From positions 2,871,194 through 2,929,033 of the forward strand of contig ML992501.1 in NCBI GenBank assembly GCA_010093995.1: DNA of 57,840 bases, given 5' to 3'. Every line of letters begins with the position of its first letter. The stretch's first letter is position 1. Under the pieces are notes generated by a model, which saw only the letters and a program-made list of their open reading frames with translations, had not been told where the DNA came from and ran no database searches. This document shows, piece by piece, positions 1 through 57,840 of the stretch. The position numbers were made by a program, and so were the translations under genes. This stretch comes from Elsinoe ampelina. Its lineage: Eukaryota.

Positions 1-708
1 GCCCACCCCACGGCGGACTCCCAAACAACACGGCCCCCTCCCTGACCACGGCCTTGAGCCGCTTCCTGAGAACGTCGAAGCAATCCCCCTCGATGAACCA
101 AATCCGCTTCTCGACGCCGTAGACGCGCGCGTTGTGTCTGGCCGTCGCCAGGACGGCGGGGGAGCGTTCGATGGCGAAGATGCGGGTCCAGCGGTTGGTG
201 AGGGCGAAGGCGATGGCGTTGCCGCCGGCGCCGGCGAAGAGGTCGACGAGGGTCGTGATGGGGGCCGGGGTGGAGAGGGAGAGGTGCGTGGCGATTTTAC
301 TTTTTTGGGGAGTATTTGTCAGGGAAATAGAGGTGTGATGCATAGCGAGTGGGACTTACTTTGCTACTGGCTCGGGAGTCACGCCGTACCATGATTCGTC
401 GGTCAGCTGGATGCCTTCGTCCCAGCGGCTGAAGATGTCGTAGCGTTGGTGCCAGTATCTGTCCCGTCAGCGGGAGCGGAGGTGAGCTCGGTGGCAACTC
501 ACTTGCGGATCTCCTGCGGCATGTCCTCTGCCGATTCGTAATGGTGGACATTTTTGGGGGCAGATTCTTCTTTGCTGTCAACCTTTTCGGGCTCACTTGA
601 GCCGTTGAGGCTGCTGCGTGTTGTCACCATTTGAGTGTCATTTGATTTCTCAGCAGGGATAATGTCGGGTTCTGAAGCGGAAGCGATGTTGCTCACGCTA
701 TTCAGCAT
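1..708 (-). CDS. TGS1: Trimethylguanosine synthase (RNA cap hypermethylase), 3' end runs off window
   Basis: Spliced reading (introns 502-459 and 359-300) gives [49 protein letters not shown] (SAM-binding) and FGSPPWG, all diagnostic of Tgs1. Confidence 0.93.
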
Positions 709-1064
709 AACGGAGGAGCGTCACAAAATTTCCGAATCGGGACTTCCGCGGCGGTGGTGCGGAGCATGAGAGACAGGAGTTCAGGAGAAGCGAGAGTAAC
801 GGAACTCACTTGCGACGATCAATTTTCACATGTCAGGAGGGTTCAAAAAAGCATTGTAATGTGTGCATGTATTATTACGAGCGAGCAGGCGCCTGCCGCT
901 CAGCTCTCCGTGCTACCTAGTGTACAGGTGGCCCTCAATGACAACGCTAAGCGCTCGCTGAATGTCGCGCCGCTATTCAAGTGCGCCCCGGCCGTGAAAG
1001 ATGGACGTCATGACAGTCTCCGATGTGAAAGACTGGTGCATACTGTGTGACCCAGCACATATCC

Positions 1065-1642
1065 TTAGATACCCTTAATAGCAACTGTCCTCTCCTTCTC
1101 GAGGCGTTCCCTGTTCCTGCGCTTCTCTTCTTCCTTGCAATTCGCCAGCCCGGCGCAGGCATGACTCTCCAACATACGGTGCTTGCCGCAGTAATGGCCG
1201 GAACAGAAGCCACAGTCGCCCACGATGGGTTGTGCACGATCTTTGCAATCCTTGAAGTTGCACTTGATCTTCTTCGGAGCACCACCGCGGAGAGGGAAGG
1301 CGAGGTGGATGGTAGACTCGGAGGCGATAGAGTAGTCTGAGAGTGTCGAGTTATGTTGTGAGAGATGCTTGCCGGCGTGGACGAGGCGAAGATCTGTGGC
1401 TGGGAGGTTGGTACGAAGGGCGAGAAGGGAGGAGAGTGTTGAGATTGTGGTTGATTCTGGGACAGACAGAGCGAATGCTGGAGACTGTTAGTACTTGATA
1501 GCCATTCATGAGAGGCTATGCACTTACTGTCGCCTGCTACGTTCTTGACAAAGATCTGCATGGTTGGCTCTGGCTCGACGGACGATGAGCGAGAAGAGAC
1601 GGGCGAAAGCATCGGGAGGGAGGTGACGGAGTTGGAACGCAT
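1065..1642 (-). CDS. Ubiquitin-like domain plus AN1-type zinc finger protein
   Basis: MQIFVKNVAGD, intron 1527-1478, then a ubiquitin-like body ending LPLRGG, followed by CNFKDC...CGFCSGHYCGKHRMLESHAC (AN1 finger). Stop TAA at 1067-1065. Start is either 1642 or the MQIF ATG at 1561. Confidence 0.88.
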
Positions 1643-2451
1643 CGTGATAAGTGCAGAAGTGATTTTGGTCGATGTGAAAGTGATTCAAGAGTCTGGGTCT
1701 AGATTGGCAGCTGATCGCGTGGTATGCAGATGACTAAAGCCGAAGACGGAGACAGTTGGGGATGGCGTTGTGGACAGGTGATGGAACCGGCGATGACGCT
1801 GTGGCGGGTCGGGATGGTGCGAGAAGGTCGTGGATGGTGCTGTCTGTGACTCGAGTTGGTATGGTGGAAGTGGAAGAATGAAGAGTGTGTTGGGGGAGAA
1901 GGAGAGCAGGTTGGGAGGCTGAGGCAGTGAGAGTGTGAGACTGCTCGCCATGCCTGACTACGAATGCCCAGCGAAGCCCGGCCCTGAGGCGCTAAAGCCG
2001 ACACGCATGTCACGGGGAGAGCGCCTCGATTGACGCTTTAAGGAAGGCTAATGAGCAACGATAGCCCGGAAACTTGAACGGAAACCTTCGCTGCCGTCTT
2101 TGCGACCATCCACCACACTCCGGAAGCCCTGAAAGCCTCTGCTCAAAAATCCTCGTCTGCCTCTGCCTCTTCACTCATGCGGTCATTCCGGACAAGTGAT
2201 CGTCGCTTTGATTTTCCATGCGATTCTCCATGATCCTGGTCCACTCTTTTTGTCGCTCCGATGAGATAAGCTTCTTCACATGTGTCGAATCTCCTGATTG
2301 GCGTCTGAAAGCAGGGGGCCCGGGGCCGTCACTTCGATTGATGCAAGTCATTTACCAAACTTGGGATTTCGCGCCTGCTCGCCGCATCTCTGTTTGTTGT
2401 CGTTGCAATAAATAACCACTTCACATGCATTACGTGCCGTCTCGGTCTAGC

Positions 2452-3289
2452 TCAGAGTCTGGATTGATGCCAGGGCTTCTGCTTTTTCCATTCGAGGTTG
2501 CAAGGATTAGAGGGTGTGAGACTTCGTATCGAGAATTGATTCAGACTATCGACAAGGAGCCATGCAGAGCCAAGTCTCATAGCCCTTTGTTCCCAAGCTG
2601 CGGCGCAAGGAATGCGTGTGGCTTCCAACAGGGATATTACTACCAGAACATCAATACAACCTACTCTCGCGCGACTTGCGACAGGCCAGAAGAAATGGTC
2701 TGGTAGTATCAACGGCATACCGCCACCTCGGCCGACTCTTCTGCCTCGAGCACCGAAAGAGTGTTGCAGATCGTGGGAGATATGACTGTGGTGTTCTTGC
2801 TCGACCTCAAGGAGCTCACACTCCTCGATGGCTGGCTTGGTAGGCTTTTTCAATCGCTTGTACACCTTCTTGAGGTTACCGTCTTCATCCTTTTCGCCGA
2901 GGTCGATTGGTTTAGAAGGACCCTTAACATAGCCACGCAAATGCGGCTCTCGCTTCTTCTGCTTCTGCGGGATGACGGAGAATGACGAGAGTACAGGAGT
3001 ATCATGTTGATGAGCCGCCATTTTGCATGGTTCTGCGGCATCTGTCTCTCCAAGCGTGACTTCCTCGCACATGTCCTTAAATGGTTGAAGGACTGAGAAA
3101 ACGTGGGCCGTTGGCGCATGAGATAGTGAACGAGAACCCCAGAATCTGGAAGCGAGCGGCCAATGCTCTCCAATGCTCTGGTCGGATCATTGCAACATCT
3201 ATATCCCGGATGAGAAGTTGAACATCTCGACATGAGCCTGTAGGCAGGTCTTCATTGTCTGGAAGCTGGGAGCGCTTGATTGAATCCAT
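2452..3289 (-). other. Possible lineage-specific or decayed gene (overlapping ORFs in three frames)
   Basis: ORFs 3289-3077, 3233-2850 and 3072-2452 overlap in series. The Lys/Glu-rich segment QKQKKREPHLRGYVKGPSKPIDLGEKDEDGNLKKVYKRLKK looks protein-like, but no family is recognised. Confidence 0.3.
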
Positions 3290-3458
3290 GGCATAAAGGA
3301 ATGCAGTGTTCTCCTCATAGATGCTGTGGACTCATTTCTTGTAGATTATCTCCTTTGCCTCTTCACATCTAGAACCTAGAACCGGATGAAGCGTTCAGGA
3401 TCACGTATGTCCAGGATTGTCGCCAGTAGAAGCTTCCGCTCCAGCGTCCTGCACAATA

Positions 3459-3695
3459 GCTGGTAGTATGTGAATCGTGTGACTACCAGAATATGATCGA
3501 CTTATCTTCTTGATCAGATGTAGAGCCCAGGCTGGTAGGCGGACTACTATGAGACTAGCACAACCTCTAGATCCTGCTATAACCATCACAGCTGGTAGTA
3601 TTTAGGGTACAGGACTACCAGAGAATGACTGATGTAACCTCAGAGTCCATGAACTCGTTTCGAGCTGGAAGGATTTATATTGCAGAACTACCAGG
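3459..3695. repeat. Degenerate tandem array of four palindromic units (GCTGGTAGTAT-N11-GACTACCAGA) with dissimilar intervening sequence
   Basis: Units start at 3459, 3531 (loop deleted), 3591 and 3664 (degenerate left arm), spaced 72, 60 and 73 bp. The arms are exactly 14 bp apart in units 1, 3 and 4. Confidence 0.75.
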
Positions 3696-5267
3696 AAATA
3701 ACCAGGTCATCTTTCCGGTCCGTCTACCGACTCCGGGCTGGTGGTGCCCTATCTCACCCGCTCAATAAAGAGCCACAGAAGGAGATGAGTGCGATAGAGG
3801 GACAACACATCCTGCCCAACTAATCTCGTCACTACTAGGCGGGCAGCTTTGAGCGAGCGTTGCATGGATACATGGCTCCGTTCTCAGCACGGCCAGGAAT
3901 CGACAGCAGAACCTTGTTTTTACCGTTGTAGACGCTGTGGTCTGTGCCTGGAATGGTTGATTGGGCTACAACTTGTATTCAAAGACTTGGGAGCGTTCTG
4001 ATCAAGCTGAAAGGCAAATACGAACAACGATGCTTACTGGTCGAGGCAGAGAAGATTGAATCGTATACGATCCTCGCTAGACAATCTCCAGATAGTCCAA
4101 GCAGCCCAGTCACCGCGGAGCTGTGTCTCAATATCGGAGAAGTGGACTATAGCATGATCCATCAGCAGGCCACGGTATAGCAGCTGACGACTTAGCATCA
4201 AAGACACATATTGGCTGCGAAGACTGCAGAGAAAGTCAACGTGTTGGACGAGCTGCCCTCTGTCAACCTTTTGCTTACGTAATCGTAAAGGTCTGCGAGA
4301 GCGCATCTCAAATGGTTGTTCTCTTGCATGCAACACTTGATAGTCTCTGTGTAATCGCATTTCGCTCGCGAAACGCCATAGTGTAAATCAGCTTGCATGC
4401 CGTTTGCCATGCTGACATCCGCGGATTGAATGGCGTGGGAACACAGGTCAAATACTGACTGGCTTGAATAGGTCACCCCGTCCTCGACGCTCGTTTGCAC
4501 ACCCTCTGATACGCGATCTCCTGGTTACAGCCTTTCAAGGCACGGTGAAGAGGGAGTTTCTCTGTGACTCACTTGAGTTCTTTCGAGGCACCGACCTACG
4601 ATGAGGCACCACCTGCTGGTTGCTTTGTGAGAGGACTGGTGTACGGCAAGGCTTGTCACTTCACAGCAGCAGCGATGACGCAAAGGTCACATACTCATTG
4701 TGATGGCATCCACGCTTAGCATCCCACAGGATGTTATGGACGATTGGGAAGCCCTTGATGGATACTTGCCTGCCGACCTAGCCACGTAGTCCTGGACTCA
4801 TACTTCTACGCAGATCATGGGAGTTGTACTGCAAAACACCTGCCTTTCTCAAGGACGGCTGGTATCATGCAGGTCAGCTGCCCTACTTGACACAGCAGCT
4901 CACTTGAATGTCCGGAAAGCTTATGCCACAAAGGCGTTGCGCAGGACCCCACGTAGGTGTTCCCTTACCGCAGCACCAGGCCTCTCATTCCGTAAGCAGT
5001 CGTCGTCATGCAATAGGTTTTGTCAGTGAGGACATTGAGCAGACCTGGAATGAGTGACATGTGCGGGCGCCGCGAATCTTCCGTGACATGTGATCAAGAG
5101 CCCCTCTTTAACACAAAAATTTGAACAGACTCACATACGAGAGCTTTGTCTTCTCTCCTTCACACCACTCCACGCACTCTCATCGCATTACAATTCCACT
5201 CTGACCCACACATAGCTCCGGTAGTTTGACATCAACGTCTTCGGCTTTGAAGTCGCTAGCTGCAGAT

Positions 5268-8200
5268 ATGGCGATTCCGCCAGCGGAATGGTCCTTGAAA
5301 GGACGCTTCGACAAGGTGAAAAGCACCGATTCCAAATTCCACCGCTCAAACTATGATCATCAGCGCCTCTCTTCCTTCACTCGCAAATGCGCCTACATTC
5401 GGGTCGGCGACGAGCTGCTGAGAGGTACCGACGACGGACATCAGATCCTGTTCACAATGAACATCTCACCTCTCGAACACAAGTTCGAGCTGGAACTTCG
5501 GCTTTCGCCCGCGGCTCAGTCTGGCAAGGACAAGGAGAAGTTTCATAAGGCGCTCGAAGCCAATACGAAGAATCGCATGGCCGTCCATTTCTCTGCGCAC
5601 ATGAACTCTAGCAAGGATCGAGTTTCACAGCCATATTCCGGCCCGGGAGAATATCCAGCCAGCAGCAATGCTATCACCTTTTCCTCACAACTGCAAGCGG
5701 TTGAGTGCGTTCTGCTCTCCGATTACGAAGCCGCAAAGCACGTCAAACTACCAGCCCCAGTCCAAGGTTTTGCAAGTTCCGCTGCTAGTATTCAAGCCGG
5801 CAGGTCCACCGGCAACGTATTCCCACAGGGACCACGTAGTGGCAACGCTGTCACTGACAACCGTGGTACTGGCCGTGGTAGGTCTAACAGCAACATACTA
5901 CCAGGCGCCGGCCGCGGTGGTGGTCATACTGGCGGAGCCCGGCAGTCATCAAACGCGGAACCCGAGTACCTCCTCGTGACCTGGAAGGCCGACAGTGGGC
6001 AGGCGTTTGCATTCAGCAGGAACACCCAGAACCTGCCACGGGCGGCACAAGACGCTGCGGCCAAATTCAGGAAGATGCTCACGGAGTTCAAGACTGGTAG
6101 TGCATCGATCCAGGTCGTCATGCCGCACATGAAGGGCCTTCTCACACAAACGTGGCCAAGGTTCAAGTCTTTGCCGACGCCTACACCGGTCTCCTACTTC
6201 CCATGGCTCCGCCAAACCTCCGGGGGCGAGCTGATCGAGGTGTTGGCATTGAATGGTCCATTTCGTGTGGAGCACGACAGTCGCTGGATTGACACGGCGC
6301 TGGCCACCTCTTCCGGATTTACTACCACATCTCCCAGGCCGTCTGGTAGTACTCTGAGTGCGGAGGGCGTCAACAAGCTTGAGCCGTTGCCACTGAAGCT
6401 GAAGTACCACGACGCACGAGAGTATATAGCTCACGTCATCGGTGCTTTCTCCTAGGAAGAGGCACAGAATCGTCGTAGTATAGCTCAGACTCTCGACGGT
6501 CAGCATCTGTGCGACGTCTTCCCGGACAACTCACTTGGAGGTACAAACCTATATCTTATCGCATTGAAGGTTGGTAGAATTGGATCTCATCAAGTCGACT
6601 TTGAGAAGGAAGCCACTCTAGAAGCACAAGAAACCAGCGTGGAAGTCGGGGAGAGAGTACGTATCGATATCACTATGGACCAAAGTCTTGGGAAAGAGGA
6701 ATGGCACGGCAAAGTGGTCAGGATCCCGGATCAATATCGAAAGTTCGGTCACAACGTTGCCGTGATTGCGGATCGACCCCTACAGCCAGGTGGTATGGTC
6801 CTTACCAGCCGTCGACTGGTGGCAGACTTCCACTTCGGACATGCCGGTGGCTCATCACGCGGACTCCGTGAGCGGATAGTTGAGCTCATGCTGGGACCGA
6901 CAGCGTCCAACACGTCCATCAGGAATTTCCTCCTCTCGCACGACAACAACAATCTACAACTCCCCTTCGTCGTGAATGGCCATCCTGACAATTGGATCAA
7001 CGAGATTGATACCAAATATCTCAAGCCGAGGAATCTCAATCCAGAGCAAAGGGCCGTCATCTTCCATTATCTTCAGAACCGTGTGACCATTCTTGCGAGT
7101 CCTCCTGGTACTGGTAAATCAACGATTATCGACATCATCATTCAGATCGAGGAGGAATACTTCAAGCGATCTTTTTGGGCTCTCGCCGATAGCAATGCTG
7201 CGGTAGATGTGCTTGCGGGAATGTACATGGAGAGACGCAAAGAGAAGCAGATCTCAGGCATTTATCGTGTTCGACCAGGGTTCGAGGAGCAATATATTGA
7301 AGATGATCTTCATGGAGGTGGGTCTGGTCTCAGCTCGCTTCCCGGCTTTAGGGTACTACCACCAGCCTCATCACAGGAGCAGCTCAATGGTAGAGTCCGA
7401 ATCACTGGTGGTGCAACTAAGCCACTGTCCCTTTCCGCTGCCATCTCCAAAAGAGCCCAGTCCTTGCACAGAGGTGAAGCGTTCAAGGTACAGTACAGCG
7501 AAGAGGAGGCTCACCTCACAGCATTCAACGACGCTCATCGCGCCGCAACATCCATACGCCTGCAAGATAGCATGAGTCCCAGCGACCGTGCATTCACTGA
7601 AGAGAAGATGCGCAGGGACCAGCTTCGTGCCTTCCAGAGATTACAGCGTGCCTATGTAGCATCGAGCCGAGGCATATTCTCGACAGCTTCCGCCGCGTCT
7701 AATCCCGCCCTGCAATCGATCCAACCACAGGCTCTCATTATGGATGAGAGTTCTCAGATGATGGAAGCACGCGCTACTCGCGTCATCGCTCACGCTATGG
7801 CTGGTGGTCGGCTCGATCGCATCTTGATGGTTGGCGATGAGCATCAGCTACCACCAACGATAACGGCCGAGAAGAATCCGTTCGAGAAGAATGGGAAGAT
7901 GTCACAATTCGAGCGCCTGGTACTGGCTGAGTCCAAAGTCTTCATGCTGAAAGAGCAGTATCGCTGCCATCCCCAAATCAGCTCCATCCTCAATCGATTG
8001 ATCTACCAAGGACAATTGCGCAACGCTCCCATCACTACTGGACGTACAGGTCATATCGGCAGCTTCACCAAGTTCGTCAAGGAGAACTTGTTACCCTCGT
8101 CGCATCCTTTGCAAAAGTCTTCTGAGCCGATCTGTTCATTAGTCCTCAGTCCAGTGCAGAGCAAAGACTATTCCAGCTGGCTGTCGCAGAAGAGGCCTGG

Positions 8201-8642
8201 CAGCACCTCTCGACTCAACTTTCTTACTGCCGCGCTCGTCCTGAACGTAACTTCCCGGCTGCTAAAGGCCAAGCTGTCCAAGAAAGACATCCTCATTTCC
8301 GCGTTCTATGCCGGACACCTCCAGTCATCATGGATTGAGGACAGTCTGCGCCAGAATTACGACAGCGTCGTCAAGACGTATGCCTACCAGGGCCGCCCGT
8401 CGGAGGCAGGAAGGACCGTGATGCACCCAGAGGTCGCGAGTAAGGAGGCGGTGTTCAGCAAGGAAACTACCAGGGTGGTAGCGTCGCCGGATCGATTGCT
8501 GTCGTTGATGGTGGATGTGACGGGGGTTTCGGACGAGATGGCGAGGAGGTATATTGTGAAGGCGGAGGGAGAGTTGCATGTCGCGATCGAGACATATTAT
8601 AGAGACTATCCGATCAAAGATGAGGCGGTTGATATAGATTAG
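5268..8642 (+). pseudogene. Upf1-like superfamily 1 helicase with C-terminal UBA-like segment, interrupted by one in-frame TAG (pseudogene or recoded gene)
   Basis: ORFs 5226-6455 and 6564-8642 share a frame, and TAG 6453-6455 is the only stop between them. Motifs present: SPPGTGKS (Walker A), SNAAVD (Ia), LIMDESSQ (II), VGDEHQLPP (III), LKEQYRCHPQI. Motifs V/VI are not canonical. Confidence 0.75.
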
Positions 8643-9131
8643 GCTGGTAGTAGCACAGCGAGAACTACTACCACACTTCCCCACCCACCGTACTTCCGTA
8701 CTTCTACAACTATTCTACACCTCCCAGTTCTACAAGCCAGATGATGTCACCTTGACCTGGCGACTAGTAGGGATGTCATCGTGAAGAGTCTTCCATTTTC
8801 CCGACCGAAAGTGCCATCCCATCCAGACTCCACTAGAGGTGGAACTACTAGCGAATACCACCCACGACCAACGTATCCCCGACGACGAGCGGATGAGATC
8901 AGAGACATGGACATGATGCGACGAAACAGCAGGGAACGATGAAGTACTACCAGACAATAAGCATTACGATCTTTTTATCTACAAGCTAAACATCTTCAGC
9001 CGTTATCATCATAATCGTGACCACCACCGCCATCCCAACCACCGGCGCCACCATCATCATCTATACACCCTCCACTCTCTTCTATTCTACAACCCCCTCT
9101 CCGTCGCCTCTCCCCCCTCTGACCTTCCCCT

Positions 9132-9968
9132 TTACCGAGCAAACCTATACAAGAAGTAATTCTTGTACATCTTCAACGTCTGCCCAAAAGTAAACTCGGT
9201 CATGCACGCATCAAAGCTGTAATCCATGTAATTATGGATACTATCCACGCCTTTACCGGGGCACGAGTCCTGACCCTCGGGACACCCGAACGTGACGGCA
9301 GACTGGATGGGAGTATCAAAGACATAATCGCCACGTCCCTCACAGCTCTGGTTCTGGAAAACGTGGAAGACACCGAACCAGTGACCGACTTCGTGGACGG
9401 CAGTGAGACCAAGGTCGTAGTTCGTAGCGTCACCACCCGGCATGGAGCCCGCGAGGTTGGTGCAGCCGTCGAGAGTGAGGATGGAGGAGTTGACGCGCTT
9501 CTCGGGGAAGTAGCAGAAGCCGAGCAGGCCGCCGCCGAGGTCGGAGAGGAAGTAGAGGTTGAGGGTGTCGTAGGTGCCTCTGCGGAGAGCGGTCTTCATC
9601 TCCAACTCGGTGTCGGACTCGGGGAGGCCGCCGGTGGCCCAGGCCTCGTTGACGGTGAAGGTGGTGCCGACGTTCTTGTAGCTGATGCCGGCCGGGGCGT
9701 AGGCGTCGTTCATGACGTCGATTTGGCGGTCGACGATGGCTTGGTCGTAGAGAGGGGCGGACTCGGCGGTGGTGACGACGTGGACGTAGGTCTCGACTTC
9801 GATGCCGAGGCGGCGGGCGCGGGCGTCGGTGGACGGCTCGTTGGCGGCTTCGTCGACGAGTTCTTTGGAGGGGGCGGGGGCGCCGCAGCGGGAGGTGATT
9901 TGGCGGGGTGCGAGGGAGTGGGCGAGGGTGGTGCCGCAGAGGGCGAGGATGGGGGCGGTGAATCTCAT
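9132..9968 (-). CDS. Secreted zinc metalloprotease, peptidase family M43 (MEP1/ulilysin-like)
   Basis: Signal peptide MRFTAPILALCGTTLA, zinc motif HEVGHWFGVFH and Met-turn NYMDYS; single exon. Confidence 0.93.
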   Translation of the reverse strand: MRFTAPILALCGTTLAHSLAPRQITSRCGAPAPSKELVDEAANEPSTDARARRLGIEVETYVHVVTTAESAPLYDQAIVDRQIDVMNDAYAPAGISYKNVGTTFTVNEAWATGGLPESDTELEMKTALRRGTYDTLNLYFLSDLGGGLLGFCYFPEKRVNSSILTLDGCTNLAGSMPGGDATNYDLGLTAVHEVGHWFGVFHVFQNQSCEGRGDYVFDTPIQSAVTFGCPEGQDSCPGKGVDSIHNYMDYSFDACMTEFTFGQTLKMYKNYFLYRFAR

Positions 9969-11407
9969 GGTTGCGGATGGGGGATGGGTGAGGGGTAGGG
10001 AGGGCAGAGGGGGAGGCAGGAGAGGGGATATATACTTGTGTCCGGCATGCTATCCAGAGCATGGCCCGATATCAGTTCGGGGATGATCAATATTGCTGGC
10101 CCAACATCTTTGTCGCTACCGAGGGACTGGCAGGACGAGGCGCACTTACCAGTCAATGCACTTTGTCAAGATGATCAGCGACCCTCAGAGAAATTTCTCC
10201 CGTGGCGTGTTGCTCTGGGTCGACTAGTCGAGCAGACCGCGCGAAAGCACTCGATCAGCGCGCGATAACGAGGAAGCAAAAGCTTGCATTTCGTCGCCGA
10301 GTCCGGAACCTTCGCCGTTGCCGCATCGCTAGCTGCATATTCACTTATGAAGAAGCTCTGAGAGAAGGAGAGAACCACGCGAGAGGCGTCCCGGGACATG
10401 AGCGACCTGCCCGATTCCCTCTATCAAAGGCAGGTCGTTTCCGAAGGGAGCAAAAAAACCAAGCATGATGTTCGCGGCGGACTGTCTTGGCGTGGCGCTG
10501 GTGCTGCGGGTGTAATCTGCAGTCGAATCTTGTGTTGCGGTAGGAACCGAATTTCTGATATGGAAGGCGTTCGGTCACGTCGTCCAAGCTTTTTTGAGGC
10601 GAAAAGTGGTGCAGATTTCTCCGCAGCGGTCGGACGGGATCTGATAGGTTGACGAGCAGGCGGTTCGACTGCGTACGATTTGCTTGAGCAGACCTCTTGT
10701 CTCCTCTCAATTGGTGGCCATGCTCATGCTAGTCAAAGTCCTGAGAGCACTGGTAGTAATGTGCCTTCTTGTTACTCAATCTCCCCTCCTGATAGGATTA
10801 TTTCCTGAACCACTCAGCATTCAGAAGCCGAACAACAAATCTACACCGCAGATCTTCGCCGCCGACCATATCTCGCGCTAACACCAGACAGGCAATTCGC
10901 AACCCAGCCACGGCCTTGGCAATCCGAGTGTTTGTGCTTCTGGAATCCTGCATGTTTGCTCGTGACATGCATGTCGTGACTAGTGCCGGTGCTTGACAGC
11001 TGGGGTGACATGATAGGCACGCGACTATTGGAGAGGGGCACATACTGGTAGGATCTTTGCATGCAGGGGAGGCAATACGAGGGCCCGCATTGTGTGGAGA
11101 GCTGGCGGTGCTTTTGCGGTTGATGAGTTCTGGTAGTTGATTGGTCGGCGGCTGAAGTCATTCACCGCGAAGGACAACCTCACTGTTTTTTGGTAGTTGT
11201 TTGCGCTCGTAAACATGTCAAGTCTGGTGAGCACGATTGATGGCGTACGCCGTGCGTATGTCCGACACGGTCAGGATGAAGAGTAATTCGCTATATCCAT
11301 TCATAAATCGACAGTCATCTGCATAAACGTACCAGCCCTAGTCAGCCCTCTCCAGCCCTCACGACAAGGTATCAAGAAGCATTCTTTTCTGCCCTACCAA
11401 CACAAGC

Positions 11408-13566
11408 TTACTTCTTCCCCTTGTGCACCGTCTCAATAATCGTATCCACAACCGACGGATCGCTCAGCGTCGAAGTGTCACCCAATTGATCCTCCTCACC
11501 GGCCAAAATCTTCCTCAAGATTCTCCTCATGATCTTGCCCGACCTCGTCTTTGGCAGATCCGACACAATGTATACCGCCTTTGGTGCAGCGAATGGTCCA
11601 ATGCTCTTGCGTACCTGCAGGATCAGGTCCTTCCTCAGCTGATCGGTGGGCTCGTTGCCGTCCTTGAGGCCGACAAAAGCGTTGACGGCTTGGCCGGTGA
11701 GTTCGTCCTGCACGCCTACCACGGCGGCTTCGGCGACGGCGTGGTGCTCGATCAGGGCGGCTTCGATCTCGGCGGTGGAGAGGCGGTGGCCGGAAACGTT
11801 GACGACGTCGTCGACTCGGCCGCGGATCCAGTAGTAGCCTTCGTGGTCACGGGCGGCGCCATCACCGGTGAACTGGACAGGTTAGATGAGGAAGCCAACT
11901 CGGTGTTGGGAGATGCTTACGTAGTATCCCTTGTACACGTTCAGGTAGGTGTCCATGTATCTCTTGTGTGCGCCCCAGACCGTTCGTGCCATACTGGGCC
12001 ATGCCTGCTTGAATGCCAGTACACCCTCGACGTCGTTGCCGTGGATCTCCTCCCCTGAGACTGGGTCGATGATTGCGGGCTCGATGCCGAAGAAGGGAAG
12101 GGAAGCACTGCCTGGTTTGGTCGGGGTCACACCTCCGAGGGGTGTAATGACGTGGGATCCGGTCTCTGTTTGCCAGTATGTCTGGGTGAAATCAGTCCTG
12201 GCCCCTTGCAACAGTCGTCCCGGCTACTTACATCCACAATGTGCGCCTCCTGCTTGCCAACAATCTCATGGTACCACTTCCAGACCTCTGCTGCAATCGG
12301 CTCGCCGACACTACCGAGCACTCTGAGCTGCTTCATCTCATGCTTGACATGCTGATCACCTGCCCGCTTGAGGAGGCGCAGCGCTGTCGGCGCGACGTAG
12401 AATTGTGAGACGTTGTGCCTAGCGACCACTTCCCAGTACCGCGAGAAGTCAGGGTAAGCTGGGGTACCCTCGAAGACGACAGTGGCGACACCGAGAAGTA
12501 GAGGAGCGTAAACGACATAGGTGTGTCCTGTGATCCAACCCACGTCACCACCGCAGAAGAAGACGTCTTGGTCGTGAATGTCGAAAACATACTTTCCAGT
12601 CAAAGCAGCGCCGAGTAGATACCCAGCGGTCGTGTGCATGACACCCTTGGGCTTGCCTGTCGAGCCGGATGTGTAGAGGAGGAATAGTGGGTCTTCCGAG
12701 TTCATGCTCTCTGGTGCAATGTACGAAGGGTACTTTTCGAGCTCCTCGTGCCACCAGAGGTCGCGGTCCTTGGTCCATGGGATCTCCGCGCCAGTCCGCT
12801 TGTAGACAAGACAGTGGGTGATGTCAGGGCACTGCTTCAATGCCTCATCGACAATCTTCTTTGTGCCGATGACCTTGCCTCCACGCTTGCCCTCGTCTGT
12901 GGTGATGACGACCTTGGATTGAGCGTCGATGATGCGGTCGCGTAGAGAGTCGGATGAGAAACCAGCAAAGACGACCGAGTGGACTGCGCCGATACGCGAG
13001 CAAGCGAGGAAAGCGATCAAAGCCTCGGGAATCATGGGCAAGTAGAGAGCCACAGTGTCACCCTTCTTGACGCCCATCTGCTTTAATGTGTAGGCCAGCT
13101 TGCTAACTTCCCGTAAGAGCTCGCCGTATGTGATTGTCCTCCCCTCGCCAGATTCGTCTGCTTCATAGATGATGGCCGGCTTGTCTGGGTTCTTCGCCGC
13201 ATGTCGGTCAACGCAGTTGTAGGAGGCATTGAGTCGTCCTTCGAGAAACCAGGCATTGTCACCACCGGCGAGCGAGCCGGTGTGGACGGTCTGAAAGTCG
13301 CGCTCCCATGAGAGAGTCTCGCGGGCCATGCGACCCCAGAACTCATTTGGCTTCTCAATCGACTCCTTGTAGAGCTTCTGGTACTCCTCAATGCCGCTCA
13401 AGTGGGGTTTCGAATGGTGTTTTCTACACGCGTGTTAGTCGCACACAGTAAGAAGCTTTGGACTGGCGGCGCACTTGTAGAAGGCTTCTGGGACATGGTA
13501 GGTACCGACCTCGTGCGCCTCTGGCACGACAGGTCCCTTTGGCGGCTCCTGGGTTCCTTCAGACAT
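11408..13566 (-). CDS. facA: Acetyl-CoA synthetase (AMP-forming)
   Basis: [19 protein letters not shown] and [12 protein letters not shown] motifs. ATG at 13566; introns at 13474-13424, ~12230-12183 and ~11920-11873. Confidence 0.97.
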
Positions 13567-13706
13567 GGTTGTGGGTGAGGTTGAGGGGAGAGGTTTGAGA
13601 AGTGGAGAAATTGGTTTGTTTGCTCACGGACGAGCTACGGTAATACTGGCGCTGACACGGAACTCAACCCGTCGGTAGCTCTTGGTCTTGTCCGAGGGTT
13701 TGGACT

Positions 13707-13718
13707 CGGATCAATGGA
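13707..13718 (-). promoter_or_regulatory. Carbon-source-responsive element (Cat8/Sip4/FacB-type site) upstream of acetyl-CoA synthetase
   Basis: TCCATTGATCCG on the minus strand matches YCCRTTNRNCCG, 141 bp upstream of the ATG. A TCC-N8-GGA lies beside it at 13691-13704. Confidence 0.65.
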
Positions 13719-15110
13719 CAGCGGGTCTGGATCGGGATGAAGCTGTCTCGTGCGCTCGTTGCGATTCCAAATGTCAGTGAATGGGGGTTTGTGGACAGCG
13801 ATTGTTCCAGACAGAGCGGTCCTTTGTAGTCTCAAATATCGTCAGCACGCGACTGGCTCCCCTCTTGCTTATGAACAGTCGTCTCGAGGTCCAATTGCGG
13901 GCAGATGGCAGCTGGGCACATCCAAAAATGACGCCAGGTGGGATTGCTTTTCGCCCGCGCAACGCTTTGCCCCGCTGTTTCTGGTCCACACTTTTGATTT
14001 CCGGCTAACCTCAAATTGCTTCCTTCGACCCGGATGAACTATTTGTGCGGCCTGTGGTCAGCGAGAGATGCGCGGTTCAAGCGATTAGCCTAAGCGAACA
14101 CTTGATCAAGACCATGTCGTCTCCCAGATATCTCCGGATCCATTGCCATTCCTGCAGCCTCCAGGCATGCCACATGGCTGTCCCTTCTCCATGACCCTCT
14201 GACGCACCAACGGAGATGCTCCCAGCTCTCCCCACACGCTCTGACCACCAATCGAGGGGTCCCCAAAGCTGCGACTCGGTCAGGAACAAAAAGGTTGACC
14301 ACGCCCACCAGTCTGGACGGCACATGAGACACCTCCAATCATGCTCATGTCGATCAATGACTTCCTGGATCTGCCCGACGCATGGCCATCAGCTCAGACT
14401 CTTTTTTCGACAAGCCTCTGAGCTCTTGACCGTGTCTTGCATAAACTTGGCACTCCGTCATTTGCGTTCCCCGAGGTAACTTACATTAGGTCGTGCGGCT
14501 CAAAGGATCAAAGGACGAAGCTGTTCCACGCCATGGCTTTTGTTTGGTACTGCCAGACTGCCAAGGAAACTACACGCAGACAGTGCATCGTCAATCAGCA
14601 TACTATCAGTATTCGCTCTGTCACTTTGTATCCATCTGGTAACGCCAGCGATTCTCTGTCGAGCACGCTGTATCAGTGCATGAGGTGCTTCTCTTCTTTG
14701 CTGGTAGTACAAGCAAAACCATTACCGGGCCGATAAAGATGCTGGATAAGGTACCCACGCATCTACCTGGTAGTACTCGTAAGATACTCTCAGTGTCCCC
14801 AGGGTTTGACAGAAGTCAAGTATGCCCCGTTCTTCGCATCGCGTGGTCGTCGCTCATGCAGACATCTCCACATTCTACATCATCAGCAGCCCGATAGCAG
14901 CTTCGTGTTTGTCTGGTAGTATCAACGGAGGCCATCCTACTAGCATCGAGGGCTCGACGATGCAGGGACACGCAGCGTGGTATAATGCAGATGGTCGACA
15001 CACTCTTTGCATTCCTGTGGTAGTACCAACACATGCATCGCATTTCCCAGCTTCTCCAGATGTTCTTGCCCGTACATGCATCGCCATGATCCCCACTCCT
15101 CGAGCACCGC

Positions 15111-16162
15111 TTAGTTCGGTAGACACGACAGAATCGGCGCCAACTTCCTCAACACCACCGCCTGATTAGCAGCCGACGTATCCTGCTTGTTATTCCCGCC
15201 CAACGACACACTCACGAAACAACCATCACTCCTCCCCACGACGGAAGACTCAGTCGGCAACCTCGTGCCCCCACAAGTCTGCACATCAGGCGGCGTGATC
15301 AACGGCACTGCACCATTGATGCGCGTCAGGATAAACCTGAACTGGTTTGGGTTGCCACATCTCGTGGACGAGCTCTCGGGGAAATTCACGTTCAGGTACG
15401 TCAGGCGTGGAAGCAGAGGGGTGCTGGAGCGCAGCAGAGTTTGCGTCACGTTCGTGGCGAGATCGGCGTAGACGCGGGCATAGACGGGCGTCGGGGCGGT
15501 GAAGCTGATCGGGTCGCCGCTGGCGCCGGAGAAGGCGATGGCCGGGAAGCCTTGGGTGGAGGCCTCGGTGGCGGCGCCGACGGTGCCGGAGAAGAGGGTC
15601 ACGACACCGAGGTTGGCTGGGGGAAAGATTAGTGGGAGCAGCATAGTCATGGAGGTGGAGGAGACTTGCAGCCGACGTTGGGGCCCGTGACGACGAGGTC
15701 GGGGCGGGCGCCGAGGATGCGTGGGGCAATGTTGATGCCGTTCCTGACTGCGTCGACGGGGAAGGCATTCACGTAGTTGAAGCGGGCGTTGTTGGGGTCG
15801 GAGCCGATGGCGGGACTGTTGGCTGGGCAGGAGTTGAATTGGCAGGGTTGTGTGCGAGAGGTAGGGGTGGCCGATCGAGAGCCTGGGAGGAGGTCAATTG
15901 AGAAGTCTTGATGGTGGATGATATCTTGTACCTGAGCCGGACTGGTTCTCCGCTGGACCTGAGAGAACTACATTCTCGCCAGCCGCGGTGAGGGCACTGT
16001 AGAACGTTCTGATGTTCTTCTCCGCCCAACCCTATATAGATATCAGTAAGAAGCTACTGATGATGGCCCGCGACTGTCACTTACATCGTCATTAGAGAGG
16101 ACGAGATTAGCGGCGTTGGCAGCGAGCGGAAGCGCCGCAAGGACAGCGCCAGAGAAGTGCAT
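15111..16162 (-). CDS. Secreted SurE-family acid phosphatase / 5'-3'-nucleotidase
   Basis: Signal peptide MHFSGAVLAALPLAANA, then LSNDD|GWAE, PAENQSG, PDLVVTGPNVG.NLG and FSGTVGAA; three introns. Confidence 0.92.
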
Positions 16163-17869
16163 CTTGATGTGCTGAAAGTGGCGAGAGGTTGCGAGAAAGA
16201 GAAGTTATGAAACAGATACGGTCGAAGATGTTTCGCCCATCGTCACCGAGGACGTCTATGATTACTTATATACCTACCCAGATGGACGACAGCGATGGTG
16301 GCTCATCGCCATTTCCCATAATGTTTGCAGTACGCTTAAGCGGGCCAAGCAAGTGCTGTTCCTGTGCTTAAGAGCTTAATTATTTCTGTGTCTCAGCAGA
16401 TGGACCACAACCAGGGTAGACGTGGCGAGGCGTGTTCGAGAATTGGCTCATGAGTGGAGGAGGCGTTCCTCGCTTGCACCGCGAAATTGTGCCTTGGCCC
16501 GCCACGGAACGCCGGAAGCGAGGGAAGTGTCCTGCCAACCACTCACCACTTGAACTTTCGACAACTGATGCGGTCGTCTTTTGATTGCTATGTTCATGAT
16601 TTTGATGTTTATGGTGGATGAAAGCGTACTTGACCCCTCACTTCCATTGAACTACCAGAGCGCCCGCATGTAAGCGATATGCGGCCAAGCGGCCATCTTT
16701 TCACTCCATCACTGAAGATGTCCAATAGACGGGCGGTCTGTTCGCACGTCTGGCTCTCACATGTCGTCTCGGACCATCTCCTCGATGACATGCAGCTTCG
16801 ATCCGATCTCAATGCTCGTCATCATGCAGGTACGCTTCTTCGTTCGGAAGCCCCTAAAAAGTCAAACATATCATTGTCCATCAGTCACGTCTCTTCGCTG
16901 CGGTGCAACAGTTGGTGACAAGTTATTTAGCCGGCGGCTCACGCGTCTCGGTCTCAGCAGGAGCATCTCCCTCCCCCCGCCCATTATGATCACTCATCTC
17001 GTAAAGCAGTTCTTGTGGCTGTTGTGGTTGAGCTGCTCTAGCAGGTCTTCTGAGCATGTTCGAGAACATGTCTACCATGGTGGCCGACTCATAGTAGACA
17101 GGATCAGTATTGTTGTGGTAGGACGGCGGTGGTTCAGCTTTTGCTGCTTCCAACCTTCCTCCAATGCATCCTTCTTGCGCTGTCGAAACCGCATCCATGT
17201 GAACAACGTGCCTAAACCTCCTACTACTCCGACGCAGAGGACCACTATTGACCAGACGGGTAATTCGCTTCCACTTATCGCGTGCCAGAGCTCGGGCTCA
17301 TTGAAGGGATATTTTCATGAGAGTAGGGAACTCGCAAGCTCGACAGGGATTTGGACTGGGGCGAGGCATGGCCTGTCTGGGGAGAACCTGCTCAGAGACA
17401 ACGGATTGTAAGCAGCGAGAAGTGAAAGGCAAGACCCTCCATCATCCTACCATGCCCAGCGCTCAATTGAAGCACGTGGGCATGAGGTGGCCAAGCACTT
17501 CCAAGCTGGGTGATCAGCATCTCGTCCGTCAATAGCAGGTGGTAAGTTAACACAACATCAAAGGGTGTCTCAGACATTGTAGATGATACTTCTCAAGCAT
17601 GAAGGAAGCGCTTGTCTTCCGTCTTTACGATGCGGCATTCCCGAGGCAAGCATCGTGGGTGTAATTCAAGGATAAAGTAAAGGAAAGGCGGAGGCGACTT
17701 CTTGAGGTCATCGACGCAAGCAATTGATGGTGCGAGAGGCAATTGCAGAAAAGTGACAGATTCATTCCGCTGGCTTTAGACTATGCACGTCTGTGATCAA
17801 AGTCTCCTAAGCCATGATATCGCTCTGACTCCATTTTATGAATCCCACCTGGTGCCTCGTGAATGTCTT

Positions 17870-18835
17870 CTACTTCCTCATCGATGACGCTCTCCTCTTC
17901 CTGGCCTCGGTCTGCTTGGCCTTCTCCTCAGCGACACGCTTGTGGAGAATCTGGGCGTACTCGTTCTGTGAAGTGGTCAGACATGGACATCACGCCTGTG
18001 ACATGAGAACTTACGGCAGCATCCTTCTGGGCCTCTGCGCGGCGGCGCTTGATGGCGATCCTGTGGCGCTTGTGCTGGAGACGCTGGGGAGTGACGAGCC
18101 TCTGAATGCGAGGAGCCTTGGTGTATGGCTTTGCGCCCTCCTTCTTGGGGGTAACCTCACGGCGAATGACGAACTTGCGAACCTATAACCAGTCTTAGCT
18201 CAGACTCGATCCAATATAAGGATCGGCGAAGATGGAAAGGGGATACCCACATCATCTTCCTTGCTGAGACCGAAGAACCTCCTGATCTTGGTGGCACGCT
18301 TTGGTCCAAGGCGCTTGGGGTGGACAGTGTCGGTCACACCTGGAATATCGGCCTCACCACGCTTGACGATCGAGAGAGCCAAGACAGACAGATCCATACC
18401 GACGATGCAACCACGGACAGACTTCCTCTTGCGCTCTCCAGTACGGCGTGGGCGGTAACATGAGTGGCCATCGGCGAGGAGGAGCCGGACACGGGTGGGG
18501 TGCATGACACCCTGCTTCATCGGGAAACCTGATCTGATATCAGCAACAATTCCTCTCTTACTGGTGGTTGTAGGCCCTCTTCAGACCCCGCCTCGATGTC
18601 TACTGACCTTGTTTGTCGTTGCCACCGGTGATCTTGAAGACGTATCCTGTGCCGCTGTCAGCTCTTGTCCTGCTGACGACGACGAGGTCGTTTTGCCTTT
18701 AAACTCATCACCGACGCTATCGCCACTGACTTCTTGACCCATGCGGCGCTCCATGAAGACACGGAGCTTGCGCTCATCGTCGATATCAATCAGCTTCTGC
18801 GAGCCGTTGGCTGGGTATGAGATGTTCAACTTCAT
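17870..18835 (-). CDS. RPS6: 40S ribosomal protein S6 (eS6)
   Basis: [16 protein letters not shown]...[11 protein letters not shown]...RLGPKRA...ASSMRK*. Introns 18696-18647 (GC-AG), 18607-18529, 18250-18183 and 18014-17966; probable 5'-UTR intron ~18920-18855. Confidence 0.98.
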
Positions 18836-19028
18836 CTTGACGACTTCGAGATTCCTGTAATTTTTGGGTTAGCAGTTGCGCCAGAGACCAGAGCCGTTGA
18901 TTCGGAATGAATTGGCGTACCAGTGTCTCGATAGTTGTCGTTGTCGTCGTCAATTGAAGATGTCGTGGTGGACTGAAGTTCTGCGCGAAGCGTCGTGGGA
19001 GAGCCCCGAAAAGCATGTCTTGGCGCAT

Positions 19029-19040
19029 CGAAAATTTTCG
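19029..19040. promoter_or_regulatory. RRPE-like palindrome in the shared RPS6/RPL3 divergent promoter
   Basis: Perfect 12-bp palindrome CGAAAATTTTCG containing the AAAATTTT core, within the 324 bp between the two start codons. Confidence 0.6.
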
Positions 19041-19117
19041 GCGAAACCATTCCTCCGGCTCGTTTCGTGGGATGAAAGTTCTCCAACACCTTCAAAGCTG
19101 ATAGTGCAGCACATTGA

Positions 19118-20486
<1,369 letters not shown>

Positions 20487-22268
20487 AGGGTTGGTGGTTG
20501 ATGCATGGTTTTCTGACGGCGTTATTCACGTTGCAGCGCTACGAAATAGGTACCCAGGTAGCATGCAGCAGAGCGAATGAGAAGAAGTTGACATGTCCGT
20601 CTTTTTTGTCTGTATGTCTGTGCTATGTAATACCTTGTCAACGCTGCATACATCCATGGAGACAGCAGGAAGGATCTCGCCCTGTCCCTGGAGCACTGCG
20701 GTAACCCCGAATCTATTCCTCACATATTCCCAGAGGTCTTTCGTAGTAATCTCTGTGGTCGCCTCCGACTGCCTCACAGGGGTCATTCACTAACGAAGAC
20801 AGTGATGCCAAAAGTTGCGAATGAGGGCAAGGGTGGGTTTGGGGTTGGCCATGGGTGGGGAGCAGGATGGGTAGGAGAACAGGTGACAGGACAATAGGCA
20901 AGCAACAGGAAGGGAAATATGATGCGCTCGGGTAGTATTTAAGGACCGTCAGCATTCTATGCGCTTACCTCAGCCATGTTGGTCGAACAACATGCAACAC
21001 AAGAACAGAGGGCATAGAACTACCAGGAAACAAGTTAAAGTGTGTCGTTGAACTATTCAGAGTTTGTGGGAAGCGAGAGACTCGCTTCTTGTTCGTTACG
21101 CTTTCGTCAGACGACTCAAGCATCTTCAGATGTGGTTGAAGGTTGACGTCCTGGGCAGGATGAAGTTAAACAAACATCCCCAGATTACCAGGCAGAGCCG
21201 CAAATGTCGTCAAAAAGCAGGGGGCCCGTGACGTGCTTTGCTGCTTTTCAACGTCTCCTCTCTGTTTCGCATCTTGCTTTCTGCCTAGACTTTCAAATTT
21301 CGAGCATTTTTCGTCGACACATCGATCACAGCTCGGCCACATGACTATGAGGTGAACCACTTGTCCATCAACAAAATGCTCGCATTCTTCCAGTCAGCCA
21401 TTTCTATTCGTGTAGAGACTAGCGAAGGAACCGTCGGCCAAGACCGAACGGGAGGCCTGTATCTGCCTATTTTTTCGTTGCTACTTTCGTCACATCTCCA
21501 TCCTTCTTGTGGTTCACCGCGAGCAAAAAGGCAGTCGATGAGGATGCGACGCCATCGTTCACTCACTGCTATTCATGGCTACCAACGCAGATATTTTGTC
21601 TTTCCACTTCTGCCGGAGACTTGCTAAAGGACACGCCTTCCGGGCATGTCTCATATCACAGGGAGAAGCTGCCGACTTAGGCAGCGGTCACGCACCAAGA
21701 ACACCGCCTCCCTGGTCGTGACCAAACGGTGTTTGGAGCGGTTCCTCCCTACGGACCAGCACACAGCGTAGGACTGACGAGCCATGGCTGAGCATGTCCG
21801 GACAAGGCTTCCACGCTGTGTGAGCGAATACCTATCACTTTCACCCTTTCGACACCTACGCTGGCTATTCGCGCCAACCGGGGCACTTCTGGCATCAGAG
21901 TCGTAGTGCCTTTGCCTTGGCAATGAGCAGTCAGCCACAGTCAGGGTGTCCACGGTGAGTCTTTCAAGAAAGACGCTGCTTTATTTATGGCACTAGCACC
22001 GAGCATGCCCATCTCTCTTCAATGACGCATACTTGGTCTAGTCCGCTCCTGAACTGCGGCACCGCGACTCCACCTCTTTGTGGACATGAAGCCGTAGCAG
22101 CAAGGCATGCTGCCTGATACCTCTTTTTTCCTAGAATCCTTTGTCACCAGACACTCCATTTCACAACGCCCCATGACTCCCATCTGCCCCCTCAGCCACT
22201 CTCCCGTTCATATATGTAGGTCTGTCCCCTCCTCTCATGCCTCTGGTAGTAATCTTGTGTTGCTGAAG

Positions 22269-23914
22269 ATGCAGAATATCACTATGAACATCACAGAATT
22301 TCCCTTTCTCGCCACTCTCCCTCCACTTCTTTTGAGCTACTGTATATGTCTGGCGGTATATCGGCTGTATTTCCACCCTCTTGCCCGCTTTCCGGGACCT
22401 CGACTGGCCGCTGTTTCATACTGGTACGACTTTTACTACGACTGGTTTGCTGCGGGAGGATTTGGTCGGAGCTCATTCAACGTTGAAGATCTTCACGGCA
22501 AATACGGTACGTCCAATTTTCGAGGTCTCAAGCTGATCAATACTGACACTATCAGGCCCCATCGTTCGAATCACGCCTGACGAAATTGCCTTCCAAGATC
22601 CAGATTGGTACGATACCCTGTTCAACAAAGGCCGCAGGGACAAGAGTATCCGCAACTATGCTGCCATGGGCTCTCCTGGGTCTGTAGCTCAGACAGTCGA
22701 TCATGAGCTCCATAAGATGCGACGTGCTCCACTCAACCCCTTCTTCTCCCAGAGGTCAATCATCAATCTCGAATCAATCGTCAAGTCAAAAGTAGAACAG
22801 CTCTCTCAAGGCTTTGACGGATACCTCAAGAGGAGAGAAACTCTTAACATCGGCAACGCTTTCACGGCTCTCGGCGTGGACGTCATCTGCGACTACGCCT
22901 TTGGCCAAAGCTGGGGCTGCTTGCAAGCTGGCGACTTCGGACCCCAATGGAAAAACACTCTTAATACTTTGCTTCGGGCAGTGCCTATTCTCAAGCATGT
23001 TCCGTGGCTGTTCAAGTACCTCAACGTCTTGGCCGAGACTCGACTGACCTCGGTCAATCCAAATATGGGCTCATACTCGGGCTTCAGAAAAGTTCGTGGC
23101 TTTGATGAAAGAATCAGCAGGTCCTGACTGTCTATAGCATATCCATGCACAGATCCGACGCCTCATCTCCGAGCGAGAACAAGGCCTATACAAGGCCACC
23201 AACGACAGCCAACCACGGACGGTGTTCGAAGCCGTCCTGAATTCCGACCTTCCTGCAGAGGAGAAGACTATAGCAAGAGTTTCTGATGAGGCACTTGTGC
23301 TGGTGATCGCTGGCGGCGAGACGACGGCTCAGTCGCTGACCAACCTCATCTTCCACCTTCTCGCCAATCCTATCAACATGCGACAGGTCAGGGCTGAGCT
23401 AGACGTTGTGATGCCTGATCCAACGATTCTTGCAGACTGGTCTGTCCTCGAGAGGTTACCATATTTGCACGCTTCGGTCAAGGAGACTCTACGGATCAGC
23501 AGTCTGATCACGAATCGTCCGCAAATGGTCGTTAGAGACGACGACCTGACTTACGGCGACTGGCAATTACCAGCAGGCACGACAGTGAGCATGTCAATAC
23601 CAGCTATCCACTTGGATCCCAACATTTTCGTCGACCCTAGAAAGTTCATGCCTAGTCGCTGGCTAGATGAGGGCGCAAAGCGCTTGGACGAATACTTCTT
23701 ACCATTCTCCAGAGGTAGTCGAGCTTGCGTTGGTCGGAACCTGGCATATTGCGAAATCTACCTCGCCGCTGCAGCAATCTTGCGAAGATTCGACATGGAG
23801 CTCTTCGACACTGTCCGTGAAAGGGACGTGGATGTGAGTCGAGATTGCTTGGTGGGTATGCCGGGGTACGCAAGCAAGGGAGTCAGGATAAGGATTCTTG
23901 GTAAACGGGTCTAG
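22269..23914 (+). CDS. Cytochrome P450 monooxygenase
   Basis: N-terminal anchor and HPLARFPGP, AGGETT (I-helix), ETLR (ExxR), PSRW and FSRGSRACVG (heme Cys). Introns 22507-22555 and 23092-23138. Confidence 0.95.
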
Positions 23915-24278
23915 AGATATATGGCAGCTCTTTTATTTCCTTGTTTGTTAGATACACCATTTCACATGCACATTTCACACCCCTGCTGGCTCTTGGCTGG
24001 ATTAGGAAGTTTTATGCGCATCTCCACGTGGGTTACACAGGGGGACAGGGAAGTTACGGCCCAGCACCACGGCACCGGTTTCACGAGAATTTTTTACCTT
24101 GCATCTAAACACGATCTTCTAATTCGCGAAATTCCTCTTTCACCTGAGATGACCTAGATTTGAAATCTGCGTCAAGCGGACTTGCGCGCTCAGGCGAACC
24201 CACTCAACAGCCTCTTCCACGTTGTGCTCGCCCACCAGGCATGTGAGGAGCTCTACAGCTTCCTGCCTGGCCGCAAGG

Positions 24279-27200
24279 ATGTACAACATGATCAAAGTGG
24301 ATCGACTGATACGAGATGGTCTTGAGCTTGTCGCAAGACAGAATATCAATGGCCCAGGTCGACAAGCTCAGACGACGGAATGGAGGGTTGCTGATGTAAG
24401 TATCGATTCGAAGTACGAGCGCCCTTCTGACCGATAGCAGATCATATACGTAGCCATTGTAGGCACTGTCATGCTTGCCGCATTTCTAGAATGGATCTTG
24501 TGGCTTGCGGCCTTTCTCTACTGCCTGGTCAAGGTGTTTCAGAAGGCTGAGAATGCGAGCATTAGAGTCTTGTCTGCTGTCATGATGATATTGTTCACAC
24601 TGCTGAGGTATTGCACTTCAACATAAGAGATATCAGCCTACTGACAGAGCTCAGAGCAATCTTCTTGCCGGTCATGATCGTCACCCTCCCTCTCCCGCCT
24701 CAGTTGACCCAGGAATTCCCAAACGAAATGGTCGTATTCCTTCAATGGTTCGCTTTCTGGACCTTTGCTGGTCTGCTCACGATTCCCTGGCTCATCTGTG
24801 TCTTTCAACTGGTCACGCATTCTGTCGGACGAACACGCAGGATCAAGCACATTCTCAACGAGCGGACTGCTCCAAAGGTGGTCATTGTCATGCCATGCTA
24901 CAAAGAAGTCCCTGAAATTCTCCTAAGAACCGTCGATTCACTGGTCGACTGCGAGTATCCGCCATCCTGCTTGCACATCTTCCTGTCCTTTGACGGAGAC
25001 CAGGAGGACGAATTGTACCTCAACACCATTCAGAAGCTTGGCGTACCCATGACACTCAAGACATATCCGAGAAGCATCGACATAGCATACAGGAGCACCC
25101 GCATCACGGTATCCAGATTTCCTCATGGCGGCAAGCGACATTGTCAGAAGCAGACATTTCGTCTGATCGACAAGATTTATGCAACATATGTCAAACACCA
25201 TGACGACCTCTTTGTTCTCTTCATCGACTCTGACTGTATACTGGACAAAGTGTGCATACAGAACTTCATGTACGAGATGGAATTGAAGCCAGGAAGCGAG
25301 CGGAACATGCTAGCGATGACAGGCGTGATCACTTCAACAACCGAGAAGCACAGTCTCATCACTATACTTCAAGACATGGAGTACATTCATGGCCAGCTGT
25401 TTGAGCGGTCTGTCGAGTCTGGTTGCGGCGCAGTGACTTGTCTGCCCGGAGCGCTCACGATACTGCGATTCTCCGCATTCCGCAAGATGGCCAAGTACTA
25501 CTTTGCGGACAAGGCTGAGCAGTGTGATGATCTGTTCGACTACGGCAAATGCCATCTTGGAGAGGATCGCTGGCTTACCCATCTATTCATGATCGGAGCA
25601 AAGAAACGATACCAGATCCAGATGAACACTGGAGCTTTCTGCAAGACCGAGGCCGTACAGACATTCAGCAGTCTCTTGAAACAACGACGCAGGTGGTTCC
25701 TGGGCTTCATCACCAACGAGGTGTGTATGCTGACAGACGTCCGCCTCTGGAAGCAGTATCCAATCCTCTGCATCGTCCGCTTTGCTCAGAATACCATCAG
25801 AACGACCGCACTGCTCTTCTTTATCATGGCCATCTCACTCATCACTACCTCACAGAAGGTATCACAATTGCCAGTTGGCTTCATCGCAGTTTCCCTCGGT
25901 CTCAACTGGGCTCTGATGTTGTACTTTGCGGCTAAACTAGGACGCTTCAAGATCATGCTGTACCCACTCATGTTTGTCCTCAACCCATTCTTCAATTGGC
26001 TGTACATGATCTACGGCATATTCACCGCAGGACAGCGTACGTGGGGCGGACCTCGTGCTGACGCCGGTGCGGCCGATGCAAAGACAACCCCTGAAGCCGC
26101 CATTGAGCATGCCGAAGCAACTGGCGACGATCTCAATGTCATCCCTGAAACATTCAAGCCTGCCATCGAGTCTGTCACACGTCAAAAGTCCAGAAAGACT
26201 ACCGTTCAGCCTCCTGGCCGGCTGGAAGGTCGCTTTGCCTCCTCTCATCCTGCTGGATCGACCAAGCTGCAATCTGACGAGGAGTCTGGTCTTCCTACTC
26301 TACCTTCAGGTCAATTCTCAGCACCACAATCTCGTCGTCACAGTGCAGAATCATACCTGACCACAAATACCCGCGACCGCTTCTCCGTGGTTACTCCTCT
26401 CCGTGTTGAGTCGTTCGTGAACGCTGCTGACGCTTTGCTGTACCAGCATGCACAAGCCTCTCAACCAGCACCTGGGGGCGCAGCTTACGAGACGCACCAT
26501 GAGAATGGTGATATCAGCACCGCTCGTGGGGTAGATCAAGGAATCGTCAGAGCCAGCACCATCCCGTCTCACTGTAGTAGGCCTCCGCGACCTAGAGTAC
26601 AAACGCATTACAGTAGCTCGAGTGCCTGGAGTAGCGAAGCAAGCAGTCCAGAGGGTTTTCCCACGAGTTTCAACCCTTTCGCTATTACCGGTGGTCGAAG
26701 TGCAAACGATCGAGTTGTGGACAATGCAGAGCAGTCCCCAGCTACAGCAGGTCCGATGGGGTGGCAAGACACTGATGGATGCAACGAGGATCCGCGAGAG
26801 ATGAGATCCAGACGTCTCAGAGCCGGTCAGGCGGTCGAAATGAAGCAAGTGTCCCGAGGTGGTCCAGCAGTACTTCCTCTCAATCAGGCTGAAGCCCACG
26901 TCGAAGCCTCTGGGGAAGCTGAAGGAGGCAAGCGAGTCAGAGGTAAAGGCAAGGGAAGAGCCGTCCTCTCACCCGCAGAAGTCAGAGCCAGAGGTCACGC
27001 CGCGACCACCTCAAGCGAGCAGTCCCAGTCCGAGTCCGAGGGCACCCGAGTCGGTACTTCAAGGCATGAGAGCAGGAGGAGAAAGCTAAGGAGGAGATCC
27101 ACTTCCTCCGGTACTGCCCCCCATCACAGCGACTCACGAAGAGGTAGGAGCTCAGTCCACGCCACAGATAGACGTGGCCATCACGACGGCGAGCCGTCAA

Positions 27201-27403
27201 GTACTCAGACCACAGCCACAAGTGGACTCAGACTAGGCCGCTTCTTCAAGCGACCAACGAGCTCGAGCAGTGCCCAGACGCCAAACGTCGCTCCCCGCCA
27301 TGATCGCGCCTCCCATCGTCCTGAGAGTCGCGGCAGGAGAGGTCCGAACGGCTCAACGGAGAGGGAAAGGAGGAAGCTGGGCAAGACGCGAAGAGAGAAG
27401 TGA
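24279..27403 (+). CDS. Chitin synthase, ChsD-like type without myosin or cytochrome b5 domains, long disordered C-tail
   Basis: LFIDSD, VTCLPG, LGEDRWLT and QRRRW motifs plus RTWGG. Two 5' introns (~24396-24440 and ~24608-24655); start codon 24279 or 24288. Confidence 0.92.
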
Positions 27404-28148
27404 GCTCCTCGTGCCTGATTTCGCTGACCGGTGGGTGTACTAGGGGTGCTAGCTTTGCTGGAAAGGTGGTGGGAGTAGTCAGTCCATCAGCTAGGGCTCA
27501 TGCAATACAAGTACCGGCACTCGCGTCCAGTGCGGCGAGAGGGTCACTTGAGGATATGGCTGGTAGGGAGGATAGGGTCCCCTTGCTCGCCGTTGCGCCT
27601 GACACCCAGGTAGTATAGTCAGTAGCTAGCGGAGCAATCTTTATCGGGGTAAGATATATCCCTGTCGACCCCACCATTGTGTCCCCTCCATCTGCACATT
27701 TCCCCCTGACATTCTAAGAGGGACGGAACCAAGTGAACGTGGAATACATGCATCTCGCTGGCGGACGTATACACAGACACAAAGGACGCAAAGAACACTA
27801 CAGGACAAATTGACAATGCTCGCTTCTATTTCCATAATTCGCTACCTGTTTCCTACTTCCCTACCATTGTTCAACTACTTCCTGCATTCCGCCTCAAAGC
27901 TCTTTCGCGTTACGAGCTCACGTATCTCCCTTCTCGCAGAAGCGCTGAGCTGTAGATACGCCAGGAATGCAAAACTTGTCGTCGTGGAGCTCGCGTGTCC
28001 GTCAGCCTCTCCTTCGTCATTCACAGGGGTGCGTGATCCTTTCTCTCGTACTGGCGCAACGGGTCGTGTGCGCCGGCTTGTCATGATGTACCGGGCAGAT
28101 CATTCATTCTTGACCATCTGATCTCCCGTCTCCCCGTCGGGGGTCCAA

Positions 28149-29085
28149 CTACTGCGCCTTCTTCTGGGGTTGGCCCTGCTGGCTGCCGAGGTAGCGGCTG
28201 AGATCCGTCGCCTGGACTCCTTGAGCCAGGAGACCCTTGACTGTCTGCCAGCCATTTCGTGCAACGGGAGGAATGTCCTGCCTGTTAACCTGGGCATCAA
28301 TGCGAGCGCCGACCTGGGTGATGGCTCCCTGGACGAAAGTGCTCTGAGCGTAGCGGGCGCGGAGGAAGACGGTGTAGGCACCGAGGAGGATCCAGGTACC
28401 CTTGCGGAAGAGGAGGGCGGGGCCGAGAAGACGAAACCAGAGGACAATCTCGAGGATCGCGACGAGGGTCATGCTGCTGTCATAGTAGTCCTTGACGAAG
28501 CGACCAATGGTGTCGGCCAGAGCGCTGTTAGACTTTGGCTTGCCTGGGGAGGCAGGGGTACCAGTGGTGGCTGGGGCAGGGTAAAGAGCGGGGAGCAGGT
28601 TGGAGCGGGTGTAGGTCGCGACGTGGAAGATGGAGTAGACTGCAAAGGGGAAGATGGCCAGAGGGACTTGGTAGGAGATGAGCCAGAAGAGAGCCATCAC
28701 TGGGGAATGGTCAGCAGGCTGCAGCGGTGAATTTGGCCGCAAGCAGTAGTGTACTGCACGGCTGAATGTACTCACATAGGTATTGCACGTTCTCGTCACC
28801 AATGATAGCCAATGGTCCTCCCGTGCCTCGTCCAGCTCGGAAACGTGCCTTTGTGCTCTTGTACACCACGATTCCATACGTGGTAGTAGCAGCCAAGAAA
28901 GCGGTGCGGTAGCTGAAGCGAGACCACCGAGACATGGAGTTGAAGGTGATGTAGCTGAGAACATAGCGGAGAGTTGATAGCAGTAGCGTGACGTGACCGA
29001 CAAACCAGGCGAATTGCAAGTTGTAGGCGAGCGTCATGAGACGTTCTTGGGTGGTAGCTCCTTGAGCTGGGGGAGGTGGTGCCAT
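28149..29085 (-). CDS. POM33: TMEM33/Pom33/Tts1 family ER and nuclear-pore membrane protein
   Basis: MAPPPP...LQFAWFVGH...TYGIVVYK...DENVQYL, one intron (~28775-28711), then FAVYSIFHVATYTR...FLRARY. Confidence 0.85.
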
Positions 29086-29989
29086 GGCTGGATTGTCGAG
29101 CGGTCAGAGGATCTTTGCTGTCGTCAGTCTTGCATCTGAATGTAGTGACGAGGTGGGAATGCTGAGAAGCTGGTGAAATCGAAGTTTGAAGCTCAATTGC
29201 AGCTGCAATGGCAGACAAGAGGGGCAGAAGGAAGCTCTTGTGATCGAGCGACAGCTGGTCTTATCGCGGATGATTTGGGAAGACGAATGAGCAACGTACC
29301 TTTAATGAATTCGCTTCAACCGGTGAGCGTAGAGTAGGAATGGGCCTCAATCGCAATTCTAGGAGCTTCAAACAGGTATAGATGAGCCGGTCGCGGTGTT
29401 GAGGGCGATATCTTGGTGGGAGCACGAGCAGAGAAAGAGGGAAATGGCGAGGGTGAGAGAGACTCGTGTGGCTCTGACCGGGTCAAGCCACAAATGACGC
29501 AGCCGCTGATCATGCGGGCCAATTCGCAACGCACATGCAGAATTCCAAGCTTGCACGCCCGCTTGACAGAAATGTGACATGGCCTGACTGCAATGACTTG
29601 ATACGGCAAAAACATCACTGGTACAAACAATGTCAAACTTTTATAGCAATTGTATTAAACCCGGCAACCTCCCCGCCAGCGCGGAACACTGCCTTTAATC
29701 GATGTAACCCAAATCGTGCTTTTACTCGAGGTATAAAAGGTAGGTTGTGATAAGAGACACCGGTGACGGAGAAGGTACAAAAGAAACGCTTGAAGGTATC
29801 TCAATCTCGAAACCAGTAAAGGACCAACGCTCGTCTCGATCCGGTGGGTGTCGTAAGCCATCCATCACCATGATAAGTTACCCGTACTGTGTCCAGGCCA
29901 GAATGCATGGAGTAACAGCGCAAGTCCAGCAAGATGGCGAAAGTGACCCCAGATCCCTTCTGCGAGACCAGCATCACTACCGTCCTTTT

Positions 29990-31716
29990 TTATCCACGGA
30001 TAGAGAAACCCTTTCTCTTGCCCTTCTCTTCTATCGGACGACCACTTTCGATCCTCGACTTCTTCTCCTCGAGCTCGGCACGCTGCTTGTCGAGATTCTC
30101 CTTCATCTCTCGGTGTCGAGCGTACAACTCTTCCTCGCTCTGCTTGAGCTTCTGCTCCTTCTCCTGCACCTTCTGTTGGAAGACCATCCTCATCTCGCGC
30201 TCCATCTTCTCCAGCTTCTGCTCGTGCAACGACCTCTCCTCCTCCTGCTTGGCAGCCGGGTTGACCTCGCGGAAGACGTTGGGATCCGATTGCATGCCGA
30301 GACCTTCGAGCTTGTCAGATCGGTAGCCTTCATAAAGGTAGTTGTTGGTGTGCTCCTTGAGTTCCTCCATGTGCGTTCGGATGAGCATTTGTCGGAGCTT
30401 GACAAAGTCGCAGTGATCCTCGTTGTCGACTTCGATCGTACCCCAAGGATACTTGCGACCACGGACTCTGCGTCCTTCTGGGGTTGTGACCTCGGTGTTG
30501 GCCCCCACCACAGCGAAAGGAATCTTTGACAGGATTTCGTTGTTTTCGGCGATGGTCTCCTCGTCATCAAGCTCGTAGCGAGGGCCTTCGAAGATCTGAA
30601 TGTTGTGGTGATTAATGTCTGATAAGATCTGGGACGTGTCAGCTCCGCATCGACTTGTGCGTCTGGGACACATACTCTCTGCTTGAATGAAACAATCTCC
30701 TCATCGGTAAGAGTGTCGGATTTGGCAATAACGGGAATCAAGTTGACCTTGGTGTGGAGACGGCGCATAACCTCGACATCCAAGGGTTTGAGCGAATGAC
30801 CGGTTGGCTGAATGAAATAAACGCAGGCGTGGATGCGATTGTCGACAATGTTCATGCGATTGATCTTGTTCTCGGCATCAAGGTAGGCATCAAAGCGCTG
30901 ATCAATGTTCTCCACGATAGGCCTCCAGGAATCGTCGTTGTTAACAAAGTCACCGAAGCCAGGAGTATCGACCACAGTGAGTCGCAGGCGCACACCGTTT
31001 TCCTCAATATCTGCGCTGATGGACTGAACAGCGACAGTCTTTGGCGCAAAGTCGAGAGAGGGCTGCTTACGCTCCTTTGGTGGGTAGAGAGAGGTGTTGA
31101 AGAGGGTGTTGACCAGAGTCGACTTGCCGAGACCAGATTCACCTGGTCGCGTGTCAGATCATCAAGCTCGGTATGATATCAAAGCGCATTATACATACCA
31201 ACAACCATGACGTTGAAGTTGAAACCCTTGCGCACACTCTTGCGATGCCATTGATTTGGTAGATTGGCAAACCCAACAAAGCCCGTCAACTTTCTGCGAA
31301 CAATATTCTTGGTGTCGAGAGCCGCCGCTTGTGCTGCCTTTGCATCTTTTGTGATCACGGATTGACCTTGCTGAGGTGGTTGAGGAGGGGACCCGGCGGG
31401 TACTGTGGGTTTGCCGTTGGGGACTTGAGGACCGGGAGAAGCTCGCGTGGCCGGAGAGGCGGCTACGCCATTGGTCGCTGTAGTTTCTTGGTCAATATTG
31501 TCCTGAGAGAGTATCTTGACATGGAAGGATTCGATGGGCTTGTTGACACGGCCGAGATCGAGGACAATGGTCTGGTGTGAGACCGCAGCCTCATCGGAGG
31601 CACTCATGAGTGACCGTGCTCTTTCAAGTGTGGTTCGATGTTTGAATTTGGCAAATACTCGGCGAGAGCAGGAGGAAGAAGCGCAATGATGATCGAGGGG
31701 AGAGTTACATACCCAT
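29990..31716 (-). CDS. CDC3: Septin, Cdc3/AspB type
   Basis: [53 protein letters not shown] and a C-terminal coiled coil. Exon 1 is ATGG (31716-31713); introns 31712-31478, 31198-31143 and 30675-30629. Confidence 0.93.
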
Positions 31717-32668
31717 TGGGAGAAGTGAAGCTCGTGTTCAGCTAGCTCGACAAAGTAAGGGAAGGAGGTCTGCCGGTCTCGTCAGTGCATGTCCAGAAGG
31801 AAGCTGCGATGAGCGGACTTCGGAGCATCTCAACCCACGACTCGACGATCACTGTTGTAGTCGCGAGGTCGTGTGCGTGATCCAGCTTCGAAGCTCTTCA
31901 ATCGCGGATGCCACGTACCTTTGAGATGTGCTTGTGCGGTCTCGATCGAGACGTTTTGAAAATTCAATGACGCTCAATTGGACTGATTTGCTGTGTAAGG
32001 ATCGTGAGACGGGCAGTCAAATGTGATAGCTTCAGAGTCGAGGGTATGGCGCGCAACGTGTGGTCAGAGGTGTGAACGGACGTTCTTGTTCGGATAGGGG
32101 TCTGAGGTGTAGTTCTGGTGTGGATGGAAGAAGCCGCTCGCCGAAGCGTTCAATCAAAGATGGACCGAGCTCAGATCTTTAATTCAAGCCAATCACACCC
32201 GCCAAATCATCTACAAAGGTGTTGTTCACGGCAAGGAGCTCTGTCCGAGAAGTGGAGATATCTACATGGTTCGAGAGATTCAAGCTTTGTCTATCAGCAC
32301 GGCTGCGGTAATGTGCAACTGTGACACGACGAGATTTTTACTTCGTGCATGGGAAGACCTCTGATGCAGCCATGGGCGGGAAGGGCGTTTTGCATGGAAT
32401 CGACTGCCGAACCACATCATGGATGAAGCTTGTACAGCAGAAATCATAGCTCCAAGGGTCAAAATGTATCCCAGCAGAAGTACCGCATGCTGCGGGTGAC
32501 GTTTCTGTGCTTATGCTGCATACATCGAAAGTTGTTCACTGGTCTGCAGCATTGCGATACGAATCATGTCTCATACTATCAACGTCGCCGGTTGATTCTA
32601 CAATTACCGCGCCATGCCAGACATACTCCTCCAACGCCTTGCTAGTGATATCAAAACTTCTCCGTCTC

Positions 32669-34570
32669 TCATGCGAGATTGGACAACCAAGCATTGAGCT
32701 GATTCTTGTCGTACTTGACATACTTGCCCTTACCTTTATCAATATCATGGTATCTGTCCCAGAAACGACCATATAGCGCCTCGATGAACATTTGCACTTC
32801 TCTCGCGAGCAATGCCCTGGCCTCTTTCTCCATCTTGTAGGATCTGTGTTTCGCAATATTGTCGTCAAAACTAGTGTTGAAATTGCGGAACTTCTCCTTG
32901 ATAGCATCCTTGTCCTTGGAAGAAAGAGACTTGACAACCGCAGCCGAATCTATCGCTTGACCGGTACTAGGAGGTCGTTGGCCTCTGTTGGTGTACTGTA
33001 CGTCAAGAAGGTAGGCACTAGTCTCCTTCCAGACATCCAGATACATTGCAACTGCTTTCTTACGCCACGCTTCAATCTTTGGTTGGGCCGAGTCTAGAAG
33101 AGTCTGTAGTTCAGAAGATCGGATCGCACGCTCTACGATGACGACGTTGTTGAGTAAGAAGACACCTTGTTGACTCTTACTCTTGTATGCAGCGTGTGCT
33201 CGCATCTGAAGATTCGACATGAGCGTCTCGACCATGTCTGAAGCATAGTGTGCAAAGAGCATGTTGCCATCTGGACCAACGTCGAAAGATCTGAGCGAGG
33301 GGCTGTTTGCGAGAGAATTTGAGAGATTTGGAGATGACCATCCGCCGTCACCGAGAGAGGTCAAGATGGATGTGACGGGTGCAAGGTATTCTGTAAGTAA
33401 TTGTAGGCGAGTCATTGCTTCTGTTGAGAGGCTCACGGCGGCAGCATCTTGAGGCAGCGCCGCCATCTCTCTCGCTCGATTGCGGATGTCGCTCAAGAAG
33501 ATGTTGAGCGATGTCTTTGCCGTTTCTCTCAGTGGCTTGCAAGCGTCTGCCATGGCTTGCTTGACTTCCCCAGCTCGCGTACGATTCTCAATCTCCAGCG
33601 AGCTGATCGAGACGACCTCAATGATCTCGTATGCAAGATAGCAGTCAGCCAGTAGATTGTCTTTGATGTGCTTGTCGAGATCTTTGAGAGTCGCCGCAAA
33701 TGCATTCAAAGAGTTTTGACAAGTGAGATGGAAGACCTGGTGACATTCATCCGACTGGAAGACATCCCGAATGCTGTTGAACTCAGCAGAGTATATCCCC
33801 GTGATACCTTGGGCGTAGGTACCAATTGCACAATCACCTCGTTTGTACAGACTGTCCGAATGCTGTTTCCTTGCCGTGCCTATCGAAGCAGTCGCCAGAT
33901 TCTGCAGGCTGTACGTCATGTACTGTCCACGGATATCCGCATAGATCTTGGCTGTTGGCGGCATATTCCTCTGTCCTGATGACATCTCAGAATTGCTCGC
34001 AGAGACGTATTCGTTGATTGTCTGCAATTGGGAGGTCTTGTTGCCAGGTAATCGAGGGAATTCCACGCCTTTGGTTATAAAATGAAGAGGCTCTATTGGC
34101 TGCTGGCCATCTCGGAGTACGTCTCGAAACACCTCTTCCAGCTCACCGATGCCTGCCTTCAAGAGGGTGTTCAGCTCCTGTATTGCCTGCTGATTGGATC
34201 GAAGATTTGTCTGCTTCATCTCTCGCAGTGCCTGCCGTGTGCGATCTATCGAGGCCATGTAGTCCTGTAGCCCAACTCTTTGCGGCTTGTTCCTAATGAT
34301 GCGCTCTTCGCGATTCCGCATATCGAGCGGTTCACGTATTCTATCAATCGCGTTGATGATCATGTCTATGTTGTGGTTGGTTGTTTGCAGCTTTTGCGTG
34401 TTGCCGTACACAGGACCAATCGCATCCTGTACAGTTCTTCCGCTGGTCTCCAATCGACCCATTGATGCCTGTATCTTCCTAGTCAAGCTCTTCATCTTGT
34501 CGAGATTGGCGAAGAGCACCTCGACTTCGGCGCTCTCCTCGGCGAAAGCATCTTTGCGAAGACCCGGCAT
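32669..34570 (-). CDS. EXO70: Exocyst complex subunit Exo70
   Basis: 633-aa intronless ORF: AFAEESAEVEVL, GVFLLNN, SKDKDAIKEKFRNFN, YGRFWDRY...KYVKY. Confidence 0.93.
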   Translation of the reverse strand: MPGLRKDAFAEESAEVEVLFANLDKMKSLTRKIQASMGRLETSGRTVQDAIGPVYGNTQKLQTTNHNIDMIINAIDRIREPLDMRNREERIIRNKPQRVGLQDYMASIDRTRQALREMKQTNLRSNQQAIQELNTLLKAGIGELEEVFRDVLRDGQQPIEPLHFITKGVEFPRLPGNKTSQLQTINEYVSASNSEMSSGQRNMPPTAKIYADIRGQYMTYSLQNLATASIGTARKQHSDSLYKRGDCAIGTYAQGITGIYSAEFNSIRDVFQSDECHQVFHLTCQNSLNAFAATLKDLDKHIKDNLLADCYLAYEIIEVVSISSLEIENRTRAGEVKQAMADACKPLRETAKTSLNIFLSDIRNRAREMAALPQDAAAVSLSTEAMTRLQLLTEYLAPVTSILTSLGDGGWSSPNLSNSLANSPSLRSFDVGPDGNMLFAHYASDMVETLMSNLQMRAHAAYKSKSQQGVFLLNNVVIVERAIRSSELQTLLDSAQPKIEAWRKKAVAMYLDVWKETSAYLLDVQYTNRGQRPPSTGQAIDSAAVVKSLSSKDKDAIKEKFRNFNTSFDDNIAKHRSYKMEKEARALLAREVQMFIEALYGRFWDRYHDIDKGKGKYVKYDKNQLNAWLSNLA

Positions 34571-35019
34571 AGCTTGGTGTCCTGCCGGGTTTCTGAGGGG
34601 GAGGGGGGTGTAATGGTCGTGCTAATCACAACGGGAGGTGAACGCACACTGCTCAAAGGATGCAGATACAGAAAGCTATGTCCCAGAAATAGTTGGGGTC
34701 GATGTGGACGTGGAGTAGCGGACACCGAATCGAAGAAAACCACGTGACAAAGGAGGTGGAGGACAAGGTTGGATCTGCAAGGTCCAGAGCTTTGACCAAG
34801 CGTTCAGGAGCAAAATCAAGGTCAACGAGAATAAATCGCGTTCGGTCATTGCACGTCACAGGCGCAACAATTTTTTAATGAGGGACATCCCTCGCTGTTC
34901 CTGGCGATCGTCGACCGCAGCGGAGTTTGTGTCCGCTGATAATTGATGTGGTTGGGTAGAAATTCACTTCTTTGAACGCTTTCACGTTGCGTTGAGCTTG
35001 ACATGGTCGGACGGCAGAG

Positions 35020-37509
35020 ATGCGCGGAGCAAACACCCTGAAAAGCATTTCTCGACGGCCACGGCCTACACCATGTCGATCTCCAATCCCGAGATGCTGG
35101 TCGAATGGGCCTAGGAGCAAAGCTGCTGCGGACTATCTGGATGAATCCGGTGTCAGTTCTGGGTCGCAGTTGAGCTGGCTACGATGGAGTCTTGGTATTG
35201 CAAGTCCAGTGGCATTCGCTGCATTGGTGTACACGGCTAATTCTCGACCAATCCTACTGGACGAAGGGTCATCATCAGACAACTCTAGCGGACTATTTTC
35301 CTTCTTCAAGGCCAATGATGCGGTGGACAAGCAAGATGTCTTCAACAATTCTACCTCTCAGGCAAGAACACAGGCGCCACCATCTCAGACTCGTTTACAG
35401 GAGCCAGATGGGACAGTTACCGGAAACGTGGATGATCCTGGAGGCAAAGAAGCCGAAGCTGTCGACTTTCTTAGCACTCTGAAGAAGACCGTGACGGGAT
35501 TCGACGTATCCGGACTGGGAGACAAGATTGGTGACTTTATTCTACCGGACTGGTTCAAGTTGCTGCCTGGTTTCATTCGCAAACTTCAATCAGAGCTTTC
35601 CATGTCACCTGGATCCTTGGCCGAGGAGATATGGCGAGAAGCAAACGATGTCGAGACCAATCCTGAAATCATGTGGGACGCTAGAGTACGAGTATCAAGG
35701 GAGCTTTGCCGAGATGAGCAGGTCTTCCTAGAGAAGCGGAAACGACACATTCGTCAAGCACTCTCCAAATACATTGGCGTCCCGATTGAGGAGATTCACC
35801 CAGACGACATACCGACAATTGCCATCTGCGGATCAGGTGGTGGTCTTCGAGCCATGGTTGCGGGAACATCGTCAATGTTGTCGGCTGGTGAAGCTGGCTT
35901 GTTCGACTGCGCCACATACACAGCAGGAGTCAGTGGCAGCTGTTGGCTGCAAACACTGTTCTACTCCTCCATCGGCAAGCGTGACCACTCTCGGATGATT
36001 GAGCATTTGAAGCACCGACTTGGTGTGCATATTGCGTTCCCACCGGCAGCCTTGAGTCTCATCAGCCAAGCACCTACCAATAAATACTTACTCAGCGGCA
36101 TCGTCGAGAAGCTCAAAGGCCTGCCAAACGCCGACTTTGGTCTTGTCGACATCTATGGTCTTCTCTTGGCAGCTCGACTCATGATACCAAAAGGTGAACT
36201 GGCCGTCGACTACTACGATCTCAAGGTATCCGATCAGTGCAGATTCGTTGACAAAGGAGCATATCCATTACCCATCTACACTGCTGTCCGACATGAGATT
36301 CCGGATGACGCAGTACCCGCAGTCAGCACTGAGGCTCTCAAAGAACAAGCTCGCAAAGAAGCCTGGTTTCAATGGTTTGAGTGGACACCATACGAATTTT
36401 TTTGCGAAGAGCTCGAAGCCGGCATACCTACCTATGCAGTGGGACGTAGCTTCGACCGAGGACGAACGGTATGGCGAGACAACGGCCTTGCCCTCCCAGA
36501 ATTGCGTATACCAGTTCTAATGGGTATTTGGGGAAGTGCATTCTGCGCAACGCTGTCTCATTACTACAAGGAAATAAGACCGATTGTAAAAGGACTTGCA
36601 GGATTTGGCGGTATTGATGAGCTTATCGCAGAAAAGGATGAAGACCTGGTAAAGCTACATCCGATCGACCCAGCCACAATTCCAAATTTCGCCATGAACA
36701 TGAAGGACATGCTACCAACCACCTGCCCGGAGAGTATACACAAAGCGGAACACTTGCAATTAATGGACGCTGGAATGTCGAACAACTTGCCTCTATACCC
36801 GTTGCTAAGACCAGGTCGTGAGGTAGATATCATTGTCGCCTTTGATGCATCTGCGGATGTCCGAAAGGATAATTGGCTCAAGGTAACGGACGGTTACGTG
36901 CGGCAACGTGGCATTCGTGGATGGCCGATGGGATCTGGATGGCCAGCAGAGGACGAAACGAGTTCCCAAGCGGCGGAAGAACTCGAACAAGCTTCAGCGC
37001 ATTCGGCAGAAGAGGCAGAGGCCAAAGTGGAAAGAGCACAAGTTCAAGATGAGAGAACGGGTCCGAGCACAAAGTCAAAGTCTGGACTGGGGTACTGTAC
37101 CGTCTGGATTGGTAGCAAAGAGGAACGTCGAGAAAGCGAGCCACCACCAAGTAAGCAAGTCGAAGAAGATTGGCAATTGATGGAGCCAAATGCTGGAGTT
37201 GCGGTAGTATACTTTCCCTTGATACCAAACGACAAGGCGCCTGGAGTGGACCCCCAAAAGTCGGATTTTTTGAGCACCTGGAATTTTGTATACAGCTCGG
37301 AAGAGGTCGATAAGGTGGTTGACTTGGCTCGAGCCAATTTCGAGGCGGGTAAAGAACAGACGAGACGGACAGTCAAAGCGGTTTGGGAGCGTAAACGAAA
37401 GCAGCGATTAGAGCGAGAGCGACAGGATCGAGATTCGAGATGGGCGTTGAACCTGGCAAAGCAGCGGAATAAAGGCCGGTATGGAGACCAGGGCGACCAT
37501 TTCAGTTGA
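35020..37509 (+). CDS. Cytosolic phospholipase A2 / lysophospholipase-family protein
   Basis: 829-aa ORF with SGGGLRA (oxyanion), GVSGS (catalytic Ser) and LMDAG (catalytic Asp). The Arg/Ser-rich N-terminus resembles a mitochondrial presequence. Confidence 0.9.
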   Translation: MRGANTLKSISRRPRPTPCRSPIPRCWSNGPRSKAAADYLDESGVSSGSQLSWLRWSLGIASPVAFAALVYTANSRPILLDEGSSSDNSSGLFSFFKANDAVDKQDVFNNSTSQARTQAPPSQTRLQEPDGTVTGNVDDPGGKEAEAVDFLSTLKKTVTGFDVSGLGDKIGDFILPDWFKLLPGFIRKLQSELSMSPGSLAEEIWREANDVETNPEIMWDARVRVSRELCRDEQVFLEKRKRHIRQALSKYIGVPIEEIHPDDIPTIAICGSGGGLRAMVAGTSSMLSAGEAGLFDCATYTAGVSGSCWLQTLFYSSIGKRDHSRMIEHLKHRLGVHIAFPPAALSLISQAPTNKYLLSGIVEKLKGLPNADFGLVDIYGLLLAARLMIPKGELAVDYYDLKVSDQCRFVDKGAYPLPIYTAVRHEIPDDAVPAVSTEALKEQARKEAWFQWFEWTPYEFFCEELEAGIPTYAVGRSFDRGRTVWRDNGLALPELRIPVLMGIWGSAFCATLSHYYKEIRPIVKGLAGFGGIDELIAEKDEDLVKLHPIDPATIPNFAMNMKDMLPTTCPESIHKAEHLQLMDAGMSNNLPLYPLLRPGREVDIIVAFDASADVRKDNWLKVTDGYVRQRGIRGWPMGSGWPAEDETSSQAAEELEQASAHSAEEAEAKVERAQVQDERTGPSTKSKSGLGYCTVWIGSKEERRESEPPPSKQVEEDWQLMEPNAGVAVVYFPLIPNDKAPGVDPQKSDFLSTWNFVYSSEEVDKVVDLARANFEAGKEQTRRTVKAVWERKRKQRLERERQDRDSRWALNLAKQRNKGRYGDQGDHFS

Positions 37510-38687
37510 TTGACAGTTGGTTGACCTTTTGCTCTCTTTTGATCAATGGCCATGCCCTCGGCAACGGCGCCAGGATTAGGGCCAAAGTGTTGCGAGGTAT
37601 GGAGAATGTGATTCGGCCGAGGAGAAGATGTTTGATATCAATCTTGAAGACACATTCGAGGTCATGTTACCGATTCTAAGCATCCAGACTTGCCCACCGC
37701 TTGAATTGTTCCACTCTTTGCGATTTCCAGTCATGATAATGAGGACTGGACAGGTACAGTGACCTGTCGACGTTTGTCCATAGGATGCTTACCAACGGGG
37801 CTTCACCGTTCGTTGCGTGGGAGTGGGCAGTGCGTGTCTCTGCCTTGTCGGCGTCTAGATTTGCAAATACTGGTAAACGGCCGGGCCATGGCTTGCAACC
37901 ATAGGCAAATAGCTGCTGGTTTCGACTAGACTGGTCACTGTCGTGCGGGTCCGGAGCTGCTCAATCTGCTGGGCCGGTTCTCTTGCATCCGCCTGTGACA
38001 CCTTCTGTCCTTTTGCAAATTCGTGGTATTGAGAGTCGACATTGAAGAAGAGAGCAACAATTGTCTTTCTGGACTGACTAGATCCGGACCACTCACGGCT
38101 CGAGGGCTTGATTGAACCTTTTTGCGGCAAAAGCCACGAGGGAAGCGACAGGGATTCTTCGCAAGCTGATTCATTTGCCGCGCTGCATCTGATTCGAGCT
38201 TCTCTTGCTGGATATCACCCTGACCCTGCAAGAAGAGCCTGCCAGAGCCTGCCAGAGCCTTTGGCTTTTAATCGACCTTTGACCACAGCACGATCCAGAA
38301 CCAAGGTGGAGCAAGATCAGCGCTCGCCAAAGAGAACGTCAGCAAAGAAAGGCAGGAGCAACATCCAAGCACCACTCCTCGTCCCGCCAAGCCACCTCCT
38401 CCTCCTCCACCTTTAGGTCTTGAACCACCATTTGACGTCTCGGCCCGTGACGGCGACAGAGAGTCAGCTCGAGAGATCCATTGCTATCGATTCATGAGCC
38501 GTTCCGACAATTGCTGCTGAAAGGTCACCGACGGGAGCAGCAAGTGGCACGTCTAATTACCTAGGTACCTCCCAACTTCCCCATCTCTGGTCGCGATCGA
38601 CGCCGCACGGCTTTGGCGTATTCGACTTCAGCTCTGCGACCGTAATCGACCCGCTCGGCGCGGTACACAGCAGTTGCCCATGCCAAC

Positions 38688-40010
38688 ATGGGTTCCTGCA
38701 TGAGCACACAGACCGAAGATGTGGATTCCAAGAAGAAGAGCCAGGCAATTGATCGCGCGCTGGAGGAGGATTCAAAGAAGCTACGACGGGAATGCAAGAT
38801 CCTGTTATTAGGTATGATGACATTCTGATAGAAGGTTACCGAGCGATGCTTGCTGACACACTGCACCACAGGCTCTGGAGAGAGCGGTAAATCAACAATC
38901 GTCAAGCAGATGAAGATTATCCACCAAAATGGCTACACAATGGAAGAGCTGGGTCTGTACAAGCACACTGTCTTCAAGAATCTGGTCGACTGCGCAAAAG
39001 CTCTTGTCGGAGCTATGCGACAATTCGAGGTTGATCCTGAGAAACCTGGCAACAAAGATCACTGCACCTTCATCATCGACTACCAACTCGACCCCGATCC
39101 GAATGCGCTGATAGATCCTCACATCTCAGAAGCGGTTGCTTCGGTATGGGCAGACCCCTGCATGTCCAAGGTATTTGATCACTCGACTGAGTTCTACCTC
39201 ATGGACTCGGCACCATAGTAATGATAAGCCTGGCTGTATAATTTGGCTCTCACTGACTTTCTCAGCTTCTTCGATGAGGTCAAGCGGATATGCGCAGACG
39301 AATACATTCCAACAGAGGCAGATGTGTTAAGAGCACGAACAAAAACGACAGGTATCTACGAGACGAGATTCCAGATGGGACAGCTGAGTATACAGTACGA
39401 GCATTGGTCGATTTACAAGACGAGGCAGTACTGACACGCAGCCAGCATGTTCGACGTTGGTGGCCAAAGAAGCGAACGGAAGAAGTGGATCCATTGCTTC
39501 GAGAACGTGACCAGCATCATCTTCTGCGTAGCACTCAGCGAATATGATCAAGTGCTGTTGGAAGCCAGCGACCAGGTACGTGGATGGGTCTATGCGACCA
39601 GGACGGCAAGCTAATACCCACAGAACCGTATGATGGAATCTCTGGTACTCTTCGACTCGGTGGTCAACTCACGATGGTTCATGAGAACGAGTATCATCCT
39701 CTTCCTCAACAAGGTCGATCTGTTCCGGCAAAAGTTAGGCAAGTCACCACTGTCGAAATACTTCCCAGATTACTCTGGAGGCGACGACGTCAATCGAGCG
39801 GCAAAATACCTTCTCTGGCGGTTCAATCAAGTGAATCGCGCACATCTCAATCTCTACCCGCAGTAGGTCTGATCACATTCATATCGTAACCAAATACTGA
39901 CAATTCACAGTCTCACACAAGCGACTGATACCTCAAATATCCGGCTAGTGTTCGCTGCCGTCAAGGAGACAATCTTACAGAATGCCCTCAAAGATTCGGG
40001 TATCCTATAA
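38688..40010 (+). CDS. Heterotrimeric G-protein alpha subunit, fungal group III (GanB/GNA-3/MagA type)
   Basis: MGSCMS acylation site, [41 protein letters not shown] and C-terminus ALKDSGIL*; five introns. Confidence 0.95.
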
Positions 40011-40899
40011 TCGACGACCTCTTCTCACGAGTATTCCGACCGATAGCGACTTTACATGTACAAACGCCATCATAACCGACATCTACGGACCCGACGGCAG
40101 TCTTTGCCCTCTGCGCCTTTATACCCACTTTCCACCTCGCTTATGAATACAACTACTAATTTACAATCCCTGAACGATCTTCGCTTCAAGCAACAATCAC
40201 CTCACCGCGCACGGCCACCGCAGTAATGCTCACAGCATTTCGATATTTGGATACTCCTAATCACGTCGAAAGACAATGTTTCTTCTCTCTCTTGTACTTT
40301 TTTGATCACAGCACTGGCGTTTGTGGCGCAGCAAAAAAAGTCGACCGATTCTCCCTGATGACTATGCGGGACATGGAGGATCTGGGGACATTCGGGTCAG
40401 GCGGGATGAGGTATCAGGATGGGCGGCAGCGCTGAGTTTTGGGTAGGAGATCGCCAGGAAAAGGAGGAGAGTTGGACGACAAGGGCTTCGAGTGGGAGGA
40501 TGATTACACGACTAGTACCCAGCAACCCGTTCAATCACTGCTGACAGTAGCTTTGGATTCGACACTACATCGTATGAGCGAGGCAGGCACAAACACGGAC
40601 AATCTACTGCAATATCGAGCTCTCTCCAACATGGAGCATCGGAGTGTGTTGAGAATGGAGTTCAGTAGTAATCTTCTTTTGACGGATCAGAGAAGGGGAA
40701 GTCAACTGTACCAATCTCTAGTCCTCGCAGGCAGAATGAATGCACGATCTCATCGTTACAAGGCTACCAATCAGGCTGACATGAACCAATCGCTCACTAT
40801 CAGAAATACACCCCTCATTCCCATTACCGATCAATCATCCACTTCCAGAAATGCCCGCTTTACTGCCAGATCATACTCCCCACCTACTACCGTTCTCAC

Positions 40900-42420
40900 T
40901 CACGCCTTGTCCTCGACCTCCACCCTCCCCTCCCCCTTGGCCGCCCTCTCCCTCTCCCTCCTCTCCCTCCAAACCACCACCCTCTTCTCCCTAATAAACC
41001 ACGCCGAATGCGCCACAAACCCCGCACCCACCACCATCGTGGCCCCAACCCAAACCTGACTCCCAAGAAACGCCCTCCCCCCCTCCCCCTCGAAAAGCGC
41101 ATCGATCGCCGTCCCGACCGGCGTCCCGACGAGCACCCCCAGCCCAGCAGCACAATACACCAACCCCAACCTAGTGGCGAACACCTCCATCCTGGGACAA
41201 ATATACGGCAACGCAGCGGCGGGCAAAGCGGCGACACCGCCGGAGAAGAAACCCCAGAGGACGAGGAACGCGACGTAGGCCGCGCGGTCGCGCACGGCGA
41301 TCCACGCGAAGCCGAGGCCGGAGAGGGCGAGGGAGCAGGCGAGGAGCATGAGTTCGGGCCCGACGCCGAGGTCGGACACCGCGGCGGGGATGACGCGGCC
41401 GAGGAAGTTGGCGGCGTTGATGATGGGGACGGTGGAGAAGGCTGTGTCGGTCGCGTGGAGCACGTGGGCTTGGGCGGCGGCTGGGAGTGATGTCTGGTTG
41501 GCGAGGGAGGAGGGGGTGAGGCCGGAGATGCGGGTGAAGGAGTAGGTCGCGGAGAGGATGTAGGGGGTCATCATGCCGCAGAAGAGGAGGAAGGAGGCGG
41601 CGAGGAAGGTGAGGTAGGGGGGGTCGCGGAGGGCCGAGGGGTCGCGGAGTTGTTTTTTCACGGCGTTGCGGAGGCGGAGGGGTTTGATGACGAGCCAAGA
41701 GATGGCGAGGAGGGCGAGGGAGAGGAAGCCGAGGGTGCGTGTGGCCCAGGGGAAGGTGTAGGTTGTGATCAGGTGGCGGAAGAGGAGGGGGTAGATGATG
41801 CCGCCGAAGGGGGCGCCGGCGGTGACGATGCCGAGGGCGAGGCCGCGGTGGGTGGTGAAGTATTGGGGGATTTGGGCGACCGAGGGGATGTAGAGGAGCC
41901 CGGAGGAGATGCCTTGGAGGATACCTTGGGTGAGGAGGATTTGGTAGTAGGTGGTGGATAGGGAGAGGAGCATGAAGGTGAGGCTGAGGAGGAGGGAGGC
42001 GAGGACGAGGGTCGGGAAGAAGTAGCCTCTGTCAAAGAGGGGGCCAGAAGCGACGCCGACGAGGAGCGTGAGGGAGGCTTGGGTGGTGCCGATCCAGGAG
42101 ATAGAGGTCGGGGAGTGCGAGATGAGGTTCGGGGTCGAGGTGGGCAGCTGGTAGTATGCTTGGTAGACGCCGAAGCTGCAGGCTAGTCCCCAGTTGTTCA
42201 TGAAGACGAGGAAGCAGCCAAACACCTGAAGCCAGGCTGTGAGACCGCCATTGGGAGGCTCTTCGGCGAAGTTGTCTTTCTTGTTGAGAAACTTCTTGAC
42301 GGAGGTGAGGAGGCTCGATTGGGGGTTGGTAGGATACGTGTCATTGTTGATGGATTGGTTGGTACTAGGGGTACCCTTGACGTCGGTCGTGATGGAACTG
42401 GCCCGAGTGGCTTCTGCCAT
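40900..42420 (-). CDS. MFS transporter, monocarboxylate porter / Mch-like
   Basis: PPNGGLTAWLQV, SFGVYQAYY, ISWIGT, GPLFDRG, QYFTTHRGLALGI and about 12 hydrophobic segments. Likely ATG at 42420 (ORF is open to 42546). Confidence 0.92.
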   Translation of the reverse strand: MAEATRASSITTDVKGTPSTNQSINNDTYPTNPQSSLLTSVKKFLNKKDNFAEEPPNGGLTAWLQVFGCFLVFMNNWGLACSFGVYQAYYQLPTSTPNLISHSPTSISWIGTTQASLTLLVGVASGPLFDRGYFFPTLVLASLLLSLTFMLLSLSTTYYQILLTQGILQGISSGLLYIPSVAQIPQYFTTHRGLALGIVTAGAPFGGIIYPLLFRHLITTYTFPWATRTLGFLSLALLAISWLVIKPLRLRNAVKKQLRDPSALRDPPYLTFLAASFLLFCGMMTPYILSATYSFTRISGLTPSSLANQTSLPAAAQAHVLHATDTAFSTVPIINAANFLGRVIPAAVSDLGVGPELMLLACSLALSGLGFAWIAVRDRAAYVAFLVLWGFFSGGVAALPAAALPYICPRMEVFATRLGLVYCAAGLGVLVGTPVGTAIDALFEGEGGRAFLGSQVWVGATMVVGAGFVAHSAWFIREKRVVVWRERRERERAAKGEGRVEVEDKA

Positions 42421-43919
42421 TGTGGATCGTGGTAGGATAATGAGAAGACGGACCGCGATGGAATGAAATCTGATTCCTACCTCTGAGCAACCCCGGAGGA
42501 CGAGGGGGGCGACAGATTTTATGTCGAGGGGTTGAAAATGCACCATACTTGATCAAGGTCATGGTCAAGACGAAAAGACTTTGATCTGCACAGAGTGACC
42601 GAACGATTGCAAGCACGATATCTGCAGCGTTCCGGGGCTGAGCATTGGTACAGCTCATGACTGGTGATTTCCGAACCGGTTAGGTGGTGTTAGGGGGACG
42701 GGAGAGCTCGTGCTGATTGGGCGGATATGCTGTATAAGGTAGCACATACAAGCCTCTCATGCAGTCAAGCGCCAGACACGCGTTCAGCTGGTACACAGAT
42801 AGGTCGCAGATCTTGGTCTGGAGGTGGCCTGGATGCGGTGTCGTATCGCAACGCGATAATCCACGGGCATTCGCTCCATGGGCTGAATGGTCGCCAGCTG
42901 CAGCAAGGGATCTCAATAGGAATTGGGCGAGAGTGGGAAATTGCCCACGGGACGATGCATGGACATGCACACCGACGTGTCTGCAACGTGGTAGTTTCAC
43001 TGAGGCATCGAGCTGACCTGAGCTTGGGAAACATGTTCGGTGAAGTGGCTTGAGGCTATGTAGGATAAATGGAAAAGTGGGAGATAACGAAGAGCTGAAG
43101 GCCAAAAATACTCACAGAGACAACCACTTCACCGGTCGGTACACATTGTGGTTGTTGGCAGTGCCCGTCTTCTTCAGCCGCAGTAGTCTTGGACGCATAT
43201 CTAATGGCGTTGTGCATGCGTCTCGGCCCAGGGCTGTGGGTAGCACAGCATAAGGTGAATATGAAAAAGGTACGTACAGGTTGCGGATATTGCACCTGCA
43301 GCAGCGAAACGGGAGTTTCGGTGCCTGTTCCGCAGTCCGACTCCTCCAGCCCAATCAGGCTACAGTAAGACCCGTGACCTCACCGGCAAATTTCTCGTCA
43401 GGCCTGCCATCGGATATCTATACCGCTTATCTTTCATACATACAGCTGGTCATTCTCAGATCTGTGTGTCCAGTCTCCAACCTCACGTCAATGCTAAATC
43501 AGACCTCTTGGAAGCACCTTGGTCATTCTTTTGCTCCTACCAGGTGCTACATCCGCCAGGCGTAATATCGATCAACCTTGGATCCGCCCCCGCCTCAGAT
43601 CCCCCGCTTGCTCGTGAATTGACTTTGAGACACAACTGGTCGATCCGGGGACCCCTCTACCTTGCTCATGGGGTGTCTGGCGTGTTTGATCTGGACGGAC
43701 CGGACCACCAGAGCTAGAAGCAGACGTTGATTGAAGCTCTGAACTCATCCGCTCGAGTGTCTGGTAGGAAGCGTAGAAAAGCATTCGATCCGCACATCTC
43801 TTCATCTCCAGCCTTCAAGTTCTCTCTTCGTTTCACCACCTGTATCTCCGTGTTCATCATTGCCATTATCCAGACCCAGTCTCTAGCAGCATTCCCCATC
43901 TTCTTGCTTGTAGCTAAAC

Positions 43920-44716
43920 ATGTCCGGAATCAACCCTCAAAACACCGCTATGCTACTGTCCCACGGCGCCTGGCATGCTCCCCACCACTACTCCCAGCTC
44001 ATCGAGGGTCTCGAGAAGGAGGGCTACACAGTCGTAGCGCCCCAACTCCCCTCCGTCGGCCGAGACGGCGACGCCTGGGACGACGACGTCAATACCCTCC
44101 GTTCCGAGCTGCAAAACATCTTCAAGAGCGGCAAAGACGCCGCCATCATCATGCACAGCTACGGCGGCGTCTGCGGCAGCGAAGCAGCCAAAGGCTTCGT
44201 CAAAGGCGAAGGTACATTCCCCCTCCCTCTCCCAACCACCGCCCTCTGACCCCTCCCCCAGGCGGCAACACCCACGGCGTCGTCAAACTAATCTACATGT
44301 GCGCCTTCGCCCTCCCCACCTCCACCAGCCTCAACGGCGCCCTCTCCGGCCTCCCACCCCTGGACTGGATCGACCCCACCCCATCCGGCAAAGCCCTCAC
44401 GTGCGAACGCAACGACGACATCTTCTACAACGACATCTCCGACGCCGCGTGGAAGAAACAAACCAGCAGCGAACTCAAGCCGCATGCCGCCGACACCATG
44501 GCTGCAGAGGTCACATGGGAGCCGTACAGGCAGATTAGTTCGGCGTATTTGCTGTGCGAGAGGGATATGGCGATTCCGATCCAGGCGCAGGAGGGGATGG
44601 CGGAGGCGGCGGGGATTACCGAGGTGAGGAGGATCGATGCGAGTCATAGTCCTTGGGTGAGTAGGACGGGGGAGACGGTGCGGGCGGTGTTGGATGCGTT
44701 TGCCGGGAAGCTGTAG
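43920..44716 (+). CDS. Alpha/beta-hydrolase (methylesterase-like, Abhydrolase_6)
   Basis: LSHGAWH, MHSYGG nucleophile, CERD and ASHSPW; intron 44212-44261. Confidence 0.9.
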
Positions 44717-45036
44717 ATGTGGTAGTGAATTATAATTTGTTTACGCTCTTTTGGGCAGGAACGGCTGTCAAGAGGATAATCGGATTCGGTGTGGAGAGTC
44801 AACCGTGAGGCGACTTGTGTTCTGACCGGGAATGTAATGTGAATCTACCGTTGAGGTCGAGCGCGATGGAAATGGTCCCACTGAAGACTTGACCTGGCGT
44901 TAGGAGCGGACAGATCCTACCAGGACACCTCTTCAGGTCAGCACAGCATGCGAGGTGACTTGCGTAGTGTGCAGGAGATGTTTTGTGTCCTTGTACAAGC
45001 TGTACTCCCCAAGTGAACGGCATGTTCTCGGTGTGC

Positions 45037-47375
45037 TCAATGCACCTCCCGCTCAGCCCAGCTCTGTATCACCCCCTCCGGAGTAGCAGGGTACTCCTTG
45101 AGAACCACTTCTCCGTCCTGGAGAAACGTGTTGGGCTGACTGAACACCCACTTTGGCTGGCTCGTTCTGGCCACAATTGAATGCCATTGTGTATACTGTC
45201 CATCGACTCTGGTGAGCTCCTCGTAGAAACCTCGACATGCCGCGACATCTGCTGTGCAGCGGTAGATGTGCAGACGTAGAAGCATCTCACCAAGGGCTTT
45301 CTTTCCGTCGGTGCGCATCTTCGATCGATCGATCCGCACCGTCAAGCGGTCGTGGGCCTCGTCACAGATCACCTGCAAGCATCCGTTACCGTGTCGGAGG
45401 AGATACTTCATGACTGCGAAGTGTGCCTGTTGTTCAGATTAGCTTGATCTGGCATGAGAAGAGACGGTGCAGACTCTGGCGTGAGCTTGACCCCATCTCT
45501 GACGATATTGTCAGTGCGGTATCATGAATTTGTGAATGGTAACATACTCCACTGTCAATATTGTAATCTGCCAACGCACGCAATCCGTCGGTACCTTGTT
45601 GCATGTAGAGGTTATAGGTAACTACCAGGCTTCAGCAAATAGCTCAAAAGGTGCTTGAATTGTACGTACCGTCATCAGCCGTGATGTTTGTGTCATCTGT
45701 ATAGCCAAACAGCGCAAGAAGTTCTTTGTCATCCATGAGGTAGGCGCCGACGAGTTCTGCTCTACATTCATCGACCGTGGTGGATAGGTCCTCGAAGCAA
45801 CTAGTCCACGTTTCCCCATGCTTGTACCACGACGTCACGGGTTGATTGGTCAGAGGGCTGGCAGGAGGATTGTAAATATCGAAGTTGTATATTCCAGGGG
45901 CAGTCTCTGCTAGAAGCTGGCTCGTCCCATGACCTAGTAGCTCATGTAAGACCACCCAAGTGTAGTAAGCAGCGTATCTATGTCTCTGATACTGTGCTAG
46001 CTCGTCTTCCTCCACGAATGGACAGGGTAAGCTATCGCTACTCTCAGCAGCCATTCGGTTACTGATGATGACATTCTTGAAACCAAGCTCTTGTCGTAGA
46101 TCATTGTAGTTTGGCAAGTTGATCCCGGCAAAGAGTATGGAAGAGCAGTAAGCGAGGGTGTGGATGCAAGTGAAGTCTGGGGGGTCGAAGAGGCTTTTTT
46201 CAAAAGGTCCTTTTCCATTGTTGTCGTCTGGAGTTCTGCCACACCAGGGCAGCCTCTGGATGAATGCGTCGCTTCTTTCGGCCAGTCTAGTGACCAATTC
46301 CGTTGCTTGCACATCCTTGATGGCAACCAAACCCTCGAACTCCGCACGAATGCCATAAGGATCTCTGTACGGTTCAACAAAGCCGAAGATGTCCTCCACT
46401 GTTGGCGATAGATGTCGCATCCACTTCTTGAGAGATTCTCGGTAGATGTTGAGATCACCAGTGCGGAAGCTTTGTATGTACTGCTTGATGTACTCTCGTT
46501 GCGGGTCGGACGTGGCGTGCGGTATTGCTTCCTCCCATGATTCGCACACTTTCCGTAGAGCTTGCGAATGGTCGCCACGTAGGATCTTAATTCTATAGTC
46601 CGTTGCCGCGATTCTGAGCTCGGCTACCAGTCCGGTTTCGACCGATGCTTGTAGTAATTCAAACGTGATATCGTCGTCGCTCCTGACCTTTCGGATTCGC
46701 GTATTCTCCGGATAGATGGAGTGCTTTTGTGACTCTTGCGATACCATTGCGATCTCCTCTTGGGAGATCTGCTCAGCCCCTGGATAGTAAGCGCTGGAGG
46801 TTTGACTTCCAGGGAAGCCGAGAGAGTACGGTGGCACAGCGTACATGGCATCGACGACGGGTATAAGGCTGGACCTCAGCTGTTCTGAGTGACCGGCGAA
46901 GACCTCGAGGTCTGCCCTATGGACTGCAGGAATGAACTTGCTATCTCCAGATCCCTGCAGTATTAGCAGAGCGCCGTGGTCACACGATATGTGGTAGTAC
47001 CTTACATAGAAATTTCCAATGTTGGACAAGAAGGTTGCAGAGTAATTCAGAAAGTGATCAAGATCGCTCTTACTGATCCAGTCCATCTCAACGTAGTGCT
47101 CCCAGTCGCCGGAGCACACATGAAAGGCAGCCATGATGAATTTGAAAATGCCCGCCGCTTCTTCCGAGACCTGTTCAAATATGATAGGCGCGCCGTACCA
47201 TGCTGCGCTGTCGTACCGGTCTTAGCGATACCTCTTGACCGCATCTTCGCTTGATTCCTACCTACCGCGCCGCATGATGAGCGTACAGTTTCTCATTTTT
47301 GGTCAAGGGGTCGAAGTGCTTGGCCAAGCCCATGGCATGGATGGGAGGCGTGCATGTTATCTCATAGCCGGCCAT
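45037..47375 (-). CDS. Dipeptidyl peptidase III (peptidase M49)
   Basis: KLYAHH, EPYRDPYGIRAEFEG, GINLPNY, HELLGH zinc motif and DECRAE; several introns. Confidence 0.93.
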
Positions 47376-47475
47376 CGTTTGTGCGCCTACCAGACCACGT
47401 CTACAATGTGCGAAAGTCGTCGGGTGCAAGATGACAGAGTGTTGGGCGTCACCGCGTGGAGGGTGGGGCAGTTCT

Positions 47476-47491
47476 GAGATCACGTGATCTC
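47476..47491. promoter_or_regulatory. 16-bp perfect palindrome with CACGTG E-box core
   Basis: GAGATCACGTGATCTC, 100 bp upstream of the DPP III ATG in the divergent DPP III/cutinase intergenic region. Confidence 0.5.
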
Positions 47492-48176
47492 GGGCTCCCG
47501 GCTGCCTCGCCTTCTTATCCTCTTTTTCCCTTCAACCTGCCAAGTTGTCGAGTCGTTAACCCATGTGCGACAATAAATTGGTCTGACATAGCCTTGGGTA
47601 TCAAACCCACACCGATGAGCACACTGGCCGACGCCTCGGCACACTCATACATCAATCATTCAGAGGAAATTGCAGCCTCTTGGAGAATTTTCACCCTCAA
47701 ACACGGATCGAGACCTGCCAAGGATGCCGAACCCTAGCGCGCGTACTGATACGCCACGAGTGGTCACGCAGGGAGTGAAGGTGGCATACCGAGGCGGCCG
47801 AGGTTCAATAGAAAGATCTACTCCTGGTAAATAGCCCTTGTGCTTTAATCATTGGCACATTTTTTGTCCCTGTTTCAGCGCTTCCCCCGCAGTCTTCTCC
47901 ACGATGCTGCATGTTCCTGCATGATTACAATCGAGTTGCACACTGCTTTCCCTTATCCCGCCTCGGCTTATTCCATACCACCCTACCATAGCTCTGCGAA
48001 GATGCACGCCATGACGGTGAATCGGTCGACTCCACTTTCCAGATTTCATGATCATAGAGACCCAGAAGCCCTATTTCGCCTCGGCATCTTCATGGCTCAG
48101 CAAGATATAAAGAGTCACGATCCTCGTCTCCAAGAGGTGGCAGACAGATTCGACTCTCCAATCTGATAGGAACATC

Positions 48177-48934
48177 ATGAAGACCTTTACCGTCCTCCTT
48201 GCGGCTCTGACCGCTTCTGCCACTGCCCAACTTTTCCCTCCTTCTCCTTCAGGTTGCCCAGTAGCACCAGATGTTGATACCGCCAATGGTGTTCCCATCA
48301 AGCCAGAGAACGTCCCTGCCGGATGCAATGACTTTGAGGTTCTCGTTGGTATGTTGTTGCCTGATCAGTACCTGGTATTGACTTGGCTGACTGTCCAGCT
48401 CGCGGTACTGGTGAGCCCGATTTCGCTCCAAGTGGCAGCTTCGGAGTTGTCGTAGGCGATCCAGTCATCTCCAACTTGACCAGGATTCTACCCAATGCTC
48501 GCGGGTACCCAGTCCAGTATCCGGCCAGCGCCTCCCTGCTCTCTCCTCGCCGCGGCTCCAGCGATGTCGTCGCTCGTCTCCGTCGTCAAAGCGCTGCTTG
48601 CCCCAATCAGAAATTCGCTCTCGTCGGCTACTCTCAAGGAGCAGTTGTGATGAGGTCTGCCGTCACTAGCCTGTCCACAACAATTCAGAACGAGATCGTT
48701 GCTGTCGTCTCTTTTGGCGACCCAGCTGAGCGTCAGGGAAGAGGCGAGGATTGGCCAGGTGTGCTTCGCAACAGGAACCTCCAGATCTGCGCGACAGAGG
48801 GGGGCGGTGATCCAGTCTGCAATGCCCAGGGCACTTGCATCTTCTTCCACCTGATCTATGTCCGACAAGAATTCATCGATAGAGCCGTCAGTTTCTTGAG
48901 CGCCGCTTTCAGAGGCCAGCCACTGCCACAGTGA
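48177..48934 (+). CDS. Secreted cutinase-family esterase (CE5)
   Basis: Signal peptide MKTFTVLLAALTASATA, ARGTGE, CPNQKFALVGYSQG, FGDP, GDPVC and HLIY; intron 48349-48399. Confidence 0.93.
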
Positions 48935-48998
48935 GCAAGAAACAGCAGGAACCCCACAACGACATTCCCACCTTCATAGCATCTGTACATAGCCCCAA

Positions 48999-49835
48999 TC
49001 AATCCTTCCCCTCCCCCTCCCCTCCCACCGGCTCCCAAGCCCTTCCCTCCCAAGTCAACCCCACCTCCTCCCCCTTCCCCTCACCATACTTCACCCCCAC
49101 CCCCACCCCAACCAACCTCTCCCCCGCCCTCCCATTCCACAAAACCTGCCTCACCCTCCCCTCCTTCTCAACAAACACAAACCCCAATGCGCCCCTCCCC
49201 CTCCTCACCGCCTCCCTCACCCCCTTCGTCGCCTCCCCCCTCGCAACCAACCACCCCATCGTCCCCTCCCCCTTCCACCCCGTCGGCGCCGACCCCAACG
49301 CCCCCTCCAATTCCCTCACGAATTGCGGCTTTGGTACTTCGGCTTTACACTGCACAATGACTTTGATTTCCTCGCTCGCGGAGAGGGATGGAGGCCTCCA
49401 CACGCCGAGGAGATCGATGCCGAGGTCCGAGGCGCCGCCTGTGCGGTGCAGGGTGAAGCCGAGGGAGCGTAGGGCGAGGAGGCAGGTGTATTCGTAGTGG
49501 GTGCCGATGTAGACTGTGCTGGTGGGGGAGAGGGAGGTGGTGCGGGCGTGGTGGAGGAAGGTGGGGAGGGAGTTGTGGAGGGAGGAAGGGGGGCGGGGAG
49601 GGGGTGTGGGTGGTGGGAGAGGGGTGAGGCGGGGACGGCCGCGTTTCTTTGGCGGAGGAGTCTGGGTTGCAGATGGCGGGGAAGGATGGACGGTTTCGGC
49701 TTGGGTGCCAGGAGGGGTGGTCTTTGTGGAAGCTTGTCGGCGTGGGAGGTGGTGGGAGCTACATGTTGGCGGTGGAAGATGTGGTGATGCTGGGAATGCT
49801 TTGCTCAGGTTTTTGCAAGCCTGGCCCCGGAACAT
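48999..49835 (-). CDS. RRG7: Mitochondrial RRG7/DUF2034-like protein (PD-(D/E)XK nuclease-like fold)
   Basis: GTHYEY...LGFTLHRTGGASDLGIDL...VIVQCKA...VRELEG, after a basic Ser/Thr/Pro-rich presequence-like N-terminus (ATG at 49835). Confidence 0.8.
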   Translation of the reverse strand: MFRGQACKNLSKAFPASPHLPPPTCSSHHLPRRQASTKTTPPGTQAETVHPSPPSATQTPPPKKRGRPRLTPLPPPTPPPRPPSSLHNSLPTFLHHARTTSLSPTSTVYIGTHYEYTCLLALRSLGFTLHRTGGASDLGIDLLGVWRPPSLSASEEIKVIVQCKAEVPKPQFVRELEGALGSAPTGWKGEGTMGWLVARGEATKGVREAVRRGRGALGFVFVEKEGRVRQVLWNGRAGERLVGVGVGVKYGEGKGEEVGLTWEGRAWEPVGGEGEGKD

Positions 49836-50102
49836 GAAAGGAGATACGGTGAAGCAGAAGCGAGATGTTGTTGTTTTGCTCATGCACGGGATTGCAAAGG
49901 TGGACTGAAGGATCGGCAAACAATGACGGAGGTGTGGAGAGCTTTCAATGGCGTCGAACCGAGCTGGACTTTCTCTTCGACAACCAATGATGGCAACCAA
50001 AGCGGGGTCGTGCCCTTGGTGGTTGGCAATGTCGAATTTATGTAGGTAGAAAACCCGCTTTTCTCTTCGTCTATGATTCTTGAAGCGTGGTAAGGATATA
50101 CA

Positions 50103-51076
50103 ATGCCAAACACAAAGACAGTCCACGTCCCCCATCTAGGCGGCATTGATGCCGCCTACCAGATGCCTCACCCGTACGACCCCTCAAAGCCGACTCTGGT
50201 CATGGTCAACAGCTTCACGACCTCATCCGAGCTGTACAAACGGCAGTTCAAGAACGAAAAGCTAACGAGCAAGATGAACCTGATTGCCATCGAGCTCCTC
50301 GGACATGGCCAGACCAGGACCAAGAGCCTCCACTTCACGTATTGGGACACTGCAATCATGAACCTCCAAGTCATCGACGCCCTCGACATCAAAGGCAAGA
50401 TCTTCGTGCTCGGCACAAGTCAAGGAGGCTGGATCACGGTGCGAATGGCATTGCTAGCTCCAGAAAAGGTCTGTCAAGCTCCATCGCCCCCCTCTACCCG
50501 TCCCCTTGTTTCCCACCCCAACAACCTACCATACTAACCCTTGCAAAACAGATCACCGGCATCCTCCCACTCGGCACCTCAATGGACTACGAATCCCCCC
50601 GCTCCCTTCGCCTCGGATGCTGGGACGGCGTTGCCGCCACCACGCCCTCTATCAAGCACTGGACCGAGCACTCGCCCCCGGACTTCACTCCCGGCCCCGA
50701 CTTTGCCAACTTCCTCATCGACCAAGGCTTCGGCGAAGATGTGGCGCAAGAAGAGCGCGAGTTCTGGGTGCGTGAGATCGAGGAGAATTACCGCGGGGAT
50801 GACGGCAGGCAGAGGGCGAGGTTGGCGGCGATAAATCTGCGTGAGCGAGATGGCTTGCACGGGAGGTTGTGGGATGTCAAGTGTCCGGTGTTGTGGATGC
50901 ATGGGACGAAGGATGTGGTGTATACAGTGGCGAATGCCGAGGAAGAGATCAAGTTGTTTGTAAATAGTAAGGAGGCAAAGTTGAAGGTGATTGAGGGAGG
51001 GCGGCATTTCTTGAGCGCTAGTCACCCGGAAGAGGTGGAAGGGGCGGTGTTGGAATTTGTGGAGAGGTGGACTTGA
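50103..51076 (+). CDS. Alpha/beta-hydrolase
   Basis: ELLGHGQT, GTSQGG nucleophile, HGTKD and GGRHFL; intron 50469-50551. Confidence 0.9.
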
Positions 51077-51191
51077 CTGCATGGTGGGAGTAGGATGTGA
51101 AAGGACAAGAAGAGCCATGACGCTCATCCATTATTGACAGTACATAAACGCCAGAATTAAAGGGTATCCCCAGTCCGTATCTTCGTTTCGA

Positions 51192-51970
51192 CTACCTGAA
51201 TTTACTCACAATCACTGCGATGATCAGGATGACCAGTACCGTTATGATTGCCGCCGTAATAATCTTGTTAGTGGCCATTCTGGATCAGTCAGTTCGGAAT
51301 CTGTGGATTACCAAAGGATGTCTCATACCTACGCGCCATACCGCGCAGAGTCTTGTTGCTCCTGTCCGTATATCCCTCGCTTTCTAACAATGTTGACCGG
51401 GTATGCTCGATCGTCTCTCGTTGTCGGCTGAGATCCGCGAGTGTGTTTCGACCAATGTCCTCGGTCTCTAGCGCAACCCTTTGCGACTCCCTCAACCTCC
51501 CACTTGATCGCTCCAGCCTGTCTGTTCCCGAGAGCAGTTGTTGTCGTTGCTCGAGCTGATCATCTCCGGTCGGGTTGTCCCTGTAGCGCTTTCCAAATAG
51601 CGCACCTCTGTCACTTGACAAGCCCTCCAGCTTTCGCTTTGCGATGTCTACATCAGTTTGGAAATTCCTGAACTTTTGGTTGACCTTGCTCTTTTGACTT
51701 GCTGGGAGATTCTCTTTCTCTAGGCGCATCGAATCCAGCTGAAGACGTATCAGTGTCCATCGGTCTCCTCTTCCTAGTCAGTCAACTCACCAGCTCTTTG
51801 GCTTCCTCCAGCGCCCGCTCTGCCTGGCTGACAGCGGCTTTCCGAGGTTCACCAATGAGTTCTGGTATCTGATCGAGCTTCTGACTCAAATCTGCTTGGA
51901 CAAGCTTGAGTTCCGCTTCATAGTTGCTAAACAGCTCCGACCCAGCATCAGTATCGAGAGGGTTTGCCAT
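51192..51970 (-). CDS. VTI1: Qb-SNARE Vti1
   Basis: MANPLDTDAGSELFSNYE, EQRQQLLSGTDRL...ALETEDIG...RQRE, C-terminal TM IITAAIITVLVILIIAVIVSKFR*; two introns. Confidence 0.95.
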
Positions 51971-52585
51971 AGTGAAGGTTGACAGTGATGGCGATTGATT
52001 CGGTACTAATCGATAACAGAGCACCGGTGTAGGCTACTCTTTTCGTGATTCAAAGCGGATGATGAGAAGGTCTACATTTATCGAGGCAGACGTAGACGTT
52101 CCCAACCTCGCTATCCGCTCTCCGCAGGGCAGGCGCGCCGCCAATGCGTCATGTGATTGGCGCCAAGCGCCGATCGGTCCGATCCCCCGACATTCCCTTT
52201 GTTGAGGGCTTCTTGCTCCGGCGACTGTACATTCTATTCATGATTGCACAAACAAAGGTCACCCTCTTTGCATGAACGGTCCAATTATTTGGGGATGGAC
52301 TGGCTGTTTTGCTTGCTATGGTCACGCTGTCTATCTCATCGACTCTAGCTCTAGGCCACCATAACCGAGCTCTCTACCTCTCCACGTGTGGGTATCTTTC
52401 GTTTTCTCATAAGCCGTAATCGTCATCACTGGCTCCATCCCCCGAATACGCATGAAGAGCAACCTAGGATGAAGGCGACAGCATCGTTGGGTCTCAGTCT
52501 TGTTCCGTAGCTCTCCTCAATCCCGCCGGTGTCGCTGCTCAGAATCACCACCACTGCCAGACCTTTCTTACCCGGTGCCGTCTCT

Positions 52586-53320
52586 CTACCAGCGCAGTTC
52601 CTTGTACATGAATGCCCCTGCCGCAATCTGCATGGACACTTGAAGGATCCCTCCCGCCAATTTGATCTTCCACCCCAACTCCCCTTGACCATCGGGCACG
52701 TAGCGGTCACAGCAAGCCACCAAAACTGCTGCCAATATCTCGATGCTTTTACATGCCGCAATGCCTCTCATCAGTAGCTTCTTCGGATCCCTGCTCAGGG
52801 TGTGGACCATGGCACCCGTCTTCACCAGTATTGCGAGGACAGTGAAGAAGATGGTAGCGTAGCAGGTTTCCTTCAGAGCGAGCTCCAGGATGGCAGCCAC
52901 GGTCCCGAAGATGGCTGATAAGGAGCTGCCAGGCGCCAAGTAAATGAATCCCCAGAAAGGTTTCCGCTCGAGTGCTCCGCCTTCCTTGCGGCTGAAGCAT
53001 GATGCGACCAGGTCCAAAACGCAGCAAACCAGTTTTACCCATCTGACGCCCAACTTGTCGATACACAGGGCTTCCAAGATGATATGTACAATGTAGGCTA
53101 CGGAGACCAGGCCCATGAACACGATCGAGCGGATCTTGGCAGCTCTGGCATTTCCATCACTGGCCTTCTCCCTACATCCCTCATTGGCATAGGTGTCCCC
53201 ACTGTGTGTCGTCGATCGATTGTTGTCATTGGAAGGTGTCGCAGACGCTGAGACGCCTGTAGTCGCGCTGTCCTCGCTCGCAGGGTCCGGTCCATGGTAA
53301 GTGATTGATTGCTCCGGCAT
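52586..53320 (-). CDS. Hypothetical multi-pass membrane protein
   Basis: Polar N-terminus followed by about 4-5 hydrophobic segments. No family recognised; the 3' end may be spliced differently. Confidence 0.55.
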   Translation of the reverse strand: MPEQSITYHGPDPASEDSATTGVSASATPSNDNNRSTTHSGDTYANEGCREKASDGNARAAKIRSIVFMGLVSVAYIVHIILEALCIDKLGVRWVKLVCCVLDLVASCFSRKEGGALERKPFWGFIYLAPGSSLSAIFGTVAAILELALKETCYATIFFTVLAILVKTGAMVHTLSRDPKKLLMRGIAACKSIEILAAVLVACCDRYVPDGQGELGWKIKLAGGILQVSMQIAAGAFMYKELRW

Positions 53321-54382
53321 GGTGACAAGCAATCAACTCTGGTTTGTCGTGTGAAAGTGGATGGGAAGGAGTAAGAGAAGCATCGTTCCTGACTAAGAAG
53401 TCTCTCTGAGAGTCAAGATGGCCAAATGATGCGCTTGAAGCTGCGCCCCAGCTCTTTCACAGGCGAATGATGGAAGTTATGCGAGCAGCCGACCAGGCGA
53501 TAACGTGGCGTGTGAAAGACGGACTTCCCACACGGATTGAAGCTGAAGGCTTGACGCTCAGGGGCGAACGACCTACCTCCAGGACATCGCTATATTGGTA
53601 GCCGCTACAATTGATGCTTCGACACCTTTGTAAAGACCAAGCCATTCATGATCATGCAGGATATCAGTATTCAGACTGTCGAGGATCCTGCGAGCTGGTA
53701 GTTGGCGGTGACGAATACAGGGGTCCTATCTGATCATGGGGTTGCTACTGCTCTGGACCAGATGTCCTTGGGGTGGGAAACCCGGTCTCAAGACCCATAC
53801 CCTTCGTTGCAGTATGCACTCGAGTATCGAGACCACAGATTGACAGAGACCTGTTGTAGAGCAATTGCCCCGACCTGGGACAACCGATCCAGTAGACGCA
53901 CGAGACCCTGATTGATCGTTCATATCTGTCTTGGTCGCAAGCACAGGATGGCCTCCAAGCTACCGTTCGTCACAGATTTGCCACAACAGCATTCTAAGCT
54001 CTGCCCTCGGGTCGAGATTCCGGCCTCGATCAAAGTAATCTGGATCCTTCCTGTGTAGTTGCGGTTGGAGCATGTGCTAACAAGAGTTTAGCGCGTGTCA
54101 CATTTGCTAGCTGGCTATTTCACCGCTCATCACCTCATAGGGAATGCTCTATTTGCAACATGGCGAGGACAAAGAATGGTGCCAACCCAGCGCAATACGG
54201 CTTTGTCCTCATTCCACAACGCACCAGGACGAGACTTGAAGATACGTTCTCGGAGCACAAAGACTCGACACCCTCTTTGTCCGGATTCGTAATGGATAAG
54301 AAAAGGTGCTCCGGCTCCCTTTTGACGGACAAGCAAATCGATTCTCAAATCTATATTTCTACCATTATCTTCGATCGCCGCC

Positions 54383-55966
54383 ATGGGTCAGTCAGCGAGC
54401 AATTTAATAGAACCCATCGACAAGGCCGGCAAGCAAGTCCGGCTCTATGTTGAGACACGTTGGGGTGTTTTCACAGTCCTATCAGCCAAATTTCACGAAA
54501 AGGACGAATTACTGGTCGATCAAGCAATCAAGTTGATTCCATGCTACGGGGCGTTTGAGGAAGCCATAATGGACCACAACCACGACTCTGTCCCGGCTGT
54601 CGTCAAGAGCTTTCTGGACAATGCCCGAGACAAGCTCATGATGCTCAGCGCTGACGGTTGGCGCTCTCCACGAATGATGTGGATCCGCCACGACGGGAGC
54701 CAGATTTACACAGCATTCAAGAAGCGGCGTGGAGTCACGATCCAGCGTTGGTTTCAAACCTCTCAACAAACAGGGGGAGGCCTGCAGGTGATGCTGAACA
54801 TTGCCGGCTGGAACCCCCGCATAATTTCGCAATCGTTGGCGTCCAATGATGTCTGGGATGAGCTGGTCCCTCCTGTAACGGCCGGCTGGAAGGGAGATTG
54901 GGCTCTTGAGACCGAGCAAGCTCATGCTAGAGCCGTGGAGGCACGATATCCCGCTCAGACCGAGGCTCGTCGGAACTCGATTATGAAATTGCAAAAAGAC
55001 GGACTGGAGCAACTCATCGTCTTGCCGCCAGAGATTCAGCAGAGAGCGTTCTCACAGCTTCTGGATCGGTATAGGTATGTGGTTGATCTGCGGGTCAGGT
55101 CGTCCGTCCTGTCGCCATCTAGGCTTTGTGGGCGTCTTGCGTCACACGTAGAGGAAGAGTACTGTGGTACTGGTCTTCTAGAGGATGACGCGATTTTGGA
55201 AGCCTTTGCTGAGGCAGAGGTGGGTGCTCGAAAGCGGTGCACGCCGCTTTTCTTGTTCGATGCCGATGCCATAGCAGGAAAATCCGCAATAGACGACACA
55301 CCGGCGAATGACGGTGTGAACGAGCTTCTGCTTGCGAATCAACTCCTGCCGGAAGTCGAGGAGATCCATGTCGCAGTCATGGTCAGTTCGGACGATGAAT
55401 CATATAACGCCACTATCGTCGGCCAATGTCTGCGGAAATGTCTCCAACTGACACCGAACACGAACAAGATTAACTTGAGAATTTTCCTGAACGTTATCGA
55501 CTCCGCGAACCGCTACAAACATACCAAGATACTAGCGGCATGGCCATGGCGCGAAAAGCTCGGTCTCACACAGTCCATCAATGCCGAGGCGTACGAGTAT
55601 GAGGTCTGCAAGGTACCCAGTCTCGACCCCGAAAGCAAACACACACATGCTCTCACACACGTGTATCCCAGCACTCATCCGATGAGGGCAAGTCACATAT
55701 TCTGGGCTGAAGACTATCTTGGACTCGTCGATTGTGCTTTGGGAAAGCCAACACCAAGAGATGTGCTCGAGCCGCTCGAACATGTCTACATGCATCGTCG
55801 TCGCCATGTGTTGCATGCGTGGGCGACATGTGAGACGGAGCTTCTTTTCCAGACGTTGCGGGTATATACGCCATGTTCGATTGTCGCTGGGGAGTACGAG
55901 CAATGCAGGTGTCAGGAGGAGAGAATTGCCCCCAAGGTTGTGGAGGGACGACTTGTCGACTTGTGA
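54383..55966 (+). CDS. Hypothetical 527-aa protein with N-myristoylation-type start (MGQSAS)
   Basis: Long uninterrupted ORF with globular-type composition; no recognised domain. Confidence 0.65.
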   Translation: MGQSASNLIEPIDKAGKQVRLYVETRWGVFTVLSAKFHEKDELLVDQAIKLIPCYGAFEEAIMDHNHDSVPAVVKSFLDNARDKLMMLSADGWRSPRMMWIRHDGSQIYTAFKKRRGVTIQRWFQTSQQTGGGLQVMLNIAGWNPRIISQSLASNDVWDELVPPVTAGWKGDWALETEQAHARAVEARYPAQTEARRNSIMKLQKDGLEQLIVLPPEIQQRAFSQLLDRYRYVVDLRVRSSVLSPSRLCGRLASHVEEEYCGTGLLEDDAILEAFAEAEVGARKRCTPLFLFDADAIAGKSAIDDTPANDGVNELLLANQLLPEVEEIHVAVMVSSDDESYNATIVGQCLRKCLQLTPNTNKINLRIFLNVIDSANRYKHTKILAAWPWREKLGLTQSINAEAYEYEVCKVPSLDPESKHTHALTHVYPSTHPMRASHIFWAEDYLGLVDCALGKPTPRDVLEPLEHVYMHRRRHVLHAWATCETELLFQTLRVYTPCSIVAGEYEQCRCQEERIAPKVVEGRLVDL

Positions 55967-56307
55967 TGTTAGACAGTCGGAGGATTGCAGGTGGTCGACA
56001 TGTATAGACCATATCGAATGATCTACTCATAGCCATGCGTCGACCGAGAATGTCCTTCCCATTGCGAGAGTTCGTGAGCAAAATGGAATGAGTACCATCG
56101 AACAAAGAGACTGGTCAACTAGATGCCTCGCCGGATGCGGCGATCGACTGTCAACGAGTCAACCATGGCTTTTCGACAAGTCAGACTCCAGTATGTTTGC
56201 GTCGTGTCAATGAGCTGCCGTGATGGATGGGAAGCTGAGCATGAAGATCCTCAGCAAACACAAGCACGTGACTGCGGCTGGCGAGCCTTGGCATTTCCCC
56301 TCCCTCC

Positions 56308-56449
56308 TGTTGTAACTAGCAAATCGGATCGAGAGACGTGTGTTTCATTCAGAGAGTTACAATAACCGATTTATCTACTGTGCGTGTGCTGACTTATTAG
56401 TACCAGTTCTTTAGTACTAGAGAAGCTATACTAGCCTTCTATTACAACA
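56308..56449 (-). mobile_element. 142-bp long terminal repeat (3' LTR of a minus-strand LTR retroelement)
   Basis: Bounded by perfect 8-bp inverted ends TGTTGTAA (56308-56315) and TTACAACA (56442-56449). Directly preceded on the minus strand by the polypurine tract AGAGGGGGAG (56459-56450). Confidence 0.85.
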
Positions 56450-57840
56450 CTCCCCCTCTAGTATAGATTACTAAAGCTAGAGAACTGTCCTATTACATGT
56501 AAGTAAAGTAATTAGCTTATTACTTTATCTCTTTATAATTGCTTATAATTGTTAGTGTTAGCTAATTATTAGTAAGAATTTACTATTAGTTTAGCTTATA
56601 ATTACTAGCAACAATAGTAACTATTAACAATAGCTAGGCAGCTATTGTTTATATAAATAGACTAGCTTATAAGTCTTAATTAAAGAGATATAAGTATCTA
56701 ACTAGCCTCTTTATAATTTCTCTTTCCTTTATTATACTTATAGTAGTAGCCTTTTCTTTTATATAATACTTTTACCTTCTTACTATGCTATATTAATAAT
56801 ACTTATAACATAAGTACTATAGTGTAGTAATAGCTAGGCATTAGTAGTATTACTACTAGTGCTAGTGCTCTAAGTAGTCTACTAGGTAGCGGAGGTAGTA
56901 GCAAGAAGAGAAATTCTCTATTAAGGTTACCTAGTACTTCTAATATTAATTATAATACTACTATAAGACTAATTACTTATCTTAATACTCTTAGTAAGTA
57001 GCTATAAAGCATTAATAGCATAAGCTAACATTAATAGCCTAATTAACTTAGACTTTAACTTAATAGTTAGCCGACATAATCTAGAATACTCTCCTTAGGC
57101 TTAGAATAATTAGTTATTATAACTATACTAACTTATATCCTATCTAGAGGTCTATAGTAGTCTAGGCCTTTAGTACCTATAGTATACACCTAGTAGTTAC
57201 TAATCCTATTCTAGTTAAGGATCTAACTAAGTAAGTTAACCTTACTAGATCTACTAACTACTCTACTACTTTAATAGCTTCTAGTGCTACTAGTAGAGTA
57301 GTCTACTATAGCACTAATTACTATACTAAGTATTAGGGATCTAACCCTAGTAATAATTAGAGCAAGGGTAAGAGTAGTAAGTTTAGTAAGTGTATTACTT
57401 TGCCTAGTTAGCTTAATAAGGCCTACACTTACTATGCTTATAGTAACTAATATGCTAGATATTCCTTAGCTAACTATACTCTAACTCTAAGGCCTATTAG
57501 CTCTCCTAAACCTATAAGGACTCCGAGTAGCTTAAGGGTTATTACCTAGCCTATTTTATATAGCCTAACACATCTACTAATAGAGCTCCTAAGGTCTATC
57601 TCTTTTAGTAGTACTTTGCCTTAGAGGTTCTTACTAAGGGCCTATATACTAGAGGCATTATTAGGTATAGTTAACACCTTAATAACTTATACTAACTCTT
57701 GCTACTTTATAGTAGTCCCTATAAACTTTATAGATCCTACTAACCTAATTGCTACTAAGGTTCGTAACTTAGCTACTATAGTAACAAACTATATAGTAGA
57801 GCTTATAAGAATTATAGCTACTAGCTACCCTAGTTAGCTT
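56450..57840 (-). mobile_element. RIP-degenerated interior of an LTR retroelement, continues beyond window
   Basis: Abrupt switch to AT-rich DNA saturated with TpA/TAG/CTA and depleted of CpA/TpG, no ORF of 60 aa or more, contiguous with the PPT and LTR. Confidence 0.85.

Follow-up and report, generated by a model that had tools for sequence, protein, structure and literature searches.

The gene at positions 5268-8642 on the forward strand of a window of Elsinoe ampelina DNA (the whole stretch analysed, 57,840 nt) is most likely a young pseudogene and not a case of programmed recoding, with a probability of about 0.85. A conserved tyrosine codon (TAY) has become TAG at 6453-6455 by a third-position transversion. 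An independent second lesion, a microhomology-flanked in-frame deletion at 8308-8313, has led to the loss of RecA2 motifs V and VI. The locus would then be a disabled allele of an Upf1-like SF1 helicase of the Ascomycota type. Its RNA would persist unspliced with the UAG and its protein output would be at most a 395-residue N-terminal fragment. The public protein model spans the stop by a probably invented 57-nt intron. The original prediction had described the locus as a recoding candidate or young pseudogene. Its nonsense-mutation alternative was upheld, and its recoding and intron alternatives were not.

The frame runs from an ATG at 5268 to a terminal TAG at 8640-8642 and is comprised of 395 codons, a TAG, 728 codons and the terminal TAG. 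The sole interruption is the TAG at 6453-6455, in the context TTC TCC TAG GAA GAG, and the translation across this site reads ...EYIAHVIGAFS*EEAQNRR.... No further stop or frameshift was found in the translation of 5268-8642. Measured from stop to stop, 5205-6455 (416 aa) and 6456-8642 (728 aa) are open in the same frame. In the other two forward frames there were 13 and 13 stops across the first stretch and 25 and 27 across the second, and chance therefore does not explain two long open frames in register. Residues 1-1058 of P0002, a protein of E. fawcettii, were continuous with 5268-8309 by tblastn, straight through the TAG. The predicted frame with its single in-frame TAG was thereby confirmed by both coordinates and translation.

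Judging from its sequence, 5268-8642 is by descent a Upf1-like SF1 helicase gene of Elsinoe ampelina, and the predicted family was right. Pfam AAA_11 was matched on the RecA1 side at 7032-7865 (E 2.6e-22, residues 193-470 of the second frame). AAA_12 was matched on the RecA2 side at 7899-8393, where the region is truncated and covers only profile positions 3-149 of 195. A C-terminal UBA-like domain is located at 8493-8603 (Pfam UBA_4, E 5.3e-05, 23.4 bits compared to a cut-off of 21.8). All three are on the forward strand. Relatives with solved structures were searched using a profile of the intact relatives. Upf1 was the best (E 5e-44), with Nam7, IGHMBP2, Sen1, ZNFX1 and DNA2 also among those ranking best, and all three core stretches aligned to Upf1. 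Motif I (Walker A, GxxGxGK[ST]) is present as PPGTGKST at 7101-7124. The residue just before Walker A is Ser in the window copy, while Gly is invariant in 18 of 18 close relatives. Motifs II (IMDESSQ), III (VGDEHQLPP) and IV (QYRCHP) are also there, each aligned with its counterpart in the relatives and in Upf1.

The window copy has Walker A, the DE box, GDxxQLPP and QYRxHP in common with the Upf1-like SF1B helicases (Upf1/Nam7, IGHMBP2, Sen1, ZNFX1, DNA2). It differs from them in its stop and in lacking motifs V and VI. The family also differs in an N-terminal region of its own, approximately 300 residues without a Pfam match, and in the C-terminal UBA-like domain; the CH zinc-knuckle domain of Upf1 is absent by Pfam. 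The public protein P0001, annotated as "hypothetical protein [Elsinoe ampelina]", has the sequence of the window frame minus 19 residues. P0002 was 52-55% identical to the window frame over at least 91% of its length. P0002 ("AAA domain-containing protein 4") and P0003 of E. australis ("AAA domain-containing protein 1") have the same end-to-end architecture as the window copy. Unlike it, both are intact and have Tyr where the window copy has the stop, as well as motifs V and VI. They are described as paralogous and orthologous Elsinoe proteins. The nearest clusters of the intact helicase family were from Ascomycota.

The fold model of the N-terminal region had a mean pLDDT of 68.9 and a pTM of 0.70, with pLDDT values of 80-98 over approximately residues 40-160 and 230-300. 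Foldseek found no match to this model in the PDB at E <= 0.001. In a wide VIA-align comparison the best hits were PH-like domains (FACT, REC114 and others) and part of plant RDR2. This modelled likeness is a lead only, as the best Z of 5.8 is below the noise level of the tool (approximately 8).

The premature TAG at 6453-6455 on the forward strand stands in place of a tyrosine codon conserved in the family. The corresponding column of alignment A3 (42 relatives) contained Y in 30, R in nine and D, T and N in one each. Tyr was present in all 25 of the closest relatives in this alignment and in the four relatives of alignment A1. Trp and Gln were found in none of the 42 relatives at this column, and none shared a stop codon there; E. 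fawcettii and E. australis have Tyr. As the relatives have Tyr and never Trp or Gln, the alignment indicates that the TAG arose as a third-position TAY>TAG transversion, and neither from TGG nor, by a RIP-type change, from CAG. Restorative editing of an ancestral TGG had been suggested, as had RIP, and the aligned residues support neither. The gene also had no RIP-like dinucleotide bias under the usual index thresholds. Its TpA/ApT was 0.57, its (CpA+TpG)/(ApC+GpT) 1.26 and its GC 0.537, close to the 0.65, 1.23 and 0.529, respectively, of the whole window. RIP was rejected as the cause of the stop on this lack of bias and on the change being a transversion.

The predicted stop was borne out, and a second lesion, which had gone unseen, was found at 8308-8313. 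This is the forward-strand junction of the in-frame deletion, ATGCCG, a 6-bp microhomology common to both sides. The deletion is approximately 109 codons in size as measured on P0002. Approximately 115 alignment columns are empty in the window copy and filled by four of four relatives in alignment A1. A tblastn search of the full 57.8 kb gave no match to residues ~1059-1149 of P0002. The window copy is without motifs V (TxDxxQGxE) and VI (RRxNVAxxRA), which all four A1 relatives have. Among the 18 closest full-length relatives, 17 matched a strict motif V pattern that the window copy does not. In the alignment to Upf1 the missing portion is the VDAFQGREKD...RRLNVALTRAR region. Motifs V and VI of SF1 helicases couple ATP hydrolysis to nucleic-acid translocation. 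The locus is probably not a working helicase gene and its product is probably non-functional. The loss of these motifs weakens most heavily the idea of a gated full-length helicase.

The undeleted form was found in runs X4 and X5 at 98-99% identity. These runs are from a separate study with the same species label and cover only ~8209-8660 and 8959-9000, outside the TAG. Their contigs match the window to 8313 or from 8308 and then continue as the two ends of the missing segment, to which the flanking letters were assigned by hand translation. Run X1 yielded a single contig for the locus, so there is no second, intact copy for the strain of the window in that run. The helicase locus varies within the species, with the deletion present in the strain of the window and not in another sample.

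Outside the lesions the gene is well preserved. Of 62 columns without variation among 18 relatives the window copy retains 60, which is within the leave-one-out range of the relatives themselves (0.92-1.00). As the remainder of the frame is well kept the damage appears to be recent, and both lesions are probably young. Good preservation is predicted by a young pseudogene and also by continued selection. Five differences were found between the window and X4/X5, three synonymous and two non-synonymous, which are too few to measure constraint.

A transcript-like contig was obtained from run X3 and corresponds to 5261-8725 on the forward strand (3466 letters, no differing letters, no gaps). Its ends lie 7 nt upstream of the ATG and 83 nt downstream of the terminal stop, while the X1 DNA contig extends further in both directions. 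Runs X3-X6 are marked "RNA?" as a guess; none is recorded as RNA and none is from the sexual stage. The guess of the tool and the end positions of the contig suggest that X3 is RNA. As its contig is gapless with no differing letter, the transcript would be unspliced and would keep the TAG. If X3 is RNA, the gene is probably still transcribed as a single unspliced RNA carrying the UAG, and its continued transcription counts against the pseudogene reading. Almost none of the sampled window words were present in runs X5 and X6. X1 and X3 are two libraries that may be from one strain. The TAG was seen in these two alone, with X4 and X5 reaching only ~8209-8660 near the gene.

A functional truncation, in which either the N-terminal fragment of 395 residues or a C-terminal piece from an internal ATG is kept as a protein, is improbable. 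The transcript suggested by X3 persists and the N-terminal model contains a confident domain (the stretches with pLDDT 80-98), both of which are consistent with such a product. However, no stand-alone N-terminal relatives were found among 5268 candidates of 217-692 aa at E <= 0.001, in a search that is weak in that it needs shared 5-residue words. The C-terminal part carries the second lesion, which is better explained by decay than by a new use.

Conditional recoding would produce the full-length protein at one life stage, through sexual-stage A-to-I editing of UAG to UGG or through readthrough, and is very unlikely here. The 728 open codons downstream of the stop and the transcription suggested by the X3 contig are compatible with it. 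So is the UAG itself, which has U at -1 and its A in a predicted hairpin loop, a context favoured by fungal editing. Every UAG has U at -1. The predicted fold, at -15.2 kcal/mol, puts the A in a CUAG tetraloop (4-nt loop), but this hairpin is no better than shuffles (z -1.61, 16 of 200 as good). The +4 base after the stop is G, which is not known as a leaky context. A recoded product would still be without motifs V and VI, and the stop is absent from E. fawcettii, E. australis and all 42 relatives. Editing gives Trp where 25 of the 25 closest relatives keep Tyr. The X3 contig keeps A at the stop, but contigs drop rare variants and it is therefore silent on the sexual stage.

The premature-stop "pseudogenes" of Fusarium graminearum, which are restored by sexual-stage A-to-I editing, likewise have a single in-frame UAG, an open transcribed frame and U at -1 (Qi et al. 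2024, PMC10776026; review PMC11156358), and edited TAGs in Fusarium need not come from TGG (PMC10776026). Unlike the Fusarium cases, the E. ampelina gene has a second disabling lesion and a stop that is not common to congeners. It also belongs to a class without known editing, and no edited read was seen. The review reports genome-wide editing only for Sordariomycetes and one Pezizomycete (Pyronema). It names Aspergillus nidulans and Botrytis cinerea as species in which none was found and gives other classes as undetermined; Dothideomycetes have no occurrence in it (PMC11156358). Sexual-stage editing at 6453 is unlikely. The specific form in which ADAT-type editing of this UAG in the rarely seen sexual stage of E. 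ampelina gives a stage-specific product is a shade less probable than recoding as a whole. If true, it would have no precedent in Dothideomycetes, and the edited product would be an ATP-binding, helicase-like protein without motifs V and VI and with Trp for the ancestral Tyr.

It is likewise very unlikely that the stop lies within a real frame-preserving intron, at 6422-6478 or 6369-6455, perhaps through recent "intronisation" rescuing a nonsense mutation. The first of these spans, on the forward strand, is the only intron of the public model P0001 (1105 aa), whose 57-nt skip hides the stop and accounts for the 19 residues by which it falls short of the window frame. The second is the 87-nt intron of the original prediction. 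Both begin with GT, end with AG and have a length that is a multiple of three. The 57-nt size resembles that of two RPL3 introns in the window, 52 nt (19252-19303) and 50 nt (19461-19510), which are the only two comparators and were inferred from reading frames. However, chance alone places the TAG inside thirteen GT..AG spans of 45-120 nt that preserve the frame. A TAAC-like branch site, which both RPL3 introns have, is absent from the last 25 nt of the 57-nt span. The X3 contig is ungapped over both spans, although contigs can miss minor isoforms, and no splice joint at the locus was reported in four runs. The spans encode the motif REYxAHxxG..YEE, which is kept across the family, and splicing would remove part of a conserved helix. 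The 87-nt stretch aligns to conserved protein sequence of the relatives and, with X3 crossing it ungapped, was not supported as an intron. Within 6422-6478, 17 of the 19 non-stop residues are identical to P0002, compared to 52-55% overall. A premature stop masked by a short in-frame intron is a usual artefact of gene predictors. P0001 fits this pattern fully, with 57 nt around the TAG and no difference. Its intron was judged to be a probable artefact that conceals the premature stop.

A sequencing or assembly error, with the TAG or the deletion absent from the organism, is practically negligible, as the contigs of X1 (word depth 157, a DNA run and possibly the one behind the window) and X3 (depth 19, a separate library) had no differing letters over the TAG site and agreed exactly with the window over 5261-8725. 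No point in support of such an error was found.

The locus has little general significance. A recoding candidate is removed and what is left is an ordinary two-hit pseudogene. The public protein model P0001 is flagged as an artefact. The deletion varies within the species, which makes the locus a minor marker for population work on the fungus of grapevine anthracnose. In its intact form the family combines an N-terminal domain without a Pfam match with an Upf1-like core and a UBA-like tail. It is uncharacterised and may be worth studying in a species where it is whole.

The helicase frame runs on the plus strand from an ATG at 5268 to a terminal TAG at 8640-8642, and its sole interruption is the TAG at 6453-6455, flanked as TTC TCC TAG GAA GAG, just as originally predicted. 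The two stop-to-stop frames, 5205-6455 and 6456-8642, share one register. The two other forward frames contain 13 and 13 stops in the first part and 25 and 27 in the second, so the open frames were regarded as a real coding signal. The locus was read as a young pseudogene, still transcribed, that derives from a Upf1-like helicase and carries two independent lesions (probability roughly 85%).

Pfam domains AAA_11 (E 2.6e-22), AAA_12 (E 8.2e-15, profile positions 3-149 of 195 only) and a C-terminal UBA-like domain (E 5.3e-05) were found in the second frame, with no Pfam match in the first. Searching with the whole frame, the stop replaced by X, retrieved five database proteins. These were P0001, the public model of the locus ('hypothetical protein [Elsinoe ampelina]', 1105 aa, 98% identical to the window frame), P0002 from E. 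fawcettii (1278 aa, 52% identical), P0003 from E. australis, and the unnamed P0004 and P0005. The best solved structure for a profile of four intact relatives was Upf1 (E 5e-44), followed by Nam7, IGHMBP2, Sen1, ZNFX1 and DNA2. The AAA_11/AAA_12 and Upf1 matches bear out the earlier helicase call. In a 1.84-billion-protein library the profile found about 20 near-full-length clusters, and the nearest Atlas clusters were on record as Ascomycota, with taxa recorded for few members. The gene thus belongs to a fungal branch of the Upf1-like SF1B helicases, one that carries an N-terminal region of its own and ends in a UBA-like tail.

Tyr stands at the stop column in all four intact relatives, within a conserved REYxAHxxGxxxYEE. 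Among 42 relatives in a wider alignment, drawn from the database search and the profile search, the residues were Y 30, R 9, D 1, T 1 and N 1, with neither W nor Q, and Tyr was present in 25/25 of the closest (P0002-P0028 as listed). This points to TAY, and neither TGG nor CAG, as the parent codon; as judged from the alignments, TAG is one third-position transversion from it. The TGG-restoring and CAG>TAG origins first put forward were not borne out. A G>A change of TGG, the most frequent source of edited stops in Fusarium according to PMC10776026, was ruled out with Trp in 0/42 relatives. RIP-type C>T of CAG was ruled out with Gln in 0/42 and no RIP-like dinucleotide bias in the gene by the customary thresholds. 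Values for the gene (TpA/ApT 0.57, (CpA+TpG)/(ApC+GpT) 1.26, GC 0.537) were near those of the whole window (0.65, 1.23 and 0.529).

The second lesion, a deletion of motifs V and VI, was missed in the original prediction. After ...ISAFY about 115 alignment columns filled by 4/4 intact relatives are empty in the window. These contain helicase motif V (TxDxSQGxEA) and motif VI (RRRFNVAMSRAK), the counterpart in Upf1 being the VDAFQGREKD...RRLNVALTRAR region. Of the 18 closest full-length relatives, 17 match a strict motif V pattern, which the window lacks. E. fawcettii has 109 residues between the flanking landmarks. By tblastn, P0002 residues 1-1058 aligned at 5268-8309 and residues 1150-1278 at 8244-8639, and the stretch between had no match anywhere in the 57.8-kb window. 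Contigs of X4 and X5, runs from another study with the same species label, were 98-99% like the window as far as 8313, or starting at 8308, and then diverged. Their loose ends, hand-translated in frame (left DQVSLIKALF..., right ...KEQQSRDQIVD), match the ends of the E. fawcettii segment (TDQVNLIKALF... and ...KEQSDRNQIID). Six letters, ATGCCG (8308-8313), are common to the window and both contigs, so the window allele was read as a deletion between two 6-bp direct repeats. No intact second copy was found in the DNA run X1, possibly the window's source, which gave a single contig at at least 90% likeness. The deletion is the derived state, and sequences under the one species label are polymorphic for it.

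Of 62 columns that do not vary among 18 close relatives, the window retains 60, inside the leave-one-out range of intact relatives (0.92-1.00). One of the two apparent losses comes from how the alignment falls at the edge of the deletion. The second is Gly>Ser at 7098-7100, directly before Walker A, where 18/18 close relatives have Gly; it may add a third, milder indication that constraint has relaxed. Five differences separate the window from X4/X5 within 8308-8660, three synonymous and two non-synonymous, too few for a rate test. Recent inactivation is the simplest reading, and the good preservation is also compatible with ongoing constraint.

Retained function of the N-terminal fragment was considered unlikely. 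A structure model of the N-terminal 395 residues (mean pLDDT 68.9, pTM 0.70) had confident beta-rich and helical blocks (residues ~30-310, window 5268-6200). A disordered Gly/Arg/Ser/Thr-rich linker (5772-5942, plus strand, residues 169-225, pLDDT below 50) is shared with P0002 but absent from the three other aligned relatives; P0002 has an extra Ser/Gly-rich insertion further along. Foldseek found nothing at E <= 0.001 with this model, and a wide structural search gave PH-like domains at Z 5.8 or less, below the tool's noise level. The region could be a PH-like module, either new or highly divergent, joined to a Upf1-like core.

The contig of the separate library X3 (3466 letters, depth 19) starts 7 nt upstream of the ATG and reaches 83 nt past the stop codon, while the X1 contig extends beyond it at both ends. 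These ends and the small total size of the run make a transcript assembly the likely reading, its 'RNA?' mark being a guess. If X3 is RNA, the gene would be transcribed as intron-less RNA retaining the UAG, with no bearing on the sexual stage. Editing or readthrough of the UAG was judged very unlikely. According to PMC11156358, fungal mRNA editing is documented in Sordariomycetes and Pyronema; in A. nidulans and B. cinerea none was found, and its status elsewhere is undetermined. In favour of editing, the A of the TAG has U at -1 and lies in a predicted CUAG tetraloop, and edited TAGs often arise from non-TGG codons (PMC10776026). However, the hairpin was no better than shuffles (z -1.61, 16/200 equally good), the stop is common to none of the 42 relatives and Trp would stand where the 25 closest keep Tyr. 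Most weightily, the recoded product would still be without motifs V and VI. Of the two readings first offered, the two lesions and the Tyr ancestry support the young pseudogene and not the recoding candidate.

A real intron over the stop is hardly credible. P0001 is the window frame with 20 codons (EYIAHVIGAFS*EEAQNRRS) swapped for a single Asp codon, so the model assumes a 57-nt GT..AG intron at 6422-6478. In this span 17/19 non-stop residues are identical to E. fawcettii, compared to 52-55% overall. The X3 contig is ungapped across both this span and the 87-nt intron initially suggested at 6369-6455, and no spliced joint was reported across four runs, whose contigs may miss a minor spliced form. 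The TAG falls within 13 GT..AG spans of 45-120 nt that preserve the frame, so a gene predictor will always have one to use. The local comparators were the two introns of RPL3 (ribosomal protein L3), at 19252-19303 (52 nt) and 19461-19510 (50 nt), with the donor pair GTAGGA, GTCAGT. Both, placed from reading frames, have TAAC-like branch sites 5-12 nt upstream of the acceptor, whereas none was found in the 3' part of the 57-nt span. The latter was taken to be an annotation artefact.

Sequencing or assembly error, also raised originally, was effectively dismissed because neither the X1 contig (96 kb, word depth 157) nor the X3 contig shows a gap or a differing letter against the window.

Downstream, long open frames overlap on opposite strands at 9123-10049 (291 aa plus, 305 aa minus); the minus-strand frame matched M43 (pappalysin-like) metallopeptidase (E 1.4e-12) and the plus-strand frame had no family match. 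An acetyl-CoA synthetase-like gene (AMP-binding, ACAS_N; 12127-13431) and a SurE-like gene (15111-15890) follow on the minus strand. With such ordinary housekeeping neighbours the pseudogene lies in a normal gene-dense region and not a repeat block. Overall the case is an ordinary one; in practice it corrects how one public gene model is read and adds a presence/absence polymorphism at the locus.
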